Shown: positions 1 through 64,000 of the stretch, in pieces
How positions within the stretch are numbered: the stretch's first letter is position 1
Layout of the letters: each line of letters starts with the position of its first letter
Origin: a virus
Lineage: Duplodnaviria > Heunggongvirae > Uroviricota > Caudoviricetes
Strand: one strand, 5' to 3'
IMG/VR virus record: IMGVR_UViG_3300045988_141797
DNA: 64,000 nucleotides
Notes under the pieces: model-generated
The model's database searches: none
Told to the model about the DNA's origin: nothing
The model's input: the letters and a program-made list of their open reading frames with translations, nothing else
Made by a program: the position numbers and the translations under genes

Positions 1-2915
1 CATGACTTGCCGTTAATCTGATGTCTGCAGAACCATCAAAAGCCACTCCACTTATTTTTCTGGCAGTTTTTAACTTTGTCGCTGTAGCTGCATTACCACT
101 TGTATTTTGATTTCCGGCAATATTAACGCCCGGAAGATTGATGTTTGCTGTACCATCAAACGAAACCCCGCCGATTGTGCGTGCCGTCTGAAGTTTCGTT
201 GCAGTTGCAGCATTGCCGGTAGTGCTCTGATTACCTGTTTTATTCACGCCCGGCAGGTCGATATTTGCGGTGCCATTAAATGAAACACCACCAATAGTTC
301 TTGCCGTTAGTAATTTCGTTGCAGACGCCGCGTTCCCAGTTGTGTTCTGGTTGCCCGTGGTATTTACACCAGGGATGGAATCTTTCGATGTGTAGACCTG
401 CGCCCACTCAGACCAACTGGCTGTATCAGCATCTCGTCGTGAACGTACATGTACAGGCGCATGAGCACCACTTGTACCGCTCCAACCTATGAACAACTCG
501 CCTTCACCAGCGGCAGCTGCGCCCTTAAGATGAAGCACATTCCCGTAAGCAGAAGGATAGCCGTTGTTGTACGCCTCATACATCTGCAATCCAGTAGTAG
601 CACCTTGCGTTGTACTGGTGAGCGCAGTAACACGCCCTCTGGACGTAATTGTTGGTATCGAAATGTTCGCAGAACCATCAAACTTAACACCGTTGATTGT
701 GCGGGCTGTTTGCAGTTTTGTAGCGGTTGCAGCATTACCTGTTGTGTTCTGGTTACCAGCAATGTTCACACCCGGCAGGTTGATATTGGCAGTGCCATCA
801 AATGCCACCCCGCCGATTGTTCTTGCCGTCTGAAGTTTCGTTGCGGTTGCAGCATTGCCGGTAGTGCTCTGATTACCCGTTTTATTCACGCCAGGCAGGT
901 CGATATTGGCGCTGCCATCAAATGACACTCCGCCGATTGTGCGTGCCGTCTGAAGTTTCGTTGCGGTTGCAGCATTACCTGTTGTGTTCTGGTTACCAGC
1001 AATGTTCACACCCGGCAGGTTGATATTGGCAGTGCCATCAAATGCCACCCCGCCGATTGTTCTTGCCGTCTGAAGTTTCGTTGCGGTTGCAGCATTGCCG
1101 GTAGTGCTCTGATTACCCGTTTTATTCACGCCAGGCAGGTCGATATTGGCGCTGCCATCAAATGACACTCCGCCGATCGTTCGAGCTGTCTTGAGCTTTG
1201 TGGCAGTATCTGCGTTTCCCGTCAAATTACCAGTAATACCACCGCCAACTTTTACGCCGTTACCGATGGACACCAACCCAGTTCTTAAGTTTATAGAAAA
1301 TGGTCTTAATGGCCCGATGTCACCATTTTCACCCTCCCCTTCATTTGTCGGGATAAGATGAAGATATTCCTCGGATCTCCTGAAGATAAGGCCAAAGTCC
1401 TGGTTAAATATTCGAAGGGCATTTATTGTGCCAATTTTTAGCTGCCCCCCCATTGTGTCGCCAGAACGCTGAACTGCGTTACCAGCTTGAGAAGCAATAT
1501 CCGTTAAGCCAAGATCTTCAGGGGTCAGAGTAATATCTGCCGACCCATCAAATGCCACACCGTTAATCTTTCTGGCTGTTTTTAATTTCGTCGCAGTATC
1601 GGCGTTCCCGGTCAGCGTACCAGTGATCCCCGCGCTGAAAGTCTGGCGTGCACTCCAGGTATTAGCTGTGCTCAACAGGGGGAGCTTTTCTCCGCTGGTT
1701 CCGAGTTCTCTTAAACCAAGGTATTGGATAACAGCCAGTGTGCTTGTTTTAGCAAGAATATCGCGACCGACTGACGTTAAATCAGTCTGGGCTACAGTGT
1801 CTGTTCCGGTAAAGTACGGTAATTTATTTGCCCCCGTCGCCAGGCCAGCGAGCGCGGTTAAGGTTGCGTCGAGAGGCTGCTTACCTGCCAGGGCATTTGT
1901 CATTGTAGTCGCAAAGTTCGGGTCATTGCCCAGCGCCGCAGCAAGCTCATTAAGAGTATCAAGAGCTTCTGGTGATGAGCCGACCAATGCAGAAATAGCG
2001 GCACGAACATAAGCGGTTGTTGCAATCTGAGTGTTGTTCGTACCTTGTGACGCCGTAGGAGCTGTTGGAACCCCCGTAAATGCCGGGCTTAATAACGGCG
2101 CTTTAAGAGCTAAAGCATCATTAATCGTCTGGCTAAACTGGGGATCATTGTTTATTGCATCTGCAATTTTTTTCAGCGTATCCAACGCTGAAGGAGAACC
2201 ATCAATAAGTGCGGTTATAGCGGCCTGAACAAAGGCAGCGTTTGCGATTTGTGTACTGTTTGTACCTTGTTCCGGAGTTGGAGATGTAGGGATACCTATA
2301 AATTCCGGGCTATCAACCGGAGCTTTAAGTTTATTTAACGTGCTGATAGCAAGGGGGGTTGCAGCTTTATATTCTTCGTCACTATCCAAAGCACTGGAGA
2401 ACTCAACACCTACAGCACGATTAGCGCGATATTTAGTGCTAATCATATCTGCGGTAACGGCTTGAGCATTGTCAGGCACGATCACTCGGCATAGCTCAAT
2501 CTGGTTAGATGCTATGCCCTCATCAACGAGAGCTATAATTCTCGCTGCGCTAATATCCGATGAACTATCTACCTGGCTGGTTTTCACTCCATGTTCGTAA
2601 TTAGCTTCAAGAACGATGATTGTCGTTACACCTGCTTCTACAGGAACAACAACATCACTGACTTGCTGCACGGATATCTGACATTTACCCACGTCAACTG
2701 AAGCCGCCCCTCTTCCCTCTGTTTTCTCGGATGTAATCCGCACAAACAGGCCATCCCCTGGCACCGGTTCAAACCCACAGTACACACCGGGCAGAACGAT
2801 ATTTTTCATCTTCCTGTTTAGAGCTTCGGTGCTATACAGCTCAAAGTATTGCATGTCTGCAATTAGTGGAGCGGAAATGTCCGAAGATAAGGTGACAATG
2901 TTCTTTACTTTATCT
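1..2915 (-). CDS. side tail fibre protein, mosaic, 3' end beyond window
   Basis: ATG at 2915 with GAGGG RBS; continuous minus-strand frame to position 1; N-terminal part has lambda Stf-like segments (IPTSPTPEQGTNSTQIANAAF, ALGNDPNFATTMTNALAGKQP); distal part carries tandem fibre repeats (TGNAATATKLQTARTIGGVSFDG) and an EEYLHLIPTNEG block seen in Mu/P1/P2-type fibres. Confidence 0.8.
30..1250. repeat. about 120-bp periodic coding repeats inside the tail fibre gene, including two near-identical 240-bp units
   Basis: direct comparison: about 723-937 is identical to about 963-1177; flanking units are diverged copies. Confidence 0.85.
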
Positions 2916-2925
2916 GCGCACATAA

Positions 2926-3372
2926 TTATCCCTCGACCTGTTCAATGGTCATGAGCAAGCTGTATCGCTTACCTTTGAATAAGGTGTCCTGTTGAGTACA
3001 AACAACCCCAAAAGCCTGATCCTCTGCATCTACGAGAACCAGCGTATTGAAATCGTAAGGTGTATCGTCCGGCATCGTTTCTTGTGGAAAAGCGGCATTA
3101 ATCGTAATGACACCATCGAGGCTGGAAAGAATGAGATTGGATTCAGCAAAATGCTGTGCATCACTTAACTTGAAGTCGAGCGGAATATCAGAAATAGTCC
3201 AGCCACCAGCACTATTTACCGTCACAAGATCGGACTTGCACCAATAAGCCTTTGTCATAACAAAACGCTCACCTCTGCCGATTGCAGACTCTGCACGGCG
3301 AGAGTAGTAGTAAGAAAGGAGTTGCGCCTTGTAAATACTGGAATCGCTTTGGGATTTTAAAGTTTCAGCCAT
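2926..3372 (-). CDS. tail/baseplate-associated protein, hypothetical
   Basis: 148-aa ORF directly upstream of and overlapping-coupled to the fibre gene. Confidence 0.4.
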   Translation of the reverse strand: MAETLKSQSDSSIYKAQLLSYYYSRRAESAIGRGERFVMTKAYWCKSDLVTVNSAGGWTISDIPLDFKLSDAQHFAESNLILSSLDGVITINAAFPQETMPDDTPYDFNTLVLVDAEDQAFGVVCTQQDTLFKGKRYSLLMTIEQVEG

Positions 3373-3488
3373 ACGAACATAGCCCCTTTAACAAGCAATA
3401 AATCGAAGGGCAGTATGTTCAGTTTGTGATTTCCAGTGGTCTTTTGTTTTGAGAAATGGCCCCACCCAGGTTGGCGGGGCCTGGTTTG

Positions 3489-4331
3489 CTAAGGTGCAAA
3501 ATTATAATCCAGCGCCCAGGCGTCGAGCGGGAGTTCATCGAGATGAAGCACTCTTTCCGTCGTCCGGTCTGGCCTTCCTGCGAACTGGATGCCGCCTATT
3601 TGAATGATCGTATCGCTAATAGATAGCTCATCGACCATCTCTTGCGTCGTGTACACCCCCTCAATAAAGGACACTTCCGCAGATAAGCAATTCAGGATCT
3701 CCGCCATTTCCGGCAATGTTGCGCTTAACTGGAAAGAAACACCATCAAACACGATATGCAATGGCAATAGCGGCGCTATAACCGTATCAAAATCAGCAAG
3801 TAGCTTCTGTACAGCAACGTCTCGGTCATCGCTATCATAAGCTCGATACAGCTTATTTTGGTTGACGACAACCAGCCCTCTGGATGTCAGGAAAAACTCA
3901 CCATATTGTGCCTGAGCGGTCGGTATTTCATTTGCGGTCGCGAAGAATGAACCATAGGGATGTTTTTCTGTATCGACAGGCGCATACAAAGGTTCCCATG
4001 AGACGGGGATTGTGCCAAATTCACGCCAGAACGTTTGCTCTATCGGCCTTACTGTTCCTTTGAAGTGCACCTCATCCAGTCGTTGAGCTAATAGCATTGG
4101 CCTGCGTGTTTTGTCCGTTTCTGTGATAACAAAGAAACGACCATATTCAGCAATGCGAGTGTCCATATCCTCCCTTGCCATTGTGAAAAACGATTTACGG
4201 TTGCTTATTCGCGTGAGAATAGGTTCAACCGATTCATTCCACACGTCCTGAATCGTATCAACAAAGGCGGCCCACAATTTAGAATCCTGTTTAAATTGCG
4301 TCAGACGCTCTTTTAGCCAGTTATTCTGCAT
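3489..4331 (-). CDS. putative baseplate/tail protein
   Basis: 280-aa ORF within the baseplate gene string; position only. Confidence 0.35.
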   Translation of the reverse strand: MQNNWLKERLTQFKQDSKLWAAFVDTIQDVWNESVEPILTRISNRKSFFTMAREDMDTRIAEYGRFFVITETDKTRRPMLLAQRLDEVHFKGTVRPIEQTFWREFGTIPVSWEPLYAPVDTEKHPYGSFFATANEIPTAQAQYGEFFLTSRGLVVVNQNKLYRAYDSDDRDVAVQKLLADFDTVIAPLLPLHIVFDGVSFQLSATLPEMAEILNCLSAEVSFIEGVYTTQEMVDELSISDTIIQIGGIQFAGRPDRTTERVLHLDELPLDAWALDYNFAP

Positions 4332-4340
4332 TGTGACCTC

Positions 4341-5771
4341 TTACGGATAGGTTATGCTGAACGTTGATGATTCCACGTCCAGATAAACAAAATCATTAAA
4401 GTACACAGCTTCTTTCATGTTCTGCGTAGCCACGTCATAAGACAGGAACATATCCAGCGATTCGATTACTCGCCAGATATCTTTTACTTTGACCTGTGCA
4501 TAACATTGCTGTGAATCGTCATCACTCTGCAATAGCTGGCTAAATGACATGGAGTCTTTACCGAAGTTCTCCTCCAGTGCCGCTTTAATTGCAGTTAGCG
4601 CGTCATCCACCAGCACACTCTTTTTTACGATACCGGTAAATTTGATGTTGAACGGCTGTTCATTGGTGGCGACGTATTCGAACTTCTTATTCAGCTCATT
4701 AGGGATACTCTCAAGGGCTGATAATATCTCTGTTTTCAGAGCTTCCTGTGTTACGCCGGGCTTGTGCCCACAAAAGAAAATTTTGTTGATATTACGCACA
4801 TCAAAGCCCGTGATTTTCTCCTGTAGCGCCTCCCCCCACACGTTAAGCCATGACGTGCCACTGACCACGTTCTGAATGAACTGGCGGTAATCACCGCCCC
4901 AAACAACCTGCTCATCGTAGGCCACATAATACTGCGCCCTGTTTCGGGTTTCCTCGGTAGTTTCCATGCCACCACCGCCAGAAATGATCGAATCGGTTTT
5001 TACTTCCAGTGATTCGACATACCCGGAGATGTTCCCTGCTGGTTCAAGTTTCTGGCCTTCAGCCAGCGTGTAATCACCGAGGCTTGCCATAATATCAATG
5101 CGTACCTGACTCCCTGCCGCTGGCATCATCCCCATTGATCCATCACCGAAGCGCACGCCGATCTGTTCTGTCGGCTTATAAACCAACACATAATGTTTAC
5201 TGTTATCCCTGGACATGCGGAACAGGGGGTTATGTGTCCATTTTTCCTCGACACCATTAGTTATCACGACAACTTCCAGGCTGGCGACTTCTGCTGTTAA
5301 CTCACGGGAAAGTAACAGCGTCAAGAATGGTGTTTCTTGCACCACGTCGAACGTTACGCTGACTGCTTCATGCTGTTTTACTTCTATGCCGGGTACTGTT
5401 TCACCAGCAGGGATAACAACACTACTGCTGGTTGCAATTGGTGTCTGGTCACTTGTCAGTAATTCAGCCCCTCCGGGTAGAGTAATATCCCTGTCGGTTT
5501 TGTTGGTGATGGAAACAGTGCCGTATGACGCATCGACCAAACGACCGACATAGCCACGGTCTTCCGCTGCCGCGAGAATACTTGCTCTACGCGTCGCGGT
5601 GGAAATGAATCCTTCTGTAAGTGCACGGCTTGCAAATGTACGCGCAATATAAACAATCTGCGCGCCCAAAACGGACTGCATTTGAATAAACTGGCTGTTT
5701 ACAAATCGCGCCCACCAGGGGTTTTCGTTCAGCTTGGCATTAAACTTGTCCAGTAATTCGGTAATACTCAC
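4341..5771 (-). CDS. putative baseplate protein (J-like)
   Basis: 476-aa ORF, stop/start overlap with the gp25-like gene; size and position typical of baseplate J. Confidence 0.4.
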   Translation of the reverse strand: MSITELLDKFNAKLNENPWWARFVNSQFIQMQSVLGAQIVYIARTFASRALTEGFISTATRRASILAAAEDRGYVGRLVDASYGTVSITNKTDRDITLPGGAELLTSDQTPIATSSSVVIPAGETVPGIEVKQHEAVSVTFDVVQETPFLTLLLSRELTAEVASLEVVVITNGVEEKWTHNPLFRMSRDNSKHYVLVYKPTEQIGVRFGDGSMGMMPAAGSQVRIDIMASLGDYTLAEGQKLEPAGNISGYVESLEVKTDSIISGGGGMETTEETRNRAQYYVAYDEQVVWGGDYRQFIQNVVSGTSWLNVWGEALQEKITGFDVRNINKIFFCGHKPGVTQEALKTEILSALESIPNELNKKFEYVATNEQPFNIKFTGIVKKSVLVDDALTAIKAALEENFGKDSMSFSQLLQSDDDSQQCYAQVKVKDIWRVIESLDMFLSYDVATQNMKEAVYFNDFVYLDVESSTFSITYP

Positions 5772-6142
5772 GCTGTATCTCCGCTATCTTTCTGCATAAC
5801 AACATTCACGGTGCCTCCTTTTGCCTGGAAGCTAATTAGTAACTGGTCTTCAGAGACAGTCGCGCAGCGGATCGCCTGGAGTCCAAGCCCTGGTAAGTCC
5901 TGCTGTAGCTTCGTCATCATTCGCGCTTCAATCGCCACTTCAACAATGTGTGACGTATCAGAACCGAAGGATTCGTGTTTGAACTCCTCCATCGGATTCC
6001 CCCATGACGGCAATCCGTAAACGCTGCCATTTGGTGTCCGTAGCCATTCATCGAGTCGGGCTATCCAGGCGTTTGTGTCGCCTTCAGCGATTACCACCCC
6101 GCTCTCGTTTGTCTGAAGGCGGGCATCAATCTCATAAAGCAT
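5768..6142 (-). CDS. putative baseplate wedge protein (gp25/W-like)
   Basis: 124 aa, size and position typical of GPW/gp25 family. Confidence 0.35.
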   Translation of the reverse strand: MLYEIDARLQTNESGVVIAEGDTNAWIARLDEWLRTPNGSVYGLPSWGNPMEEFKHESFGSDTSHIVEVAIEARMMTKLQQDLPGLGLQAIRCATVSEDQLLISFQAKGGTVNVVMQKDSGDTA

Positions 6143-6147
6143 CGGTC

Positions 6148-9100
6148 TTAATCCTCCAGTAATTTGTCAAGAGATGGGTCATTGATAGTCGTGCTGGCAC
6201 GCTGACGAGGTTGTGGTTGTGATGTGTTCACAACTTTGTCCTGATCGCCTTTGCGGTTGTCTTTGCTTACGCCAAGAATCTCTTTAAGAACGGAATAAAC
6301 GTTCTCCAGTGCTTTCAACATAGCCGGATCGTTATTTGCGGTATCTGTTGTTAGCATCTGCCTTATTCCGCTTCGTGCGAGGTCCGTGACGATTGGTAGC
6401 TGCGGAGGCATTGCAAGGAACGGTTCTTTAGCAGCCACGCCCGAAGCAAACAGGCTTTGATTGATTGCGCCAGTTGTGTCCCTGATCGTATCCGCCGTTT
6501 TCTGTATGCCACCATTCAGCCAACCGCCAACACTCCTTGTTAACGGACTAATAGCGCGAGCAACATCGGTATTCTGTCCAGAGGACTGCAATACAAAGTC
6601 ATTTAACATTCCGGTGCTATCAATACCGCCCACAAGTCGCGAGAGGTTATCTCCAACGGCGGGGAGGACGGCGGAGCCTACCTGGTTAAGCCCTGACACA
6701 GTTGAATCAAATAGCGAGCCAAAGAAGCCCCTGTCCTCACCTTCAACCACCTTGTAGCCGTTGTCGTACATCTGCACACCCGCCGGTGTCGATGTGGCAC
6801 GCTTCTCGCTGATGGTTGCCGGACTCTCCGGAAGCAGGCCAATGGTTTCTGTATCGCGGTTAACGTTGCGCTTTTGCTGTATAGCCGTAGTGATATCGGC
6901 GATCTGTTCCGCCTTCTGGAAACTAAAGTTTTTGCCCGTTGCTCTGGATATTTTTTCAACAAGAAACTTATCCAATTGCTTGGCTTTTGCTGCTAACGAG
7001 GACATCTCTTCCGGAGAACTGACAGGGCCGAGATTTAGCCCCATATTGGGATCTCCCCCAACTATCCCGGCGATGACGCCCCCAACACCGTCTGCACTCA
7101 TTAACCGCTCCGTCAATCCGGCTGCGGCGGAAGAATTGCCACTAGCTTTCGCGTGGCTGATCGCTTGGGCATTTTCCTGTTGAGCTGCCTTCGGTTTTTT
7201 AGCTGCCTGTGCGTGTTGAACCACGTCAGTAGGGCTAGGCATTACAGCCTGGGCTACGCTTGACGCAGGAATAGCAGAAGATGAGCCGTTGGCGTATTTG
7301 ACTTTGCTACCGACACTATATTGGGAGTTGCGAGCGATTAGAGGACCGCCCTTTTCCTTCTGGATTTTATTAATGTGTTCCAGCGTTTCATCATTGAATT
7401 GCCCTTCCCAACGCCCAGTTTTAGCGTTGAATGAACCAAGAGCTGTTTTGATGAAATTGTTGTTAACCGCCGGGTTACCCCCCTCCTTCGTCGCAATAGC
7501 GCGAACAAGGTGCGTCATAACTTCAGGGTTGCTAACGTCTATTTTATCGTTGGGGGATACCCCTAGATATTTGCTGACGTTTTCAATGTACTGATTGGTG
7601 TTGTTCTCTGTTGGTGGTGCCCATTTTGAAATGATGCTGGATACTGTTTGCAGCTTCTGATACCCAGCGGCAGCACTTGTACCGTTGTAATAACTCGATA
7701 CCTGGTTTGCCAATGCCCGAATCCCTTCTTCGGGCGTATTAAACCGCGCAAAACGCTGTTCGCCTTTCGCGTTCGGCGCTTCCAGTACCGCCCCCTCCTG
7801 ATTTGCAAAAACCAGGTTCCCCAGGTTGTTATTCCGGTAATTCCTGTTCTTGGCGTTGCTTCCGCCTATATTCAGATCAGTCGTTATTGTATTTTTTTCA
7901 GGCGCTTTAAATTCGTCTGGCGATTTGTAGCCGTGTTCACCCACGCCATCCTCACCTCTGCGCCCGCCCTGTAGCTGTCGGGCCAGATCATTAATTGCGG
8001 CTACCGTTTGCTTGGTGCCATCTTCAACGGCTTTCTTAACCTGCGCAGTGCCTTCGCTGCTTGATGAGAACGATTCTTTTAGGCTGCTGAATGCGTTCTT
8101 CGACGCGTCGATAGAACTATTTATGCCGCGAGCAATATTGCTGGTATCAAGACTCTGAAGTTTTTGTCCGACACCTTCAAAGCCTAGCGCGGACATCCCC
8201 TCGCCAATGAGGTTAGCCGCTCCCGTCACCAGACCGCCCATATCCAGGACGTTAGCAGCGGCGTAGGCGCTCTTTTGCTGTGTTGTAACGTCCTGCCCTT
8301 CCTTCAGGTTATAAGTCGCCCTCTGCGCTTCTGTGTCGCTGTAGCCGTCTACGGCATCATAACCAACCATAGCCACCTGGCCGATGACTGGAATCGCCCT
8401 GAATCCGGCCCTTGCGGCAACACCTCCGGCAGCTTTGAGAGCCACTTTTCCAGCTTCTTTTTTCGCGATGTTTTCACCAGTGGCAACGGCAACCTTACCC
8501 GCCTCTTTCCTGGTAAGGCTTTCCCCAGCGGAAGTTGCCGCTTTACCAGCGTCTTTCCCTGCCGCTCCACCAGCCGCCGTTTTGGCTACGCTTTCTTGAG
8601 TGACCTTACCTGCTCTGGTTTTAACTGAAGATTTATCACCCGATGATTTTGGTGAGGTACTACCCTCGTTCCCACCAGCATTTTTTGTCCGATTTTTTTC
8701 CTCGCCCGCACTGTTGTTTTTGCCTGGCTGATTTTTTTTCCCCTCTTTGCCTTCCTGACTCCTGCCCGTCTCAGTAGGTTTGCTGGTGTTTTTTCCCTTC
8801 TTGCCCTTGTTTTCTTTACTGTCTCCAGTGCGGCCCGTGTTGCCACCACGTGCACTGCTACGACCGCGTGTAGGGGATATTTTGGTACGTAATCTGCCAC
8901 CGCCGAGGAGGTCGCTCAGTTTTAGCCCACTCTCCTGGGACTTTCTTAGCTTCCGGATCTCTTCGGATACAGTTTCCAGCTCATCAATTATCTGGCTGTC
9001 GTTGCGTTGAAGAACTTTCGTTTGTTCTTCGATCGCACGCACAGATTTTTCTTTAACGGCTTCAGTAAATGCCTTTGCTGAACCGGGCGCGTTATCTGGA

Positions 9101-10011
9101 GTCTTCCTTTCATTGTCAGGTGCCGGGTAAGTAATGGCGGGGGCTTTTGCGACCACCGGTGCGCCAGCCGCCTTGTCGTTGCCATTATCTATCCATTCTT
9201 TCAATGATTTAGCCTTACCAGTAATCTCGCGGCTGATATCAAATACGCCCCGTGCTGCCATCCATAGTGGACCACCAGCCCCTACCCCGGCAGCATCGGT
9301 TACAGCTCCATCGTCGGCTTTCCCTGAACCATCAACCCCCATAATGGAACCGAGTTTTCGCAGGAACCCAACCTGTAGTTTTGCCTGTGCGCGTAGCTCA
9401 TTCTGGCGTGCGAGATCCTCGTTTTTTTTCTGAGAGGCAAATCGTCCGTTGCTATCCCGTAACGGTGCACCAGCGATGCTCTGGTTTTCTCTAACTGGTT
9501 GTTCTTGCCTTGCAGGCTGAATGTCAGGAGTGAGCGATTGAATGCGCTCAGGTGATGACTTCGTGGCTTTGCCTTCAGCCAGCGGTGCTGTTTTTGATTC
9601 CGAATGAGCGGTGCGGTGATCTGCTGCTGCTTTTTGCGGATTATCTATCTCGCTAGTGTTGTTTATACGTAATCTCTGTTTCCTGGTAGGGAGCCGGTCT
9701 TTATACGGCCCCTGTGTGAAACTGTTGCGTTGCGCCCCTGCTTTCCCTGTTCGGGCCAGGCGACGACTTACGCGTCCTTGTGGTGCGTCGCTGGTATCAG
9801 GATTGCGTCCGTAAGACTCAAGTGCTTTTTTTATTTCTGAAAGCGCAGCTAGCTCTTTCGCGTTTGCCGTTTGTATTGCGTCGATTATCGCTATTCGGTC
9901 TTTTTTATCGTTCAAAATAACCTCACTTACATCGGCGGTGATCACCCTGTTTTTTTGGCGTGGGCTTTGTATTTCTCTTCCAGTGCTTTTTCCATATGGA
10001 GTGCCCGCCAC
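6148..10011 (-). CDS. tape-measure / injection-type large tail protein
   Basis: 1287 aa; long K/G/A-rich low-complexity repeats (KEAGKVA); globular block NNLGNL...SKWAPPTENNTNQY of unknown enzymatic type. Confidence 0.45.
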   Translation of the reverse strand: MAGTPYGKSTGREIQSPRQKNRVITADVSEVILNDKKDRIAIIDAIQTANAKELAALSEIKKALESYGRNPDTSDAPQGRVSRRLARTGKAGAQRNSFTQGPYKDRLPTRKQRLRINNTSEIDNPQKAAADHRTAHSESKTAPLAEGKATKSSPERIQSLTPDIQPARQEQPVRENQSIAGAPLRDSNGRFASQKKNEDLARQNELRAQAKLQVGFLRKLGSIMGVDGSGKADDGAVTDAAGVGAGGPLWMAARGVFDISREITGKAKSLKEWIDNGNDKAAGAPVVAKAPAITYPAPDNERKTPDNAPGSAKAFTEAVKEKSVRAIEEQTKVLQRNDSQIIDELETVSEEIRKLRKSQESGLKLSDLLGGGRLRTKISPTRGRSSARGGNTGRTGDSKENKGKKGKNTSKPTETGRSQEGKEGKKNQPGKNNSAGEEKNRTKNAGGNEGSTSPKSSGDKSSVKTRAGKVTQESVAKTAAGGAAGKDAGKAATSAGESLTRKEAGKVAVATGENIAKKEAGKVALKAAGGVAARAGFRAIPVIGQVAMVGYDAVDGYSDTEAQRATYNLKEGQDVTTQQKSAYAAANVLDMGGLVTGAANLIGEGMSALGFEGVGQKLQSLDTSNIARGINSSIDASKNAFSSLKESFSSSSEGTAQVKKAVEDGTKQTVAAINDLARQLQGGRRGEDGVGEHGYKSPDEFKAPEKNTITTDLNIGGSNAKNRNYRNNNLGNLVFANQEGAVLEAPNAKGEQRFARFNTPEEGIRALANQVSSYYNGTSAAAGYQKLQTVSSIISKWAPPTENNTNQYIENVSKYLGVSPNDKIDVSNPEVMTHLVRAIATKEGGNPAVNNNFIKTALGSFNAKTGRWEGQFNDETLEHINKIQKEKGGPLIARNSQYSVGSKVKYANGSSSAIPASSVAQAVMPSPTDVVQHAQAAKKPKAAQQENAQAISHAKASGNSSAAAGLTERLMSADGVGGVIAGIVGGDPNMGLNLGPVSSPEEMSSLAAKAKQLDKFLVEKISRATGKNFSFQKAEQIADITTAIQQKRNVNRDTETIGLLPESPATISEKRATSTPAGVQMYDNGYKVVEGEDRGFFGSLFDSTVSGLNQVGSAVLPAVGDNLSRLVGGIDSTGMLNDFVLQSSGQNTDVARAISPLTRSVGGWLNGGIQKTADTIRDTTGAINQSLFASGVAAKEPFLAMPPQLPIVTDLARSGIRQMLTTDTANNDPAMLKALENVYSVLKEILGVSKDNRKGDQDKVVNTSQPQPRQRASTTINDPSLDKLLED

Positions 10012-10062
10012 TGCGGTAATTGTTCAACGTCACTAACTGGCTGGTAGCCGTATAACGTCAGG

Positions 10063-10887
10063 TTATTGATAATGGTTAGCCATCCATTCAGATCTAATTG
10101 ATGGGATAAATTCTCTATTGAGAAATGGGGCGTACAGCGTGGTAGTCACGTCTGCACCCTCCTTAGCGTTTTTGCAGCGTTGTGGCGGTAGGATCAGGCG
10201 GCTTGTGCCTCGTTCAATAGCCATTTTTAAGCCGTGGCGAAGGTCTTTCTGCATGAGCTGAATGCGAGCTACCAGAGGGGTAAACTCGGTTTCCAGAGCC
10301 ATGTTTTCAATGATATCGAATCGTCTGTTTGCAGCTTGTGTGAAGTCTTCTGGATCGTCGTTCAGAGATGTACACAAGGCCAACTCAGCTATGCGGAGAC
10401 GAGCAACCTCAGCACTGTACTCTGGAGTTTTCATATCAGGCAAAGTGGCGCGCATACGCTCAAGCAATTCAGCTCCTTTCCCTGTTAGTGGTTTAAGCGT
10501 CCACTCGGTTGGTACTCCGTTTATAGGGACCATAGTTTTAATAAACGGCGGGACAGTCAGGATTTCTACCGTTTCGGCAAGGTCTGAAAGGTTAATATCT
10601 GCGTGATGAACGTTTCCACAGTGACCACACTCGTATGAGTAAGTCATGACGGCATCAGGCCTGGAATTAACAAAGATCCACCAAAGCGCGGTTCTGCGAT
10701 CCTGAACTGTCCAGTTTGAGCTGTCGTTAATTTCGCCGTCTTGCATAGCATTGAGGTATTCTGTTGTGGTTGCCTCGTCTTCTGCCGGATTGATGTCTGA
10801 ATATTTCAGGGCATCTTTCACAGTAGGTGCATGAAACTGAATTTCTATTTCAGGCTGTGAAGGCAATGGGAATTTGGGAATGTTCAA
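10063..10887 (-). CDS. hypothetical tail-module protein
   Basis: 274-aa ORF immediately upstream of the tape-measure-like gene. Confidence 0.3.
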   Translation of the reverse strand: MNIPKFPLPSQPEIEIQFHAPTVKDALKYSDINPAEDEATTTEYLNAMQDGEINDSSNWTVQDRRTALWWIFVNSRPDAVMTYSYECGHCGNVHHADINLSDLAETVEILTVPPFIKTMVPINGVPTEWTLKPLTGKGAELLERMRATLPDMKTPEYSAEVARLRIAELALCTSLNDDPEDFTQAANRRFDIIENMALETEFTPLVARIQLMQKDLRHGLKMAIERGTSRLILPPQRCKNAKEGADVTTTLYAPFLNREFIPSIRSEWMANHYQ

Positions 10888-10929
10888 GGATTCCTCCGAA
10901 AGCTAGGTTCAGTTAGTTTTTCAGAGGAT

Positions 10930-11130
10930 AGGGAGTGTGTGATTTGTGGGAGTATTGAATAAGGATCTTTGTCGATCGAACAGCAACTATTGAGGGTGAT
11001 TTTTACACCTTAAGTGACGCAATTCACATATCCACAGAGTATTTTTATAAACCTTTTTCTCTTTTTAATCCTTTTTAGATCCTTTTTAGGCATCGCGGAG
11101 GCCAGGGGTGGCGGGGCTTGTAGAGGACCA
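10930..11130. other. putative plasmid-type replication origin region
   Basis: AT-rich, several GATC sites (gatctttgtcgatcgaac, tagatcc) and a DnaA-box-like ATATCCACA at about 11028-11036, directly upstream of the iterons. Confidence 0.45.
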
Positions 11131-11249
11131 AGGTGTAAGATTTGCCCTCAATTAAGCTATTGAGGTGTAAGATTTGCCCTCAGCAGGTGTAAGATTTGCC
11201 CTCAAAAGGTGTAGTAATTGCCCTCAAAGTGATGTAAAAATTGCCCTCA
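11131..11249 (+). repeat. five direct 20-bp iterons upstream of repA
   Basis: AGGTGTAAGATTTGCCCTCA at 11131, 11163, 11185 (exact), degenerate copies at 11207 and 11228; 22-bp spacing. Confidence 0.85.
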
Positions 11250-11273
11250 CCATTTGAAGGATCACACAGGGTT

Positions 11274-12029
11274 ATGAACAGAGCGGAATTAACGGCAAAA
11301 GCCGTCAGTCTGATTGAATCAGCGACACCAATTAGCCGTAGCTTGGCGCAGGCCAATGAGATCACAGAGGCGGCTTATCACCTGACACGCGACCAAAAGC
11401 GACTGTTGTTTATTGTGGTGGGAAGACTTCGCTATGCTTCTAAGGATGGCGTTCTTGGTTCAGGTGCCTGTGAGTTGACGGTCAACGAATATGCAGAGAT
11501 GTATAATTTGCCCTCTGCTGAAGCCAGCAAGGATATTCGTAAAGCTATCTCCGGACTTAGTGAGAAGAAAGTCACGATATATAACCCTGATGAATCAACC
11601 GAATCAGAAGACAGTTATGAGTCTTATCCCTGGATGATTAAGGAGGCTTACTCACCACGCCGGGGGACTTACATTATTCATCTGAATCCATATCTCATGC
11701 CGTTTTTTACTCTGCTTGATAAGAGGTTCACGAGGCTGAATTTTACTGAAGTGTCTCGCCTGACAAACCCTTATTCTATGCGGCTTTATGAGTCCTTATG
11801 CCAGTATAGAAAGGATGATGGGAGCGGCTTCGCTATACTTGGCGTTGAATGGATGCGGGAGCGTTATGGTCTTCCCAAAAGCTATCAACGGTACGCCGAA
11901 TTTAAGAGAAGCTTTCTGGCAAAAGCTGTAGCTGAAATCGAAAAAAACACAAAAATGAAAATAGTTTTCTCAGAGGTTACAGAAGGTGGCAGAGTTACAA
12001 AAATAAAATTCACCTATCAGCAGTCTTAA
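11274..12029 (+). CDS. repA: iteron-binding replication initiator
   Basis: Rep_3/RepE-like composition, flanked on both sides by its iterons; ORF-track start at 11241 would lie inside the iterons, so internal ATG 11274 preferred. Confidence 0.75.
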   Translation: MNRAELTAKAVSLIESATPISRSLAQANEITEAAYHLTRDQKRLLFIVVGRLRYASKDGVLGSGACELTVNEYAEMYNLPSAEASKDIRKAISGLSEKKVTIYNPDESTESEDSYESYPWMIKEAYSPRRGTYIIHLNPYLMPFFTLLDKRFTRLNFTEVSRLTNPYSMRLYESLCQYRKDDGSGFAILGVEWMRERYGLPKSYQRYAEFKRSFLAKAVAEIEKNTKMKIVFSEVTEGGRVTKIKFTYQQS

Positions 12030-12319
12030 GGGCAATTTCTACACCTCTCTGTAGGTGTAGGATTTGCCCTTAAAGATGGGAGATTGAGGGCAATTCTTAC
12101 ATCATTAGTTAGTTGGTTGGATCTTTAACGGCTAACATTATTTGTAATTTATTGATTAATAAGGAATGTGTAAAAATCACCCTCAGATGGCATCGTATGC
12201 TATAGCTATTTTTATCGCACTACTGTTGAATGTTTTATGGTTGTAACGCGTTGATTTTGTTGTGATGTGTAAAAAATGCCATCATTGACGTAAACAGCAG
12301 GTGTAGATATTGCCCTCAA
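12028..12319. repeat. second iteron set in both orientations (copy-control locus)
   Basis: iteron-like units at about 12028 (inverted), 12053, 12086 (inverted), 12166, 12262 (degenerate), 12299. Confidence 0.7.
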
Positions 12320-12360
12320 GTTTGCCCCTTCCCCACCTTCTCGCACTTTAATACTGCATT

Positions 12361-13098
12361 TCAAAACTTGATCACGTTGCTGGCGGCGCTTTTAAGTGCG
12401 CTTGTTGCTAAACCAGCAGCTCCATTGACTAATGCGGACAGGCCGGAACCGGCAGATGTGTATCGCTGGAACGTGATCGGATAGGACAAGAATTCGGACA
12501 CCTGATCACGTGAGCGGCTGATCTCTCCTATCTGAGTCGGAAATACACGCATTTCCTCTTCCAGCTCTTTCCCGCCTTCCTGTGTAACGCGGTATAGCCT
12601 GATATTCATGAGATAATCTGGCGGCAGGTTTAGCGTACCATCGCTATTGGTTACACGAGCGCGGCGCTCTTTGAACCAATTCATTATTTTGCCGTCTTCT
12701 GTGTCTCTGACCGTCATTGTTACCGGCCCGGCGGTTACGTGCGTTGGCTTATTGAACTCGACGCTACCAATGATTTTGCTTTCTGTTTCAATATTCCCGC
12801 TACTGTAAGTGATGTCCTTAACGAACATATCAAAGCCGCTTAATCCGTCTACGTCTACCGTCCACTGCCAGCCCTGGGCATAGCGGATACGCATAGCCGT
12901 AGCAACTACGTTCTTTCCGTAAGCGATGTCATTGCCGTAGCTCCCACTAACGCCACTGCCAGACACCGCTCTATCCAGAATGTCGCTGATAAGGTTGCTG
13001 GTGAACGATTTCGCGCTAAACGATACCGCACTGGCTAGCGTTTGCGTTGTAGCACTAAAAATACTCACGTAGCCCTCCGTGTTAAAAAATGGTAGCAC
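12361..13098 (-). CDS. virion structural protein, hypothetical
   Basis: 245-aa ORF in structural gene string. Confidence 0.3.
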   Translation of the reverse strand: MLPFFNTEGYVSIFSATTQTLASAVSFSAKSFTSNLISDILDRAVSGSGVSGSYGNDIAYGKNVVATAMRIRYAQGWQWTVDVDGLSGFDMFVKDITYSSGNIETESKIIGSVEFNKPTHVTAGPVTMTVRDTEDGKIMNWFKERRARVTNSDGTLNLPPDYLMNIRLYRVTQEGGKELEEEMRVFPTQIGEISRSRDQVSEFLSYPITFQRYTSAGSGLSALVNGAAGLATSALKSAASNVIKF

Positions 13099-13633
13099 CA
13101 GGGATAATGGCCCGGTTGGCTGCCATTTTTTCTTCTATCTCCTGAACACGCGCGTAGAGCGTCGCCTCATCAGGAAGATCGGAGTAATCAAACTTGCCAT
13201 CAATTGACGCCCTTCGCTGGCGGGCAACGTTGCGGACATTGATAAGTGCTTCAAGATATTCCTCAAGCATTCCGATAATCGCAGGTGGCACTTGCCACTC
13301 ATCCAGGTTGCGATCGCGGAGATTTACAAGGTATTGCATCTTGAAAGGCCAGCGTTCAGAACCGGTAAGCTCAAGTTCGACAAAACCGGCAATCTCGTCG
13401 GCGTAAACCAGAAGCCCGTTGTGGTCAGTGACGTGGACCAGAGACAGATAATCATCCGGAACAGGGATCGCCGTGCCGTCTGATTTCTCCAGCTTTAACG
13501 CCTTAACTACGCCTGCCCTGTCCTGGTAAGTAGTCAACGCTTTGAGCAGGAATGCTTTCAGTGTTTCCTCTTCCCGTACAAGAAGAGGATTGAATCGCGC
13601 TTTAACGCTTTCTAATAGTTCAGAAGGTGTCAT
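13082..13633 (-). CDS. virion-associated protein, hypothetical
   Basis: 183-aa ORF, overlap-coupled. Confidence 0.3.
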   Translation of the reverse strand: MTPSELLESVKARFNPLLVREEETLKAFLLKALTTYQDRAGVVKALKLEKSDGTAIPVPDDYLSLVHVTDHNGLLVYADEIAGFVELELTGSERWPFKMQYLVNLRDRNLDEWQVPPAIIGMLEEYLEALINVRNVARQRRASIDGKFDYSDLPDEATLYARVQEIEEKMAANRAIIPGATIF

Positions 13634-13684
13634 AAATACTCCGGACGGAGGGGGATAATCCCGCTCTTTTGAGCGGGATCGGTA

Positions 13685-14176
13685 TTACTCAACCCAGTTG
13701 TACACAATACGCAGGGTCGGTCTGACAACCGCCGTTACATCTTCTGATGAGAAATCAACGGCATCGGAATACACTTTGCAGTGTGAGTAAGTACGTGACA
13801 GACCTTTGCTGTCACCGCTGTTAGATTCAGCGGCAGCCTGGAAAGAGATATCCAGATATTTCTTCTGATAAACCATCTCTTTGACGGCAGCGAGTACAAC
13901 ACCTTCAATCGTCTCCGCACAGGTAACCTGAAATTCACCTGAGTTACGCAGCGGGCCGTGTTGGTTGAACTTCATACCGCCTGGAGCGTAATCTTCTACG
14001 TCTTCACGCGTCATTTCCGGTAACTGCGCGGTGCGGATCAGCACTGACAGATTTTCGTATCCCTTAATGGTCATCCAATATTCAGTGCCAATTAATTTTT
14101 CGCCTGCTGCCAGGTTCTTGTTGAATCTGGCTTTCAGGAAGGCGAGATCGGCTTTTGTGTTTGAAAAACCGGCCAT
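13685..14176 (-). CDS. putative tail tube protein (gp19-like)
   Basis: 163 aa, C-terminus ...IVYNWVE resembling the T4 gp19 tube family ending; downstream of the sheath-like gene. Confidence 0.45.
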   Translation of the reverse strand: MAGFSNTKADLAFLKARFNKNLAAGEKLIGTEYWMTIKGYENLSVLIRTAQLPEMTREDVEDYAPGGMKFNQHGPLRNSGEFQVTCAETIEGVVLAAVKEMVYQKKYLDISFQAAAESNSGDSKGLSRTYSHCKVYSDAVDFSSEDVTAVVRPTLRIVYNWVE

Positions 14177-14184
14177 AATTACTC

Positions 14185-14802
14185 CTAAACAAAAACAGAT
14201 GAGATATTGCTGCGGTTAATAGATGTGTTGCCACTGCATTGCAGAGTGACCGTGTTGTGGGTGAAATAGCCTTCCGATGTGCGCGGGGCGTCAAGCTGAT
14301 AGCTGACGCTTTTGATCACAACGTTCGTTAACATCACGTTCCTGCCGATATTTATCGTTACGGCCTCCGGGACTCGACCAAAAGGCGTAATGTCGTTTAG
14401 TTCTGGCGATGCCATTTTCAGCAACGTCGTGATGGCGTCATTCACCTCAATTTTTGCGCTGGATGTAGCTAAAAAATCCAGGACAAGGGTAAATTCCGGC
14501 GGTTGTTGCCCTTCCCACACGAGGGTGGAGTTGAACCGGCTTTTACTCGTGTACCCTGATGATGTCTGCACGATGCCTGCAAGAGATGATGCAGCCTCGC
14601 TAATAGCGCCTAACATGCTGCCCATCGCTTTATCTTCAAATGGCGACTGCCACAGAGACGATAGTTCGGCAGAGGAACCTTCGCCGATATATCCGACTAC
14701 CATATCCTCACTTGACTTGATGTAGGCTTTCATTAGCGGGCTTATGCCGTCTGCCATGATCGCGCCGCAAATCACTGCTATTTCTCCCAAACAGGCCACC
14801 AT
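14185..14802 (-). CDS. tail protein, hypothetical
   Basis: 205-aa ORF between sheath-like and tube-like genes. Confidence 0.3.
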   Translation of the reverse strand: MVACLGEIAVICGAIMADGISPLMKAYIKSSEDMVVGYIGEGSSAELSSLWQSPFEDKAMGSMLGAISEAASSLAGIVQTSSGYTSKSRFNSTLVWEGQQPPEFTLVLDFLATSSAKIEVNDAITTLLKMASPELNDITPFGRVPEAVTINIGRNVMLTNVVIKSVSYQLDAPRTSEGYFTHNTVTLQCSGNTSINRSNISSVFV

Positions 14803-14820
14803 TACAGGTGGCTTACATCA

Positions 14821-15567
14821 TTACAGACCGCGTTTTTTGCGGATGCGGATAGACTTACGGCGGCGAGTGTTAGCTATCGACGTATGTGCCTTACGGCGAG
14901 CTTTTTTCAGCGCCTGCTTTTGTAAGGACGTCATGCGACGCGGGCGCGGGCGTTTGCGGATGATAGTAACCTTGCCATCACGAACGACTTTTTTGCTGAC
15001 AGCTTCGAGCATTGCTGCATTGCCACCAGCAACGGTGTAAATCGCAATGGCTTCTTCCATCATTTCACTATCGCTTTCTGACAGTGCGTCAAATACGCGT
15101 TCTGCTGCCGCGTCATCTTCGTCATCGATCATCTCGGTGACGTCGTCCTGATCAGCGCCCAGGGCCACAGCCGCGTTAGCCAACGCCGCGAGTGCGTCGT
15201 TATATGCGTCAACCTGTTCGTCGGTCAGTTCCGTGTCTTCGTCAATGTCGGCCAGGCCAGCCATTGTGATTGCCAGCGCATCAAATGAATCCGCTTCAGG
15301 GTCGCCATCTTCTACCCAGCTCGCCAGCATTGAAGCTGCCAGACTGCGGATGTCACTTTGTGCACGGGATTCCACCGCTTCCATCATTGCGGCTTCGATA
15401 TCCGCGCCATCTGTTCCATTCTTGGCACTTTCCAGGATGGCGTTATCGCCACTTTCAAAACAACCAGAATCTTTGGCGCTTTCCAGTATGGCTGTATCTG
15501 CGTTATCGGCTGTTTTGCCTGCAAATAGCGCGCGCATGAATGGATCAACAACAGAATAGTTTTTCAT
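14821..15567 (-). CDS. strongly acidic protein with highly basic C-terminal tail
   Basis: D/E-rich body, C-terminus RKRPRPRRMTSLQKQALKKARRK... Confidence 0.35.
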   Translation of the reverse strand: MKNYSVVDPFMRALFAGKTADNADTAILESAKDSGCFESGDNAILESAKNGTDGADIEAAMMEAVESRAQSDIRSLAASMLASWVEDGDPEADSFDALAITMAGLADIDEDTELTDEQVDAYNDALAALANAAVALGADQDDVTEMIDDEDDAAAERVFDALSESDSEMMEEAIAIYTVAGGNAAMLEAVSKKVVRDGKVTIIRKRPRPRRMTSLQKQALKKARRKAHTSIANTRRRKSIRIRKKRGL

Positions 15568-15610
15568 TAGGAAACCTCATTCATCCCCGCGTTTCAGCGG
15601 GGAAGATAAA

Positions 15611-17266
15611 TCAACGCATCAGGATTGGTTTGCCGAGGATTCGACGGGCAGTGCCTGTTGGGCACACGGACCATTCCACTTCCCACAAGTCGATGTCTTT
15701 TTGAGTTACCTTGACCACATAAGGGTCAGAACCTTGAGATTCATCGCGTGGTGTAACCAGCGCACCAGCCGCATAAAAACGGTCCAGAAGATCTGTCAGT
15801 GCGTTAGTCAGACTTTCCTGCGTAACGCCATCAGGTTCATGCTTGATTGCCTGAGCAACTTCATAGAAATTGCGGGCAATTGCATTCATCAGTGATGAAA
15901 CGTGCTGGAATCGCAGATAGTTATTTTTGCTGTATGTCGTCAGGGAGTCGTCGATGTAGACAGAACCATCCGCTGCAACGCTTACAGGGTTAATACGAGC
16001 GGTCACATACGCTTCACGATCGATTGTGCCAATTCCGGAGAGTCTGGTGATGTTCTGGCGATCAATGATTGCGCGAGACAGACCAGCCGGGGCGTAATGC
16101 CAGCCGCCTACATCAGACACAAGCGCAACGCCTTTCGCTTTTGCCACGAACGCATCACAACTGATTCCGTAAACCACATTCATACCGCTGAAAGTGTCAC
16201 GGCATGAGTACGGGAAGTGATAACGTGCAGCCTGGTGGGATTTGCCGAAACCATGTGATTTAGCTTCCGCGATAGCGTTATCACCAGTCTGAGCACATTT
16301 CAGGTCGTAGAACATATCCACGCGAACGTCTTCTGCCAGCGAATTAATTTTTGCCAGCACGGATGCGTCGTAGCAGCCCATAGAAAGCAGTGCGGTATAA
16401 TTAACTTCTGACGCTTCGAGAACCTCTAACGCTTTCAGATAATCATCAGCGTCAATTGAGGACAGATCGCCATCTGTACCGCCTTCAAACGCTACATCTT
16501 CGAAAGTCAGCAAGTGAGCGGAGTCTTCGGCACCATCAGCCAGTACAGCTCCAAGCCTGGAGGACTGACTTTCTAACAACGCAGGAATCCATGCTGGCTG
16601 GCCCATATCGTTCGTTGCATCCGGATCGAAAGAAACCTGGTAGCTTTCCAAAGTTTCTACAGAACCATCGGTCTGTGTCTCTTTCAGTTCCAGAGTGAAC
16701 AGGTCATTTTCTTCGTCCTCACGGGTCAGTGATAACGTGCGGTTTGTCGAAGCATCACCGTCCTTTATGTAGAAAATAGCCAGTTCACTGCCGGAAATTT
16801 CAGGTGTTTCGCTTGCAGCGAAAGTTACCGGAGAAGTGGCTCCAGAAACGGCACGAACGGTCAGTGTATCGCCGATATTTACCGTTGCTTCGGTCGGAGC
16901 AATTTGCAGAGTTTTTGCTGACTTGGTGCTTTTCGACCTGGCCTGAACAGAAACGGCAATGCCCGGTACTTTCATGTCTTTTGCGCATACGCGAACCACA
17001 TAACCGGTGCCGCCTTTTACTGCGCGTTCAACGTGGCGATATGGTTCAAATGCGGCCCCGGTGCGCGGGTGAAGAGGTGAACCTAACACGCTCTGATAGT
17101 TGGCTGCTGTAACCTGCAAAACCTTGCCTGGTGCTCCTCTGCGGGAAATCACCAGCCCGGCAAAGACGGAAGCACCGCCAGATGTGTTGGACAGAATAGC
17201 ATCGGCATTTACGTCCGCTACCGCAACGCCCGCCGCCTGACCAACAGAAAAACCAATTTTATTCAT
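15611..17266 (-). CDS. putative contractile tail sheath protein
   Basis: 551 aa; N-terminal pattern and a GWH block resembling P2 FI-type sheath proteins; strong RBS. Confidence 0.45.
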   Translation of the reverse strand: MNKIGFSVGQAAGVAVADVNADAILSNTSGGASVFAGLVISRRGAPGKVLQVTAANYQSVLGSPLHPRTGAAFEPYRHVERAVKGGTGYVVRVCAKDMKVPGIAVSVQARSKSTKSAKTLQIAPTEATVNIGDTLTVRAVSGATSPVTFAASETPEISGSELAIFYIKDGDASTNRTLSLTREDEENDLFTLELKETQTDGSVETLESYQVSFDPDATNDMGQPAWIPALLESQSSRLGAVLADGAEDSAHLLTFEDVAFEGGTDGDLSSIDADDYLKALEVLEASEVNYTALLSMGCYDASVLAKINSLAEDVRVDMFYDLKCAQTGDNAIAEAKSHGFGKSHQAARYHFPYSCRDTFSGMNVVYGISCDAFVAKAKGVALVSDVGGWHYAPAGLSRAIIDRQNITRLSGIGTIDREAYVTARINPVSVAADGSVYIDDSLTTYSKNNYLRFQHVSSLMNAIARNFYEVAQAIKHEPDGVTQESLTNALTDLLDRFYAAGALVTPRDESQGSDPYVVKVTQKDIDLWEVEWSVCPTGTARRILGKPILMR

Positions 17267-17331
17267 GCTGCTCTTTTCCTCTTTATCGAGCGGATGAGAG
17301 AAGCCTCCCCATTTGCATGGGGAGGCTTTTA

Positions 17332-17622
17332 TCAGGCTTCGCCGACCGTGAAGCTGTCACCTACCGTCACTTCTTTGGTTGACGGATCAACGCTGACAGA
17401 GTTGACACTTACTGCGGCTTCATTAACCGTTACAGTGCATGTTGCTGTTTTATTTCCATCTGTAGTTTTGATGGTTAGTACCGCAGTACCAGCAGATACT
17501 GCGGTGCATGTGGTTCCATCAACACTCACAATTTCCGGATGATCGGATTCGACAGTGAAAGTTTTATCTGTCGCATTTGGTGGGGTAATAGTTACCTGAA
17601 TATCAGCCATTTTTTCCTCCAT
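17332..17622 (-). CDS. Ig-like (Big_2-type) domain protein
   Basis: 96 aa rich in T/V/S beta-strand pattern (TCTAVSAGTAVLTIKTTDG). Confidence 0.45.
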   Translation of the reverse strand: MEEKMADIQVTITPPNATDKTFTVESDHPEIVSVDGTTCTAVSAGTAVLTIKTTDGNKTATCTVTVNEAAVSVNSVSVDPSTKEVTVGDSFTVGEA

Positions 17623-17751
17623 ATAGCCCCCTATTCAGGGGCTTGTCTTACTTCTTTTTGGGTGTTTTTCGTGTCTTTGAAGTGCTTGCGGCGATAGTTT
17701 CACCTTCGTTTACTTCAATTGCCGTTGGTGAAACTGACACGTTCGCCACTG

Positions 17752-19449
17752 CTACTTTTTTTCGTTGATTTGCCCGCTCAACATGTCAATCGCACCTTCT
17801 TTCGAACGTGTCAGGCGAAGGCGAGTGAAATAGTTCTCACCGTTGCGCGGATGCACATCGTTGATTGCTGTACCCCAAAGAGTGGTGCGGTTTACCAGGG
17901 CTGGATTTGTTTCGTGGACATACGGAATAGCAGGCACAGCATCACCAGCGACCAGGCCAGCTTTACCAATGCCTTCGCCACGACCATAGAAGTAGATGTC
18001 GTCCAGGCCAAAGTCGTAGCCATGTTCCTGGAATTGTTTGCAGATAGGCTTCGGCACTTCGTAGATACGAATGGAACCAAACAGGGTGCCGATGTATTGA
18101 ATGTACGGCGACTGTACATAGCCCGGTGCCAACTGGAAGTGCTGCGGCGGTAAGGAACGCAGGAAGTTAGCAGCATCGCCACCAGCAAAGCCACCACGGA
18201 TACCGGTAGTCAGGGTGCGGTCAGCCATGTCCTGTGACAGCGCGTTCACTACATGGCGAATTAAACCAACCCACGATTCGTAGTTCTGCGCTTCTGGCAG
18301 TGCCACATCAAATTCACGACCGTAAACTGTGTGGAATACCAGAGTGCGCAGGCGCATCATATCGATTTCGTGGGAAATCCAGTTGCGCATTGCGGAGAAT
18401 TGCAATGCTGCCAGTTCGAGTCCGTGTTCACGGCTCAGGTCAGATGCTGTCATAACCGTATGTTCGGATGCGATCACGTACTGCGACGGGCGCAGGGCGT
18501 AATTGCGCATGGACTGGTTAATGACTGGTATCAGGCTCGGATTGCGTTCAATGTTGATTTCAACCTGAACAGCGATTTCTGTGCCTTCTGCTGGTGCTTC
18601 ATTAAAGGTGATATCGATAACGCCGGTATCGTATTTAACTTTTGCTGTAGCAGAGAAAGAGTTGCCGTTGACGTCTTTGTCGTTGAAATACAGGTTGCCG
18701 TCACCATCATCTACTTTGGACGGTTTGCGGTTAATCAGCAGTTTGTTGTAGCCCTGGCGCAGCGGGCAGGCCTGGCCTTCGAAGTTCTGGATATCAAACT
18801 GGAAGGTGGTTTTGCTGCCATCGCCTTTTTCGGTCAGGATGTACAGGCGTTTCATCTGCGAATACACGCCAGCAGACTGCATGTTCAGTTCATCGCCCTG
18901 CTCGAATGTACCGAATTTTGTACCAGCAACGTTGGTCAGCTCGTAAATATTGGTTTCATCACGATCACAAGGGATAAACGTACATGCGTCGCTGGTGGCT
19001 GCGCCGAGAGAAGCAGGCAGGATCAGTGCGGCATATTGTGCAACCTTCATTACACCATCGGAGGTGCGCATGTCCTTGGCTACTGATTCAAACATGGCTT
19101 TGCCAGCGCCTTCATGCGTCTCTTTAGCGGACTCCATCATCAGGCGCTCAAGTGCTACATGGGCGTTGGCTAATACATCGCTTGCCGGATAATGCCCATG
19201 CTGGCGTTTGTATTCATGAATAGACATGGCCCAGCTACCAATGATCTGGCGAGCTGCTTCTGGTCCAACGCCTTCAAACATTGGCTCTTTCTGGATAGCT
19301 TTTTCCAGGTTAGCCATCATCACTTCGTTGTCGGTAATCATGTTACCGGCAGCATCAGTGGTTGGATCGACGGTCATAGCCATGACGCTTGCCGCCCGAT
19401 TCATAATCTCGCGCTCGCGCTTACGAGCTGGCTCAATGTTCTTGTTCAC
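17752..19449 (-). CDS. virion structural protein, possibly major head protein precursor
   Basis: 565 aa, first gene of structural operon; assignment by size and position only. Confidence 0.3.
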   Translation of the reverse strand: MNKNIEPARKREREIMNRAASVMAMTVDPTTDAAGNMITDNEVMMANLEKAIQKEPMFEGVGPEAARQIIGSWAMSIHEYKRQHGHYPASDVLANAHVALERLMMESAKETHEGAGKAMFESVAKDMRTSDGVMKVAQYAALILPASLGAATSDACTFIPCDRDETNIYELTNVAGTKFGTFEQGDELNMQSAGVYSQMKRLYILTEKGDGSKTTFQFDIQNFEGQACPLRQGYNKLLINRKPSKVDDGDGNLYFNDKDVNGNSFSATAKVKYDTGVIDITFNEAPAEGTEIAVQVEINIERNPSLIPVINQSMRNYALRPSQYVIASEHTVMTASDLSREHGLELAALQFSAMRNWISHEIDMMRLRTLVFHTVYGREFDVALPEAQNYESWVGLIRHVVNALSQDMADRTLTTGIRGGFAGGDAANFLRSLPPQHFQLAPGYVQSPYIQYIGTLFGSIRIYEVPKPICKQFQEHGYDFGLDDIYFYGRGEGIGKAGLVAGDAVPAIPYVHETNPALVNRTTLWGTAINDVHPRNGENYFTRLRLTRSKEGAIDMLSGQINEKK

Positions 19450-19530
19450 GGTTAAACCCTAAATTCGGGCGCGGCGTGAAGATTCTTTTGACGAGGTGAC
19501 AATACTCACTTTGTTATTTAGTCAATAGCA

Positions 19531-19605
19531 TTAGAAAAATAATTTTCGTTAACAATCTTGTGTTAGTATGGTTTAATCTTAATTTTCTAACATAAAACAT
19601 TAGAA
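19531..19605. promoter_or_regulatory. operator cluster (TTAGAAAA / TTTTCTAACA half-sites)
   Basis: several copies of the window-wide operator half-site directly upstream of the 19609 ORF. Confidence 0.5.
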
Positions 19606-19608
19606 CAA

Positions 19609-20001
19609 ATGGCGTACAAGATCTTCGTTTCATACAAAAATGGTGCTAAAAGCCATTCTCTGAATACAAGCAGCAGATGCCTTGTAGAAGCTCAACTGTC
19701 ATCAATCCTTACTGAAAGAGACATTCTTTCCCTGGCTGAACGAATCGTGATTCTCCATTCAGGAAAGGCTATTCTTAATGTTCCCGCGCTTACCCCGCCT
19801 TCTGACGTTTTGGTATCTGTTAAGTGGCCTCAAATTGGCACGCCTGTAAGAGTGGAAGATCCTGTAACGACCACTCTTTATATGCCGAAGTCAGTAAGGG
19901 ATTGGCTTGCTGCGGTTGGTAATGGGAAGGTCAGCGCGGGGCTTCGGAAGCTGGTTGAAATGGCTGATATTCCGGAGCTGAAAAATGCATGGAGACAGTG
20001 A
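19609..20001 (+). CDS. hypothetical protein, operator-controlled
   Basis: 130-aa ORF immediately downstream of operator cluster. Confidence 0.4.
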   Translation: MAYKIFVSYKNGAKSHSLNTSSRCLVEAQLSSILTERDILSLAERIVILHSGKAILNVPALTPPSDVLVSVKWPQIGTPVRVEDPVTTTLYMPKSVRDWLAAVGNGKVSAGLRKLVEMADIPELKNAWRQ

Positions 20002-20012
20002 GTAGAGGAAAC

Positions 20013-20471
20013 ATGAGTCACGCGAACCCATCGAAAACACAATATCGTTTAATGCTGGCTATCGCGTCAGCTATACCAACCAGACTGAATCCACCCGCTG
20101 GCTATCCCGCTATTGTTGATGATTGTTTTCAGTATTACGGTGAAGACATCCTGAGTCAGTCTAAGGCACTCAAACAGTTATGCAAGGCAGGCATTCTTCA
20201 CTGCATAGGCGATCCGGATGATTTTGTAGTCATGCTGGCAGATCGTGACTCTTTTCTGCTGTCCTGGAAAGCCGGGGCGCGCGAAGCGCGTTTGGGTAAT
20301 GGTATTGGCTACATCGACTATAGCGATTGTCCGCTGGCATTTGCTGGTGGATATATGCATTGGCATGAGCGAAATAGAGGCCGTCAGCGCCAGTATCGCT
20401 TGAGTGACTTTAACGTCTGTCACGGTTTCGAAGAAGCTGACAGCCAGGACATCTGGCTTCAGGAGCCTTGA
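20013..20471 (+). CDS. hypothetical protein
   Basis: ORF 19989-20471; ATG at 20013 has GAGGAA RBS. Confidence 0.4.
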   Translation: MSHANPSKTQYRLMLAIASAIPTRLNPPAGYPAIVDDCFQYYGEDILSQSKALKQLCKAGILHCIGDPDDFVVMLADRDSFLLSWKAGAREARLGNGIGYIDYSDCPLAFAGGYMHWHERNRGRQRQYRLSDFNVCHGFEEADSQDIWLQEP

Positions 20472-20758
20472 TCCCCCTTCCCTTCCCAAATCTCCCTGTT
20501 TCTTTGGTTATTCAGTGCGTTTCTTTGGTTGCATTCATCGATAGTGCTGAATAACTGTTCAGTGTATGCCGGATACTTGTTTAACAGCACAGGCGTGTCC
20601 TCTGGCACTATGCAAGGGGTATAATCAATCAGATTTGCCTGTGGTTTGCTGGTGGCTTCTACGGTAATTTTCACTGGCACGCTGATTGATTTCTTTTGCC
20701 CGTTCCCGCTGCATCCTGATAACGTCATCAGGCACACGCACATCATTAACCCCAGCAT
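20459..20758 (-). CDS. o-spanin (Rz1-like outer-membrane lipoprotein)
   Basis: signal peptide with lipobox LSGC; overlaps the 3' end of the Rz-like gene in another frame; start uncertain (20758 or 20791). Confidence 0.55.
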   Translation of the reverse strand: MLGLMMCVCLMTLSGCSGNGQKKSISVPVKITVEATSKPQANLIDYTPCIVPEDTPVLLNKYPAYTEQLFSTIDECNQRNALNNQRNREIWEGKGDQGS

Positions 20759-21083
20759 TGCGTAAAGCAGTTTCAAGACGAGTAATTTCATTCTGGCTTT
20801 CCTCCCGTTGTTTGATCAGGCTGGTATTCAGTTCTGCTGTTTTGCGCTGGTACTCCTTCTCCAGTGTTTTAATTCTTTCGTTTTCAGCCATCATGGCAGA
20901 TCGCGATTTTTCACTTAACTGCAATGCGGTAGAAAGCGTGTTGTTCTCGCTTTCAAGTTGTGATTTTGAGTCTTCCAGGGAACGGATATACCTGATGTGA
21001 TCGATAACTGCCGCCGTAGTACGGTAAATTCCATAAATGGCTAAAAGCGCAACTACTATCAAAATTATCTTTTTCAAAACCAT
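20625..21083 (-). CDS. i-spanin (Rz-like)
   Basis: N-terminal TM helix (ILIVVALLAIYGIY) followed by coiled coil; ATG 21083 with GAAGAGG RBS; long ORF-track N-terminal extension rejected. Confidence 0.6.
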   Translation of the reverse strand: MVLKKIILIVVALLAIYGIYRTTAAVIDHIRYIRSLEDSKSQLESENNTLSTALQLSEKSRSAMMAENERIKTLEKEYQRKTAELNTSLIKQREESQNEITRLETALRNAGVNDVRVPDDVIRMQRERAKEINQRASENYRRSHQQTTGKSD

Positions 21084-21153
21084 CCTCTTCAGATTTTTTG
21101 TTGGTGTGATATGTGTACCAATTTGTAACCATTTATGGGCTAAAATGGTGTAG

Positions 21154-21948
21154 TTATGGTTCCTTTTTAGTGTTGCTTTGGAGCGCATCGATCACACCTT
21201 GTGGCATGATCAAACTGATTGCCGGACTCATTACTTCATCGCCCAGTAGAGAACCGGTTAACGTAATAGCTACAGCATTCTCCAGTCCCTGTTTGGCTTT
21301 TCCGGTAGAGTCCTTAACTTGCTGTACAAGTGTTGAGAGACTACTGCTCGTGTTGTTTATTGCATTTATTTGTTCTGTTGCTGCTTCCACTGCGTCTTTT
21401 AGTGCTTTGATCTCTTCTTCTGTTAGTGCTGGTTGCTGTGTTGTTCCGGTGGAACTTCCGTTGCCTGAAGCCTCCCCGCTTGACGCCTGAACTTTTGCAT
21501 TTATAGCGGTCATGGCTGAAGTGATTGGCACCAGTTCAAATGCTGCCAACGCGTCAATAAGCGATTGCGGATGCAGGGTATCTCCCATAACTGTTACGAG
21601 AGCAAATTCTGGCGCAGGAGATAACTCATTACCTTTGACGTAACATTCCCAGCCAATTTTCATCTGAAGTAATTCAGTTGGCGAAGTATACGGAGACAGC
21701 GAGTCGGCTAAATTGGTTGCTTCTGCACTGACAGTTTTCAGTTGTTCTGAAAAGACAGAAAGCTGATTGACCCATGAAACCACCGACGCCGGGTATGCTT
21801 TATCCTTCAGGATAAGAGCCTGGATATTCTCTTCCAGAGAACTGGCATTGGATGACGCTGTTTTACTTAGCGTGATAGATGCAGGCGTAGTTGTGCCTGA
21901 TGCATTTAGAATTTTGAATGCATTAACTTCAGCGATTGAATCAAGCAT
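21154..21948 (-). CDS. hypothetical protein
   Basis: 264-aa ORF between PAAR-like gene and spanins. Confidence 0.3.
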   Translation of the reverse strand: MLDSIAEVNAFKILNASGTTTPASITLSKTASSNASSLEENIQALILKDKAYPASVVSWVNQLSVFSEQLKTVSAEATNLADSLSPYTSPTELLQMKIGWECYVKGNELSPAPEFALVTVMGDTLHPQSLIDALAAFELVPITSAMTAINAKVQASSGEASGNGSSTGTTQQPALTEEEIKALKDAVEAATEQINAINNTSSSLSTLVQQVKDSTGKAKQGLENAVAITLTGSLLGDEVMSPAISLIMPQGVIDALQSNTKKEP

Positions 21949-22232
21949 TATGACACCTGAAAAATTGCCTCACCATTGGCGATGACTGAGCCACAAGAAA
22001 GGGGATCTCCCACACAAACAACTCCTTTCCCGCCTATTGCAAACCATGAGCGCGTCGATACGGCTGATCCGGGGTGCGCGCTATTTCCGTCTGTATGGCT
22101 GGGGAACGCTCCCCCATCTACAACTACTGGCTTTCCATTTACGGTAAACCAGGAAACTGTTTCTGCTACAGGTCGCGGAGGGAATCCTCCATGACCAGAA
22201 CAAACTGTGTCACTGGTCGCTATTGCACTCAT
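21948..22232 (-). CDS. PAAR-like spike-tip protein
   Basis: 94 aa, Gly/Cys/His-rich with CSGHGG and GDPLSCGSVIANGEA. Confidence 0.45.
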   Translation of the reverse strand: MSAIATSDTVCSGHGGFPPRPVAETVSWFTVNGKPVVVDGGAFPSHTDGNSAHPGSAVSTRSWFAIGGKGVVCVGDPLSCGSVIANGEAIFQVS

Positions 22233-22289
22233 CTAACACCTCCTTTTTCTTAAATCTTCTCCACTTTGTGATTTTCACTCTTCAGATTT

Positions 22290-22400
22290 CTTACTTCTCA
22301 TATTTGTCTCTGATTTGTCTCAAAAGGGTATCATGGGTACATCATGTATCATCTAAGTCTCTTTTGTGTCTCTTTTACGTCTCTAGTTTGATGCTTTTTA
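22290..22400. repeat. parC-like centromere repeats upstream of parM
   Basis: reiterated TTTGTCTC / TGTGTCTC / TACGTCTC units. Confidence 0.4.
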
Positions 22401-22481
22401 CGCTATCTAACTTCTGGTCTTATTTTGTTTTCTCATATAAAATTCAATTCTTTCTCAAATGTGTCTCAGAAGTGGAGCAAT

Positions 22482-23441
22482 ATGATGCGCATTTTTATCG
22501 ACGATGGTTCTACCAATATCAAAATGCTGTGGGAACAAGACGGGGAAACTCGAACCCATATCTGTCCGAACAGTTTTAAACGTGGATGGTCCGCCACATT
22601 TGGCGCAGGAAAGCCGTTTAACTACATCATTGATGACGAAAAATATTCATATGACTTGATTTCGCCGGATGTGCTGCCGACGAATAATGTGGAATGGCAA
22701 TACAGCCCGCTTAATGTGCTTGCTGTTCATCATGCCCTGCTTACAAGTGGCATTGAGCCTCAAGAAGTGGAAATAGTTGTCACGTTGCCACTGGCAGAGT
22801 TTTATGACGACGACGCACAATACAACATGAAAAATATTGAGCGGAAAAAGGCCAGCCTGATGCGACCAGTCACCCTTAACAAAGGTCAGGTTTTTACTAT
22901 CAAAAAAGTGACTGTGCGCCCGGAGTCAATACCCGCAGGGATCGGTCTGTGCGACAGCCTTGTGCCAGCGCATTCTGTGCTTATTGTTGATCTTGGTGGG
23001 ACTACTCTGGATGTGTCGATGGTCGCCGGGCAAATGACCGCCGTTTCTCGCGTATTTGGCGATTCTAATCTCGGCGTTTCGCTGGTAACTAAAGAGGTCA
23101 GACAGGCACTTGCAAAAGCGAATACCGAAACCTCTAATTATAATGTCGATCAATTAATCATTAATCGTGATGATGAGGATTATTTGACCGACAATATTAA
23201 CGATCCGTCTGCTATTGATGATGTTAAGAAAGCCATTTCGTCAAGCATAGAACGACTCCGTACACGCGTACTGGATGTGATCAGTGATTTCAAAGGATAC
23301 ACGCATGTTATGGTCATTGGTGGCGGCGCGCCGCTTGTTGCTGATGCTATCCGTGAGCAGGTAAACATTCGTGACGATAGGTTTTTCGTTGCTGATGATC
23401 CACAACTTGCTCTTGTCTATGGTCTAAAATCTATCGGTTGA
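22482..23441 (+). CDS. parM: actin-like plasmid segregation ATPase
   Basis: N-terminus MMRIFIDDGSTNIK...PNSFK and VLAVHHALLTSG match the ParM/StbA family; GGAG RBS. Confidence 0.85.
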   Translation: MMRIFIDDGSTNIKMLWEQDGETRTHICPNSFKRGWSATFGAGKPFNYIIDDEKYSYDLISPDVLPTNNVEWQYSPLNVLAVHHALLTSGIEPQEVEIVVTLPLAEFYDDDAQYNMKNIERKKASLMRPVTLNKGQVFTIKKVTVRPESIPAGIGLCDSLVPAHSVLIVDLGGTTLDVSMVAGQMTAVSRVFGDSNLGVSLVTKEVRQALAKANTETSNYNVDQLIINRDDEDYLTDNINDPSAIDDVKKAISSSIERLRTRVLDVISDFKGYTHVMVIGGGAPLVADAIREQVNIRDDRFFVADDPQLALVYGLKSIG

Positions 23442-23451
23442 TGAGGTTGCC

Positions 23452-23817
23452 ATGTCTCAGGAACGTCGAAAAGTATTGTTTTATCTTCGTCCTGGTCTTA
23501 ACGCCAGTGAGCAATATGCTGATGCAAAACTTGAGGGCCATCCATTAAGAGATCGCAATGATATGGCGCGCACAGCGATGCTTGCAGGTATCGCTCTTGG
23601 CGAGGTTGATAGCAGATTACCTCCCATGTTGGCATCGCTTTTATCCGGTGATAATAGCCCTGAAGTGATCAGAAAAATGCTGGTTTCATTTCTTGAAATT
23701 TCGCCTGAAGTTCGGGAAAACCCTGAAGGAAACCCCTCAGCCTCAGCGGATGTTAAAAAACCTGGCGTTTCGAAAAGCCGCTCTGCACAGAATTTGGCAA
23801 ACTCACTCCCTGATTAA
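23452..23817 (+). CDS. parR: ParR-like centromere-binding adaptor
   Basis: 121 aa immediately downstream of parM; N-terminal RHH-like region, acidic/disordered tail. Confidence 0.6.
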   Translation: MSQERRKVLFYLRPGLNASEQYADAKLEGHPLRDRNDMARTAMLAGIALGEVDSRLPPMLASLLSGDNSPEVIRKMLVSFLEISPEVRENPEGNPSASADVKKPGVSKSRSAQNLANSLPD

Positions 23818-23879
23818 CAAATCTACATCTTCAAAGGCTGCAATTTGCAGCCTTTTTTATACTGTTATGGTTCTAATTT

Positions 23880-23935
23880 GGTGCTCTTTTAGTACCAAAA
23901 CGGTGTTGTTGTGGTGCTGTTTTGTGTCTGGTTCC
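23880..23935. repeat. centromere-like repeats upstream of parA
   Basis: AGTACCAAAACGGTGTTGTT and a related GTGGTGCTGTTTTG unit. Confidence 0.5.
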
Positions 23936-24102
23936 ACTTTGAGGCTGATTTCGTGTTAAACAGGATGCAACAGAGGGCAAATTTCGAGTGTTTAGTGTTA
24001 TACTTTTGCAAAGCATAGTGACTCCACTATAGAGCCAAAACCGCATCAATAAGGCTTCTGTTTGGAGCCATTTTGATACCAAAATAACACCGAGGGACGG
24101 AT

Positions 24103-24744
24103 ATGATTATATTGGTAGCCAGCCAAAAAGGTGGCTGTGGCAAATCAACCACCAGCGTAAACATTTGTGCGGAGCTTGCCCGCGCAAATAAGGACGTAGT
24201 TCTACTTGATGCAGATAAGCAAGGAACATCTGCCCGTTGGGCATCGGACCGTAATGCGGCAGAGGTTTCTCCAGTAATTCATTGCGTCCAGAAGTTTGGG
24301 AATATTCGTGAAACACTTCTTGATCTGGACAAGCGTTATGAATTTGTGGTTGTTGATACCGCTGGTCGTGATAGCAAAGAGATGCGCACCGGTATTACTG
24401 CGGCGGATGTTTTGCTTGTTCCATTCAGGCCATCTCAGCCAGATTTAGACACGCTGGCGCATTTTGTTGAAGTCTTTGAAGAGGCTTTGGATCTGATGCC
24501 TAATCCTAGCATTAAGGCGTGCGCAGTTTTAACAATGGCCCCATCCAATCCGGTTGTGAATGAAGCCAATGAGGCCAAAGAGTACCTGGCTGAATATCCG
24601 CAACTGAAGTTGCTGAAAACCATCATTCGCGATCGCAAGGTTTACCGCGATTGTATGGCTGAAGGGAAGGGCGTTGTTGAGATGGACAACGGGAAAGCTA
24701 AAGGTGAAATCCAGATGTTGGTTAAGGAGTTATTAAGTGATTAA
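24103..24744 (+). CDS. parA: small Walker-type partition ATPase (type Ib ParA/ParF-like)
   Basis: deviant Walker A KGGCGKST, 213 aa. Confidence 0.8.
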   Translation: MIILVASQKGGCGKSTTSVNICAELARANKDVVLLDADKQGTSARWASDRNAAEVSPVIHCVQKFGNIRETLLDLDKRYEFVVVDTAGRDSKEMRTGITAADVLLVPFRPSQPDLDTLAHFVEVFEEALDLMPNPSIKACAVLTMAPSNPVVNEANEAKEYLAEYPQLKLLKTIIRDRKVYRDCMAEGKGVVEMDNGKAKGEIQMLVKELLSD

Positions 24745-25024
24745 GCCTCGTAAATCGGTAAAAGCCCCCGAAGTAAAAGACCTCGATCTTGAACGCCGAA
24801 TTGAGGCTTTTGCCAGCAAAGCTGATTTGGTGCCGGGTGAGCAACCAGAAGACAACAAAGTGCTCGATAAGGACGCCCCACGTGATTTTAAATCCATTCG
24901 TGTTGGCTTCAATGAATACGAGTACCAGGTACTTGATGCGTTAAGCAAAAAGCATAATCGCAGCAAATTGAATATGATCCGCCATGCTATCCTCATGCTT
25001 GCAGAGTCTGAGGATACAAAATGA
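24737..25024 (+). CDS. small ParG/ParB-like partner with RHH-like C-terminus
   Basis: 95 aa, overlap-coupled to parA. Confidence 0.5.
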   Translation: MIKPRKSVKAPEVKDLDLERRIEAFASKADLVPGEQPEDNKVLDKDAPRDFKSIRVGFNEYEYQVLDALSKKHNRSKLNMIRHAILMLAESEDTK

Positions 25025-25029
25025 CGCCG

Positions 25030-25130
25030 GAATGACACCGTTTTGGGTCCATGTGTTATTTTGAGGCTACTTTGATTCCTTTTTAGTACCAGAATGGTGT
25101 TGTTAGTGTACCGTAACGGTGCTTGTTTGA
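25030..25130. repeat. centromere-like repeats downstream of the parA operon
   Basis: CACCGTTTTGG (inverted), AGTACCAGAATGGTGTTGTT, AGTGTACCGTAACGGTGCTTG; same family as 23880-23935. Confidence 0.5.
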
Positions 25131-25159
25131 TGTTATAAAAGCCCCATATGGGGCTTTTC

Positions 25160-26002
25160 TTAATTAAGTGTGGCTATAATGTCGTTAGCTATCATTCGCG
25201 TTGATGCTTTACAGGATACAGAGCGACGGGATGGCATAGGATACACCTTGAAGCCATTGCCAACGTAAAGTTCGCGAATGTTAGGCGCACCACTGTTTGT
25301 TATCACAATTTTCGCTCCGCGTCTGTGGGCATCCACCAGCAGTGACACCAGCCGTTGTTGATCTTCAAACCTAAAGCTATGCCCTGAGTAATTTGTAAAT
25401 CCGGTAGTGTCGGGCAATGGTTCATAGGGGGGATCGCAGAAAATCACATCATCATTCCCGGCAGCCTCAATTACACCAGCAAAATCGCCGGACACAAATT
25501 CCGAATACTTTGAAATATCGTCAGCCAGGAACGCCTCCATTTCCGCGAGAGGGAAGTGGGGTGATTTCTGCTTTCCATATCCGACGTTGAACTCTCCTTT
25601 ACGGTTATAGCGAGTGACGCCATTAAAACAATGACGATTGAGATACAGGAACGCCGCTGCATGGTGAAGGGAATCATAAGCACCATTGTTGAATGCATTG
25701 CGAACATTCAAAAATGCATCAGCAGAGTTGTAATCCTGAAAAAAACGATATGCCAGTGTGATAAGAGAATGCCCTTCACGCTGCAATGTCTGATAGAAGT
25801 TAATCAGGTCATTATTGATATCGTTCAGCAGGTTGCTTTTAAATCCGGCATTAGTGAAAACAGCGCCACCTCCAACGAAAGGTTCTATCAACCGTTTTCC
25901 GTGGGGCAGGTGTTCGAAGATAATGGGCAGTGCAGAAAATTTGCCGCCGACCCACTTAAAGACTGGGCGATCAAATTCGTCCTCCGAGCGAATACGTCGC
26001 AT
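25160..26002 (-). CDS. dam: DNA adenine (N6) methyltransferase, Dam-like
   Basis: FKWVGGK N-terminal motif and DPPY catalytic motif; ORF-track start 26194 rejected in favour of the ATG at 26002. Confidence 0.8.
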   Translation of the reverse strand: MRRIRSEDEFDRPVFKWVGGKFSALPIIFEHLPHGKRLIEPFVGGGAVFTNAGFKSNLLNDINNDLINFYQTLQREGHSLITLAYRFFQDYNSADAFLNVRNAFNNGAYDSLHHAAAFLYLNRHCFNGVTRYNRKGEFNVGYGKQKSPHFPLAEMEAFLADDISKYSEFVSGDFAGVIEAAGNDDVIFCDPPYEPLPDTTGFTNYSGHSFRFEDQQRLVSLLVDAHRRGAKIVITNSGAPNIRELYVGNGFKVYPMPSRRSVSCKASTRMIANDIIATLN

Positions 26003-26069
26003 ATGGCTGATAGTGGCTTCCGCCGCAGGACGATGATTGTCGCTATAAGAAATAAATTTAGCACCAATA

Positions 26070-26876
26070 TCAGCCACGGATTCCCTCCTTATTTGCTTCA
26101 AATACAGCTCTTGCAAAACCGTAAGGTGTCGCGCTACGAAAATTCGCTCTTTCAGGCCCTGGCGGTGCCTTGTGTATTCGGTTATCTGGATCACCTAACG
26201 ACTTGTCGATTCGCGGAGTTGGCATGATGAATCCTTGTCCGCTCCACAGGCATGTTTTTTTGGTGTAATTGTCTTCCTTGCAATATGCAGTGAAGTGATA
26301 AGGATGGAATATGTGATCAGGTTTACGCCAGAATGTCGATATTTGGCTGACCGGGTTTTCAATCATGTACGGGCAACCAATCATCTTTGCAATGTCGTAA
26401 CACTGCCAGACAACCTGCATTGCTTTGAACTGGAAAACCGGATCTTTTTTTGCTTTATCTGCGAACCAGCGTGCGCCAGATACAGCCAGGTCAGTACATG
26501 GAGGGAAACCGGCTAAAAATACAACTCTGTGCAAATTTTTCCGAAGGAAATTGTAGACCTCATCACTGTCAATAATTGCGCTGATACGTGTGAGTACAGC
26601 ACCTGACTCCATCAATTGGCTGCCGGACTCCTGGTGTTGCGGATCGACAATGACTGCATCAATGCCGTGTTCCAGCCAGGGGGAAACCATATTCCCTGTA
26701 TAATCACAAAGACTCACCGCCAGCGGTCGGTTATTAATGCTCTGCTTCACCGCCAATGGCCTCCACCAGCGAGCTAAACATCGCGGATAATTCGCTTGTG
26801 AACAGAATGAAGTCAGCATCAAATCGCTGGGCAACATCTTCACGGTCGATGTCATCGTTCTGGTCATAGAGATCAT
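26070..26876 (-). CDS. DNA cytosine-C5 methyltransferase-like
   Basis: PC motif (AGFPPCTD) and ENV motif (MIENPV); true start probably internal (about 26819-26855), it overlaps the rdgC 3' end. Confidence 0.55.
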   Translation of the reverse strand: MISMTRTMTSTVKMLPSDLMLTSFCSQANYPRCLARWWRPLAVKQSINNRPLAVSLCDYTGNMVSPWLEHGIDAVIVDPQHQESGSQLMESGAVLTRISAIIDSDEVYNFLRKNLHRVVFLAGFPPCTDLAVSGARWFADKAKKDPVFQFKAMQVVWQCYDIAKMIGCPYMIENPVSQISTFWRKPDHIFHPYHFTAYCKEDNYTKKTCLWSGQGFIMPTPRIDKSLGDPDNRIHKAPPGPERANFRSATPYGFARAVFEANKEGIRG

Positions 26877-27639
26877 CGCAAAACGTCAGTGCTTTGATGC
26901 TCATGTCATCGTTTAACCTGAAGGTCGCGCGGTCCTGCCAGTTGATTGCAACTGTTGTTGCAACTTTTCCGGCTTCAATATGAGTCATTATTTCCTCTGA
27001 CTGTAGGTCTACTTTCTTGCAACGAACTGCGCCGCCGTCATCGAACAGAGATTTCAATATGGCTTCTTCGCCTGCTTTAAAGCCTTGAGGAAATGTTGAC
27101 TTGAACCATTCGGTCATAGTCATTTCGAGCGGTTCTATCGGCGTGAATGGAATCACTGGCAGGCTGCCAAGTGATTTACGTAAGAGCGCCAGCATTTCTT
27201 CTGCTTTTCTGGCGCTGGAAGCTTCTACGAAGACCAGATAGTTGTCGCGATCAATAAGGATTCGCGACAATGATTTGCGAGTGAATGCGCGAGGCAACAA
27301 AGAGTGGAGAACTTCATCCTTCAGGGTGTTTTTTTCCGACTTCTTCAGCTTACGAGATTGCTCATTTTCGAGCTTTTCCACTTTTTTCTGCACTTCCTCC
27401 TTAATGACATGGGAGGGCAGGAGCTTAATTTCTCGCTGTTGCTGGAGAAGTAGAAAACCGTGGTATTCATGGATCAGGTTGTCAGCCAGAACCGGCACCC
27501 ATCCGACTTTTGCCATTTCTTGTGATGCGCATGGAGTGAATGTGAATTGGCTTAAGGCATCACTAACGGTGGTTGAGTCCAGTTTAATTTCGCGGGCAAG
27601 GCGATAGACGTATATGTTTTTAAAGGCGACTAATCTCAT
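26734..27639 (-). CDS. rdgC: recombination-associated protein RdgC
   Basis: colinear similarity to E. coli RdgC as I recall it (LRKSLGSLPV, DDGGAVRCKKVDL, EDIDREDVAQRFDADFILFT); ATG at 27639 preferred over track start 27648. Confidence 0.85.
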   Translation of the reverse strand: MRLVAFKNIYVYRLAREIKLDSTTVSDALSQFTFTPCASQEMAKVGWVPVLADNLIHEYHGFLLLQQQREIKLLPSHVIKEEVQKKVEKLENEQSRKLKKSEKNTLKDEVLHSLLPRAFTRKSLSRILIDRDNYLVFVEASSARKAEEMLALLRKSLGSLPVIPFTPIEPLEMTMTEWFKSTFPQGFKAGEEAILKSLFDDGGAVRCKKVDLQSEEIMTHIEAGKVATTVAINWQDRATFRLNDDMSIKALTFCDDLYDQNDDIDREDVAQRFDADFILFTSELSAMFSSLVEAIGGEAEH

Positions 27640-27646
27640 GTTTCGC

Positions 27647-27690
27647 AAAACTGTGTTAGAAAATAAAACTCAATTATCTAACACAGTTTT
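27647..27690. promoter_or_regulatory. palindromic operator upstream of rdgC operon
   Basis: AAAACTGTGTTAGA ... TCTAACACAGTTTT 14-bp inverted arms. Confidence 0.6.
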
Positions 27691-27698
27691 GCATTTTG

Positions 27699-28376
27699 CT
27701 ATCCCTTTACAAAGGAGAAATTGCTCGCTGTTGCTTTTAGCGCGCCACCAGCTTTCAGGGCTATATCACCATCAGCGGCGACGGTTACATTGCTGCCTTT
27801 TACATTAACGTCTCCATCAGAGGATACATTGGTTTTGCTGCTTGATTTGACGTTAACCTCACCACCAGCATTAAGCACTATATTCGCCGGGCCGATTATG
27901 TAAATCTGGCCGGATTCGTTCATCCCTATCCTTGATCCTGCGGCGGTGTTTGCTATTTCATAGCCACCGCCAGCCGTTCTGACCTCAAGGATATTGTTTC
28001 GGTGAATAACAAAATCTTCAGTCGCCGAAAACTGGGGGCGGGCAGGAGCACCATCAACTTCTTCTGGCGACCATCCACTTCCTTGTCCGGAGGCTTCCGG
28101 AGGCACATTTGGTACGCCTCCTGGGGCATCCTGCGCCGCGCCAACGATTAAAGGTCGGCGCGTGTCTATCCTGCCTTTAGCATCCAGATAAGGAAATTCG
28201 ACCCAGACTAAATCGCCGCTGACTGTAGGTGTAAAGGCGTTACCGATAGGCATTTGATACTCTGCCCATGGGAGGTCTTCATCCGGTACACCGTCCCAGT
28301 CAGGCAGTATGCGGACCTGCGCTCGCATAAGTCCGGCAGGGTGTTTGGTCCCTACGATTTGCGCTCTGCGTTTCAC
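27699..28376 (-). CDS. putative baseplate spike protein
   Basis: 225 aa; N-terminal OB-like part, C-terminal repetitive beta-helix-like segment (GEVNVKSSSKTNVSSDGDVNVKGSNVTVAADGDIALKAGG). Confidence 0.45.
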   Translation of the reverse strand: MKRRAQIVGTKHPAGLMRAQVRILPDWDGVPDEDLPWAEYQMPIGNAFTPTVSGDLVWVEFPYLDAKGRIDTRRPLIVGAAQDAPGGVPNVPPEASGQGSGWSPEEVDGAPARPQFSATEDFVIHRNNILEVRTAGGGYEIANTAAGSRIGMNESGQIYIIGPANIVLNAGGEVNVKSSSKTNVSSDGDVNVKGSNVTVAADGDIALKAGGALKATASNFSFVKG

Positions 28377-29353
28377 TGGTTGGGTACTCCTAATATCATT
28401 CGTGTTGTATAGCCGATCCGGTCTTCAAAATGGGCTACGTTTTTCACCAGCAGCTTACGAGGCAACGATTCGTCCAGCTTATTTTCCTGGTCGTAACGAT
28501 ACACGAGGATCTCAATAACCATTCCCGGCGTGATGTCGGGATTACCCGCGACCTCAATATCCATTTTGGGTACGAGCGACAATTGCATATTGCGCAGAGT
28601 TTCCATATCCGGATCGGATATATAGCGTATTGGAAGTGAGCTATCGCCATATTCGACATAGCCTTCAGTCATTGAATAGCCGGTAAATCGATACTGAGTA
28701 TTTGCCGTAACGGCATACTCTTGCTGTATAAGCCTCATTTTTGAAATCGTGTATTCCGCCCTGGGGTTGTTCCCTTCATAGGTGAATGATGGTTTGGCTT
28801 TCATAAGGTCAGCTAATGTATAAAAGTTAAACTGACCACGGCAGGCCCAGCATAAAGCGCCTTTATCGCGGGCCATTTCAGATAGCATTTTGGAGGGTTT
28901 TTCCCCGGCGGAAAGATGGTACGTACAGCTTCGTTTCAATGCGCTGGAGGCGATTTTCAGTGTACCGGTATACGTCTTGAAAATGGTATCAGGCGTTTTA
29001 TTTGTATGCAGGTTAGCCCGTATAGCGGGGATCTTAAATATCCGAACGTCTTCACTGACTGCAATGACCGTGATGACATCACCAGCCAGCACCGCAGATG
29101 TTACGAAAAAAGTTGTTTTAAACGTGCCTGAATTGCCTTGTGGATCTCCCATCTCTGCAACCAGTGCTGCGCCGTATTTTGTTTTCCAGTCATCAATTAT
29201 GGTGCCGGTAATGTCGTGAATTTCCAGTTTCAGCAATGGTGCTCGCAGGTTTGCCTTTTCCACATATACGGCAGTGAATATCCACTCCCTGGGCACTTTG
29301 TTTCCGTTGATGGTAATGGACTGTAGAAAGTATTGCTGTAGCTCCTGGGACAT
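28373..29353 (-). CDS. putative baseplate hub protein
   Basis: 326 aa, overlap-coupled upstream of spike-like gene. Confidence 0.3.
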   Translation of the reverse strand: MSQELQQYFLQSITINGNKVPREWIFTAVYVEKANLRAPLLKLEIHDITGTIIDDWKTKYGAALVAEMGDPQGNSGTFKTTFFVTSAVLAGDVITVIAVSEDVRIFKIPAIRANLHTNKTPDTIFKTYTGTLKIASSALKRSCTYHLSAGEKPSKMLSEMARDKGALCWACRGQFNFYTLADLMKAKPSFTYEGNNPRAEYTISKMRLIQQEYAVTANTQYRFTGYSMTEGYVEYGDSSLPIRYISDPDMETLRNMQLSLVPKMDIEVAGNPDITPGMVIEILVYRYDQENKLDESLPRKLLVKNVAHFEDRIGYTTRMILGVPNQ

Positions 29354-29356
29354 GGC

Positions 29357-30124
29357 TTACCCCATTCTCAGAGAGGTTTCAGTAATAATTCGTTTCGCGT
29401 CCAGCTCCCAGGCGGTGATCACGTCTGCTATAACACTAATTGCCGTTTGTGCAGCATAAATACGCTCTTCCCCAATTGGGGCTGAAACATCAGTAAAACT
29501 GATGTCTTTAGCATCCTGAATCGCGCAAATTAGCGGGACGGGTACTCGTACCAGCGGGGTTGTTGCTTCAAACTGCGTTCCTGCCATCAAGCGAAGACGT
29601 GCTCCTAGCGAGTTACACATCAGACTCATGGTCGCCTTATCCGTCGCCATTAATGTAACGTCATACGTCAGATTTGCCTGGGTGTATTCCAGGGCTACTA
29701 AAGGCATACCGCTGCCAGGTTCGCAGAAGTGATCACATCTTTTGCGGTCTATCTGCTGGTCATTGTTGATATAGCTGATATCCATTGAGCGCGAGATATT
29801 AATCAGAGGGAGTGCATCGCGATTAATGTTCGGATTCTCTGGCTTTCTCCCTTGCCCGGCATTAGCACGGCGAACCGCTTTAAGGAACTCGACCGCGTTA
29901 TCAAAACGGGCAACATAAACACGCTCCGCTGGTGGGCGACTCAGGAATGATGCAAAGCGCCTTTCTTCTTTTGCTGGTTCCACCAGCGTTACGTCAGAAA
30001 AAATGTCACTGATTAGCGTAGCAAAAGCGTTATCCACTCTTTCCAGACCAGTTGTCTGGAATTTTCCAGTACGCGTTGTCTGCCACTCGCCAATGCGGGA
30101 CAGGAGAGTTTTGTTGGGTGTCAT
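29357..30124 (-). CDS. hypothetical structural-module protein
   Basis: 255-aa ORF. Confidence 0.3.
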   Translation of the reverse strand: MTPNKTLLSRIGEWQTTRTGKFQTTGLERVDNAFATLISDIFSDVTLVEPAKEERRFASFLSRPPAERVYVARFDNAVEFLKAVRRANAGQGRKPENPNINRDALPLINISRSMDISYINNDQQIDRKRCDHFCEPGSGMPLVALEYTQANLTYDVTLMATDKATMSLMCNSLGARLRLMAGTQFEATTPLVRVPVPLICAIQDAKDISFTDVSAPIGEERIYAAQTAISVIADVITAWELDAKRIITETSLRMG

Positions 30125-30924
30125 TCGATCACTCCGTTTTGAGTGGTATCAAAGTTCCTGGCCGGGATGCAGTAATAAAGGGAGCCGACGTGTTGTGTTC
30201 CGTAGCTGAAGATTCGATGCACGTACCACCAGCGGCGGGCGAGGCCATTCGCCATTTCTTCGTTCCATTCCAGGATTGAACCAACAGGTACGTTGTTTGC
30301 AGCAATACGCAGGATTAGCACTTCATCAGCAAGACCATCCTGTTCTCCATCGGCATCAATGGCATGAAACGAATCCCTTCCGTCCGGGTTATCCAGGACG
30401 TATACGATTTCCGGTTCCAGATAGGTAAGCTCACGCTGGTTGTTGTCCAGTTGCGTGAAAGACTCTTCACCTGTTTCATCGTTTACGACGCCATAGGTGC
30501 CATCAGCCGGGCGGTATAAAAGCGCCTCGAACGCGTCAGGGCTTGATTCAATAATGAGCATCCAATCGGCGCGGATCTGGTCGTTGAACGCTTTATGTCC
30601 GTTATATCGGGTTTTAAGCTGCTGGTTTGGTTCTCTGTTAGCGAGCGATGCCGGTAGGGGAGCGATGTCAGGTTCAATCACTTCCGTAACAGAGTCACCA
30701 GCATTATCAGGCCAATTATCATGGCTATTAGATTGGGTGGCGGCGTGCTCTTCCAGAATACTGAATGGCCCTGCACTGACATTCCCATTTTCCGTTGTGC
30801 TTCCTTCATTCGCTTCAACCGTCGTTGTCTCTTCTCTCTGCGTGCTGTCATGTTCTGTTCCCTTTCTCATCAGGCTTGCATCATCAGCAAGCCATTCATC
30901 AAAACGGCCCATAAGCGTCCTCAA
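30121..30924 (-). CDS. hypothetical acidic protein
   Basis: 267-aa ORF, first gene of this minus-strand operon. Confidence 0.3.
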   Translation of the reverse strand: MRTLMGRFDEWLADDASLMRKGTEHDSTQREETTTVEANEGSTTENGNVSAGPFSILEEHAATQSNSHDNWPDNAGDSVTEVIEPDIAPLPASLANREPNQQLKTRYNGHKAFNDQIRADWMLIIESSPDAFEALLYRPADGTYGVVNDETGEESFTQLDNNQRELTYLEPEIVYVLDNPDGRDSFHAIDADGEQDGLADEVLILRIAANNVPVGSILEWNEEMANGLARRWWYVHRIFSYGTQHVGSLYYCIPARNFDTTQNGVIE

Positions 30925-31075
30925 AGGTCGATTTATCAGGTATCGAAAGGAAGATTTTCGGGAGATTGTGATTTTGGATGGAGGAGGGGAATTGTTACAA
31001 TATGCACTTGCGCACGGTGCAACGGTGCGCTATCATTATGACATTCATTAATAATCATGGAGGATAAAATGATCG

Positions 31076-31378
31076 ATGAGCAAAAAGATTAACATAAAGA
31101 ATTTCAGGGATGAGTGGCTTGATGATTTTTTTGAATTTTCAATACCACACAAAAAGATACCTTCTGATATTCAGATTACATTGTTGCGGAAGCTGGATAT
31201 TATCAATGCTGCAACTACTTGGAAGGACTTGAGATCACCACCAGGTAATCGGTATGAGGAATTGTCAGGGAAGCTAAACGGCTATTCATCAATAAGGGTG
31301 AATAAGCAATACAGGTTAATTTTTAAGTGGGTTAACGGAAAGGCCGAGGACTTGTATCTCGACCCTCACAAATACTAA
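31076..31378 (+). CDS. higB: HigB-family toxin (RelE/ParE superfamily)
   Basis: 100 aa; toxin-first order; C-terminal block QYRLIFKWVNGKAEDLYLDPHKY typical of HigB toxins. Confidence 0.75.
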   Translation: MSKKINIKNFRDEWLDDFFEFSIPHKKIPSDIQITLLRKLDIINAATTWKDLRSPPGNRYEELSGKLNGYSSIRVNKQYRLIFKWVNGKAEDLYLDPHKY

Positions 31379-31449
31379 AACAAATACCCGGCGGATGGAC
31401 CGGGTACTGACCAGAGTCCACTTAATACGCACGCTAGTAAGGGCAAAAA

Positions 31450-31788
31450 ATGAAACAGGCAACCAGAAAACCGACGACTGTAGGTGATATCCTGCTGTAC
31501 GAATACCTGGAGCCGTTAGAGCTTAAGATCAACGAGTTAGCAGAAATACTTCATGTTCATCGTAACACCGTAAGTGCTCTTGTTAATAATAATCGTAAGC
31601 TAACGATGGATATGGCATATCGCCTGGCAAAAGCATTCGATACTTCTGTAGATTTTTGGATTAATCTTCAGACCGCAGTAGACCTGTGGGAAGTCGAAAA
31701 TGATATGCGCGTTCAGGAAGAGTTAAGTCGTATCAATACTGCTGAAAAATTTATTTCTCAGCGGAACCTGAATAAAAAAGCAGCCTGA
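31450..31788 (+). CDS. higA: HigA-family HTH antitoxin
   Basis: HTH (INELAEILHVHRNTVSALVNN), 112 aa, directly downstream of higB. Confidence 0.7.
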   Translation: MKQATRKPTTVGDILLYEYLEPLELKINELAEILHVHRNTVSALVNNNRKLTMDMAYRLAKAFDTSVDFWINLQTAVDLWEVENDMRVQEELSRINTAEKFISQRNLNKKAA

Positions 31789-31808
31789 TATAGTAAAACA
31801 CATACAAA

Positions 31809-31835
31809 AAGCCCACTTAACAAGTGGGCTTTCCT
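31809..31835 (+). terminator. intrinsic terminator after higBA
   Basis: perfect hairpin GCCCACTT-AACA-AGTGGGC followed by TTTCCTTT. Confidence 0.55.
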
Positions 31836-31844
31836 TTGGAATTA

Positions 31845-32204
31845 ATGAACATTAAACCTATCCGTACAGAACAAGATTATGAGGCCGCACTGCGTGCGGT
31901 CGAACCGATGTTCGATAACGAACCGGAAATGAACACCCCGGAAGGTGATTTCTTTGAGGTCATGTGTCTTCTCATTGAGGAGTACGAGAAAAAACATTAC
32001 CCAATTGAGCCACCATCACCTATTGAGGCCATTAAATTCCGTATGGAACAGCAAGGGCTGACCGTGAAGGATCTGGAACCGGCGATTGGTAAGTCAAATC
32101 GTGTTTACGAAGTGCTAAATGGAACACGAAATTTAACGTTACCTATGATTCGTCGTTTACATTCCCAGTTTGGCATTCCTCTTGAAAGCCTGGTTGGTGT
32201 ATGA
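31845..32204 (+). CDS. second HTH antitoxin-like protein (E. coli HigA/YgjM-type), no cognate toxin adjacent
   Basis: domain layout and C-terminal HTH (KSNRVYEVLNGTRNLTLPMIRRLHSQFGIPLESL) resemble chromosomal HigA as I recall it; ATG at 31845 follows the terminator. Confidence 0.55.
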   Translation: MNIKPIRTEQDYEAALRAVEPMFDNEPEMNTPEGDFFEVMCLLIEEYEKKHYPIEPPSPIEAIKFRMEQQGLTVKDLEPAIGKSNRVYEVLNGTRNLTLPMIRRLHSQFGIPLESLVGV

Positions 32205-32238
32205 GTTCGGCGGTCTGTATGACCGCCTTTGTTGTCAA

Positions 32239-33435
32239 TCAAGAACCTTTCTTCACGTACTCCATAAACATTTTTTCAGCTTGCCCAGGTGACGTTCCTG
32301 CCATGACCAGCGCATCAATGAACGCCTGCTTCTTCAGTGCGAACTGATCGGCAAGGCGTTGCTGAAGCTCCTTGTTTTTCTGTTTCTCACGTTGCAAGGC
32401 CGCTTCTTTTGCTGCCGCTCGTTTTTTCTGTGCGTCTGACAACTTTCTGGCCCTGGTCAGTTGGTCACGTAGCTTGTCGATCTTGCCGTTGTCCTTCGCC
32501 AGTTTTGTACTTAAAGCTGCCTGGCGCTTCTGATAGAGCCTCCATTCGCGTTTGGCGGCTTCAACGTTCGTTTTACTGCTACGATTGCGATTAAACTCCT
32601 TCTCGTCTTCTTTTGAGAAGTGTTTGGTTGTACGGCGGCGATCGTCACCAAATGCAATTTGCGTTGCAGCCTTTTGTAGCGCACGAGCAATACTCATCTG
32701 CCAACTGGCAGACTGTAGTCGTGTCATTGAGTGGATCACATGTTTACAGGCGACGCCTTGCAGCTTAGGGTTGCGAACTTTTGGATAGGCGTATTCTTTT
32801 GGCGGGGCCAGGGCAAAGTTACCCGCAGTGGCGATGTAGCGATACCAGTATTGATGGCGACCGCAGTCACAGTCGAAAGACACTCGCCCGGCACACAGTG
32901 ATTTTGTGACTTTCAGGGCTGATTTATCGTCTTCTGCGATGTCATCGACCATCTGATCCCATTCTTCAAAACGTACCCGGACAATGTGGTGCTGGTGAAC
33001 GGATATATCGGACGCTTCCACGCGGATATTAATCACATTGTGACGAAGAGATACGGGCGTAGCTCTTTTGATACCAGAACCGTCGTCTACGGCGTTATTT
33101 GCTCGCTTAATATCGATAGCCTGGCTGGACGCTACCAGTTGTGCGTATGTGATGCCAGCCGTCTTGCTGTCATATTTTTCGCGTGCTTTGCTTCGCAGCT
33201 TTTCGAAGCCTTTCAGATCGTCACGCGTAAAGAACGTGCCGCCTTTCTTTTTCCCCAGCTTAAGAATGTCTTCAGCTGATTTATTCCTAAGCCTGCCCGG
33301 CGTGAGTGTCCTGTGCGCCTGGCGGCGTTTGCGGTTTTGCTCTTTCCTGATGAGTTCAAATACGCGTGTGAAATCCTTAGAGGACAGGCCGTCAGTGATA
33401 TATCGCCCGTCCTGATTTTTCAGGAAGTCAGGCAT
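32239..33435 (-). CDS. SWIM-type zinc-finger protein with K/R/Q-rich coiled-coil tail
   Basis: CxC...CxH signature (SFDCDCGRHQ ... GVACKHVIH); C-terminal 100 aa is charged coiled coil. Confidence 0.45.
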   Translation of the reverse strand: MPDFLKNQDGRYITDGLSSKDFTRVFELIRKEQNRKRRQAHRTLTPGRLRNKSAEDILKLGKKKGGTFFTRDDLKGFEKLRSKAREKYDSKTAGITYAQLVASSQAIDIKRANNAVDDGSGIKRATPVSLRHNVINIRVEASDISVHQHHIVRVRFEEWDQMVDDIAEDDKSALKVTKSLCAGRVSFDCDCGRHQYWYRYIATAGNFALAPPKEYAYPKVRNPKLQGVACKHVIHSMTRLQSASWQMSIARALQKAATQIAFGDDRRRTTKHFSKEDEKEFNRNRSSKTNVEAAKREWRLYQKRQAALSTKLAKDNGKIDKLRDQLTRARKLSDAQKKRAAAKEAALQREKQKNKELQQRLADQFALKKQAFIDALVMAGTSPGQAEKMFMEYVKKGS

Positions 33436-33757
33436 TTTCTATCTCCGGTGCCGAGCCAGCGTAATCGCGAATCTTGTTTCTTAGCCATGCTGCGTCAGGA
33501 AGAGTTAACGTTGTCCCGACCGGCATTTCTTCCATTTCTGACTCATGGCCCACCAGCACGCGAAATACCCAGCGCAAATCAGCGTTGCCATAGGCGCGAT
33601 AGGCCGCCAGGTCTGAGCGATAAACCTCATCAATTTTTATCGTGTACTGGAAATTATCGGAGTGATACTCCGATACCCGCTTGATCATCTCCTGATGGAA
33701 TAGTGCGCGCAGCACATCGTCTTCAATGCATCGATCGTCGAGCCTGCTGTAACTCAT
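33428..33757 (-). CDS. hypothetical protein, overlap-coupled to SWIM gene
   Basis: 109-aa ORF with 8-nt overlap. Confidence 0.35.
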   Translation of the reverse strand: MSYSRLDDRCIEDDVLRALFHQEMIKRVSEYHSDNFQYTIKIDEVYRSDLAAYRAYGNADLRWVFRVLVGHESEMEEMPVGTTLTLPDAAWLRNKIRDYAGSAPEIENA

Positions 33758-33953
33758 AACAGTTCCTCACAGTCATAACCTGGGGGGAACTGTATGCAGG
33801 GTGTGAAATGCGAGAAACAGACAGTCCACCAGTTCAGGGGGATGTGGTTCATAAATCCCCTCACTGGTGACAAGTGACTTTCATTAATCTTTATGCGGGG
33901 GCCAGCTTCATTGTTTGCTGGCTGTAGATTAAAAATTAAATAGTGTGAATGAC

Positions 33954-34088
33954 ATGGACGTTATTCTCGAATTGTTAAAGCTAATTGTTCTGTTTATGAA
34001 CGCCTCGTTGACCACGCAAATACTGGCGTTAGTATTTTTGTTACTCTTCTACCTGGTATTAAGGGAGTTAACAAAGCTACTGAGTTGA
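33954..34088 (+). CDS. candidate small hydrophobic peptide (44 aa)
   Basis: manual translation MDVILELLKLIVLFMNASLTTQILALVFLLLFYLVLRELTKLLS; below ORF-track cutoff; weak RBS. Confidence 0.2.
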   Translation: MDVILELLKLIVLFMNASLTTQILALVFLLLFYLVLRELTKLLS

Positions 34089-34742
34089 TTAAAGTATCAC
34101 CGTATCTTCATCAATTACTTGCCCGGCCAGCGATTTTGGTTGGGTATTTCCTGCTTTAGCTTTTTGATCGCTGATAATGGACAGGAACGAGGCCATTATC
34201 CCTGCTTTGTTTTCTTTCTCTACCGCTCCTGTCATTTGTTTCAGGTAATCCGCGCTGGCAACATTGTGGTATACCGTTGCATAGCAGCACAGAATCATCA
34301 GGATGTGCTCTGGTCGGATATCTTGCCAGTTAACTCGATAAACCTCTTCACCGTTGCCGTTGTATTCGGTATCGACGATAGAGTCGGGGATCTCAAATGC
34401 CCCTTTGTTCTTGTCAGGCAGGGATAGCAGCCTTTGTAGTTTCAGCTCCCGGTATCTCTCCATGCCGACAATGATCGCTGCTCTGCCGTCGGCGTGCCGT
34501 GTTTTTAATGTTACCTGGCTGGCACCTGTACCGGCTGAAATGGTTGGCGTGATTTCGTCAACCAGCACCTTAAATTCACTTTTACGCAGCTCGGCAATTG
34601 CTGGTGGAATTTTTCGTTTTTGTTCAATAGCAGATGCAGGGAGCGGCTTTACTTTGTCAATTACAAGCGCGCCGTCTTTCAGGACTGCCGTAGCCATCAG
34701 CGGCTTGTTAGTAGAAAGACTGAATATTGCGATCTTTTGCAT
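34089..34742 (-). CDS. hypothetical protein
   Basis: 217-aa ORF. Confidence 0.35.
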   Translation of the reverse strand: MQKIAIFSLSTNKPLMATAVLKDGALVIDKVKPLPASAIEQKRKIPPAIAELRKSEFKVLVDEITPTISAGTGASQVTLKTRHADGRAAIIVGMERYRELKLQRLLSLPDKNKGAFEIPDSIVDTEYNGNGEEVYRVNWQDIRPEHILMILCCYATVYHNVASADYLKQMTGAVEKENKAGIMASFLSIISDQKAKAGNTQPKSLAGQVIDEDTVIL

Positions 34743-35007
34743 GGCTTTTACTCCACGATAGCAGGCACAAAAAAAGGCCGCACATGGCGGCCTGCTTTGG
34801 CGTTATGACTCCCTACCGCGCATCGGCTGAAAGTTAGTCGTCAAAAGAACCTTCAACGGGAGCCGTTTGCGCAATGGATTTTGTCCAGATTGTGATTTCC
34901 AGAATAGTGTCAACAATTTTTTTGAATTTTTTATTCGCGCTGAATTTGGCCTAAGTCATTTTGGCGTAGATGTTTGTTTTTGTAACATAAAACTTCAGTT
35001 TGTTTAC

Positions 35008-35637
35008 ATGAAGGATGGTTTTGTGAAGTTAAGGGTTTTGGGAGCAGTGCTCGCGGTTATATTGGGGGGAGTTTCTCTTAATGCTGCCTATGCAGGCGCG
35101 TTACCTGCAAAGTATGAGGCTGGGCTGAAGGTGTTGCGAAACGCCAAAACAAACTATACGCCTGATGAAGTTTCAAACTATTGCCAGAAAGAAAATATCC
35201 CGCTGAAACCTGTAGAGCCATTCTTTAAAAGCAACATTGAGTTCTGTGTATTTGCATATGCAGCAGATGAAACAGGCAAAGCCATACAAAAGACAGGGTA
35301 TTCCACCAAAGACACAATGTCGGTGTTAAGTAACGGCGTGTTGCAGTTTGAGCTTTATCGTCAGCAAGGAATGGGAGATCTATTGCAGCCTTTGTATATG
35401 CTGGCTTGGGTGCCTGAAGGGCAGCAGTTTCTTATCCGGAAAGGGATGCTTCGGCAAAGTGATGTGGCAGGATTCAATAACATGATGGAACTTGAACGAT
35501 CCGCGAAGCAAAAACAAGCACCTAAGCAACCTACAGCGGAATGCATTCGTAGTGAGATCCAAAAGATATTAAGTGAGCAGCCTTACATTGATCGTGGGGT
35601 AGCCGAAGTCGCTGCAAAAATGAATTGTACTAATTAA
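35008..35637 (+). CDS. secreted/periplasmic protein, hypothetical
   Basis: signal peptide MKDGFVKLRVLGAVLAVILGGVSLNAAYA; ORF-track N-terminal extension rejected. Confidence 0.45.
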   Translation: MKDGFVKLRVLGAVLAVILGGVSLNAAYAGALPAKYEAGLKVLRNAKTNYTPDEVSNYCQKENIPLKPVEPFFKSNIEFCVFAYAADETGKAIQKTGYSTKDTMSVLSNGVLQFELYRQQGMGDLLQPLYMLAWVPEGQQFLIRKGMLRQSDVAGFNNMMELERSAKQKQAPKQPTAECIRSEIQKILSEQPYIDRGVAEVAAKMNCTN

Positions 35638-35680
35638 CCTCAAATTGGATGAAAAGACAACAATGTATGGAGTTAATGAA

Positions 35681-36124
35681 ATGATACGCATAAAAAAAGA
35701 GAAACCATTTTCTTCAACAAAGACATCAAACTTGAATAAGCTGGCTATAGCGGCATTAATGTTTTTTCCTTTGATTGCTAATGCTGGGAATTTGCAGGTA
35801 AAGTGCGGTAGGTTTGATATAAAAATCTATCCGAACGCCATATTTCTGAATGGGAATAAGGTTGATAACGCGCACCGGAAAACTGAATCTGACGTAATGA
35901 GCTATGTGTTCCAGGAGTATGCCGAGATGGGGGGAACTTACACGTTGTACTCGCTGGATGTTCCTTCTCGCGGTGATATGACGTTATCTCATCAATGGCA
36001 GAACGCCGATGGCGAAGCTCTGCGCGAGGTTAAAACAGAAAAATGTGGCACTTTCCATTCTTTTAAAGGGAAAGCGCCCAATGTTAAATCTACGCTTGAA
36101 AAACAGCGTGCTGGTGAGCTTTAA
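35681..36124 (+). CDS. secreted protein, hypothetical
   Basis: signal peptide ...LAIAALMFFPLIANA; ATG 35681 has GGAG RBS. Confidence 0.4.
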   Translation: MIRIKKEKPFSSTKTSNLNKLAIAALMFFPLIANAGNLQVKCGRFDIKIYPNAIFLNGNKVDNAHRKTESDVMSYVFQEYAEMGGTYTLYSLDVPSRGDMTLSHQWQNADGEALREVKTEKCGTFHSFKGKAPNVKSTLEKQRAGEL

Positions 36125-36459
36125 GCCCCTTTAATCACGGAGATTTCGTTTCCCGCACGATAGCGGCGGGGAACGGAACTCTCCATCAGGTCACGAATTA
36201 CTCCCGCTTCACGCAGTTCCTCTGTCTCCCAGTATCTGTTTGTCACCAGGTCAAGGCTGGCAATGACTTTATGCCGGTCATTCGGCATTGCTTCTTTTTT
36301 AGCCATTATCATCAGTGAGAACTCTTCATCCAGTAGAATTTGATACCAGACTTTTGACAGTTCCAACTCTCTAATGAGGGTGAAGCGCCGCTCAATTGTG
36401 GCGGAAGAATAAGTGAAATCAATTTTTTTCGTGGCATACATTTTGCTGTGTCCGGTCAC
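36121..36459 (-). CDS. hypothetical protein
   Basis: 112-aa ORF downstream of antirepressor-like gene. Confidence 0.3.
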   Translation of the reverse strand: MTGHSKMYATKKIDFTYSSATIERRFTLIRELELSKVWYQILLDEEFSLMIMAKKEAMPNDRHKVIASLDLVTNRYWETEELREAGVIRDLMESSVPRRYRAGNEISVIKGA

Positions 36460-36497
36460 TTAGTAGTTAAAGCCCCGGCATGACCGGGGCAAATCTA

Positions 36498-37439
36498 TTA
36501 ACTAACAATCCAGTCGGTCGCTGCTACATCTTCTGGCTGTAAATCAATCGCACAGATCTTGCCGTCGCGAATGGTGCGCCAGTTTTTCCGTGAGCCTCTT
36601 TCGGGCCATACCCAGACACTTTCAGGCCAGGATGCTCGACGGCATACGGTTGCATACCCTGTTTTAATCTTCTCTCTGGCGGTATGCAACGACAGGTTTG
36701 CCTTTGGACTTTCAGGCACAGGATGGTGAATGGCCTGAAATAGCCCCATCCTGGGATGATACCAGCGTTTGTTACGTGGTTCTGCCTCCGACATAACCTG
36801 CTTAAAGGCTTTCCGGAAGGGGGCCAGGGCCACAATGGAGCGTCGCGCAAGCAAACCGTCGGGAGTTAAAAACTCATGCGTATCAGTGGGTATCCGGTAA
36901 GCGTTGACCAGGTTGCGGCATTTGGCTTCAGTCAGGCCGCATTTTGCCGCCAACTGGCGATAGCCAATGTAGCCTTCTGGAATATTGCCTTTCTTGATCT
37001 GCTCAAGTGTTTCGGTGACCCTGGACACTTGTGCCGATACCTCGGCTACCTGGGCATTTACGGCGTTGATCCTGCGTTCATGCTCAAGATGCATTTGCGC
37101 CATTTCAGCCAGGATTTCGGCTTTTGATTTTAACGGTCCCCTGACATTCTCCAGTTCGCGCCAGCGGTCCACCAGCCGGGCGGTGAATTCCGGAGAGAGC
37201 TGCGCGACGACGATAATACTATCGCGCTTGCCTTGTTCGCCTTCGAAGAAATAGGCTTTTGTGTATTTATTAGGGCTAAGTGATTGATTATTCTCAACTG
37301 TAGCCAATGGCGTATGTTGGATAACTCCTTTAGCAACAAGTCTTTCGATGCTGCGTTTAACATCAGAGTGACGACTTCCCACCAGTTCCGCGATCTCAAT
37401 GCTGGTCATTGTCGCTTTTTGAGAGATGGACAGATTCAT
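36498..37439 (-). CDS. Rha-family phage regulatory protein (antirepressor-like)
   Basis: N-terminus MTSIEIAELVGSRHSDVKRSIERL typical of the Rha family; start overlaps stop of the upstream small ORF (TGATG). Confidence 0.55.
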   Translation of the reverse strand: MNLSISQKATMTSIEIAELVGSRHSDVKRSIERLVAKGVIQHTPLATVENNQSLSPNKYTKAYFFEGEQGKRDSIIVVAQLSPEFTARLVDRWRELENVRGPLKSKAEILAEMAQMHLEHERRINAVNAQVAEVSAQVSRVTETLEQIKKGNIPEGYIGYRQLAAKCGLTEAKCRNLVNAYRIPTDTHEFLTPDGLLARRSIVALAPFRKAFKQVMSEAEPRNKRWYHPRMGLFQAIHHPVPESPKANLSLHTAREKIKTGYATVCRRASWPESVWVWPERGSRKNWRTIRDGKICAIDLQPEDVAATDWIVS

Positions 37440-37654
37440 CAGTGCACCTCCACGCAGTTCATCGGCAGATTCCAGTAATTGAGGATCTCCATCGCATCAA
37501 GAGTGAAGCGAGCAGCAAAAATACAGGGTTCTTCGGGAAGGTATGAGCGCGCCTCTGCTTCGGTAGCAGCCATTACGCAGATATAGAGGTGTTTTTGGCA
37601 GGAATAGAAACGCCAGATAAATTCAGAATGAGTTGGGGTAGGGATAGTAGCCAT
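37439..37654 (-). CDS. small leader ORF translationally coupled to antirepressor (icd-like position)
   Basis: 71 aa, strong RBS AAGGAGG, stop overlaps antirepressor start. Confidence 0.4.
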   Translation of the reverse strand: MATIPTPTHSEFIWRFYSCQKHLYICVMAATEAEARSYLPEEPCIFAARFTLDAMEILNYWNLPMNCVEVH

Positions 37655-37699
37655 ATTGGCAGCCTCCTTTTGCTAATTTAAGGAGCTACCGCGTGAGGT

Positions 37700-37800
37700 T
37701 CCAATCTCAATGGCGGTAGCACTGACTGGGTTGGAACTACCGGCGCAAAAGGGAACCGGCCTGCCTTTCGGCAGCCCAGCCAGCACTACCATTGATCTCT
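37700..37800 (-). ncRNA. candidate structured regulatory RNA / leader
   Basis: minus-strand 16-bp helix between 37775-37790 and 37715-37730 with three G-U wobbles (would be C-A mismatches on the plus strand), extended by CAATGG/CCATTG, enclosing hairpin CTGCC-GAAA-GGCAG. Confidence 0.4.
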
Positions 37801-37837
37801 GAGCTAAACGCTACGCATGGCTGTGCGATGGCATGAC

Positions 37838-37862
37838 ACAAAAAAAGACGCTTTCGGCGTCT
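37838..37862 (-). terminator. intrinsic terminator (minus strand)
   Basis: hairpin GACGC-CGAAA-GCGTC followed by T7 run on the minus strand. Confidence 0.55.
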
Positions 37863-37957
37863 GTGTCGCCTTTTGCATTATCCGGGGTTCCAATCCCGGC
37901 ACCCGTTTTTCTAAGGTGCCGTAGAAATATACCCCACGATAATGCCAGGGCGCAACT

Positions 37958-38125
37958 GTGTGTTTTCTTATGCTTTTCTTTTCTTCTTTTGGGCTTGCTT
38001 GCAGGCGTAGGCCATTGCTTTAGCTTTCACTTCATCCAGCTTCCCGGTGATCACTTCTTTTCCGAGAGTGACAAACCAGTCATAGCAACCGCCAGTGATG
38101 TTCTGGATTTGAAAGTTGAGGTAGC
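37958..38125 (-). CDS. candidate small basic protein (55 aa)
   Basis: manual translation MTVRYLNFQIQNITGGCYDWFVTLGKEVITGKLDEVKAKAMAYACKQAQKKKRKA; below ORF-track cutoff. Confidence 0.3.
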
Positions 38126-38452
38126 GAACGGTCATTTTGACACCCCCAGCGCGAGTAAAGAATGCAGATTATCGCGTGAGTGGCGGACAACGAGTGATGG
38201 GAAAAGACAGTAGCTGTTCATAGTGTAGTGACTCCTTGCTTTCGGAGCCGCCATCGACTGTTCCACGGTCTGGTGGCGGCGCAATAAAGGCTGGAACACC
38301 GTGAGTCAACGGGGGCTTTTCAGCCACCTATATTGCACCGCCATTGGTATGGCGGCGGCAATCATACGAAAAACCAAACGGTTTGTCTCAAAAAGTTGAC
38401 CGGTGTACCAATCGGTTGTGAATGTACAACGGTGGATCTCACAATTCAACTT

Positions 38453-38481
38453 AAAATGTTAGAAAATTAATTTATTAATTC
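38453..38481. promoter_or_regulatory. operator site at head of the immunity-I-like operon
   Basis: AAAATGTTAGAAAATTAATTTATTAATTC. Confidence 0.5.
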
Positions 38482-39084
38482 AGTCACCATCTGATACAAC
38501 GTCATTTCATCAGCATTGTGCCGCCTGAAATCTGCTTTGCCGCCTATTTTTCCATCAGCATGAACAGGAACCAACCAGGGGTATTGCTCGCGGATCTCTG
38601 CTGGCGCTGCGTGTTGATGGTGCCATTTACACAAAGGGAGGACGTATTTATGCGCGTTCTCTGCTGTTCTCCCGAAGATGTGGTGCAGGGATACCACAGG
38701 GCTATGCTGTCCGTGCATATGGCAGGCAATGCAGGGGAGAGCACCGATGGCAGTTTGTATCCGGCGCTCATCTGCTGTGAGTGTTCTGCCTTTCAGGCCG
38801 CGTGACGCGCGAGTTTTTTTGACAGGAGCAGAAGCGGCCTTCTCTTTTCTTCGCTGTTCATATTGCTTCGCTTTTTCAATTTTCTTTTGCCGATATTCAG
38901 GCGATGCGGCTTTTTCTCGCGCACGCTGCTGCTGGCGTTGAGCTTGCTGAAGACGCTTTGCCCTTTGTTCCTCCCGCCATTTCGGATCAGCCAGTTTTTG
39001 CAGGGCTTTTTGTGTCTGTTTCTCCCAATAGCTTTGCTTCATAGAAATACCCGGTTTGTCTACATCGCCGCTATGGTTGATCAA
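38467..39084 (-). CDS. Ref-like HNH endonuclease with basic disordered N-terminus
   Basis: N-terminal 85 aa K/R/Q/E-rich; C-terminal Cys/His cluster LPCIACHMHGQH...LHHIFGR...LPLCKWHHQH; true start may be internal. Confidence 0.45.
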   Translation of the reverse strand: MINHSGDVDKPGISMKQSYWEKQTQKALQKLADPKWREEQRAKRLQQAQRQQQRAREKAASPEYRQKKIEKAKQYEQRRKEKAASAPVKKTRASRGLKGRTLTADERRIQTAIGALPCIACHMHGQHSPVVSLHHIFGRTAENAHKYVLPLCKWHHQHAAPAEIREQYPWLVPVHADGKIGGKADFRRHNADEMTLYQMVTELIN

Positions 39085-39086
39085 AT

Positions 39087-39120
39087 GTGTTAGAAAATCA
39101 AAATTGATTTTCTAACACAA
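39087..39120. promoter_or_regulatory. perfect palindromic operator between divergent operons
   Basis: TGTGTTAGAAAATCAAAATTGATTTTCTAACACA. Confidence 0.65.
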
Positions 39121-39314
39121 AATGAAGATACTTTTTTTCAGACGCTATATCAGGAGGTCATGATGCTTGTCGCAATAAGTGCAATCCACCAGCAATCCGG
39201 TACAGAAATTGGGTTGCTATATGCCCTGTTTTTCACTGTCCTGGCGTTGTTTGAGCTGGGCATTGAACTCTTTGCTCTCATCAACTTTTGCGTAACGTTC
39301 CTGGGGAAACTTTG

Positions 39315-39926
39315 ATGTCAAAACGCATTATGAAAATTTACATCGCGGGTCCGATGACTGGTTATCCCGACTACAACCGCACAGCGTTTTTTTCGAAAGC
39401 AAAAGAGCTGATGGAGGTAGGGCATATTGTTCTGAATCCGGCGCTGTTACCTGCTGGCCTCTGCCAGAGCGAATACATGGATATTTGCCTTGCAATGGTG
39501 CGTTCGGCTAATGCGGTCTATTTGCTCAAGGGGTGGGAGGAATCAGTTGGCGCTCGTGCAGAGCACGAGCTGGCTCAAAAGCTGGGGCTGAATGTAATTT
39601 ATGAGTCACCAACCAACATTGAATGCCAGGTTGCTCCGCATATTTACCGGGAACTGGTCAATGCACTGCGTGATATCGCTGCTGTATATCACGGCACAGA
39701 ACAGCTTCGTGAGCGTTTAGCCCATACCATTTCCTATTACCTGTCTGCATCTCATGAGCACAAGCTCCGTCAGAAGGTAATGATCAAATTTATCATGAGG
39801 TTATCGAAATCCCTGGCAAGCGCCGATCCAAAGAATCCATTACCGAAAGAGGCAATGAATTACCTGAAGTCCTGCAACGTTGTTTCTGAAGATGGCGTTC
39901 TTTTGGTTAGAAGGAGTTCTGCGTGA
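39315..39926 (+). CDS. DUF4406-like (nucleoside 2-deoxyribosyltransferase-like) protein with C-terminal extension
   Basis: N-terminal KIYIAGPMTGYPDYNRTAF...VLNPAL pattern; C-terminal block shared with the 48011 ORF. Confidence 0.45.
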   Translation: MSKRIMKIYIAGPMTGYPDYNRTAFFSKAKELMEVGHIVLNPALLPAGLCQSEYMDICLAMVRSANAVYLLKGWEESVGARAEHELAQKLGLNVIYESPTNIECQVAPHIYRELVNALRDIAAVYHGTEQLRERLAHTISYYLSASHEHKLRQKVMIKFIMRLSKSLASADPKNPLPKEAMNYLKSCNVVSEDGVLLVRRSSA

Positions 39927-40240
39927 GCTGGCGGGGATGGGGAAGGGCAGAAATCATGATACTCCGCCAGTGCGCCGGGACTATGACAGTCGAGGGTATT
40001 GGGAGACTGATCGGGCGTACCGGTGGTGCTGTCAGGACTAAAGCGCGGCAACTGCGGATCAGCATGATTCTGAAAGGAGACTTTCACCAGTCAGCCAAAT
40101 ACCGGCAGAGCGATATAGAACTGGCGCGGCAGCTTCATCAGTGTGGTGTTCCCCGCCGTGAGATCGCAGAAAAACTCGAAATGCCCCTGGGAATGATTAA
40201 TCAGTACGTTTATTTCGAAAGGAGAGTACATGAAGTCTGA
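39923..40240 (+). CDS. hypothetical DNA-binding-like protein
   Basis: 105-aa ORF, overlap-coupled. Confidence 0.3.
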   Translation: MSWRGWGRAEIMILRQCAGTMTVEGIGRLIGRTGGAVRTKARQLRISMILKGDFHQSAKYRQSDIELARQLHQCGVPRREIAEKLEMPLGMINQYVYFERRVHEV

Positions 40241-40733
40241 AGGTTTAACGCCCGCACAACTGGCAGAGCGTAACGCTGAGTATGTAACGGAAATTTCCCG
40301 ACTTGAGAAAGAGCGCGCGGCGCTGGCGGCGGAGAATGCACTTGCTCGTAAAGCTGTTCAGGCATTCTGTGAGGTTGTTGGCGACAACACTGAGATTATC
40401 TCCGAGTTGGTTGGGCAAGATGGCGTTCTGGTTATTTTGAAGGCCATGAAGGCAACAGGAAATATGTCAGCCACCGACGCTTTCCTGGCTGAAATACGTG
40501 CGGAGGCACGCAACGAGGGGATTAACTACACCGCAAGCCGTCTTGCTGCTGCGTTCAATCACGGATTTATCAATAAGTCTTTGCGTGAAGTTTTCGACGT
40601 TACACGCATGATTTTGTCAGCGAAAGAAGAGTTGGCTAATGAACCGCATCCGATTGATGGCCTGTCCGGTGAATATGCGGAGAAATCCCTTGAAGAATGG
40701 GCGGAACAGATTCGCAAAGGAGTTCAGTCATGA
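40230..40733 (+). CDS. hypothetical protein, paralogous module with the 41974 ORF
   Basis: shares ERAALAAENA and [13 protein letters not shown] blocks with the 41974-42684 protein. Confidence 0.35.
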   Translation: MKSEGLTPAQLAERNAEYVTEISRLEKERAALAAENALARKAVQAFCEVVGDNTEIISELVGQDGVLVILKAMKATGNMSATDAFLAEIRAEARNEGINYTASRLAAAFNHGFINKSLREVFDVTRMILSAKEELANEPHPIDGLSGEYAEKSLEEWAEQIRKGVQS

Positions 40734-40963
40734 GCATCCGAACTGAACATGGATTTGGTCCTTCAACGGTCGAAGTCGAATGGCTTGATGATTGCCCTAG
40801 GTGCCAGCACGGCAAAGCCAGGGTAACAGGATGGTCGGTAACCAAAGATTCTTTGTGGGCGGGTGATGAGGCCGTTTGTTCCAAATGCGGTCACAAAGGT
40901 GAAATCGATGCTGATGGAGAGAATGCCTGGGTGGAAAGGGACGAAATCGAGGAGGCACAATGA
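40730..40963 (+). CDS. small zinc-ribbon protein
   Basis: CPRCQHG ... CSKCGH; AAGGAG RBS. Confidence 0.4.
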   Translation: MSIRTEHGFGPSTVEVEWLDDCPRCQHGKARVTGWSVTKDSLWAGDEAVCSKCGHKGEIDADGENAWVERDEIEEAQ

Positions 40964-41652
40964 GCAACATCGACATCGACACACTGGCGCTGCGTGAGGC
41001 GGCAGAACGTGCAATTCCGGCAATGGAACGCCTGTTAATGTTGCCAGTTGATGATGATCTGATAAGTGAACAGGAACTTAAAGATTACGGTGTGGATATT
41101 GATGCGCTCAACGCCTTCAAATTTCTGACCGGACCAGAAACCGTGCTGGCACTGCTGGATGAACGGGAAAGAAACCAGCAATACATCAAACGACGCGACC
41201 AGGAGAACGAGGAGATTGCGCTTACGGTTGGGAAGCTGCGCGTTGAGCTGGAAGGCAAAGACAGCAAAATAGCCAATCTTACCGCCGAACGCGATGCTCT
41301 TCGTGAAGGTGAGATGGGCGACGCTAGGCATAGCAACACACGGGCCGCAGCTGATATCTACTTCCAACTGGTCGAGGAGTGCGAAATTCCTGCTGGCGGA
41401 TCTCTGGTCGAGTACGTTGACGATATGCGCGAGAAGCTGGAAGCCGCAGAGAAGCGCATTGCAGAGTTAGAAAGTGGTTCTCAGGCACAAAAGTTAGTTG
41501 AAGCAATCATTGTTGCGATAGAAAACGAACAGGAAAGGCTTTTTGATGAAGATTACCTAATGGATTCGAAAGAATGCATTGACGTAATTCGTGAAGAAGT
41601 AAAGCGATGGAATGATTCCCGTGCCGCTGGCATTCGCATCAAAGGAGAGTGA
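40960..41652 (+). CDS. Ead/Ea22-like protein
   Basis: N-terminus [16 protein letters not shown]..., [35 protein letters not shown]-terminus AGIRIKGE, as in lambdoid Ea22-like proteins from memory. Confidence 0.55.
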
Positions 41653-41653
41653 G

Positions 41654-41977
41654 ATGACCACATCGCATTCTGCAATCACCCAGGAAAAAGTATTTCGCTT
41701 GCTCGAACGTCTGGAGGCGCTCGCCACGGAGGAGGATATATCCCCGGAGATGCTGGTCGAGTGCAGCCGTGTGATATTGCGTCGCAAGAACGACATCGCG
41801 CGGCTGACATCTGGCGCACCATCCGTATCAGCCAGTCCAACGCTTTATTGCAGCTTCTGCAACAAATCCCAGCACACCGTTAAAAAGTTAATTGCCGGGG
41901 ACAACGTTTTCATCTGCAACGAGTGCGTGAAAGATTGCAACAACATTATCCAGGAAGAGCAAAGGGAATCAGCATGA
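41654..41977 (+). CDS. small protein with ClpX-type N-terminal zinc finger
   Basis: C-terminal [36 protein letters not shown] closely matches the ClpX zinc-binding domain; AAAGGAG RBS. Confidence 0.6.
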
Positions 41978-42684
41978 AATTTTCCAAATTCTCGGAGTTG
42001 GTGAATAGTATTTTGTCCAACAACCACAGCCATCGTCGCGATATGGATGTAACGATCGTTGTTCATTCGCCTGGTCGCATCGGTTCAACACCATCAGTTG
42101 AGGTTCAGTCAATTCAGGTGGGTTTTGATTGGGATGCCGGGAAAGTGCTGATTTTCCCAGCACAGCCACTGACCACGCTAACACCAGAACAGATTACTGA
42201 TATCACGGATAGTGTGCGCAAAGGTCAGTCTTGGCACGCATATCAGGAATACAAGAAGCATAAAGAGCAGTTGGGAAAATTGTCGATTGAACTGGATGCT
42301 GCAAGACGGCGCATTACAGAACTGGAGAGCGAACGCGCGGTGCTGGCGGCGGAGAATGCGGAGCTGAAGTCTGTGCACCCTCAACCATTCGGAGCTGAGA
42401 TGATGAAGGCTCTTGATGCGTATGAGAAGCATCAGGATGAAGTGCCAGAGACTGGAATGCTCAATGCATTTTTCATCTTGCGCGACAGTATCCGTGTTGA
42501 CACCCCAGCCACCGATGCTTTCCTGGCTGAAGTACGTGCGCAGGGCGTGGATATGGCTCGTAACGCGATGATTGATTTTGTCGATGGTGAAGTTGGGCCA
42601 AACAAGAACGTTCCGGGGCTGATTAGAGGCGCAGAGATATGCGTAAGTATTGCTGAACAGCTTCGCAAAGGAGGCAGCCAGTGA
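41974..42684 (+). CDS. hypothetical protein, paralogous module with the 40230 ORF
   Basis: [15 protein letters not shown] and [13 protein letters not shown] blocks. Confidence 0.35.
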
Positions 42685-42956
42685 ATATCGACACGACAAT
42701 AACGATCGATACGCTCCTAAATACCGGTCTGGCACTTCTCGGTTGGCTTTACATCATGTCCCGTACATGGCGATGGCTGGGTTCCATTTTCCTGAAACAG
42801 TGGAAAAAACGGCGCAAACAGGAACTACGCCAGAAGGCATTAGAAGCGTTCTATGACGCATTTGAGCTTAGCCGCATTGAACCAGGTACAACAGCCAGGA
42901 TAGCGACAAAAGGCGACCTGATGATAGTGATGTTCAGACAGGAGAAAACAAAATGA
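42681..42956 (+). CDS. small membrane protein
   Basis: TM helix LLNTGLALLGWLYIM. Confidence 0.3.
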   Translation: MNIDTTITIDTLLNTGLALLGWLYIMSRTWRWLGSIFLKQWKKRRKQELRQKALEAFYDAFELSRIEPGTTARIATKGDLMIVMFRQEKTK

Positions 42957-43177
42957 CAGAACAGACGATGACAAATCGCGAACTTGTTGATGCCGCGATT
43001 GAACTTGCTGGCGATTTTTATTCCATGTTGGGTTACGAGCATCGACCTGGTTTTAAGTATTGGGAGTCACCGCATCCGCAAGAACAACAGGTGTTTGAAA
43101 TGGCCTGCCGTGCTTTTGAGGTTATTCGCGGTTCTGATGTGATGGAGGCCGTTGCCGACTTGGAGGATGAAGAGTGA
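42953..43177 (+). CDS. hypothetical small protein
   Basis: 74-aa ORF, overlap-coupled. Confidence 0.3.
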   Translation: MTEQTMTNRELVDAAIELAGDFYSMLGYEHRPGFKYWESPHPQEQQVFEMACRAFEVIRGSDVMEAVADLEDEE

Positions 43178-43485
43178 GCATCATTAAAGAAATGCCGGTA
43201 GAACGTGATGAATATGGCTGCTGGACACATCCGGAATATGAAAAGTTTTGCGCAGGTCGTGAATATATATCCACTGAGGAATTTGACGCCTGGATGAAGG
43301 AAAATAATCTTCAGTGGACTATTCGCAGTATGGATGAAGATCATTTTAATCTGGACGCAGATGGTCCCGATATTGCCGCCTGGGAACCAGAGCGACCAGA
43401 GGGCGAAGGATGGTTTGTTGGCTCTATTCATGACACTGAAGATGGCCCGGTTTGTATCTGGCTGCGGGAGAAGGTTGCCGCATGA
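43174..43485 (+). CDS. hypothetical small acidic protein
   Basis: 103-aa ORF, overlap-coupled. Confidence 0.3.
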
Positions 43486-44168
43486 CCCAGGCGCTGCATG
43501 AAGTGAATTTATATAGCCGTATTGATGGTTCAGGCTACAGAAACATATGGGTTGTTGGTGATCTGCATGGTTGCTACACCAGATTGATGTCTGAACTTCA
43601 TCGTGTGGACTTTGACCCGACACAGGATTTACTGATATCGGTTGGCGACCTTATCGATCGCGGCACCGAAAATGTTGAATGCCTGGAGCTATTGCAGATG
43701 CCCTGGTTTCGGTCGGTTATGGGAAACCACGAGCGATTAATGATCGATGCGTTAAGCCCCGCAGGCAACGTGAATAACTGGCTAATGAATGGCGGCCAAT
43801 GGTTCTTCATGCTGGACGCTGATCGGGAAATATTAGCCAGGGCGCTGGTGGAGCTGGTAAGACGTTTACCCTATATCATTGAGTTGAACACCGGGCATGA
43901 AACTATCGTTATAGCCCATGCCGACTATCCTGATAACGAATACCAGTTTGGTAAACCTGTTAGCGATCTCAATGTTACCTGGCGGCGTGAGCGATTTTAT
44001 GACGCGGTTGATGGTGTTGGTGGAATGATCACTGGTGCAGATAGCTTTATTTTCGGGCATACGCCAGTAAACAGCCCGAAATCTTTCTGGAACCAGCACT
44101 ACATAGACACTGGCGCGGTTTTTTGCGGAAATCTGACGCTAAAGCAGGTGAAGGGAGGCCAGCCGTAA
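43482..44168 (+). CDS. Ser/Thr protein phosphatase (lambda PPase family)
   Basis: GDLHG, GDLIDRG and GNHE metallophosphatase motifs. Confidence 0.8.
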
Positions 44169-44197
44169 TCCTGAACACATCGTTTATGCACTCAAAA

Positions 44198-44235
44198 CCG
44201 TGTTAGAATATTGATTTTAATTTTCTAACATATTA
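44198..44235. promoter_or_regulatory. operator site
   Basis: GTGTTAGAATATTGATTTTAATTTTCTAACAT upstream of the 44273 ORF. Confidence 0.55.
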
Positions 44236-44272
44236 TTTTACCGCTCGGAACAAAACAGAGTCGGTATACATT

Positions 44273-45268
44273 ATGAGTGCAATAATCACACCTCATTTCG
44301 TAAACGGAGCTGGTGTGGCTGTCTTTCCGGTAGACAAGCCCACCAGCAACTACATTGGCGCAGGTCGCCGTTTCATTATCTCTCCACTTCCGCGCGAACA
44401 GGCTGAAAACACGCCAGATGGCGTAGTGGATCTGAACTATTCGCTGGTTGCCAACCAGTCTCTGAAAGCATTTTTTCAAAGCGAGCGCGTATTTAACGCA
44501 TTAGGCGGTGAAGATTCGCTTGTTCATTGGGTAAGTTCCAATATCCACGATTGCCAGGCGCACGATAAGCGCGATTGCAGCCACCAGCTAACCACTCATT
44601 TCTATAACGGCTCTGCCGTTCGCCTGTGCTGGAAGCATGATGCGGAATACATGATGAAGGGGTACGGCAAGCTGGATGACCAGTTATCCCTGAATCGTGC
44701 CAACTGGGTTATGAACTGGGCTGCGAGCGAGTTAAAACTACCGCCAGAACGCGATCTGAGCATGGTTGAACTCACTTTTTGGGCCATTCGCCGGAATCTG
44801 AAAGACGAGCTGCCAGATGAAGCCGGTCGCATTGCATTTTGTCAGCCAAAACAGGAAATCCCTACCGGCACACTGAAAGAATCGGATATCACCTGGGAGC
44901 ACAGCACCCGTGAGCTGGTGGACATAACCGCAGAGCAGATCGTCAACCTGTCTGTAGATGAGGATTCCGGCCTGCTGTATATGCGCCGACCAAAAGCGGT
45001 TCTCGGTAAAAGCCCGGCTTATCTCCGGTTTGTGATTTCTCGTCCGTGCATCGGATGCGGAGGCAAAGTTAATCACCCGTTCATGTACCGCGCCCGCTCG
45101 TTAAACGAACACGATCGCTGGGCCGTTCCTCTTTGCGATGAATGCGCCAGAAGCGCAGAAAACGATGTCCGGGCATGGGAAAAAGCACATGGCATACGCC
45201 TTTACGTAGCCGCCAACCAGCTTTTCGACTTCGCCATCGAGCGCGGAGTGATCACGTTCAATAACTGA
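44273..45268 (+). CDS. hypothetical protein with C-terminal Cys cluster
   Basis: 331 aa; CIGCGG...CDEC near C-terminus. Confidence 0.35.
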   Translation: MSAIITPHFVNGAGVAVFPVDKPTSNYIGAGRRFIISPLPREQAENTPDGVVDLNYSLVANQSLKAFFQSERVFNALGGEDSLVHWVSSNIHDCQAHDKRDCSHQLTTHFYNGSAVRLCWKHDAEYMMKGYGKLDDQLSLNRANWVMNWAASELKLPPERDLSMVELTFWAIRRNLKDELPDEAGRIAFCQPKQEIPTGTLKESDITWEHSTRELVDITAEQIVNLSVDEDSGLLYMRRPKAVLGKSPAYLRFVISRPCIGCGGKVNHPFMYRARSLNEHDRWAVPLCDECARSAENDVRAWEKAHGIRLYVAANQLFDFAIERGVITFNN

Positions 45269-45284
45269 TGGAGTGGATCAAAAA

Positions 45285-45863
45285 ATGAAAGAACGCGGGA
45301 TGATTTTTAACGATGAGATGGTCCGGGCAATTCTTGGCGGGAATAAAACACAGACTCGCAGGATTGTTGAAGAAAAATTCTATGGACGAGCAGTTGCCGC
45401 AGAGTTGCTTGCCAAGCATTGTCCATATGGTCAACCGGGCGATCGTATTTGGGTTCGCGAAACCTACCGGGTACATGGCAAAGCGACGGACGTCGCAACG
45501 CTGGTTTATCGCGCAAGCGTGCGTAACTCCTGGACAGAACAAACGCACCGGGTTCCGGTCGATGTTTGTAATAAACCAGTATCAGAAAAGTGGACGCCAT
45601 CAATTCACATGCCGCGCTGGGCATCGCGCATTCTTCTGGAAATTACCGACGTGCGTGTGGAACGGCTGCATGACATGAGCGAGGCAGATGCTAAAGCAGA
45701 AGGCGCAACTCCGGCGACGTACAAGATTACGCCACCTGAAGCTGTTTATCGCGTTGGTTTTGGTGATATCTGGCGCAGTATTTACGGGCAGGATAACTGG
45801 CTATCTAACCCGTGGGTATGGGTAATCGAGTTTAAGCGTATTCAGGGGGCAACCAGTGAGTGA
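45285..45863 (+). CDS. putative ASCH/PUA-like domain protein
   Basis: N-terminal MVRAILGGNKTQTRR resembles the GxKxxExR ASCH signature; start ambiguous. Confidence 0.3.
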   Translation: MKERGMIFNDEMVRAILGGNKTQTRRIVEEKFYGRAVAAELLAKHCPYGQPGDRIWVRETYRVHGKATDVATLVYRASVRNSWTEQTHRVPVDVCNKPVSEKWTPSIHMPRWASRILLEITDVRVERLHDMSEADAKAEGATPATYKITPPEAVYRVGFGDIWRSIYGQDNWLSNPWVWVIEFKRIQGATSE

Positions 45864-46122
45864 GTCAAAATGCCAAATTAATGGCAACAAGATAGAACCG
45901 TGCGCGGCGTTGACGCAATCCCTGGAACATGACGCTGAATACACGACGCGAAAAGGTCTGCTGAAATACAAAATCTATAACCATGCATTAATTCATTCAC
46001 AAGACCTGATCATGCTGCGGTCAGGCGAGTTTTCTAAATCGCCGATTCGAATTTCATTTTGCCCGTTCTGTGGTGAAAGTCTGAAAACGTGGGAAGCGGA
46101 GGCAACCAGTGAGCAAAATTAA
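45856..46122 (+). CDS. small zinc-ribbon protein
   Basis: Cys pairs at both ends (C...C and CPFCGES). Confidence 0.3.
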   Translation: MSESKCQINGNKIEPCAALTQSLEHDAEYTTRKGLLKYKIYNHALIHSQDLIMLRSGEFSKSPIRISFCPFCGESLKTWEAEATSEQN

Positions 46123-46840
46123 CTATCAAGAACTGCGCGAGGCGGCGGAACAGGCAACGCAAGATGAATGGGTAGCATATATTTTGCCGGGTCATAACGG
46201 CATTTATCCTGCGCGCACGTCTGAGGGTAGGCATTGCGGATACTTTATTGACTGGCCTGGCATTGATGGGCAAAGGAATGCTGGTGCTAATGCCCGTTAT
46301 ATCGCGGCTATCCCACCAAAAGTTGCGCTGGCACTACTGGATGAGATCAACGCATTAGAGGAAACGCGTATCAACGATGTTTGCCGTATTGCGGAACTAA
46401 CAAAACAACTGGAGTCGGCAAAATCAAAACTCAACGAGCAGCGCGAGCATTACGAGGGAGTAATCGCGGATGGAGGTAAGCGCATAGCAGAACTGGAAAA
46501 ACAATGCGCTGAATCGGAGCGAAAAGCATTAAGCAACTTTGAAGAGTGTGCTGCGATGGCTGAACGTATCGAAGAGTTGGAGCAGGCCAACACAAGACAG
46601 GACGCCAATATAAACCACCAGCAGGAGGGCGTGACTCAATCAGTCACCCGATACATATATCACTACAACGCAGTGAATGGTTCTGACTCTATGTCTGGAA
46701 TTGCGCGGTTAACTTTCATGATCAAATCACAATCTGACCTTGACGCACTTAAAAGCGCACTTAGCAAGGTTGGTGGTTTCCGTGCAAAAGCAATTACATC
46801 TCTTTCATATCTTGGGTGTGAGGAAGATAGCAAACGATGA
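46109..46840 (+). CDS. Ead/Ea22-like protein (second paralog)
   Basis: MSKINYQELREAAEQA..., ALLDEINALEE, coiled-coil KSKLNEQREHYEGVIADGGKRIAELE. Confidence 0.5.
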   Translation: MSKINYQELREAAEQATQDEWVAYILPGHNGIYPARTSEGRHCGYFIDWPGIDGQRNAGANARYIAAIPPKVALALLDEINALEETRINDVCRIAELTKQLESAKSKLNEQREHYEGVIADGGKRIAELEKQCAESERKALSNFEECAAMAERIEELEQANTRQDANINHQQEGVTQSVTRYIYHYNAVNGSDSMSGIARLTFMIKSQSDLDALKSALSKVGGFRAKAITSLSYLGCEEDSKR

Positions 46841-47370
46841 AAGAAGGATTTAAAGATAATTCAGGTGCAGCGCAAAACACTGGAGAAATCATTGAGGCAT
46901 TTAATGGGGAGGAAATGCCCACTTTATTCAGAAAAGAATATCCGCGAAAGAGTAGAGCAATAGAATTGCTGTTTATCATTCTGTTTTTCGTGTTGCTGAT
47001 ACCAATAGCCTCAATATTAGTGACTGTTCTAATGGGGAAAGTATTTGAACCGTTAGTTGAACTGTATATCGATATAGTGTGGACCCCATTCAGGAAGCTA
47101 CACAATAAAATTAACCCACATAAGGAAACAGATATGGCAACTTTGAAAAAAGAAGATCTTTTTACCAAAAAACAAATCGCCGAGGCAAAAATCCTCGATA
47201 ACAACGGAACCTACTTCATCAACGGTTCCATTCTTCCAGTTTATATCAATGAGGATGGAGACACTTACCTTATTGAAGAGTACGAAAAAGGCGAGCCGAG
47301 CGAACACCTCATTAAAGATTTGTTCGCGGATGGCGTTATTGTTGCGGTTAATCCAATCGGATACAACTGA
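46837..47370 (+). CDS. membrane protein, hypothetical
   Basis: TM segment LLFIILFFVLLIPIASILVTVLM. Confidence 0.3.
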   Translation: MKEGFKDNSGAAQNTGEIIEAFNGEEMPTLFRKEYPRKSRAIELLFIILFFVLLIPIASILVTVLMGKVFEPLVELYIDIVWTPFRKLHNKINPHKETDMATLKKEDLFTKKQIAEAKILDNNGTYFINGSILPVYINEDGDTYLIEEYEKGEPSEHLIKDLFADGVIVAVNPIGYN

Positions 47371-47380
47371 GGCATAATTT

Positions 47381-47956
47381 ATGACCACTTTAACCGACAA
47401 AGAACTGATTAAAGAAATCAAAGAGCGCATAGGCAGTCTGGACGTGCGAGACAATATTGAGCGCCGTGCTTATGAAATTGCGCTGGCATCGCTGGAAGCA
47501 GAGCCTGTTGGTGAGTTTTATGAATACAAACCGGGTGACTGGTATCAGCGTTCGGTCGGGGATAAAGCACCAAAGTGGGTGCCGTTATATGCCACTCCGC
47601 CAGTTCCGGAATTGCAGGCTGATGTCGCACAAGCAATTGAAAATCTCAAGCAGAAGTTAGTGGAATGCAATCGCTATAACTACTGCGCAGATGCAGTTAA
47701 AGGCGTAGAGGATGCCAGCCGCGTCTTGGCACTCCAAAATCAAAATATGTCAGCACCGGTAACGCCGGAGGCCATTGAAAACGCAATTGAATATATCCGC
47801 AGTATCGCTTTTCACATCGATGAAGACGATTACCACGGCAAGCATATTGCGTATTTCATGCGACAAGCACTGGTCTGGCTGGAAGGGCATTCATGCAGCG
47901 ACGACAGACAGGGTAAAGCCGAGAATCAACCAGTACGCGGCAACCAGGCTGCCTAA
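47381..47956 (+). CDS. hypothetical protein
   Basis: 191-aa ORF. Confidence 0.3.
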   Translation: MTTLTDKELIKEIKERIGSLDVRDNIERRAYEIALASLEAEPVGEFYEYKPGDWYQRSVGDKAPKWVPLYATPPVPELQADVAQAIENLKQKLVECNRYNYCADAVKGVEDASRVLALQNQNMSAPVTPEAIENAIEYIRSIAFHIDEDDYHGKHIAYFMRQALVWLEGHSCSDDRQGKAENQPVRGNQAA

Positions 47957-48010
47957 TCCAATCGCGGTAATGAGTGGACCGGCAATCCTGATATTGATAA
48001 CGCAATCATC

Positions 48011-48463
48011 ATGCACGACCGCATAGATACGCTGGAAAATTGCGATGATGACCGTATTGAGGGTGTTAAGGCTGTTTTGCGCAGACTGGCTGGCAACTAT
48101 CCGGATATTCCGGATAGTTCGGTGCCAGCACCAGGAAAGGGCGTCACCGGTGAACGTATCCGAATTAAGCCGCATGTTTATCGCGAACTGGTTAACCGTC
48201 TCCACGATACAGCGATCAAGTGTGCTGGCACCCAGCAATTACGAGAAAGAATTAGCCGTGTTTTGGGCGACGTTATTACGCCAGATCATCATAAACAAGC
48301 CGAGAAAAGTGACCTGGAAAGGTGTCACCTTGAGGCGGCATTAAACATTAAGCCGGGGCATACGCTTGGCATTATCGATGCTCTGTTGGTTCATAAGATG
48401 GCCAGGGCTTTATTGCCGCTGGTGGCTGAAAAGCATGAGGCGGACCATGCCAACGAAAGCTGA
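48011..48463 (+). CDS. hypothetical protein sharing a module with the DUF4406 protein
   Basis: PHVYRELVNRLHDTAIKCAGTQQLRERI versus PHIYRELVNALRDIAAVYHGTEQLRERL. Confidence 0.35.
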   Translation: MHDRIDTLENCDDDRIEGVKAVLRRLAGNYPDIPDSSVPAPGKGVTGERIRIKPHVYRELVNRLHDTAIKCAGTQQLRERISRVLGDVITPDHHKQAEKSDLERCHLEAALNIKPGHTLGIIDALLVHKMARALLPLVAEKHEADHANES

Positions 48464-48715
48464 ATTACAGGTGCGCGTAGATGAGCTTGAAAAAGAGAAC
48501 GCGAGCCTCAAAAAAATGCTGTCGCGGGCGGAAAGGGAATTATCAGGCAAATTATTGCCAGAAGAACTGCCACCAGCAGATATACCTGATCGCGTGTCCT
48601 GATGGATGAAGTATTTCCGTGCACCGTGGGAGGCGTTTTGGTGCTACGACCATCGCAGATGGTGTGATGAACTTGATAGCAGTTTTCCCTACTTTGCGGA
48701 AGGGAACACCTGCCC

Positions 48716-49066
48716 TCAATGCAGGGGATAGCATTTGACGAAATCGATCACCCTATCCTGAGCTTCAGAAAGAAGGTCTTTTTCTCGCGCCAGGACGTCA
48801 GGATATTGACGTTCTGGCCTTATCAGATGCCGGAGCTTCCCATTAAGCAGAATGGCCTCAGAAAACACTTTTACGCTGTGCTTTATCCCCTCTGTTTCAC
48901 TTTTCAGCGTCAAAATAAAGCGCAATTGCTTATTAGCCTGATTCGGATTCAATACACGAATTTGCAGTTCGTCTATGCTGTTTCGCAATGGGATTGATGC
49001 CACCACACTGGTGCAGTCCCTGATTGTCTGAATTGAACGGCTAACATTGAGAACGTTATTGTGCAT
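48716..49066 (-). CDS. hypothetical protein, lone minus-strand gene in plus-strand array
   Basis: 116-aa ORF. Confidence 0.3.
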   Translation of the reverse strand: MHNNVLNVSRSIQTIRDCTSVVASIPLRNSIDELQIRVLNPNQANKQLRFILTLKSETEGIKHSVKVFSEAILLNGKLRHLIRPERQYPDVLAREKDLLSEAQDRVIDFVKCYPLH

Positions 49067-49098
49067 GTGCCTGATCCACTAACTCCTGGAGGTTTCTT

Positions 49099-49350
49099 GT
49101 GTCAGATCGAAATATAGCAGCTAAAAGCCAGGAAGAGCGAGACAAGGTGAACGTAGACCTTGCCGCCAGCGGCGTTGCTTACAAAGAACGGCTGAATATA
49201 CCTGTGATTGCAGAGCAGGTGGCCCGTGAGCAACCGGAAAACCTGCGCGCCTATTTCATGGAACGGCTACGGCACTACCGGCAGTTAAGCCTCCAGTTGC
49301 CAAAAGGGAGCGATCCGGTGTATCAGAACGAGGATGCACCAAAAAAATAA
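49099..49350 (+). CDS. hypothetical small protein
   Basis: 83-aa ORF. Confidence 0.3.
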
Positions 49351-49473
49351 CGGCAAGCTGGGGGAGAAATGTGATTAGCCCCCAGCGTGGCGCGCCTACA
49401 AACCCCGCTTTCACAAACTATGCCTTTTCAATGTATACTGTATGAATAAACAGTATTATTGAGGTAAAACGCT

Positions 49474-49863
49474 ATGGGCTTCCCTTCTCCTGCGGCGGAT
49501 TATGTTGAAAGCCGAATTTCTCTTGATCAGCAACTAATCAGGCATCCATCAGCCACCTACTTCATGCGGGCGGCTGACAGCCACTACCGCGAAGGCATAT
49601 TGCAAGGGGCGTTGCTGGTGGTTGATTCCTCGCTTACTCCGGTTGATGGTTCGCTGCTTGTCTGCGCTATGGAGGGTGAATATCGCATAAAGAGATACAG
49701 GAAGTATCCGCGCCAGCACCTGGAGGATTTAAGCACCGGGAAGAAAGAGGCGTTACCAGTGGATGACGATGGATACACGGGCAGTAATGCTGTTTTTGGT
49801 GTGATCACCCACATTATCAATGACGCCAGGGACGGTGAATTTGATGATAGTCCTGCTATATGA
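49474..49863 (+). CDS. humD: UmuD'-like S24 peptidase-fold protein (HumD-like)
   Basis: MGFPSPAADY...ATYFMRA...GALLVVD...GEYRIKRY, UmuD-type core without the N-terminal cleavable arm. Confidence 0.7.
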   Translation: MGFPSPAADYVESRISLDQQLIRHPSATYFMRAADSHYREGILQGALLVVDSSLTPVDGSLLVCAMEGEYRIKRYRKYPRQHLEDLSTGKKEALPVDDDGYTGSNAVFGVITHIINDARDGEFDDSPAI

Positions 49864-49997
49864 TTTGTTTTCAGAGAAACCATAGAGAGGCATGACTGGA
49901 CCTATATCGCCCTGGCCATTTAAATGATTCCTCCCATTAGACGCGGTTACTCACTTGAAGATAAGATGAGGTTATAATTCTCTTTTTAGGTACGCGA

Positions 49998-50420
49998 ATG
50001 AGTTCGTCTGCTTTTGTCACTGTTGTCACTGGAGTAAGCGTTTTTGTCCTAGGTCGACTCATCATCAAGGGGGTTGAGTCTTACATTTCATTCAAGGAAC
50101 AGTTGGGGGAAATATCGCATCTGTTATTGTCTAACCAAGCAAAGCTATCGAATCCCCGCTCTGACTTAAAACAAGAAATCATCCATGATTTGAAAGATGC
50201 GGCAGCACAGTTACGGGTGAAGTACGAACTATTACCTTTCTATATCAAAATGTTACCCATCGGTTTTCGCCTTGTTCCATCAGAAACTGAAATTCGTAAA
50301 GCGGCGCAAGAATTGAATCTGATAGCCTCGATACATGATGGTAAAACCGGAGAGCTGCCATATGAGCACATAGCCAAGATTGGATTACTGCTCAGAATTC
50401 CAACCACTTATTCTGCTTAA
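49998..50420 (+). CDS. membrane-anchored hypothetical protein
   Basis: N-terminal TM helix AFVTVVTGVSVFVLGRLII. Confidence 0.3.
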   Translation: MSSSAFVTVVTGVSVFVLGRLIIKGVESYISFKEQLGEISHLLLSNQAKLSNPRSDLKQEIIHDLKDAAAQLRVKYELLPFYIKMLPIGFRLVPSETEIRKAAQELNLIASIHDGKTGELPYEHIAKIGLLLRIPTTYSA

Positions 50421-50528
50421 TCCCAGCAATTGCAAGACTGCATCTCGAGGATTTAAGGCACCAAGAAGTGGTATTCAGCATCATTAAAACCTATAATTGC
50501 GTACACATAACGAGTACACGAGGTGTTT

Positions 50529-50750
50529 ATGCAATCCATTAACTTCCGTACCGCGCGTGGCAACCTTTCTGAAGTGCTCAACAATGTTGAAGCCGGGGAA
50601 GAGGTTGAAATCACCCGCAGAGGCCGTGAGCCAGCAGTAATTGTCAGCAAGGCTACTTTCGAAGCCTACAAAAAAGCGGCGCTGGATGCCGAATTTGCAT
50701 CCCTGTTTGACACTCTGGACTCCACCAACAAGGAACTGGTTAACCGATAA
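50529..50750 (+). CDS. phd: Phd antitoxin
   Basis: [39 protein letters not shown]... matches my memory of P1 Phd almost residue for residue. Confidence 0.85.
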
Positions 50751-51130
50751 TGAGGCATATATCACCGGAAGAACTTATTGCGCTTCATGATGCGAATATA
50801 AACCGCTACGGCGGCCTGCCTGGCATGTCAGATCCGGGCAGGGCAGAGGCCATTATCGGGAGAGTCCAGGCCAGAGTTGTGTACGAAGAGATTACCGACC
50901 TTTTCGAAGTCTCCGCCACCTACCTGGTGGCTACAGCGAGAGGGCATATATTCAATGATGCCAATAAGCGTACCGCGCTAAACAGTGCGCTGCTATTTCT
51001 ACGCCGTAACGGTATACAGGTATATGATTCTCCCGTGCTGGTGGAACTTGCGGTGGGGGCTGCAACTGGTGAAATCCCCGTATCTTCAGTAGCGGAAAAA
51101 CTACGTGAACTATATGGTTCCAATATTTGA
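50750..51130 (+). CDS. doc: Doc toxin (Fic-fold kinase)
   Basis: [17 protein letters not shown]...[15 protein letters not shown]; stop/start overlap with phd. Confidence 0.85.
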
Positions 51131-51165
51131 AAAGAAGCCCGCTCAACCAAGCGGGCTTCCTGCTA

Positions 51166-52272
51166 TCACTCAATGATTTTTTCTGCTGTCAGCCAGCTAA
51201 TTTCTTGCCTGTCTTTCGGCGGTTTTAGCATGTGGGCGTATTCAGCGACATTCTCCCACGGAATTGTTTTTGCCCACTCAACGATAGCATTGTGATCTGC
51301 AGTGAAGAGTGGAATGGTGTGCGATTTCAACCACTCTAATGTTGTAACGCCATGTTTTTTGGCGTGGTGCTGTGCATGATGCCGGGCTATCACTAGTAAT
51401 GGCATTGTCCATTCACTACCATCAGGCATCGTAAAGCGCATTGTTTTCGGCATATCTGATTCAAGAACAGCCTCCCGAATACCAGGGAACTCACCAAGAA
51501 CCATACGACGGTAGTAATCGCCGTTTTTACCACCATGCGATTTTGCGAACTCATCGAAATAATCTTGAGTGAGAAGAGGTGATTCTTCTGCGTTCAGCTT
51601 AATAGCCGTATAAATACCACATGGATTTTCTTCAGTTTTTGCTCGATCATGATGGGAATCGTAAAAGTGTCCATGTTCCTCCTCTGGAGGAGCAGACGTC
51701 AAAAGTATACGTGAGTCGCCACTAACTAAAGATGCTCTTAACATCCCGAATAGCCGATAGCTTACCAGAGCCGCGTCCATAACAATGATCAGAAGATGTT
51801 CACCATAATACCCGGCTACATCTTCCTCATAATTTAGGCGATATGGTTTAATTTCGCAGCCCCAAGATTTTTGGTAACGATGATTGAGGCCATTTTGAAC
51901 GAGTTGAAAATACTCTCCCAGCAATGGCGCTTTTGTATTAGCTTTCTCCCAATACATGTTCATGAGTGAAAGAGTTACCATTGCATTACGCTCAAAGTCT
52001 GGAGCGACTATGACCGTTTTAGACTCAGGCATCAGGATCGTATAAAGGATACAAATGATAGCCAGAGCAGACTTATGCCCTATCCCATGCGGTGTGGTAA
52101 CGCTGACTGCTGAACCTTTTTGTTGAATCGCCTCAACAATTAGCTTTTGCTGGTGGGTTAACTTAACACCCATCAACTCTTCTGCTGCTAATGCCCAGTC
52201 ATGGCTATATTTGCTTACCAGCTCTCTCCACTCTGGTAATTCGGTGATGTTTTTAGGCGTCAGCATCAGCAT
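51166..52272 (-). CDS. degenerate paralog of the large terminase ATPase domain, no nuclease domain
   Basis: colinear with the N-terminal 300 aa of the 57607-59115 terminase; Walker A interrupted (TPHGIGHKSA vs SGHGTGKSS); Walker B acid lost (LLIIVMDAA vs LLLILDEAS); unrelated C-terminal 100 aa. Confidence 0.6.
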   Translation of the reverse strand: MLMLTPKNITELPEWRELVSKYSHDWALAAEELMGVKLTHQQKLIVEAIQQKGSAVSVTTPHGIGHKSALAIICILYTILMPESKTVIVAPDFERNAMVTLSLMNMYWEKANTKAPLLGEYFQLVQNGLNHRYQKSWGCEIKPYRLNYEEDVAGYYGEHLLIIVMDAALVSYRLFGMLRASLVSGDSRILLTSAPPEEEHGHFYDSHHDRAKTEENPCGIYTAIKLNAEESPLLTQDYFDEFAKSHGGKNGDYYRRMVLGEFPGIREAVLESDMPKTMRFTMPDGSEWTMPLLVIARHHAQHHAKKHGVTTLEWLKSHTIPLFTADHNAIVEWAKTIPWENVAEYAHMLKPPKDRQEISWLTAEKIIE

Positions 52273-53059
52273 CCTCCGCTACCTCTGCCTCCACATCTGC
52301 CGCGACTTCATCGGACTGTTCTTCTTTGGCCTGTTCTGCAATCGCCGCACGGCATTTCGCCCTGGCTGTAGCGATGGCCTCAACTTTCACGTCATTAGGA
52401 ATACTTGAGGTGACATACATATCCAGTTCTTCAGCACGGAATACTGTTTTGTCCAGGAATTCATCAAGCATCCAGGTTAAGGAAAAGTCGCAGGAAATCA
52501 GCTCTACTTCGCCTTCCGCGCCGTTTGGGAAATGGATAAACATCTGCTTGCCCAAGCCAAGCACGCGACAAGCAGCCATCATTACTGCAAGTTCCAGGTC
52601 TTTGTTTTCACCTGCTACTGGTTGATCCACACCAGTAATAGTGCCGTTCAAATGGATATTATATGGCTGATATTTAGAGATGCGTTCTACACGCCATGTG
52701 CCGGTTAAGGTTCCCTGGCGGAAGATTATTGGCGTGACCGAAAGCGACAGCTCTCGAATGAGTTGTTGTGCTATGGCTGGGTCATACAGGGGATCTAACG
52801 CGATGCATCCATAAGACTGCGCCAGTTCAAACAATTCTTCCTGTGTGCACTGAATGTCTCTTGCCGTAATAAAACGTCTGACTCCCGTTTTTCCGTCACG
52901 CCAGATAGCAATGCCATTCTCACTATCTAACTCTTCGTCTAAACCCAGGTATGTAAGGATGGTTCGCTCAATGGTGGCAAAGGGCAGGGACATATCATCG
53001 TTTACATCCACCAGCAGGCCGTTACGCAGGCGATATTGAATGTTTTTGGTATTTTCCAC
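52253..53059 (-). CDS. hypothetical protein with acidic C-terminal tail
   Basis: 268-aa ORF, overlaps downstream gene by 20 nt. Confidence 0.3.
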   Translation of the reverse strand: MENTKNIQYRLRNGLLVDVNDDMSLPFATIERTILTYLGLDEELDSENGIAIWRDGKTGVRRFITARDIQCTQEELFELAQSYGCIALDPLYDPAIAQQLIRELSLSVTPIIFRQGTLTGTWRVERISKYQPYNIHLNGTITGVDQPVAGENKDLELAVMMAACRVLGLGKQMFIHFPNGAEGEVELISCDFSLTWMLDEFLDKTVFRAEELDMYVTSSIPNDVKVEAIATARAKCRAAIAEQAKEEQSDEVAADVEAEVAEDADADA

Positions 53060-53065
53060 GTTAAA

Positions 53066-53716
53066 TCACTCCACAACAAACCAGTCACAGGCCAGTAAAT
53101 CATCCACAGACGGCAACCAAACGCTGTCCATATTTTGTGCATCTTTCAATACAAAATGGTCACCATAAGGAACGTGAATGCCGTGTAAATTGACGCTTCC
53201 AGCGAGAACTAACCAGCAGAATTGCTTTTCGCCTTTCCACTCGCGTCGGGCAACTTTCTTGCCTTCCTTCAACCACATTAGCGCATCAGAGAAGTCGGCT
53301 GCTTCAAGGTCGATTTCTTCTTGCTGGGTGGTGATGCCACCAGCAGAAATAGTTACGCTCCCAGTAAGATTAATCATCACGCCGTTGTCATCCGTAATGA
53401 TGACCGTGGTTCCATTTTTGGAGGCGTCGTTAACCAGGCCATAGCATTCCTCAAATGGTTTCTCCGGGGCATAGAACAGATAACCGTTTTCATAAACGAT
53501 CAGATACCCGCCAGTTTTTGGTCGGTGTTTTTGTAAAAACATTGCGTCAACACAAACTGTTGCCCCTTTTGGTTCAACGAGTTCGATGCAGCCCCAAAGT
53601 GGGGCATCAGTTACTCCGAAAATAACAACATTTTTGATTTTCGATGCACTAACGTTTTTGTGAGCTTTGTATTTGGGAAGGAACTTAAAAAGCTCTTTCG
53701 TGGGCATGTTATTCAT
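53066..53716 (-). CDS. two-domain protein with C-terminal DUF2829 (Tad2-like) domain
   Basis: C-terminal 75 aa DFSDALMWLKEGKKVARREWKG...VWLPSVDDLLACDWFVVE matches the DUF2829 pattern. Confidence 0.5.
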   Translation of the reverse strand: MNNMPTKELFKFLPKYKAHKNVSASKIKNVVIFGVTDAPLWGCIELVEPKGATVCVDAMFLQKHRPKTGGYLIVYENGYLFYAPEKPFEECYGLVNDASKNGTTVIITDDNGVMINLTGSVTISAGGITTQQEEIDLEAADFSDALMWLKEGKKVARREWKGEKQFCWLVLAGSVNLHGIHVPYGDHFVLKDAQNMDSVWLPSVDDLLACDWFVVE

Positions 53717-53730
53717 AGCCTTTCCTCTAC

Positions 53731-54225
53731 TTAAAACTTTGCGTACTGAAGCGGTGTACGCTTGATTTCAATGCGGTCTTCCGATGTGCTACCAAAGCCA
53801 CCAGCACCTCGCTCTGTTTCATCGAGTTCATCAACTTCTACCAGCGATACCGGTTCAACACGCTCAAAAATGCCTTGCATGACCGCCATTCCTGGCTTGA
53901 GGCAAACGCCTTCACCACCGGGATCTGTAATCAGTTTTGCTTTGATTTCACCGCGATAATCGGAGTCGATAATTCCTACGCAGTTAGCCAGGCGCGTATG
54001 CTTTTTGCAGCCCAATCCGGAACGAGGATAAAGTTTCAGACACCAGCCAGGAGGGATCGCCATAGCGAGGCCGGTATGCACCCACCAGCTTGAGGAAATA
54101 GCGCCGTTGCTATTGATACCTGGCGTTATTTCAACAGCAATAAAATCCATCGCCGCCGATCCGGCGGTGGCGTAAACGGGGAGTCTTGCCGCCGGATGAA
54201 GGCGTTTCACTTTCACGTTAATCAT
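53731..54225 (-). CDS. dut: dUTP diphosphatase
   Basis: dUTPase motifs AGSAAMDF, RSGLG, GIIDSDYRGE, ERGAGGFGSTS. Confidence 0.85.
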   Translation of the reverse strand: MINVKVKRLHPAARLPVYATAGSAAMDFIAVEITPGINSNGAISSSWWVHTGLAMAIPPGWCLKLYPRSGLGCKKHTRLANCVGIIDSDYRGEIKAKLITDPGGEGVCLKPGMAVMQGIFERVEPVSLVEVDELDETERGAGGFGSTSEDRIEIKRTPLQYAKF

Positions 54226-54710
54226 TGCTTTTTAGCTCTCCGGGTAAATGTATAAATCCGGCGTTTGATATGCGGAGCGGTCGGAACGGAGACGCAGGTA
54301 TTCTCGATAACACCTTGTTCCTCCAGCGATCGCACAGCACGCAAGAACTGTGATGCATCACCACCGCCAGACAGCCAGAATTTGCGGGCATAGACGCTGC
54401 CATTACGGATAATTTCTGCGATCACCCGCGCTTGCGTCTGGCTTTCTCGATAGCCAAAGAGTTCTCTTGCCTCTCCTTGTGGGATAGCCAACTGATAGCC
54501 TTTCCCGCTACGGTGACGGACAAAACCGTGAGCAATGAGGTTCTTCAGCTCATTTCGGGTGCGGATACACCCGTACTCAGGGAACTGTGTGTTGATATCA
54601 CCAGGCTTATGCCATTCATCAGGACTATCAGCCAGGAGGGACAGAAGTTTCCCTGACAGCTCAGGATTAGTGGTTGGATAGCAGTTCAGGGATGGGTAGT
54701 AAGTTTTCAT
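54222..54710 (-). CDS. hypothetical protein
   Basis: 162-aa ORF, overlap-coupled. Confidence 0.3.
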   Translation of the reverse strand: MKTYYPSLNCYPTTNPELSGKLLSLLADSPDEWHKPGDINTQFPEYGCIRTRNELKNLIAHGFVRHRSGKGYQLAIPQGEARELFGYRESQTQARVIAEIIRNGSVYARKFWLSGGGDASQFLRAVRSLEEQGVIENTCVSVPTAPHIKRRIYTFTRRAKKQ

Positions 54711-55051
54711 TTGCGCCCCCTTGCCGGATAGCGCCCGGCATTTGCATCAGGAGCAATGAAGCCGCTGGTGGGGCGAGTGAAAACATGGTTAATTTTCTCG
54801 GTCATAGCGCGATAATTTTCCTGATAGTGGGCCAGGAGTTTTTCAGCAGCAATGACGGTTACTTTCCGGACGTAGCGTTCAGCTTCCTCCAGATTTCGCC
54901 AGTTTTTTTCGAGGGTAAACACGGGAACGGCATCAAGTCCGGTCATAACACCGAACACCACGACCGCCTGGTCGCGCTTAACGCCCGCAGTGAAGGTTAT
55001 GGTGTAACCGTCAACAGTGAAGCGTTTTGATTCCGTAATACGATTGTGCAA
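54707..55051 (-). CDS. hypothetical protein, first gene of operator-controlled operon
   Basis: 114-aa ORF. Confidence 0.3.
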   Translation of the reverse strand: MHNRITESKRFTVDGYTITFTAGVKRDQAVVVFGVMTGLDAVPVFTLEKNWRNLEEAERYVRKVTVIAAEKLLAHYQENYRAMTEKINHVFTRPTSGFIAPDANAGRYPARGRK

Positions 55052-55105
55052 AGTACCCTCCGCAATAGGCGAGGGTACTTTACATTAAAATGCACTGTCT
55101 AAAAA

Positions 55106-55130
55106 GATTGTTAGAAAATTAATTTATGAA
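55106..55130. promoter_or_regulatory. operator site
   Basis: GATTGTTAGAAAATTAATTTATGAA upstream of the 55051 operon, overlapping the Cre-like gene 3' end. Confidence 0.5.
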
Positions 55131-56152
55131 TCCATCAGGCGACTATTTGCACCAACGGATGCCCCGCTACGGCGCAAATATCGCATAAGTGTTTCGGGCT
55201 TTTTCCATGTGCCTTCCTGCATGATCTCGACCATTGACACCTGTTTCTCAGCCATATCAATTGCCGCACCAACACGCGCACTATGGCCTGTCCACGTCCG
55301 GTATCTTCCCTTGTTCGGCGTGGCATCTCGTTTGTTCAGCAACCCCCAGGCATCGCTGAATATTTTCTCCATTGCAGGTGCAGTAAGGGGCGTTGTCGTG
55401 ATTCTGGCCTTATTACTGCGGTGTATTGGCGGGAATAGCACCGCGTCCGGATGTTCTCGAAGTCCGGACACCTCCAGCCAGTCGTTCAGTACGGCGGTAG
55501 TGTAACGAGAAAGCACCTTATCAAGTCCGGCGGCGGTCGTGATGGTCTTCGTGTGTGAAATATGCAGCGTTACAGTGTCACCTGTTTGGTCCAGATCTCC
55601 GACGCGGATGCGCGAGATTTCTGACATACGCATCAGGGTATTGTATGCCACGAAGAGAAACGCCCGATTGCGCAGGTCCACCAGCCGCTCGGAACGGGAC
55701 AGCAACACGTCGAGCAATTTCAGATCATCCCACCGCAACGGTATAGCCTGGCCTGTTCGCTCGCCTTTTTCCGTTGCCGCTTCGCGCCGGATGCGCCGCA
55801 TGGCCAGAGACACACTTTTATCGTCCGACAGCGGCGGGAGGCCACATTGCGAAAGCAGCATGTTAAGCATGGCATAGTGCTTATCAATGGTGGTCGAAGC
55901 CAGATCGGCCTCATGCAACTGGAGAAGATACTCGCGGGCCATTTCCGGCGTAATCGGGAACCAGGGGCGCTGGCGCGAGTTACACCACCGCGCCCAGGAA
56001 TGAAACACCAGACGGAGATCACGAAGTGTATTTGGGGCATAAGCTCCCTGGTCGTTCATGAACTGCATAAAGTTTTTTGCAGCTTCCTGGTATTCGGTGC
56101 CAATATCGCGCAGAAAACCACCAGAACCGCCGGAGATAACTAGTTCACCCAT
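55124..56152 (-). CDS. Cre-like tyrosine site-specific recombinase
   Basis: colinear with P1 Cre from memory (WTGHSARVGAA, RIRVGDL, MRRIRRE, conserved C-terminal Tyr) but clearly diverged. Confidence 0.8.
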   Translation of the reverse strand: MGELVISGGSGGFLRDIGTEYQEAAKNFMQFMNDQGAYAPNTLRDLRLVFHSWARWCNSRQRPWFPITPEMAREYLLQLHEADLASTTIDKHYAMLNMLLSQCGLPPLSDDKSVSLAMRRIRREAATEKGERTGQAIPLRWDDLKLLDVLLSRSERLVDLRNRAFLFVAYNTLMRMSEISRIRVGDLDQTGDTVTLHISHTKTITTAAGLDKVLSRYTTAVLNDWLEVSGLREHPDAVLFPPIHRSNKARITTTPLTAPAMEKIFSDAWGLLNKRDATPNKGRYRTWTGHSARVGAAIDMAEKQVSMVEIMQEGTWKKPETLMRYLRRSGASVGANSRLMDS

Positions 56153-56303
56153 GAAACTATTAAACCTCTATATACAGATAACGCTACGTGAAAAATAGAA
56201 AACTGACAGGGTAGTTATAAGTTAATTTTCAAAATTCAAGCCTTTGATTCGAGGCATGATTTTTCATCCTTGTCAATACTGCCTGTTTACTGGAGATTAT
56301 AGC

Positions 56304-56337
56304 CTAACTTTAAATAATGCCAATTATTTAAAGTTAG
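56304..56337. other. lox-like recombination site (13-bp inverted arms, 8-bp asymmetric spacer)
   Basis: CTAACTTTAAATA-ATGCCAAT-TATTTAAAGTTAG, perfect arms, about 150 bp upstream of the Cre-like start; arms share TAACTT...ATA with loxP. Confidence 0.65.
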
Positions 56338-56416
56338 AAATCGGGACTTTTTCCCAAAAAAACACCGACCAGATCACTTCGCAAATCCGTCAGCCATGCG
56401 GTAGCCGCTCCTGGTT

Positions 56417-56521
56417 ACATTTTCTAATAGGAACAATCAAAAAAAAGCGGTTTTATCCTTTACTCACCTTGTTATTCGGCATAAATTTGTCACAGGACTT
56501 TTATGTTAGAAAACTAAATCG
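56417..56521. promoter_or_regulatory. pair of inverted operator half-sites upstream of the 56532 ORF
   Basis: ACATTTTCTAATAG at 56417-56430 and TGTTAGAAAACT at about 56505-56516. Confidence 0.45.
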
Positions 56522-56531
56522 AGTAGGAATA

Positions 56532-57569
56532 ATGAGTAAGAAGTCGATCGAGAATGAGTACAAACGGTTCCTGCAAACCGCTGAACGGTGGAAAGAGCTG
56601 GTGGTCGCAAACTCTGTTTTCCATGATACCAGTTATGTTGGCGAGGAATTTCGCCATGTTGCATTAACACATGATCCGGCTGTATTAGAAGAAGCTGAAA
56701 AATGCATAGCCGAATGGAAAGCCTTTGTTGATCTGTGTCGCAAGGATGATGACAAAGCCTCAAACATTGTTGAGTCGGTTTATTTACCGATCCCATTCAT
56801 TGTTGAGGATACTAATCAGAGTACGCATATCGTTATGCAAAGCGCAACCACAACGAGAACATTTACGCGCGAAGACCTGTTGAAAAAATACGATAAAACT
56901 ATAAAGAAAAGCATGAAAAACAGGATATTTTCACAGGTTGTCGGTGCGCTTGAAGAAGAACGCAGATTCTTCGCCGCTGAACGTGAGGGCGAGGTATACC
57001 GCGCAAGAAAAGAAGGTTATACCGATGTGGTGATTACCACCAATATTGAGGGCAACAATGGACTTTCACGCTTCAGAGTGGGTACGCACGGTGCGCTGAT
57101 CTTTGCAAAAAAAGCAAACACAGAGATTCCCGTTGTTAACAACGTTGGTGAGCGCCGCACCCTTACCATTTACACTGGCATTAAACCGCTTCCGTGCGGA
57201 CTTCTCGGCGAATTTGACCTTTATCGGGTTCGTGATCTGGAAAAGCAGCAGCCAAGCTACGTCGTGAAGTCATATATCCTGAGAAACATTGATATCCGCA
57301 ATCAGAGTTTAAAAAACAAATCAGATAAAATGCTGGCCGAAGCCGATCCAGCCATACACCAGATCGTTAGCCGGAAAATTCAAGAGGCTAAAGATGCAAT
57401 GGCAAGGCTGGATAAAATGGACCTGGAACTACTGGAAGTTATGATTGCCTCCGGCGATGACCTGACAGGCATCCGCCTTACTGAAGCCAGGAAAAAATAC
57501 GGTAAAAGCGTTGAAGAACGCTATGGGTACACATTCACACAAACGATGTACGCGGCAAAACTCTGGTAA
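56532..57569 (+). CDS. hypothetical protein, candidate master repressor by position
   Basis: 345 aa from ATG 56532; sits between lox/cre and terminase genes and is preceded by operator half-sites; ORF-track start 56244 rejected. Confidence 0.3.
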   Translation: MSKKSIENEYKRFLQTAERWKELVVANSVFHDTSYVGEEFRHVALTHDPAVLEEAEKCIAEWKAFVDLCRKDDDKASNIVESVYLPIPFIVEDTNQSTHIVMQSATTTRTFTREDLLKKYDKTIKKSMKNRIFSQVVGALEEERRFFAAEREGEVYRARKEGYTDVVITTNIEGNNGLSRFRVGTHGALIFAKKANTEIPVVNNVGERRTLTIYTGIKPLPCGLLGEFDLYRVRDLEKQQPSYVVKSYILRNIDIRNQSLKNKSDKMLAEADPAIHQIVSRKIQEAKDAMARLDKMDLELLEVMIASGDDLTGIRLTEARKKYGKSVEERYGYTFTQTMYAAKLW

Positions 57570-57606
57570 TCGCAAGCCACCCACAAGCCCCGAATCGCCG
57601 GGGCTT

Positions 57607-59115
57607 TTAAATGTCAATATCAGGAATATCCACTTCTGCCAACACCTGATCGCGGAATGTTGCGAGTTCTGCGCCAATGTCTTCATTAGCAGGCACGTAA
57701 TCCACCAGCATAGTGAAGCAGTAGGTATCCCATCTGTCCGGTGACTTGATGTTTAACTTCTGCCGCATGTGCTCCTTGCGCATCATCGCTACCTTCCCTT
57801 CTTCGTTAAGCATATACGGGATTTTTGATGCCTGATCTGCGGTTTTGGGGTCACTATCGATACGCATACGCCCGGATTTAATGGCATCCCCTGCCATAAT
57901 ATTGGCGTAAGCACGCTGATTGACAAAGCGTTCTCTGTCTCTCAGCGCAAACATAGGCTTACCCCAACGGATGCGAACGGGATTAGCACCACGGCGGACA
58001 AGCTGCGCACACGTATCTGAACCAAAGCCATCAGCATCCACAGCAATGGTGATGTTCGGGTATTTATCAGGAGTGCATTCGTTATAGATAAAGTCGGCAA
58101 AAGCCAACGGGTCCATAGTGCCTGGCATCTCCAGTATCTTAAAGTTTACAACGCGTCGTTTCTCACGATAACCGGATACTTTGCATATATTGAGCACCGA
58201 TTTGTCGCGACCATTACCGACGTCAGCGGTCGCTACCCAGCCCCAATCTTTCTCCAGCAACACTTTACGCCGTGCGGCGCGGTCGCACTCATCACGACCA
58301 AGCAAATACCCGTTAATTGCACGCGGGAACTGGCCCAGCACCTTAACCATGTACTCCAGCGAATCCCTGCCGCCGTACTCCAGCAATTTCTCACGAATAA
58401 AGCTCGGTTCAACGAATGGTGATTCTTCAGAGTTAAGGACTATTGCCGTCCAGACACCTTCCGGATTGCCTTCTGCCTTTGCCCTTGAATGGTGAGATTC
58501 ATAAAAGTAACCGCTTGGACGCGTAGGCTGGGAAAGCATGAGCATACGGTTATCTTTCTGCGTTAACGCCCCCGTCATGACGTTAATCGCCTTATCGGAT
58601 ATGCCCGATGCTTCATCAAGGATTAGCAGTAAATGCTCAGCGTGCTCCCCCGCCAGTGCCTCTTCGTTACCGAGTCGATAACCTTTACAGAGCACTTCCC
58701 ATATCCCTTTACGGGAACGCTCATAAAACATGGTGTCAGACAGGACAAAATAGGTCTGTAACCAGCCGTGACGCTTAACAGCATTCGCCCAAAACTGTTT
58801 CACGTATTTGAATACGCCTGTTTTTACCTGGCCTATTTTGTTCGCAACAATAATGACGCGGGCGTCGGGGAACAGGATCATGAAAATTAGTAGCAACATC
58901 GCGGTAAGGGACGACTTACCCGTTCCGTGTCCGGACGTAACGGTCGTCCTGCTCCCCGTCTCCTGCACTGACTGAATGATCTGCTGCTGCTGGTGGGAGG
59001 GGAACATCCCAAAAATATCGACAACCGCCTGGGTAAAGTTGTATCGATACCTGATAACCATATCGCGCCAACGTGGATCACTGGTGACGCACTTAATCTT
59101 ACGACCACCAGCCAT
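57607..59115 (-). CDS. terminase large subunit (PacB-like)
   Basis: Walker A SGHGTGKSS, Walker B LLLILDEAS, C-terminal nuclease-type acidic residues; 502 aa. Confidence 0.8.
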   Translation of the reverse strand: MAGGRKIKCVTSDPRWRDMVIRYRYNFTQAVVDIFGMFPSHQQQQIIQSVQETGSRTTVTSGHGTGKSSLTAMLLLIFMILFPDARVIIVANKIGQVKTGVFKYVKQFWANAVKRHGWLQTYFVLSDTMFYERSRKGIWEVLCKGYRLGNEEALAGEHAEHLLLILDEASGISDKAINVMTGALTQKDNRMLMLSQPTRPSGYFYESHHSRAKAEGNPEGVWTAIVLNSEESPFVEPSFIREKLLEYGGRDSLEYMVKVLGQFPRAINGYLLGRDECDRAARRKVLLEKDWGWVATADVGNGRDKSVLNICKVSGYREKRRVVNFKILEMPGTMDPLAFADFIYNECTPDKYPNITIAVDADGFGSDTCAQLVRRGANPVRIRWGKPMFALRDRERFVNQRAYANIMAGDAIKSGRMRIDSDPKTADQASKIPYMLNEEGKVAMMRKEHMRQKLNIKSPDRWDTYCFTMLVDYVPANEDIGAELATFRDQVLAEVDIPDIDI

Positions 59116-60479
59116 TAGTCATCCTCCGGCTGGTCTATCGCAATCTCGTCATCTACAGCATCAAAACCGGTATCCCCCGCGTCATAATCACCGTAGATAT
59201 CAGCCGTGGCGGAAGGGTCTATATTCAGGTCTTCATCATTGGCCTCAAATTCACCGGCTTTACGTTCTCCGTTCCGGTCGTAATCCCCCATCCCAAGCCT
59301 ATCAACGATTTTCGCTACTTCAGCCCGGCGTTGTGCAAGCCATTGTGGGAGTCCAGCTTGTTGCTCGGCAAACTGTTTCGCCTCTTTATCCAGTTGCTCA
59401 TCATCAACATCGTTAACGTCAGAAACCGGAGGCTCCAGAAGTGAGATCGCTTTTGCCGCTCGTGCCGCCAGGATAGCCGGGACACTGACGCCCTGCCGCT
59501 CGATATATTCAGCAACACCTATATCATCCAGCTCCTCGCGCTCACGCATACGTATAGCGGCGGCGATAACCCTGGCGGCGCGTGCGTCAGCGCCAATGCG
59601 ATACTCAATCTCCTTGCCACGCTGCTCGGCTTGTAGGCGGGCAATCGCCAGTTTTTCTCTGGCCTCAGCCTCCCTGAATGCCTGCTGACGCGCGCCCTGC
59701 GCAAGTTTTTCATCCCCCTGGCGTAGCTTCTGCTCGTTCTGATAGATGGCTGCCAGCCTGGTGATAAAGTCATTCATGTAGTAGGCCGCATCGCTGATCA
59801 GTCCGAGAAGACGCTGCCCTGGGTGCATCCCCTCTGGCTGTGTATCACCGAGGGCGTCAATCTCTTCCTGTAGTCGCTCCGCTTCCTGGTCAACGATAGC
59901 CTGATACTGAATTGCTCGTTCCTGCGCCATCTGTATCGCAAGTCGTAAATGTTCAGTCGCGCCGTTCTTCATCATCTCACGGGCGACGTTGGTGGCAGGC
60001 AAAGTGGTGCTTTGAGCTGATGAATCAGGGATCATTTGCAATGATCCCTTGTTTCGTTGGGCTTTATCGCTGCTTTTAGGGATCATTTCTCCCATTTCAT
60101 CACAAAATGATCCCTTCACATCCTTGTGTATCTTGTTGTTATTACTTGGCTTTTCTTTGTGATCCGCATTTTGTTTTTGCGGCATGGCGCGGAACCGTCC
60201 ACCAGCCAACGATTTGTCAGTTTTTGTAAATTCTGTGCTTTTATTAGCCTTTTTTTGCTCTTTTTTTGAGCCGGTGGCGCTGCTTTTTGCGCGCTGTTTT
60301 GTACTTTTCCCGGTAGCCTTAGCTTTCGCCTTAACCTCATTTTTTTTCATATTGAGATGCTTTCTGGCGGTGTTAAAGCTGAGGTCATGCTGCTCGCAAT
60401 ATTCTTTTATGGTGATCCCGGTTGCTTCTCTTAACTCCAGGAACTTAGCTCGATGCGCTTCCCAGTTAATTAACGTCAT
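59115..60479 (-). CDS. terminase small subunit (PacA-like), contains pac-like site
   Basis: N-terminal HTH, overlap-coupled to large terminase; GATC heptamer cluster within N-terminal coding region. Confidence 0.55.
   Translation of the reverse strand: MTLINWEAHRAKFLELREATGITIKEYCEQHDLSFNTARKHLNMKKNEVKAKAKATGKSTKQRAKSSATGSKKEQKKANKSTEFTKTDKSLAGGRFRAMPQKQNADHKEKPSNNNKIHKDVKGSFCDEMGEMIPKSSDKAQRNKGSLQMIPDSSAQSTTLPATNVAREMMKNGATEHLRLAIQMAQERAIQYQAIVDQEAERLQEEIDALGDTQPEGMHPGQRLLGLISDAAYYMNDFITRLAAIYQNEQKLRQGDEKLAQGARQQAFREAEAREKLAIARLQAEQRGKEIEYRIGADARAARVIAAAIRMREREELDDIGVAEYIERQGVSVPAILAARAAKAISLLEPPVSDVNDVDDEQLDKEAKQFAEQQAGLPQWLAQRRAEVAKIVDRLGMGDYDRNGERKAGEFEANDEDLNIDPSATADIYGDYDAGDTGFDAVDDEIAIDQPEDD
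60028..60167. repeat. pac-like cluster of GATC-containing heptamers
   Basis: GGGATCA 60028, TGATCCC 60042, GGGATCA 60079, TGATCCC 60108, TGATCCG 60161; five Dam sites in about 140 bp. Confidence 0.55.
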
Positions 60480-60868
60480 AGGGAAGCCTCACGTTTTTTC
60501 ACAGCGGCGTTCCATAGCTGGTTAGTCATCGCCACCAACTGACGCTGCTCCTTTCGTAATTGAGCTTCTATCTTTCGGTTGGTGTTTTTCACCAACAGCC
60601 GACCGAATTCAGGAGTGCGCCCGCGCACCTTGAACTGGTATCCATTCAGGCCATGTAACCAATATTTCCGGGGGTATACGCGGTCGTCTATTTCGCAAAT
60701 GGCACGACTGGAACGAACAAAAAAACGTATGATGTTATTTACGTTTACGCGCGACACATGAAGGTGAGGATATTGTGCTTTTGCACGGCTGGTGATTTCG
60801 GTGACCGTCAGATAGCAGTTAGCCCTGATCATGATATCCGCTATTTCGGCGCTACTGATTTGCTCCAT
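60476..60868 (-). CDS. hypothetical protein, candidate late activator by position
   Basis: 130 aa, first gene of the operator-controlled terminase operon. Confidence 0.3.
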   Translation of the reverse strand: MEQISSAEIADIMIRANCYLTVTEITSRAKAQYPHLHVSRVNVNNIIRFFVRSSRAICEIDDRVYPRKYWLHGLNGYQFKVRGRTPEFGRLLVKNTNRKIEAQLRKEQRQLVAMTNQLWNAAVKKREASL

Positions 60869-60944
60869 TTATCCCCCGGATAGAAAAAGACCGAGGGGAT
60901 GATAATCAGCTTGTTAATACTGAGAAGACTGTCAAAAACATGAT

Positions 60945-60976
60945 CTATTAGAAAATTAATATCAATTTGCTAACAC
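60945..60976. promoter_or_regulatory. operator site
   Basis: CTATTAGAAAATTAATATCAATTTGCTAACAC. Confidence 0.5.
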
Positions 60977-61359
60977 TACCAGCGGGATAAACGAACAACA
61001 TGCTTAACTTTTGCCTCCCACTTCCCTTTATGTTTGTTGATCACCGCCTGCGCCATCTTCAGACTGGCTTCAAAATCGGCTTTTCGACCACTATTGCCCA
61101 CCAGCAACGCTCCGTCTATTTCAGGTAAGCATAAGTAATCCTGCTCGACGGTAAGCGGCATTGATGATGTAACCTGGCAGGCTTTCCATCTGAAGCGTAT
61201 GCGCACACTCCTGACTGACATCACGACATAACCTGATATTGTGCTCTTGTGTCCGGCGTCTGTGCGTGTAGCCTTGCATGATGTTATCTTGCAGGTGATG
61301 ATATCCCAACCAATGTGCATCGCATCCTCAATGCGTAATTTAGTAGCCTCGTACATCAA
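60976..61359 (-). CDS. hypothetical protein
   Basis: 127-aa ORF. Confidence 0.3.
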   Translation of the reverse strand: MMYEATKLRIEDAMHIGWDIITCKITSCKATRTDAGHKSTISGYVVMSVRSVRIRFRWKACQVTSSMPLTVEQDYLCLPEIDGALLVGNSGRKADFEASLKMAQAVINKHKGKWEAKVKHVVRLSRW

Positions 61360-61931
61360 AAAACCTCCCAGTCAGTAGCGATAATATCAACACCAGTTGC
61401 AAACCAGTCTGTCTGTGCCTGTAAATCCCCATTCATCATTACCAGGCGAGGCATAACCATCACATCACAACCTTCAACAATATCGAATGCCTCTTCCGGC
61501 AGGAATTCGACGAGCTTTTCTTTGCTGCCAACACTGCCACGGAGCATCGATATATAGCTCCCTTTAGGCCATGATGTTCGCCGGGCATCAAGCCCCTTCA
61601 TCATCCAGTAAAAGGCCGATGAGAACGGGATGTTCTTTTTGGCGATGAGCACGTTATTCGCTTCTGTGTACTTCAGGAACTTAACTAACCTTACCATCGA
61701 CTCGGATAACGCAATGTACGGCTCATGATTGATTGCTGACACACTTACGCCGTGCAGTCCAACACTTACCACTGTCATATCACCGTTCTGTGCGGTTTCG
61801 ATGTTGACGCCTTTACGAACTAACGCTGCATAAAGCTCCTCGCGCTTTTGCGTCCAGCATTCTCGTCGCCCTATAAAGTCACTCAAAACGAGATCATCTT
61901 CTAAATACGCGTTATCGTTCGCCGTTAACAT
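61356..61931 (-). CDS. second DUF2829 (Tad2-like) domain protein
   Basis: C-terminal half FSSAFYWMMKGLDARRTSWPKG...DLQAQTDWFATGVDIIATDWEVF parallels the DUF2829 block of the 53066 ORF. Confidence 0.4.
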   Translation of the reverse strand: MLTANDNAYLEDDLVLSDFIGRRECWTQKREELYAALVRKGVNIETAQNGDMTVVSVGLHGVSVSAINHEPYIALSESMVRLVKFLKYTEANNVLIAKKNIPFSSAFYWMMKGLDARRTSWPKGSYISMLRGSVGSKEKLVEFLPEEAFDIVEGCDVMVMPRLVMMNGDLQAQTDWFATGVDIIATDWEVF

Positions 61932-62383
61932 AACGTCTCCTTTTTTACACGCGCGACTATCCCCCGGCTGAACCGGTAGTGACGTCGTAACTTCGTATTA
62001 ATTAAGGGTTACAGCCTGAGCGGCTATATGATGAATTGAAAGGAGTTGTGGCGGTGGTGCCTCCACCTGCCAGGTTAGCCACGCCCGGCGACGACACTTA
62101 TCAGAACGTAGTGAATGAAAATGGCTTCGTCACGAGCGCATAGCCGCAATTACCACAACGGAAACGGCGCTCACGCTAATTAAACGCCTTTTCCTGTTGT
62201 ACGCCGTGCTCTTCCGGCTGTCACACCGAATCGCCAGGATGGTGAATCCGCAGTCCGACGCTATGAACGGGGCTTGCACATTCCGGCTACCTGGTGTGCC
62301 CATGCAGTGTTAGTAAAAGGTACCTAACAGCTACACCAGACCGCTAACGACGCATGTGCCATACGCCGTGTTACAACCAAATG

Positions 62384-62459
62384 TGGTGGCCCCTACCGGA
62401 CTTGAACCGGTGACCGTGCGATTATGAGTCGCCCGCTCTAACCACTGAGCTAAAGGGCC
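62384..62459 (-). tRNA. tRNA-Ile2-like (anticodon CAU)
   Basis: cloverleaf with CCA encoded; anticodon arm GGCGA-CTCATAA-TCGCA; close to E. coli ileX from memory; could formally be elongator Met. Confidence 0.8.
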
Positions 62460-62469
62460 AGATTACTGT

Positions 62470-62598
62470 TAATTACGCTTACGCTTTTTGCCAGAACCGC
62501 GTAAGGCTTTTGCCGCTTGCTCTACCCCGTATGCAACCACCAGCAGAAACAATAATGTCCACTCCGGGTTTTTATCGGCAAACGCCCAAAAATCCATC
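62470..62598 (-). CDS. candidate 42-aa membrane peptide
   Basis: manual translation MDFWAFADKNPEWTLLFLLVVAYGVEQAAKALRGSGKKRKRN with AAGGTGG RBS; below ORF-track cutoff. Confidence 0.25.
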
Positions 62599-62888
62599 AC
62601 TTGCAGCCACCTTTTAAGACAAAACGCCATTGCTGTTAGGTTGCGGTGCCGGGTGCCTCCCGGTGACGTTAACCAGTTAACAATTAACGCCGGATCACTT
62701 ATGGATTCTCGTTACGCCAGTAAAAAGACCACCTTTACTGTTTTAACTGTTCCGCGTGCGCTTAGCCGCATTCACCGCAATGGTAAGAGCATTTGGCTGA
62801 CTGGGCGGCGATGACGCCTGTACGCATTTGGTGATCCGGTTCTGCTTCCGGCATTCGCTTAATTAGCCAAATACTCTTAACGTTGCGC

Positions 62889-62975
62889 TGGCGGAGAGTA
62901 ATGGAATCGAACCATCATCGCTTGCGCAATGGGACGGTTTTCAAGACCGCTTGAGCACCATGCTCCCTACTCTCC
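62889..62975 (-). tRNA. tRNA-Ser (anticodon UGA), type II
   Basis: anticodon arm GCGGT-CTTGAAA-ACCGT, long variable arm, T-loop TTCGATT, discriminator G, CCA encoded; short D-loop. Confidence 0.65.
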
Positions 62976-63081
62976 AGTGATTGTGATGGTCGGTGCTGAA
63001 CTCCGACACAGGGTTGTAGCAAGCCCCGCAAAGCGCGCACTACTGTAGTTGCGGCACATCAGCCTGTGCATTCATCACAAC

Positions 63082-63155
63082 GGTAAGGGTACTTCGTAGG
63101 GATTCGAACCCTCTGCCAAGCTCGGCGATCTCCGACGTCGCAAAATACCCTTACC
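63082..63155 (-). ncRNA. non-canonical tRNA-like element
   Basis: perfect 10-bp terminal helix GGTAAGGGTA/TACCCTTACC extendable to about 15 bp, canonical T-arm AGGG-TTCGAAT-CCCT, no standard D or anticodon arm, no encoded CCA. Confidence 0.35.
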
Positions 63156-63163
63156 TGTTGTGT

Positions 63164-63239
63164 TGGTGCCGGTTAACGGACTCGAACCGCTGACATCCTG
63201 CTTACAAGGCAGGCGCTCTACCAACTGAGCTAAACCGGC
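63164..63239 (-). tRNA. tRNA-Thr (anticodon UGU)
   Basis: GCCGGTT acceptor, anticodon arm CCTGC-CTTGTAA-GCAGG, T-loop TTCGAGT, CCA encoded. Confidence 0.85.
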
Positions 63240-63243
63240 AATT

Positions 63244-63330
63244 TGGTGGGGAGTGATGGAGTCGAACCATCCGAGTCGCAATGACAGTAGATTTACAGTC
63301 TACCCCGCTACCCCTACGGACTAACTCCCC
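63244..63330 (-). tRNA. tRNA-Tyr (anticodon GUA), type II
   Basis: anticodon arm GTAGA-CTGTAAA-TCTAC, long variable arm, T-loop TTCGACT, CCA encoded. Confidence 0.75.
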
Positions 63331-63335
63331 TAAAT

Positions 63336-63412
63336 TGGCGATGGTGGGTGGATTCGAACCACCGACCGACAGCTTAGAAGGCTGCTGCTCTATCCTACTG
63401 AGCTACACCATC
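63336..63412 (-). tRNA. tRNA-Arg (anticodon UCU)
   Basis: GATGGTG acceptor, anticodon arm GCAGC-CTTCTAA-GCTGT, T-loop TTCGAAT, CCA encoded. Confidence 0.8.
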
Positions 63413-63875
63413 ACTTGCCGGGTACGTCTCCGGCGAGGGCTTCCACCTCCGTATGCTTTTCGGCGCACCGCGCCCTGGCTGCAATTCGGTAACAGGGGAT
63501 GCATAACCCTGGCTTCCAGCGTGATTAGCGCCTTCAGCATGACGGGATATACCCGTTACAAGACATTATCCCAGAAAGCCATTAACCAATGGCTGTTACG
63601 CGGGAGGGACGTAACAGGTAAGGGCGCTGACCAGAAAGACCTGACCCTTCTCATTCATCTGGTTAATCACACCAGCGCCCTTGCCTGTTATGCCTCCCCG
63701 TTCCCTAATACACAGACGGGGACACTCTGCGGTCGATTTTTTGACGGGGGACGACTCATACCCCGTGGCGTCAGGCTTCTTAGGCCGCTACCATCATCAG
63801 ATCATCGTTTGCATTTACTTTAATGGTCGGGTTCTAAACCGCCGCAAAGTCGCTAACCATGACGAAAACACTGAA

Positions 63876-63900
63876 AAAACACCCACCCGAAGGTGGGCAA
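63876..63900 (-). terminator. intrinsic terminator (minus strand)
   Basis: hairpin GCCCACC-TTCG-GGTGGG followed by T-run on minus strand. Confidence 0.5.
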
Positions 63901-64000
63901 ATATCCCACTCGCGGTATTGCCACTTAGGCGTATGGTCAACCTGGCAACTCGGTGTCCTCAACGGGGAAGGAATAACCCCGCCATACTTACCGCCGCGCC

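Follow-up and report, generated by a model that had tools for sequence, protein, structure and literature searches.

The pacA gene of a D6-like phage-plasmid, which encodes the small terminase subunit, carries in its 5' third a cluster of five GATC-containing repeats, which in our view is likely to form the core of the element's pac site, the signal for packaging initiation. As judged from sequence comparisons, the cluster is analogous to the pac site of phage P1, and homologous to it in position, but it has a word of its own and is not a copy of P1 pac, because its repeats are AAWGATCCC words arranged in inverted pairs and not TGATCA/G hexamers. The kind of element and its logic were already known, thus the result is confirmation and extension: it describes an expected feature and not a new kind of system. 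In what follows the window means the whole stretch of 64,000 nucleotides that was analysed (IMG/VR record IMGVR_UViG_3300045988_141797); positions without further qualification are those of the window.

The packaging genes and the identity of the element

The genes that matter for the interpretation of the cluster are the following.

57607..59115, minus strand: pacB, large terminase subunit, 502 amino acids, 56% identical to P1 PacB
59115..60479, minus strand: pacA, small terminase subunit, 454 amino acids, 1365 nt
60476..60868, minus strand: lpa, late promoter activator (PF25716, E=2.5e-50), overlapping the start of pacA
25160..26194, minus strand: Dam-family N6-adenine DNA methyltransferase, orthologue of the Dam domain of P1 Dmt

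By its sequence the window is part of a D6-like phage-plasmid (a plasmid prophage), a distant relative of P1; this assignment is based on the lpa, pacA and pacB context together with the matches to D6, to plasmids and to P1. The gene order is lpa-pacA-pacB in the window and lpa-pacA-pacB-c1 in all relatives. The gene carrying the cluster had been called PacA-like in an earlier note made from the DNA letters, and this naming is borne out: pacA is 77% identical to the pacA of phage D6 at the nucleotide level and 74% at the amino acid level, PacA matches phrog_1711 ('terminase', E=9e-167) as well as small-terminase PHROGs, and it is a distant homologue of P1 PacA (~20% identity). Six plasmids of ~90-94 kb from E. 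coli and E. marmotae have the pacA open reading frame at 99% identity or more, and the module is present in 130 PLSDB plasmids. Plasmids at this level of identity include NZ_LR890273. A scan of species-representative genomes found no PacA relatives, and scans of metagenomes and further viral contigs yielded no new lineages beyond the 11 in hand.

Two family models hit the methyltransferase frame, PF02086 with E=2e-53 and TIGR00571 'dam' with E=2e-68, and its product shares 69.5% identity with the Dam portion of P1 Dmt and 71% with the adenine methylase of D6. The element does encode its own Dam methylase, as the earlier note had proposed; of the coordinates given there (25160-26002), 26002 corresponds to an internal ATG start of the frame, which reaches 26194.

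The repeats of the cluster

The five GATC sites, read directly from the sequence, start at 60030, 60043, 60081, 60109 and 60161, so that the cluster spans 60030-60164. It lies inside the minus-strand gene pacA, at nt 313-452 of 1365 (codons 105-151 of 454). The repeats are listed here in the order of the coding strand, together with three further features of the 5' part of pacA.

60412..60419: GGGATCAC on the coding strand, a further conserved copy of the word (the sixth), GATC at 60414; possible distal element
60214..60233, minus strand: island of conserved DNA reading GAATTTACAAAAACTGACAA on the coding strand; candidate centre of the pac site
60158..60166: element 1, tgTGATCCG, GATC at 60161; poorer fit to the word
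60129..60141, minus strand: tentative and weak IHF-like site, located between elements 1 and 2 and reading TAACAACAAGATA on the coding strand
60105..60116: element 2, AAATGATCCCTT on the plus strand, GGGATCATTT on the coding strand, GATC at 60109
60078..60088: element 3, AGGGATCATTT on the plus strand, AAATGATCCCT on the coding strand, GATC at 60081
60027..60050: elements 4 and 5, palindrome AGGGATCATT-tgc-AATGATCCCT, pacA nt 430-453, GATC at 60030 and 60043

Five GATC sites within ~140 bp (starts 60030-60161), four of them in inverted heptamer pairs and all in the 5' part of the PacA-like gene, had been reported before, and each of these observations proved correct. GGGATCA starts at 60028 and 60079, TGATCCC at 60042 and 60108. 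The actual repeats are longer than heptamers: a word of 10-11 nt holds four of the five GATCs and forms two perfect inverted pairs (AGGGATCATT / AATGATCCCT). A repeat search located the 11-nt word AGGGATCATTT at 60027-60037 and 60078-60088, and AATGATCCCTT at 60040-60050 and 60106-60116. In the palindrome of elements 4 and 5 the arms of 10 nt are 100% complementary and 3 nt apart, whereas in the inverted pair formed by elements 2 and 3 arms of 11 nt are separated by 16 nt. The fifth site reads TGATCCG (60160-60166), hence all five sites are TGATCC hexamers, three on the plus and two on the minus strand.

GATC density on its own is not significant. Although the cluster is the densest in the window (5 per 140 bp, the runner-up elsewhere having 3), the tetranucleotide occurs in the window once per 283 bp, i.e. 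without depletion, and among 1000 sequences of 64 kb simulated with a first-order Markov model 237 (~24%) contained at least five GATCs in some 140-bp stretch. The density argument made earlier, which started from one GATC per 256 bp, is therefore weak. The non-random feature of the cluster is the repeated 10-mer: AATGATCCCT is present in four copies within 90 bp, compared with 0.13 expected for the whole window on both strands.

Two observations concern the ends of proteins and contigs. Many 'PacA' proteins are 326 amino acids long (family P0011, 310 members), and we considered whether they represent contigs ending at pac. This was rejected: these proteins lie inside contigs with the frame open upstream, thus their length reflects start-codon annotation choices. 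One IMG/VR contig (L030) begins right after the GGATC of element 1, a single anecdote.

Conservation in relatives

Conservation was studied in a set of pacA DNA sequences consisting of 29 IMG/VR loci, D6 and eight more distant PacA homologues found in contigs by protein search. Six lineages (the window type, three D6 sublineages, L027 and L033), which share 70-80% nucleotide identity, could be aligned without gaps over the repeat-bearing 5' part of pacA. In all six, GATC occurs at identical gene positions (nt 63, 316, 368, 396, 434 and 447), among them the two GATCs of elements 4 and 5, whereas the remaining GATCs of pacA vary between the lineages. All five GATCs of the cluster, and also the one at 60414, are kept in all five comparators, whereas of the 14 other sites only 2 are kept (p=0.0036, hypergeometric test over the 5.3 kb of lpa-pacA-pacB, where 8 of 20 GATCs are kept in total). 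The figure of 2/14 refers to GATCs outside the 5' part of pacA; with 60414 counted among the others it becomes 3/15.

A test confined to the linker (codons 46-160; window, D6 and L027) shows the same contrast. Within the 9-nt repeat footprints 84% of the positions are invariant, compared with 41% in the remaining linker (Fisher p=4e-8), and for third codon positions the values are 87% and 33% (p=1e-4). This is found in the least conserved part of the protein, the share of invariant residues being 24% in the linker and 76% in the remaining PacA. In D6 the glycine codon in the word of element 2 is changed from GGA to AGA (Gly to Arg), with the GATC retained.

The elements differ in how far their conservation extends. 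The position of element 1 is invariant only in the clade comprising the window, D6, L027 and L033. In element 3, GATCC (60080-60084) is invariant in 8 of 8 lineages, a distinction that only three other runs of 5 nt or more in pacA share, and GATCCC (60079-60084) is found in at least 7 of the 8; an aligned GATC is present at this position in all 13 D6-type sequences (11 lineages). The longest near-invariant runs in the 5' half of pacA across eight lineages are this GATCCC, AAATGATCCC at 60028-60037 and TTACAAAAA at 60221-60229. At 60414 the peptide Gly-Ile-Thr is always encoded by GGG-ATC-AC in the six lineages, whereas in L040 this peptide is specified by codons that contain no GATC.

The positive control was the pair of P1 and JK004, a Cronobacter phage, whose PacA proteins are 70% identical: their TGATCA/G hexamers are conserved in position while the flanks have diverged, hence an experimentally defined pac site leaves the same comparative footprint. 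Taken at the level of sequence comparison, the GATC repeats are under purifying selection acting on the DNA across the family.

A common word and the architecture of the site

To define the repeated word we used 64 GATC sites from pacA nt 100-560 of 11 lineages, whose PacA proteins share 32-75% amino acid identity. They have the asymmetric word AAWGATCCC in common, which on the common strand reads A-A-(T/A)-GATC-C-C-(C/T). The position following the GATC is C at 59 of the 64 sites, the second position is C at 50, position -2 is A at 55, and position -1 is T at 50 and A at 13, i.e. T or A at 63. Elsewhere in the window AWGATCC is found at just 11 of 221 GATC sites. Copies are present on either strand and in each of the three frames, where they encode G-D-H, G-S-F/L, M-I-P and N-D-P; a purely protein-level explanation is thereby excluded.

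In relatives with 43-55% amino acid identity the words fall into two groups, cluster A at nt ~160-240 and cluster B at nt ~370-500, ~173 bp apart. Cluster A typically consists of one or two copies of GGGGATCATT followed by AAAAGATCCC, and a conserved island, GAATTTACAAAAACTGAC, is located between A and B. The clade of the window, D6, L027 and L033, a D6 clade of E. coli and Salmonella, is without cluster A and has conserved sites of its own at nt 316 (60161) and nt 63 (60414). It looks as if repeat copies had turned over, with cluster A lost and the nt 63 and nt 316 sites present instead, a picture derived from a single phylogenetic split.

The island at 60214..60233 lies outside the coordinates of the cluster given in the earlier note. 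Its core, TTACAAAAA, is invariant or nearly so in eight lineages amid variable linker DNA, and in the distant relatives its counterpart is situated between the two GATC clusters; on these grounds we regard the island as a candidate for the central part of the pac site. An 8-mer, TTGTCAGT, is common to the island and to the cleavage region of P1. It is on the opposite strand and is absent in JK004, therefore the two phages possibly share it by chance.

A site for host IHF can be proposed only tentatively. No match to the IHF consensus with at most one mismatch was found in the 5' region of pacA of the window. TAACAACAAGATA, the best match, has two mismatches to WATCAANNNNTTR, and 10 matches of this quality occur in pacA by chance. 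The sites aligned with it in L036 and L037 have 1 mismatch, and it is similar to the IHF site annotated in P1 pac, AAACAAAGAGTTA.

Model of the PacA protein

In an AlphaFold model of PacA computed from an 18-sequence alignment (mean pLDDT 68), residues 6-42 form an N-terminal bundle of three helices (pLDDT ~85), residues 46-159 are a stretch predicted to be disordered (pLDDT <50), and the C-terminal part is long and helical. According to the model the repeats of the cluster lie wholly in DNA encoding the disordered stretch, thus the signal would sit where coding constraint is lowest, and a disordered linker may explain how a dense cis-acting signal can exist alongside coding sequence. A Foldseek search with the model gave no match with E<1, the N-terminal bundle showing weak similarity to small HTH domains only, and a sequence search of the PDB found no relative of PacA.

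Comparison with known pac sites

The pac site of P1 is a 161-bp stretch inside pacA with seven TGATCA/G repeats containing Dam sites (PMC10028697). It was proposed that hemimethylated pac is bound and fully methylated pac is cleaved, with IHF and HU involved, and synonymous mutation of the hexamers lowered the titre of P1 ~9-fold (PMC10028697). In the GenBank record of P1 the IHF site and the pac cleavage points are annotated inside pacA. The site occupies nt ~194-353 of the gene: four TGATCA hexamers at nt ~194-233 are followed by the IHF site and the cuts (nt 256-285, the annotated cleavage being at 276-285), then by TGATCG, TGATCA and TGATCA at nt ~324-353.

Our cluster resembles P1 pac in its location in the 5' third of pacA, with pacB following directly and within the same lpa-pacA-pacB-c1 module, in having multiple short repeats with a Dam site in each and a phage-encoded orthologous Dam, and in that the repeats are conserved islands in fast-evolving linker-coding DNA. 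In a protein-guided codon alignment with the D6-type relatives, HEX4 of P1 adjoins cluster A and HEX3 adjoins the start of cluster B, and the two-cluster layout of the relatives with 43-55% identity recalls the repeat domains of P1 around the central cut region. The differences are in the word, in the copy number and in the arrangement. The asymmetric AAWGATCCC (core TGATCC) replaces the palindromic TGATCA/G, and neither TGATCA nor TGATCG is found at any of the five sites; there are five copies (plus one distal) compared with seven; and the copies form inverted pairs, whereas in P1 they are distributed 4 + 3 around a centre of ~90 bp. The parallel with P1 pac drawn in the earlier note therefore holds for the position in pacA, the DNA-level selection and the Dam orthologue but not for the word, and the comparison with P1-family pac sites that it called for shows like position and conservation pattern with a different word and without the 4 + 3 layout.

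The orthologous pacA gene of D6 (MF356679 nt 2800-4164; AY753669) has the same five GATCs and the distal one at identical gene positions. Two of its copies, GAGATCATT and GGGATCTTC, are weaker than those of the window, thus only the window lineage has palindromes that are perfect over 10 bp. A pac site is not annotated around pacA in either of the two D6 records, and full-text searches of the literature turned up no account of pac in D6-type phages, although an earlier one in the D6 papers is possible.

A packaging signal within the small-terminase gene is a familiar arrangement. In P22, Sf6 and SPP1 (pacL/pacC/pacR) the signal is in this gene, and repeated recognition boxes flank the cut region. 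To our knowledge these phages carry no Dam sites in pac, are not known to control it by methylation, and have small terminases unrelated to PacA.

Alternative explanations

Repeated words inside a gene could be a mere by-product of peptide motifs in the protein, here Gly-Ser-Phe/Leu and Met-Ile-Pro of PacA, with no function of the DNA. It is true that the words encode K-G-S-F/L and (E/Q)-M-I-P, twice each, and that in the protein alignment the 'IP' after the coding-strand copies is kept in most lineages, I133 being invariant. We nevertheless consider this explanation very unlikely, since the same word on both strands and in three frames specifies unrelated peptides, third codon positions are far more often invariant in the words than in the remaining linker (87% vs 33%), changes from Gly to Arg retain the GATC, and the region is predicted to be disordered, with only 24% of its residues invariant. 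The inverted repeats could also act as hairpins, either as a structure of the pacA mRNA or as an intrinsic terminator of antisense transcription. A scan did make a terminator-like call at 60027-60049 on the plus strand, and the single strands fold better than shuffled sequences (z = -3.8 to -4.4), but the one terminator found compares with 1.8 +/- 1.3 expected from shuffles, and an Rfam search at a permissive threshold returned noise only (mir-3070, E=0.26). In D6 and L027, moreover, changes in one arm are not compensated in the other (GGGATCTT or GAGATCAT facing AATGATCCC) with the GATC retained, and the spacing to the partner arm differs between sites, from 3 to 18 nt and more. A role as hairpins is in our view extremely improbable.

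Clustered GATC repeats also typify oriC and the plasmid origin of P1, and the cluster might be a Dam/SeqA-responsive replication or regulatory element (origin-like, or a promoter/operator) instead of a pac site. The GATC in all copies and the dam gene on the element would suit such a role, and like the GATC clusters of oriC and P1 oriR this one contains several short GATC-bearing repeats in ~150 bp. Unlike those origins it is without DnaA boxes, iterons and an AT-rich unwinding region, and it lies inside a terminase gene. There is no DnaA box with at most one mismatch within 6 kb (the nearest, at 53100, is ~7 kb off), no iterons, iteron-like direct repeats or other repeat families were found nearby, and a promoter scan detected no promoter-like site in the cluster. 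The cluster's place within pacA matches that of P1 pac, and the word changes along with the lineage of PacA, being TGATCA/G in the P1 type and AAWGATCCC in the D6 type. On this evidence we regard a replication or regulatory element as unlikely.

Several points weigh against the preferred reading, that the cluster is the core of a pac site. Its word is not the hexamer of P1, the clade of the window does not evidently show the 4 + 3 layout of P1 around a centre of ~90 bp, and the upstream cluster of the more distant relatives is missing from this clade. The best IHF match has two mismatches, and the density of GATC lacks significance by itself. The 'MIP' peptide encoded by two copies is itself conserved, therefore part of the conservation could be protein-level. 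Finally, in the Foldseek search no characterised DNA-binding domain matched the structure of PacA significantly.

A model for packaging initiation

If the cluster is a pac site, the terminase composed of PacA (small subunit) and PacB (large subunit) would recognise several AAWGATCCC copies in inverted pairs in the 5' third of pacA. It would assemble on the repeats, probably with bending of the DNA by host IHF/HU as in P1, and would cut nearby, headful packaging then proceeding towards pacB-c1. Every copy contains a Dam site, which makes it probable that recognition or cleavage is gated by adenine methylation, carried out by the Dam enzymes of the host and of the element; such gating would, as in P1, restrict cutting to late, fully methylated DNA. 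It is by analogy with P1 that we infer where the DNA is cut, in which direction it is packaged, that PacA binds the repeats and that methylation is needed, the last point also from the invariance of the GATCs.

It is possible, and we put it forward only tentatively, that D6-type pacases read asymmetric AAWGATCCC words in inverted pairs and are orthogonal to those of P1, the signal turning over in linker DNA. If this is true, P1-type and D6-type phage-plasmids could co-reside without cross-packaging, and a second, independent pac/pacase module would be available for phagemid delivery. The pac site of P1 is the textbook example of a methylation-licensed packaging signal and is used in P1 phagemid and PAC-vector technology. 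The D6-type word would be a natural specificity variant for the reading of DNA by small terminases, and the cluster an example of a cis-acting signal lodged in DNA coding for a disordered linker. D6-like phage-plasmids are common in E. coli and Salmonella and are able to transfer genes by transduction, and knowledge of the pac word may help to predict which DNA is packaged by D6-like elements and whether there is cross-packaging with P1.

Genes around pacA and the Dam ORF

The Dam ORF, the orthologue of the P1 Dmt Dam domain, is preceded by an overlapping reading frame, which had no Pfam match:

26070-26876 (-), 268-aa ORF directly upstream of the Dam ORF (25160-26194, -)

In the D6 record the adenine methylase has an annotated putative cytosine methylase next to it. 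P1 carries its Dam-like region inside the single dmt gene.

Two features were found upstream of the late promoter activator gene lpa:

61356-61931 (-), 191-aa ORF with a domain resembling Tad2 (Thoeris anti-defence; PF11195, E=4e-10)
62384-63412 (-), five tRNA genes: Met-CAT, Ser-TGA, Thr-TGT, Tyr-GTA, Arg-TCT

The Tad2-like gene is two genes upstream of lpa and was also found in several relatives. Several long "ORFs" listed within the tRNA interval are translated tRNA DNA. At 60476-60479 the stop codon of lpa overlaps the start codon of pacA (ATGA). Unlike in P1, the window has no intergenic room for a late promoter directly 5' of pacA.

Features within pacA

The linker DNA, which codes for predicted disordered PacA residues, is otherwise variable but holds a conserved island:

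60214-60233, coding strand of pacA, conserved DNA island GAATTTACAAAAACTGACAA

The 8-mer TTGTCAGT is found both in the complement of the island and in the P1 pac region where cleavage has been mapped, on opposite strands. This match may be due to chance, because the 8-mer of the P1 cleavage region is not kept in Cronobacter phage JK004.

L030 (IMGVR_UViG_2537562191_000021), an IMG/VR contig of 23.6 kb from a D6-type element, has its first nucleotide immediately after the GGATC in repeat element 1 (pacA nt 316-320). Among ~30 contigs it is the only one ending within pacA. This start may reflect a genuine DNA terminus, or it may have arisen by chance.

In many database entries D6-type PacA is given as 326 aa (protein P0011, 310 member sequences), starting at an internal ATG shortly 5' of the first Met-Ile-Pro (MIP) encoded by the repeats. 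Loci where this was noticed:

L041 and L042, nt 2617-3981, D6-type pacA

This start site is an annotation artefact, since the frame upstream of it is open and identical to D6. The short annotation conceals the 5' part of the gene, which holds the probable pac site.

Follow-up and report, generated by a model that had tools for sequence, protein, structure and literature searches.

Which function should be expected of a protein that joins a putative signal-sponge domain to an N-terminal domain of its own, in an element that encodes a second such protein elsewhere? The locus lies in a viral sequence of 64,000 nt (IMGVR_UViG_3300045988_141797), the whole of which we call the window. An earlier note, made from the sequence, had described two diverged copies of a DUF2829-like fold in this element, one beside a tRNA array, and had suggested that they are specialised against different signals or hosts. 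Few counter-defence proteins of phages are as widespread as the Tad2 sponges, whose ligand range is broad and poorly predictable from sequence. The copy beside the tRNAs is unlike anything tested in that it has an obligatory N-terminal domain and a pocket that lacks the canonical Asn, and it occurs only in P1/D6-like phage-plasmids. These elements are widespread in clinical and livestock Escherichia coli and Salmonella and sometimes carry resistance genes.

Genomic setting of the orf6-like gene

By its sequence, the element belongs to the P1-like phage-plasmids and, among these, to the D6 type (Dre/rox). This assignment follows from an identity of 84.8% between the region and Escherichia phage D6 and of 99.5% to E. 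coli plasmids of roughly 90 kb, from a perfect rox site in the window at 56305–56336, which is the element's real recombination site, and from a search across the window that found no P1-type C1 operator within 3 mismatches. Sites of this kind are recognised by Dre, the recombinase of D6. The gene under study and its neighbours are arranged as follows.

61356–61931, minus strand: coding sequence of 191 aa with an ATG start, from the ORF listing; homologue of D6 orf6 (D6_6), here the orf6-like gene
61937–61943, minus strand: Shine–Dalgarno (SD) sequence AAAGGAG of this gene, read from the sequence; invariant in 12 leader variants
62384–62459, minus strand: tRNA gene (CAU) adjoining the leader; tRNA-Met as called by ARAGORN, 66.7 bits with Rfam
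60976–61359, minus strand: downstream ORF of about 126 aa, similar to D6 orf5 (phrog_7004, E=8.8e-73)
60476–60868, minus strand: lpa, late-promoter activator, a conserved downstream neighbour (Pfam PF25716, E=2.5e-50)

The protein strings that the earlier note had quoted are present in the minus-strand translation of 61356–61931, and the gene does adjoin a tRNA array: tRNA-Met (62384–62459) lies 452 nt upstream of it. The counterpart of this tRNA in P1 is annotated as tRNA-Ile2. Beyond it follow Ser, Thr, Tyr and Arg tRNAs as far as 63412, giving five tRNA genes on the strand of the orf6-like gene. The ATG is preceded, at a distance of 6 nt, by a ribosome-binding site (AAGGAG), and at the other end of the gene the stop codon shares bases with the start of the orf5-like ORF (TGATG). 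The protein matches phrog_7362 across its full length (E=4.8e-131) and is 92.1% identical in amino acids to D6 orf6, whose record carries the label 'hypothetical protein'.

To define the setting more broadly we compared 31 IMG/VR loci and two loci of distant homologues, in which the protein is 24–99% identical to the one in the window. A downstream lpa is present in 33 of the 33 loci, and in 32 of them the first tRNA upstream is tRNA-Met(CAU). The four loci that diverge most (45–46% and 24% identity) have no orf5-like ORF, so orf5 is not an obligatory partner, and we rejected an obligatory two-gene system on this ground. In D6/P1-like phage-plasmids the slot is fixed, between the tRNA/tci cluster and lpa; in P1 the position upstream of lpa is occupied by phd/doc, pdcA and pdcB. 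With the protein as tblastn query, D6 was the sole match among 50,697 phage genomes, and a one-genome-per-species collection contained zero relatives. The orf6-like gene is an accessory gene restricted to one lineage, and its slot is variable in content.

Its names differ between resources. In the plasmids most similar to this element PGAP calls it 'MW1434 family type I TA system toxin', and a Pantoea homologue bears the same name in UniRef and the name 'Thoeris anti-defense Tad2 family protein' at NCBI. The family is already recognised by current Pfam and NCBI resources, although not in the phage D6 record.

Domain architecture and the second Tad2-like copy

The Orf6-like protein is divided into two domains.

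61362–61625, minus strand: C-terminal Tad2-like domain, residues 103–190, from Pfam PF11195, Foldseek and the pocket map
61659–61901, minus strand: N-terminal domain, residues 11–91, with an α-α-β-β-β-α order and a predicted fold like that of the phage ABA sandwich or dsRBD

Residues 103–190 match PF11195, once DUF2829 and currently named 'Tad2-like, Thoeris anti-defense 2-like domain', over model positions 3–72 of 73 (E=4.4e-10, 40.4 bits; the curated gathering cutoff is 25 bits). By direct sequence comparison the protein reaches the solved Tad2 proteins marginally (E=0.54). A full-length AlphaFold2 model, for which the subfamily alignment served as input, has a mean pLDDT of 88.8. Because the top seven Foldseek matches to this model in the PDB are all Tad2 proteins (SPO1 Tad2, ModTad2, HgmTad2/AcrIIA7 and SptTad2; E of 4e-5 to 5e-4, probability 1.00, target-normalised TM 0.62–0.74), the C-terminal 88 residues have the Tad2 fold. 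Like SPO1 gp34.65, HgmTad2/AcrIIA7, SptTad2 and MoTad2, the domain has a helix α1, an antiparallel sheet and a terminal D-W motif, and the protein shares with the Tad2 family the R-x-x-W and W...D...D-W signature, small size and carriage by phages. The long β2–β3 insertion with an (L/V)-P motif, found in Hgm and Spt Tad2, is present as well. In contrast to the characterised Tad2 proteins, the Orf6-like protein has a structured N-terminal domain of about 100 residues in front. An N-terminal extension as such does not preclude function, since HgmTad2 (150 aa) has one and is active.

An exhaustive HMMER search of 1.84 billion representative proteins returned 18 hits, among which some ten distant clusters (22–46% identity) have the same two-domain layout. 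We discarded a protein of 4,941 aa (P0012) with 16 matches to residues 55–123: it is a repetitive, eukaryote-looking gene model, and its score is a sum of weak repeats.

Modelled separately, the N-terminal domain reaches a pLDDT of 86.1 and has fold similarity to 1r7l, a Bacillus cereus prophage protein that represents the Pfam family PF18066 ('Phage ABA sandwich domain'). Among viral models its best geometric match is also an ABA-sandwich protein (TM 0.65). As the PF18066 profile matched 0 of 12 N-terminal domain sequences even at E<=10, and the subfamily profile reached 1r7l at E=0.6 only, the predicted relation to PF18066 is one at fold level, and family membership is not established. PF18066 proteins stand alone and have no assigned function, whereas a profile search of 5.8 billion proteins found the N-terminal domain only fused to PF11195, truncated fragments excepted. 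Ankyrin-repeat hits to its profile in the PDB were dismissed as summed matches to a 'LL..G.DV' motif.

The second protein was compared with the Orf6-like protein at the level of sequence, profile and context.

53066–53716, minus strand: the other Tad2-like protein, 216 aa (Pfam PF11195, E=2.8e-18)
53072–53296, minus strand: its Tad2 domain, residues 141–215 (Pfam PF11195)

Screened with a Tad2-domain HMM, the 808 six-frame ORFs of the window yielded exactly these two copies. A third candidate, at the C terminus of 36501–37496 (E=0.12), was rejected; Pfam identifies that protein as a Rha/wHTH regulator and gives no Tad2 hit. The two copies share the C-terminal Pfam domain, the element and the two-domain layout, and an HMM search, one of the checks that the earlier note had proposed, matched PF11195 to both the 61356–61931 and the 53066–53716 proteins. 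The C-terminal regions, on whose alignment the note had let the parallel depend, do not align significantly by pairwise BLASTP (E=0.50), yet they agree at the level of profile and structure, where one PF11195 model describes both. Since the direct comparison is non-significant, the likeness of the two proteins holds for profile and fold only. Both copies also match phrog_872 and phrog_1048. The proposed sponge fold was recovered in each, for the Orf6-like protein from its model against all the solved Tad2 structures and for the second copy from sequence matches to ModTad2 and SPO1 Tad2. The N-terminal halves are unrelated, as claimed: they give no alignment and fall into phrog_7362 (Orf6-like protein) and phrog_11049/872 (second copy).

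The second copy lies in a separate genomic region and is much closer to the characterised Tad2 proteins than is the Orf6-like protein, with PDB matches to ModTad2 (7.5e-11), SPO1 Tad2 (5e-6) and Dec 6e3c (0.034). Its N-terminal half (phrog_11049) bears a weak likeness to capsid-decoration (Dec) proteins, seen in the 6e3c match and in a tblastn match to Pseudomonas phage Jeremy, where the protein is labelled 'capsid decoration protein'. Hadary et al. deliberately excluded from their sponge survey those Tad2-domain proteins that carry a 6E3C-like domain (10.1101/2025.08.24.671296), and neither protein of the window appears in the accessible part of the supplementary text of that survey. The order around the second copy is cre, dUTPase, Tad2-like gene, isaA. 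Its orthologue in D6 is orf114 ('DUF2829 domain-containing protein'), between the dUTPase and isaA-like genes; with orf6 and orf114 as orthologues, D6 also carries both Tad2-like copies.

Ligand pockets, tested relatives and function

In the published structures the gcADPR pocket comprises W25, N26, W73 and D79 in SPO1 Tad2 and W21, N22, G23, W87, S90, T92 and D93 in HgmTad2, which has a separate cyclic-dinucleotide pocket (R31, S47, F70 and N85). For the comparison the HgmTad2 sequence was retrieved and, once its residue numbers had been confirmed from the publication, placed in an alignment with both proteins of the window. All four characterised Tad2 proteins have the pattern W-N-G ... W-x-x-S-x-[T/S]-D. 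The Orf6-like residues W121, W176 and D182 align with W21/W87/D93 of HgmTad2 and W25/W73/D79 of SPO1 Tad2, and both tryptophans are invariant in a 14-member subfamily alignment that extends down to 22% identity. The residue after the first tryptophan varies across the subfamily. Here, P122-K123 replace the diphosphate-binding Asn-Gly (SPO1 N26; Hgm N22-G23), T179 stands in place of the serine S90 of HgmTad2 and V181 in place of the threonine T92. The second copy has W160-K161-G162, W200, S203, D205 and D206 in its pocket, that is W-K-G as against W-P-K, and lacks the long insertion. The comparison of ligand pockets called for by the earlier note therefore finds the two tryptophans kept in both copies and the diphosphate-binding Asn replaced in both, by P122 and K161. 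At the dinucleotide pocket, S47, F70 and N85 of HgmTad2 correspond to F143, V159 and T174 and are not conserved; R31 aligns with R131, at a position that varies across the subfamily. The Orf6-like protein thus shares the insertion of the dual sponges HgmTad2 and SptTad2 while lacking their cyclic-dinucleotide contact set. Both its architecture and its pocket are new within an anti-defence family that is already known.

How much these replacements matter can be gauged from tested proteins. Mutation of both W21 and N22 to alanine abolished binding by HgmTad2 (Li et al.). Hadary et al. assayed 18 Tad2 proteins against seven signalling defence systems; tabulated from their Table S2 with its scoring rule, 13 of the 18 inhibited one system or more and 5 showed no activity (10.1101/2025.08.24.671296). 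Searched by BLASTP against this 18-sequence set, the C-terminal domain of the Orf6-like protein is closest to Tad2_69 (31% identity, 1.3e-10), followed by Tad2_72 (27%, 2.3e-9) and Tad2_80 (33%, 1.7e-5). These three share the R-x-x-W-P motif with it, and Tad2_72 the long insertion too, but they are single-domain proteins of 73–108 aa from metagenomic phages, without the extra N-terminal domain and the phage-plasmid setting. Tad2_72 (W-P-K) inhibits type I Thoeris alone, Tad2_79 (W-S-K) is active against a CBASS as well as type I and IV Thoeris, and Tad2_69 and Tad2_80 (both W-P) inhibited none of the seven systems (10.1101/2025.08.24.671296). Given the activity of Tad2_72 and Tad2_79, the pocket Asn is dispensable for Tad2 activity; the sole ligand with precedent among the W-P relatives is 3′cADPR (type I Thoeris).

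The second copy falls elsewhere in the same set, nearest to Tad2_68 (41%, 7e-20) and MoTad2 (39%, 4e-18), of which the former is active against type I and II Thoeris and the latter against type II Thoeris and both Pycsar systems (10.1101/2025.08.24.671296). From these different nearest relatives the copies appear to belong to different branches of the family, branches that differed in the experiments, and such a split fits specialisation against different signals. The specialisation proposed earlier stands to this extent; it is tempered by the replacement of the diphosphate-binding Asn in both copies, by the inactivity of two of the three nearest tested relatives of the Orf6-like protein and, for the second copy, by the weakly Dec-like N-terminal half.

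Our best explanation, to which we give about an even chance, is that the Orf6-like protein is a divergent two-domain signal sponge of the Tad2 family. Its Tad2 domain would assemble, as in the characterised proteins, which are homotetramers with pockets where protomers meet, into an oligomer whose pockets lie between subunits and would bind and sequester a small nucleotide-derived alarm molecule of a host Thoeris, CBASS or Pycsar-type defence; the defence effector would then never be activated and the phage-plasmid would replicate. With Asn-Gly changed to Pro-Lys and the polar adenine and ribose contacts altered, the ligand is probably bound otherwise than in SPO1 or Hgm Tad2, and may be another signal. 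The N-terminal domain, which always accompanies this Tad2 subtype, could add an oligomerisation surface, a second binding surface or regulation, and the second copy (53066–53716) might cover a different set of signals. The PF11195 score above cutoff, the Tad2 fold, the invariant tryptophans, the activity of 13 of the 18 tested family members, the Tad2 name given to the Pantoea homologue and the variable accessory slot speak for a sponge; the two inactive proteins among the three nearest tested relatives, the loss of Asn-Gly, the replaced cyclic-dinucleotide contacts, the marginal sequence similarity to solved Tad2 proteins and an obligatory N-terminal domain that could alter the role speak against it. 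If the protein is an active sponge, its ligand would reveal signalling defences that limit the spread of phage-plasmids in Enterobacteriaceae, and the two diverged copies would be a natural case of joint sponges with different ranges.

The main rival, which we consider rather unlikely, holds that the Tad2 fold has been repurposed and serves no anti-defence role, its ligand or macromolecular partner being unrelated to immune signalling: a host metabolite, a protein partner or a second messenger such as c-di-GMP in the control of the plasmid-prophage lifestyle. In both known pockets the polar residues that determine specificity are replaced, the inactive relatives (two of the nearest three against all seven systems, five of 18 in the family) are as this reading would have them, a housekeeping messenger, c-di-GMP, is bound very tightly by HgmTad2 (Li et al.), and the architecture occurs in a single plasmid-prophage lineage, where its position next to lpa is fixed. 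However, both pocket tryptophans are invariant in the subfamily, which fits a retained nucleotide pocket, and all activities so far shown for the Tad2 fold are signal sequestration. A role in RNA binding is improbable: the dsRBD-like N-terminal domain would contact RNA, with its own leader, the neighbouring tRNAs, STnc100-like RNAs or host RNAs as candidates, and the Tad2 domain would be a ligand-sensing or oligomerisation module.

Two further readings come from names given to relatives. That the protein is an AcrIIA7-like anti-CRISPR, after the DUF2829 protein first reported as a Cas9 inhibitor, has a negligible probability, even though HgmTad2, originally named AcrIIA7, structurally matches it; type II-A CRISPR–Cas is not known as a characteristic of E. 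coli. Moreover, Li et al. were unable to reproduce an inhibition of Cas9, whether with HgmTad2 or with homologues of it. We regard it as highly improbable that the protein is the toxin of a type I toxin–antitoxin pair whose regulatory or antisense partner would be the conserved upstream RNA, a reading suggested by the name in PGAP and UniRef. The long conserved leader and a predicted occluded ribosome-binding site superficially resemble type I toxin regulation, but the name derives from a bioinformatic list of predicted type I toxins that contains the S. aureus phiSa2 gene MW1434 (81 aa; PMC6266405), structural and biochemical work has since established the PF11195 family as one of soluble sponges, and the Orf6-like protein is itself a soluble two-domain protein of 191 aa and not a small membrane peptide. 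PADLOC and NCBIfam gave no toxin–antitoxin hit for it, the helix proposed to occlude the ribosome-binding site has no covariation support (see below), and no antisense RNA was identified.

The conserved leader

The protein itself is of modest interest; the leader in front of its gene was less expected and forms a separate lead. The leader has two parts.

62202–62383, minus strand: leader part A, tRNA trailer of about 182 nt, equivalent to the trnI–ban spacer in P1
61932–62201, minus strand: leader part B, untranslated, 270 nt, hyper-conserved

Between tRNA-Met and the start codon lie 452 nt in which none of eight records has an annotated gene and in which there is no convincing small ORF, the longest being of 57 aa. 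We also rejected the leader as a small coding sequence, as its near-invariance at every position is not a coding pattern. Part A is common to nearly all P1-like plasmids (594 plasmid records, 78–86% identity; matches include P1, P7, SJ46 and RCS47) and contains two hypervariable hairpins, at which whole stems are swapped in the alignments. Part B is confined to D6-like elements (119 records).

Five variants of part B are 94–98% identical in all pairs, while the four-fold sites of the gene are 60–71% identical in divergent pairs. At the locus L043 the leader is 77% identical, with long near-exact blocks, as compared with 58% for the nucleotides of the gene and 53% for the protein, and the four-fold sites of the gene are saturated at 28% identity. 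The gene figures of L041 were left out, 59% nucleotide against 78% amino acid identity being a likely alignment or frameshift artefact. Constraint on the leader at the nucleotide level is stronger than on the adjacent coding sequence, which suggests post-transcriptional regulation of the gene.

The predicted fold of the 287-nt leader has z=-2.78, and 0 of 200 shuffled sequences were as stable. Covariation is weak, with both-sided changes in 4 of 94 pairs; this thin support reflects a leader that hardly varies. A small hairpin at about 61963–61975 shows a clean swap of C:G to U:A in four sequences. A 7-nt candidate anti-SD, CUCCUUU (62039–62045), pairs with the SD sequence in all predicted folds (three folding contexts), and its helix shows no compensatory changes and is broken in the variants L009 and L043. 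That this element may occlude the SD sequence is kept as a weak hypothesis because of the missing covariation and the two broken variants. A loxP-like 13-mer with 2 mismatches (61987–61999) was rejected as being at chance level, at least one match occurring in 60 of 100 shuffles.

A more ambitious scheme, which we put forward as a long shot, would make the leader a regulatory RNA that gates translation of the sponge and is bound by the N-terminal domain, giving a self-regulating anti-defence module found in D6-like elements only. The cue for such an RNA might be tRNA processing, a signal of infection or defence, or the signal molecule itself, sensed as by a riboswitch.

An Rfam scan of the leader gave nothing at threshold. 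Part B contains a hairpin, GGUGG-AGGCA-CCACC, with a loop identical to that in the 3′ hairpin of STnc100 (Rfam). STnc100 itself gives a match below threshold behind tRNA-Ser at 62642–62779 (40.8 bits, as against a gathering score of 47), and in many related loci a profile of the leader detects the core of part B once more, though more weakly, behind tRNA-Ser.

The leader upstream of the Tad2-like gene

The 191-aa target gene (61356-61931, minus strand), which carries a C-terminal Tad2-like domain, is preceded by a long untranslated region. The features of this region, and one beside the neighbouring tRNA-Ser, are as follows.

61932-62201, continuing to 62383 (-): untranslated leader that runs from tRNA-Met to the target gene (part B to 62201, then part A, the tRNA trailer)
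about 62052-62073 (-): leader hairpin with an AGGCA loop as in STnc100 and a compensated stem
62245-62335 (-): two short hypervariable hairpins inside part A, which is conserved elsewhere
62642-62779 (-): sub-threshold match to the STnc100 sRNA (Rfam, 40.8 bits against a gathering score of 47, E=3e-7)

Nucleotide-level constraint on the leader exceeds that on the target gene itself: leader identity is 94-98%, compared with 60-71% at the four-fold sites of the gene, and at a divergent related locus (L043), where these sites are saturated at 28%, the leader is still 77% identical. A stable fold is predicted (z=-2.78), but covariation by which to test it is scarce, and no Rfam family matched the leader. 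In part A, plasmid variants differ by swaps of whole stems in the two hairpins around a similar loop, as where a TGTTAG/CTAACA stem stands in place of AGGGG/CCCCT, and each hairpin has three alleles across nine variants.

The STnc100 match lies immediately after tRNA-Ser, and in many related loci a search with the leader profile detected the part B core once more behind tRNA-Ser, as a weaker second copy. Together with the AGGCA-loop hairpin, these matches suggest that P1-like elements carry a repeated RNA module trailing their tRNA genes.

Neighbouring and related genes

60976-61359 (-): orf5-like gene, phrog_7004
36501-37496 (-): Rha-family/winged-helix regulatory protein, 332 aa

The orf5-like gene is translationally coupled to the target gene and is far more divergent, sharing 70% nucleotide identity with phage D6 versus 90% for the target; the most distant loci lack it. 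The second Tad2-like protein of the window (53066-53716, minus strand) has an N-terminal half weakly resembling capsid-decoration proteins (6e3c, E=0.034). Its D6 orthologue has a different and shorter N terminus (146 aa), and its orthologue in phage RCS47 (2333-2950) is a pseudogene cut off by IS26. The ssb/dUTPase-isaA locus looks like a rearrangement hotspot. As a third Tad2-like copy we considered the 36501-37496 protein, whose last roughly 65 residues weakly match the Tad2-domain HMM built in this analysis; at E=0.12, and with Pfam lending no support, this is probably a chance match.

Element type and the phage D6 record

56305-56336: perfect rox site (TAACTTTAAATAAT followed, after 4 bp of spacer, by its inverted copy)

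This site places the element among the Dre/rox (D6-type) phage-plasmids, not the Cre/lox (P1-type) ones. The D6 GenBank record names orf6 'hypothetical', despite its protein passing the PF11195 cutoff, and leaves unannotated a tRNA-Met(CAU) gene at about 6010-6085, which aligns with the window's tRNA-Met(CAU) (62384-62459) at 96% identity.

Follow-up and report, generated by a model that had tools for sequence, protein, structure and literature searches.

The tRNA-bearing leader of a ban-type operon

The window, a stretch of 64,000 nucleotides, has a 100% match to the E. coli plasmid NZ_LR890273.1. A terminator/dicF-like region, tRNA genes, the site of the tci genes and trnI are arranged as on P1/D6-like phage-plasmids, with pacA-, pacB- and lpa-like ORFs downstream of the array and the Pban promoter and operator beyond the end of the window. 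The region is the tRNA-bearing leader of a C1-repressed ban-type operon in a D6/P1-like phage-plasmid, in which a Tad2-like gene occupies the position of ban in P1. The C4 RNA of P1 is also present in the window, as found by Rfam search. The genes and the leader element of the array are:

63336-63412, minus strand: tRNA-Arg (UCU), CCA encoded (ARAGORN; Rfam tRNA 72.1 bits; PGAP tRNA-Arg)
63244-63330, minus strand: tRNA-Tyr (GUA), long variable arm, CCA encoded (ARAGORN; Rfam 43.8 bits; PGAP tRNA-Tyr)
63164-63239, minus strand: tRNA-Thr (UGU), CCA encoded (ARAGORN; Rfam 74.9 bits)
62889-62975, minus strand: tRNA-Ser (UGA), CCA encoded (ARAGORN; PGAP tRNA-Ser)
62642-62779, minus strand: partial STnc100-like leader (Rfam STnc100 below threshold; mapped to D6, P1 and P7)
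62469-62597, stop included, minus strand: 42-codon ORF with one hydrophobic stretch (ORF list; PGAP hypothetical CDS)
62384-62459, minus strand: tRNA of the Ile2 type (CAU), CCA encoded (ARAGORN label 'Met'; PGAP tRNA-Ile)

The initial annotation described a phage-borne array of five minus-strand tRNAs, and this description is supported: ARAGORN and PGAP both call five genes, the ARAGORN run gives exactly the coordinates first reported, and an encoded CCA can be read in all five. The gathering score of the Rfam tRNA family (RF00005) is passed by every gene except tRNA-Ser(UGA), which has a short atypical D-arm, a long variable arm and G73. In Rfam the Ser gene matches tRNA-Sec only (44.6 bits, below the cut-off of 47), and in the D6 record tRNAscan-SE gave it no amino acid. 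The CAU species had been called Ile2-like, and it is probably of that type given the PGAP call of tRNA-Ile and its resemblance to P1 trnI; it is near-identical to P1-type trnI over 55 nt and is its orthologue, while the P1 record gives trnI as 89% identical to E. coli ileX. The suggestion that the Arg(UCU) and Ile(CAU) species serve codons rare in enterobacteria also holds. In the 52 long ORFs of the window, usage per 1000 (AGA 6.2, AGG 6.2, AUA 10.3, ACA 16.7, UCA 12.1) is roughly 2-5 times the E. coli values, and Tyr codons show no enrichment. Four of the five tRNAs read codons over-used by the phage relative to E. coli.

The array is the described tRNA cluster of the P1/P7/D6 ban operon and, as it is known in those phages and annotated in RefSeq (PGAP marks all five tRNAs and the small ORF on the identical plasmid), it is not new. 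The locus, gene order and strand logic of that cluster (trnA-trnT ... tciABC-trnI) are shared, as is the dicF-like/terminator region upstream. The Thr and Ile2 genes are orthologous to those of the cluster (tRNA-Thr is the orthologue of P1 trnT in alignment with P1, P7 and D6), and the Ser gene is shared with D6. Compared to P1, tRNA-Arg(UCU) sits in the slot of tRNA-Asn, with the same acceptor stem as the P1-type Asn gene, and tRNA-Tyr is extra; compared to P1 and D6, the window has lost tciA, tciB and most of 'plp/upl'.

A small ORF with a membrane segment had been noted within the array; the ORF exists, but its coordinates were off by one and are corrected in the list above. PGAP starts it one codon earlier, at GTG. 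The product is 39% identical to P1 TciC over 33 aa (E = 3e-8) and has no Pfam family, and on sequence similarity the ORF is a diverged TciC homologue at the tciC position of P1. The neighbouring segment at 62642-62779 scores 40.8 bits against STnc100 (RF02076), below the gathering cut-off of 47 and over model positions 31-147 only, so that it is an STnc100-related leader and no certified member of the family. By mapping, its counterpart precedes tciA in P1 and D6. A scan for intrinsic terminators found a sole site upstream, at 63880-63899. A conserved tmRNA-tag-like element lies at 63705-63873; ARAGORN reported no tmRNA at its default or 90% thresholds, and at 80% thresholds the tag was found amid many false positives.

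A family of clamp hairpins

Between the Ser and Thr genes, the initial annotation described an element with a perfect 10-bp terminal helix and a canonical T-arm, lacking a CCA and standard D and anticodon arms. This element is not a tRNA; it belongs to a family of recurring hairpins. Four copies occur in the window, listed here with the spacer domain that adjoins the second:

63598-63704, minus strand: clamp-hairpin module A, stem AACAGGCAAGGGCGCUG / CAGCGCCCUUACCUGUU with outer GGGGAGG/CCUCCC pairs (inverted repeat I3)
63076-63162, minus strand: clamp-hairpin module B, the 'tRNA-like element' (inverted repeat, fold, conservation)
62981-63081, minus strand: inter-module spacer domain, closing pair GUUGUGAUGAA ... 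CAUCACAA (sequence, motif positions)
62771-62890, minus strand: clamp-hairpin module C, GUUAAGAGUAUUUGGCU / AGCCAAAUGCUCUUACC (inverted repeat I1)
62153-62200, minus strand: short-form module, ACAACA-GGAAAAGGCG ... CGCCGUUUCC-GUUGUGG (motif scan, sequence)

The 10-bp helix of module B is present as described (GGTAAGGGTA at 63155-63146 with TACCCTTACC at 63091-63082; inverted repeat I5) and is part of a longer one. The clamp, GGUAAGGGUAUUUUG/CGAAGUACCCUUACC, has 15 bp including two G.U pairs, and an outer CACAAC/GUUGUG helix across a bulged A extends the element to 63076-63162. The T-arm is canonical in its loop, where GGTTCGAATCC is exact, but not in its stem, which has four pairs and a G.A mismatch. 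The sequence has neither a CCA nor an anticodon arm, in line with the earlier description, and in the interior an 11-nt linker joins a D-arm-like hairpin (GCGA-CGUCGGAGA-UCGC) to the T-arm (GAGGG-UUCGAAU-CCCUA). The module starts 1 nt past the CCA of tRNA-Thr and folds at -40.3 kcal/mol (z = -6.1 versus shuffles). It is identical in P1 and D6, where the only annotation is the antisense ORF plp, and about 93 near-identical copies occur in viral contigs.

The proposal that this element is a pseudo-tRNA is not supported. Across 63076-63162, ARAGORN found no tRNA down to 70% thresholds with introns allowed or not, Rfam gave no tRNA-clan match at E <= 10, and PGAP has no annotation. In place of a 7-bp acceptor stem with a 3' NCCA, the stem has 15 bp plus 6 bp. 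Known ribozyme families likewise gave no Rfam match at E <= 10, and a catalytic core is not evident. The family is defined by its conserved terminal helix, within which many interiors are interchangeable, the T-arm being only one of them.

Module A lies upstream of the tRNA trio and folds at -52.7 kcal/mol (z = -5.25), with homologues in P1-like loci and, in lambdoid and virulent phages, after the tag-like element. Module C starts 2 nt past the CCA of tRNA-Ser and folds at -47 kcal/mol (z = -4.67), and in lambda the sequence homologous to its interior lies immediately downstream of that phage's own module. The short-form module, between trnI and the Tad2-like gene, has a loop of ~14 nt, and the same 43-nt variant occurs in at least 11 P1-like loci. 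The spacer domain contains a conserved small hairpin (GCACA-GGCUGA-UGUGC, 63054-63069); its closing pair is also predicted in lambda and covaries (GUUGUGGUG/CACCACAAC versus GUUGUGAUGA/UCAUCACAAC). The scan found no intrinsic terminator or promoter at the modules, and Rfam assigned modules A-C to no ribozyme, AgvB, AsxR or other family, with only meaningless miRNA-precursor matches and the sub-threshold STnc100 leader returned.

Across the family the stem is ~20 bp long (CACAAC-A-GGUAAGRGYAUU / RUGCUCUUWCC-GUUGUG) and encloses a hypervariable interior of 14-104 nt that is freely exchangeable. Every copy folded is built from the 6-bp CACAAC/GUUGUG helix, the bulged A and a clamp of 13-17 bp, and all tested copies fold as predicted (z from -3.5 to -7.3), while the global fold of the 407-nt lambda leader favours an alternative pairing. 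Leaders of P1-like phages carry the same clamp up to six times each with unrelated interiors. In lambdoid prophages the clamp has the gene of the Q antiterminator on one side and the holin gene on the other. Among 81 lambdoid copies, 63 distinct interiors were counted; the copy of lambda itself is at about 44787-44862, directly past tR'. Further copies occur in Serratia, Klebsiella, Pantoea, Rahnella, Rouxiella, Raoultella and other genera, as well as in Akira and Ackermannviridae phages. A single-stranded GUGGUGAAUGC and a GCGCA-GGCUGA-UGCGC hairpin downstream of the clamp are also conserved. A 41-nt probe representing the conserved 3' end of the module (clamp strand, spacer and small hairpin) matches 1562 of 5426 complete E. 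coli genomes (about 29%) and is annotated in none. A looser search of genome contigs with a pattern of 14 specified bases returned mostly chance matches in unrelated phyla; among 12 enterobacterial loci examined from that search, 11 contain the module and one (L148) does not. The module has no entry in Rfam 15, and literature searches found no description of it.

The clamp is conserved in pairing as well as in sequence. The 89 distinct variants contain 1021 Watson-Crick and 119 G.U pairs against only 14 A.C mismatches, and both-sided compensatory changes occur in 12 of the 19 stem pairs. Over the 19-pair stem, 92.4% of cells pair, compared to about 40% when the partner column is slid, and the observed values were reached by none of 500 shuffles, though both the percentage and the shuffle test overstate independence since the sample was preselected (pairing in at least 12 of 14 positions plus an exact 23-mer) and contains many related rows. 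The large excess of G.U over A.C and the compensatory changes together argue for a helix formed by the RNA of the transcribed strand. As the interior is variable or, in the short form, nearly absent, the stem is the constant feature. Position is also patterned: 122 of 326 modules in the P1-like set begin no more than 12 nt from the 3' end of a tRNA, 22 of 125 modules in lambdoid phages follow a terminator T-run, and most modules run in the same direction as the long ORFs beside them. Of 112 distinct interiors, 13 contain the T-loop motif versus 0.17 expected by chance, in at least five unrelated sequence families, which suggests that interiors are not always mere filler.

Several other candidate explanations were rejected. 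Coding through the interiors does not agree with interior lengths that have no 3-nt periodicity. Mini-ORFs after each hairpin (MNAQAD...) have no Shine-Dalgarno sequence and no conserved length. The hammerhead core (CUGAUG ... GAAA) seen on inspection in the downstream hairpin differs between copies. Conserved ends around differing interiors are the opposite of what transposed copies of a MITE would present.

Proposed processing of the leader and competing readings

The suggestion that the odd element is a stable RNA or a processing element remains a live idea; processing is preferred, with the stem and not tRNA mimicry as the functional unit. The clamp modules may be RNase III-type processing hairpins placed at tRNA 3' ends, a reading advanced tentatively and at slightly less than an even chance. 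Each stem in the long transcript would fold into a double-stranded segment of about two helical turns, which host RNase III would cut, dividing the polycistronic RNA into the leader/tag-like RNA, the tRNA block, tRNA-Ser and the mRNA that follows. Since module B and module C each start 1-2 nt past a CCA, the cuts would leave short trailers, and exonucleases could trim these back to the mature tRNA 3' ends. At ~20 bp (6 bp, bulge, 13-17 bp) the stem has the two helical turns of an RNase III substrate and fits the size requirement of the E. coli enzyme. Cleavage, and RNase III as its agent, are what we infer from the shape of the stem and the title of a 1988 paper by Daniels et al., which reportedly places RNase III sites in the lambda late leader. 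Plain RNase III sites normally need no sequence conservation, and the conservation of the clamp sequence across genera hints at a sequence-specific partner or at conservation driven by recombination. The processing model also leaves the conserved downstream single strand and small hairpin unexplained. Daniels et al. 1988 appears in the reference list of PMC7547250 as reference 49.

An unlikely alternative is that module B, excised or intact, acts in its own right as a small stable RNA whose D-loop and T-loop, borne by a long stem, mimic the tRNA elbow and make it a decoy or substrate, or more generally that the interiors are a small-RNA library on a common scaffold. Its targets could be TrmA/TruB, RNase P, the CCA-adding enzyme or tRNA-targeting defence nucleases. 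The enrichment of the T-loop motif noted above is consistent with such a role, yet most interiors have no T-arm and the short form has almost no interior. An unrelated allele (L246) shares the architecture of module B: both have a long stem, a hairpin of 4 bp whose 9-nt loop contains GG, and a T-arm directly against the 3' strand. The B-type interior is moreover kept across P1-type and lambdoid clamps that differ by compensatory changes (L220), though B-type copies vary too little to reveal selection on the T or D hairpins. The operon carries an anti-defence gene with a Tad2-like domain, and the C4 RNA in the window is a known non-tRNA substrate of RNase P; module B, for its part, has neither the CCA nor the single-stranded 5' leader that RNase P and aminoacylation need.

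Somewhat less probable is that the modules act mainly at the DNA level, the clamps and GTTGTGRTGAATGC flanks serving as linkers for homologous recombination or as sites of an unknown recombinase, with the hairpin as a by-product and the modules shuffling short cassettes and tRNA genes between phages. Hypervariable interiors between near-identical flanks would be expected under this reading, and the deletion that removed most of 'plp' relative to P1 breaks in a repeated GTTGTGATGAATGC motif. Relatives differ in the tRNAs that they carry at fixed slots, one of which has Asn or Arg while Tyr and Ser are each present or absent, and the tRNA region is described as one of eight hypervariable P1 regions (PMC9603915). 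The outline of inverted ends, variable centre and 43-121 nt length resembles integron attC sites, but the flanks depart from the attC R''/R' consensus, no integrase is associated, and the cassettes are too short for genes. The ratio of G.U to A.C is an RNA signature, unexpected for a DNA cruciform or simple homology, and the covariation preserves pairing and not sequence. Recombination at conserved segments is expected in any case and is compatible with an RNA role.

That module B is a decayed tRNA gene, a functionless relic whose D and T arms survive by chance, is improbable. The exact T-loop, the D-like hairpin and the position within a tRNA array invite this reading, and the sequence has an inner stem of 7 bp with C-CCU after it, a loose reminder of an acceptor stem with discriminator and CCA. 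The terminal helix, however, is the family clamp, common to copies without tRNA features, and so is no decayed acceptor stem. The searches for a tRNA signal described above were negative, and the element is identical in P1, D6 and the plasmid and is kept in a lambdoid clamp.

It is very unlikely that the modules are nut-like antitermination signals, with the 3' clamp strand UGCUCUUUCC as boxA and the GCGCA-GGCUGA-UGCGC hairpin, 12 nt downstream of that strand, as the boxB analogue. Eight bases match rrn boxA (UGCUCUUU) and lambda nutR (GCUCUUAC), the boxA-spacer-hairpin layout is similar, and the location in long leaders with tRNAs and terminators is suitable. The resemblance was noticed after the fact, however; the boxA-like strand is held in a 13-17-bp helix while NusB/NusE need single-stranded RNA, module B carries ACCCUUACC instead, lambdoid late operons already use Q, and several copies per operon would be unexpected. 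Conservation through antisense coding of the C-terminus of the P1 lipoprotein Plp, which the P1 record annotates across the segment, can be given almost no credence, as most of plp is deleted in the window with the element intact, no plus-strand ORF of at least 30 aa spans it, RDSNP and TDSNR in the translation are two T-arms read in antisense, and the ORF as annotated has a TTG start and no Pfam family; the plp ORF is probably spurious.

The novelty at this locus is an unannotated, strongly conserved RNA hairpin module in P1 and lambda, the two most-studied temperate coliphages, positioned where phage tRNAs end and late transcripts pass a terminator. Should the stems be RNase III sites, this would explain how tRNA-plus-mRNA operons are dismantled in these phages, would provide annotators with a simple new class of feature and would do away with plp and upl, two doubtful genes of P1. 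The hypervariable interiors, some of them elbow-like, offer a natural experiment on the small RNAs that phages keep. A more speculative extension, to which only a low probability is attached, is that the clamp serves phages generally as an 'RNA cassette holder': the conserved stem would be cut from early or late leaders and would set free interchangeable small RNAs, some of them tRNA-elbow mimics directed at host tRNA handling or tRNA-targeting defence. Module B would then be an anticodon-less elbow mimic acting alongside the phage tRNAs, the tmRNA-tag-like RNA and the Tad2 anti-defence gene, and the ban and late leaders would be RNA-based counter-defence islands common to P1, lambda and unrelated virulent phages.

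Comparison with known systems

Like integron attC sites, which are of similar length, the modules are imperfect palindromes whose ends are conserved, whose centre varies and which have an extrahelical base. They differ from the attC core (RYYYAAC / GTTRRRY) at the central positions of their flanks (ACACAAC / GTTGTGA or GTTGTGG), carry no gene cassettes, have a strand bias that points to RNA, and lie in annotated neighbourhoods where no integrase was seen. With the tRNA-like domain of tmRNA and with tRNA minihelices, module B shares a T-arm stacked on the terminal stem, an analogue of the D-loop and the lack of an anticodon arm. Of the defining features of the tmRNA domain it has the T-arm alone, without CCA or G3.U70, and its closed stem is 15-21 bp.

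Other parallels are found in the structured non-tRNA RNAs that are co-transcribed with or near phage tRNAs, including species 1 and 2 of the T4 tRNA cluster and the C4 RNA of P1/P7, which have tRNA-like features and are processed by tRNA enzymes. Module B has no sequence relation to these RNAs and lacks both a CCA and a free 5' leader. HDV-like 'theta' ribozymes lie directly 3' of phage tRNAs, as the modules do, and are presumed to define tRNA ends; for the modules, the proposed cut would be made by a host enzyme.

RNase III processing hairpins, such as those of the lambda late leader, the T7 early sites and the stems flanking 16S and 23S rRNA, likewise have an interrupted ~20-bp stem with a variable apical part, lie in long polycistronic leaders and adjoin stable RNAs. 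The lambda copy of the clamp sits in the very leader with reported RNase III sites (Daniels et al. 1988). Set against these hairpins, the modules, whose cleavage is proposed, are distinguished by a clamp sequence that is conserved between genera and between phage families, by the single strand and small hairpin, likewise conserved, that follow it, and by an interior that is hypervariable and sometimes tRNA-like.

The tRNA array and the element within it

All five minus-strand tRNA genes proposed in the initial annotation were recovered by ARAGORN at identical coordinates, and each of the five ends in an encoded CCA. Four of the five exceed the curated threshold of the Rfam tRNA model, whereas tRNA-Ser reaches only the tRNA-Sec model, below its cut-off (44.6 bits against 47). 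The region is 100% identical to the E. coli plasmid NZ_LR890273.1, for which the NCBI pipeline (PGAP) annotates tRNA-Arg, -Tyr, -Thr and -Ser, a 43-codon hypothetical CDS, tRNA-Ile and then a Tad2 gene, so the array and the small ORF were already on record. The 42-codon ORF exists, though at 62469-62597, one base from where it had been placed. Its product is homologous to P1 TciC, though diverged (33 residues align at 39% identity), and the two genes occupy the same position. The argument that the tRNAs serve unusual codon demand holds for four of the five, which match codons over-used in the window, but not for Tyr, whose codons are not enriched. Among 52 long window ORFs, AGA (6.2 per thousand), AGG (6.2), AUA (10.3), ACA (16.7) and UCA (12.1) are used roughly two to five times as often as in E. 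coli.

tRNA genes and clamp modules (a conserved basal stem around a variable interior) at the locus
62153-62200, minus strand: short-form module, between tRNA-Ile and the Tad2-like gene
62384-62459, minus strand: tRNA with anticodon CAU (ARAGORN; PGAP tRNA-Ile)
62771-62890, minus strand: module C, starting 2 nt past the tRNA-Ser CCA
62889-62975, minus strand: tRNA-Ser UGA (ARAGORN; PGAP tRNA-Ser), with an unusually short D-arm
63076-63162, minus strand: module B, the tRNA-like element first noticed, starting 1 nt past the tRNA-Thr CCA
63164-63239, minus strand: tRNA-Thr UGU (ARAGORN; PGAP tRNA-Thr)
63244-63330, minus strand: tRNA-Tyr GUA (ARAGORN; PGAP tRNA-Tyr)
63336-63412, minus strand: tRNA-Arg UCU (ARAGORN; PGAP tRNA-Arg)
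63598-63704, minus strand: module A, upstream of the tRNA trio

Module B had been described as a perfect 10-bp terminal helix with a canonical T-arm and neither anticodon arm nor CCA. Both absences are confirmed, and the 10 perfect base pairs are present but form part of a longer stem: 15 bp (GGUAAGGGUAUUUUG/CGAAGUACCCUUACC), two of which are G.U pairs, then a bulged A, then a CACAAC/GUUGUG helix of 6 bp on the outside. The predicted energy of -40.3 kcal/mol is six standard deviations under shuffled controls. Within the stem lie a 4-bp hairpin with a 9-nt loop containing GG, an 11-nt linker and the T-arm, of which the loop (UUCGAAU) is exact while the stem has 4 bp plus a G.A mismatch. The element belongs to none of the 4227 Rfam families, and as a tRNA, a tmRNA tRNA-like domain, a terminator or an attC site it failed each defining test.

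A family of clamp hairpins

The modules share a 5' end, (C)ACAAC-A-GGUAAGRGYAUU, and a 3' end, RUGCUCUUWCC-GUUGYGRUGAAUGC, around entirely different interiors, and each clamp is followed by a conserved single strand and a small hairpin, GCRCA-GGCUGA-UGYGC. GUUGUG can instead pair with the CACAAC ahead of the next module, closing the spacer as a separate domain, and this pairing covaries. Repeat analysis and a hairpin finder gave up to six modules in each P1-like leader. The sequence of module B is the same in P1 and D6. P7 keeps the terminal helix, with a compensatory U-A to C-G change, around an interior that is unrelated and lacks a T-arm. When viral contigs were scanned by pattern, many P1-like genomes proved to hold the B-type and P7-type versions in tandem. 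The B-type interior also occurs in a lambdoid clamp (locus L220) whose stem differs through compensatory changes, and B-type copies vary too little for selection on the inner hairpins to be tested.

When one genome per species was scanned with a degenerate pattern, most matches were due to chance, but among the enterobacterial loci the clamp and downstream hairpin turned up, each time with an unrelated interior, in Serratia, Klebsiella, Pantoea, Rahnella, Rouxiella, Pseudocitrobacter, Pluralibacter and Raoultella. Of 5426 complete E. coli genomes, 1562 were matched by a 41-nt probe from the conserved 3' part; roughly half the sites are chromosomal, and no annotated feature lies beneath any match. 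The chromosomal copies belong to lambdoid prophages, where they are flanked by the genes for the Q antiterminator and the holin. Bacteriophage lambda has a module at about 44787-44862, directly after tR' (the 6S RNA terminator), an interval over which the lambda records hold no annotation. An exact 23-mer of the 3' clamp is present in more than 120 viral contigs, and the 81 copies in which a 5' clamp could be recognised contain 63 distinct interiors of 37-104 nt. Literature searches turned up no account of the module.

Just upstream of module A, at 63705-63873 (minus strand), lies a conserved element of about 170 nt containing UAAAU-GCA-AAC-GAU-GAU...GCN-GCN-UAA. Every copy holds a ten-codon frame closing in Ala-Ala-stop, which reads ANDDLMMVAA in the window and P1, and ANDDVVLMAA, ANDDVILMAA, ANDDLMLMAA, ANDDLMLAAA, ANEEMYLAVA or ANDEQFLAVA elsewhere (other copies include L196 3240-3412 and L320-L324), with synonymous wobble changes in the Ala codons. 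The frame is similar to the tmRNA tag ANDENYALAA. It has neither an in-frame start codon nor a Shine-Dalgarno sequence, and is preceded at eight codons by an in-frame stop. A hairpin surrounds the stop codon, and two further hairpins downstream covary. Altogether 99 phage records, from at least six unrelated groups, contain the element without annotating it; its carriers are P1-like, lambdoid, Drexlerviridae, Akiravirus, Ackermannviridae, Schitoviridae and Chaseviridae phages. It is often close to tRNAs and usually has a clamp module next; in Akira-like phages and Ackermannviridae a clamp stands 3' of a conserved RNA element. It is not a canonical tmRNA, since no tRNA-like domain was detectable (Rfam tmRNA_permuted 24 bits, cut-off 47) and ARAGORN was negative save at 80% thresholds. 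A literature search for the tag peptides gave no match. Degenerate tRNA-Thr-like genes also adjoin clamp modules or the tag-like element: one in a Raoultella prophage (L186 3660-3760), with a tRNA-model match over 8-63 only and an unpaired 5' acceptor strand, and one in phage ECBP1 (L323 674-749), labelled 'tRNA-Pseudo' in its record.

Proposed transcript processing and competing readings

What stays constant from module to module is an RNA stem, interrupted and about 20 bp long, set in long leaders. In the P1 set of module-bearing loci, 122 of 326 modules begin within 12 nt of a tRNA end, and 22 of 125 in the lambdoid set come after a T-run (late terminator). RNase III processing sites of E. 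coli, in T7 early RNA and in the stems flanking rRNAs, are of the same size and setting, and on this match we tentatively propose that the clamps are RNase III cleavage sites; the modelled structure of module B is that expected of an RNase III substrate. Daniels et al. (1988) reportedly located RNase III sites in the lambda late leader, and their overlap with the lambda module is a lead rather than a result. RNase III would cut the clamps, parting tRNA blocks from flanking RNAs, and the short trailers that remain would be trimmed by exonucleases. The RNase III model does not account for the conservation of the clamp sequence across genera, for the conserved single strand and hairpin downstream, or for the recurrence of the T-arm.

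That the true product is a small RNA mimicking the tRNA elbow is possible but rather unlikely. The interiors are not random: of 112 distinct ones, 13 contain the T-loop motif GTTCRANTC (0.17 expected by chance), in at least five unrelated sequence families. The motif lies next to the 3' clamp strand, in the fashion of a tRNA, in module B, L220, L246 and L311, and on the 5' side in L229, L268 and L271; L246 has no sequence relationship to module B yet follows the same plan (long stem, D-like hairpin, T-arm). The interior is dispensable, since the short form has 43 nt with a loop of about 14 nt. A lone T-loop-like 11-mer outside the called tRNAs (GGTTCAACTCC, 14527-14537, minus strand) probably lies within coding sequence and is probably a chance occurrence.

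Somewhat less likely again, the modules may act as DNA, as recombination linkers; the window's deletion breakpoint does fall in a repeated GTTGTGATGAATGC motif, but the G.U bias of the clamps contradicts this reading. Over 89 distinct variants (14 positions each, from related rows with arms pre-selected at 12 or more of 14 pairs), there are 1021 Watson-Crick pairs, 119 G.U, 14 A.C and 92 other mismatches, mostly one conserved U.U. The excess of G.U over A.C is the pattern expected of an RNA helix on this strand, and would not arise from a DNA cruciform or an RNA of the other strand. A 19-pair structure has 92.4% of cells paired, against about 40% with partners slid one to three columns; both sides changed in twelve pairs, and none of 500 column shuffles matched the observed values, with the caveat that here too the arms were pre-selected for pairing and the rows are related. 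By a crude measure, modules mostly share the orientation of neighbouring long ORFs (90 loci against 19 for the P1 set, 77 against 37 for the lambdoid set).

Descent of module B from a decayed tRNA is improbable. The initial annotation had allowed for a pseudo-tRNA, but ARAGORN made no call down to 70% of its thresholds and no Rfam tRNA-clan model matched at E <= 10; the element is neither a tRNA nor a recognisable pseudo-tRNA. We give very little weight to nut-like antitermination signals, and hardly any to conservation through plp coding. The P1 copy of the element does fall within the annotated plp ORF ('putative lipoprotein'), on the opposite strand, but plp is mostly deleted in the window and the element is intact. 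In the P1 record NC_005856, plp (69472-69849) and upl (69850-70041; together L002 1713-2282) overlap tRNA-Thr and the clamp modules on the opposite strand; no Pfam family matches either one, and relatives show deletion or rearrangement of this region. Because plp starts with TTG, overlaps tRNA-Thr, lacks a Pfam family, is mostly deleted here and reads two T-arms in antisense (RDSNP and TDSNR), it is probably not a gene and does not account for the element's conservation, and both ORFs are probably annotation artefacts.

The clamp module is best regarded as a candidate stem for the processing of phage transcripts: it is modular and widespread, with an interior that is hypervariable and now and then resembles a tRNA.

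The locus beside P1, P7 and D6

Among phages, D6, P7 and P1 match best. The immI-type immunity region of P1-like phages lies at 37709-37919 (minus strand), where C4 antisense RNA (76.7 bits) adjoins an isrK-like RNA (62.5 bits). The only intrinsic-terminator-like site of the array region, GCCCACCUUCGGGUGGGUG followed by U6 at 63880-63899 (minus strand), corresponds to the end of the P1 'dicF-like region'; ban-promoter transcripts must pass it before reaching the tRNAs, and the interval between yielded no sigma-70-like promoter. The prophage sRNA family STnc100 is matched in part and below threshold (40.8 bits, cut-off 47) at 62642-62779 (minus strand), a segment that starts with the post-clamp motif UGCGGUGAAUGC; this segment is the leader of the terB-like tciA in P1 and D6, retained here with tciA and tciB lost. 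A 2026 preprint connects STnc100 with PasD sRNAs close to terB in Stx-type prophages.

In P1 the counterpart of the array leads into the C1-repressed ban operon, whose order is promoter and operator, dicF-like region, trnA (Asn), trnT (Thr), plp/upl on the opposite strand, tciA-tciB-tciC, trnI and ban; D6 carries Asn, Thr and Ser tRNAs. The window array is a variant of this known P1-family cluster. Where P1 and D6 have Asn it has Arg(UCU), with a common acceptor stem: tRNA-Arg (63336-63412) and a P1-type tRNA-Asn(GUU) (L007 802-877) are identical in acceptor, discriminator and CCA (GAUGGUG ... CACCAUC-G-CCA) but differ in D-loop, anticodon arm and T-stem, which suggests that tRNA identity was exchanged through recombination inside the gene. 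Both versions circulate in P1-like plasmids. Compared with P1, P7 and D6, the window has an additional Tyr gene and lacks tciA, tciB and most of plp/upl. Unlike P1, it runs on into D6-type genes, the first of which (61356-61931, minus strand; Pfam PF11195, 40.4 bits, cut-off 25) has a Tad2-like domain and is named by PGAP 'Thoeris anti-defense Tad2 family protein' (anti-Thoeris), so that the tRNA leader here enters an anti-defence gene at the position of ban in P1.
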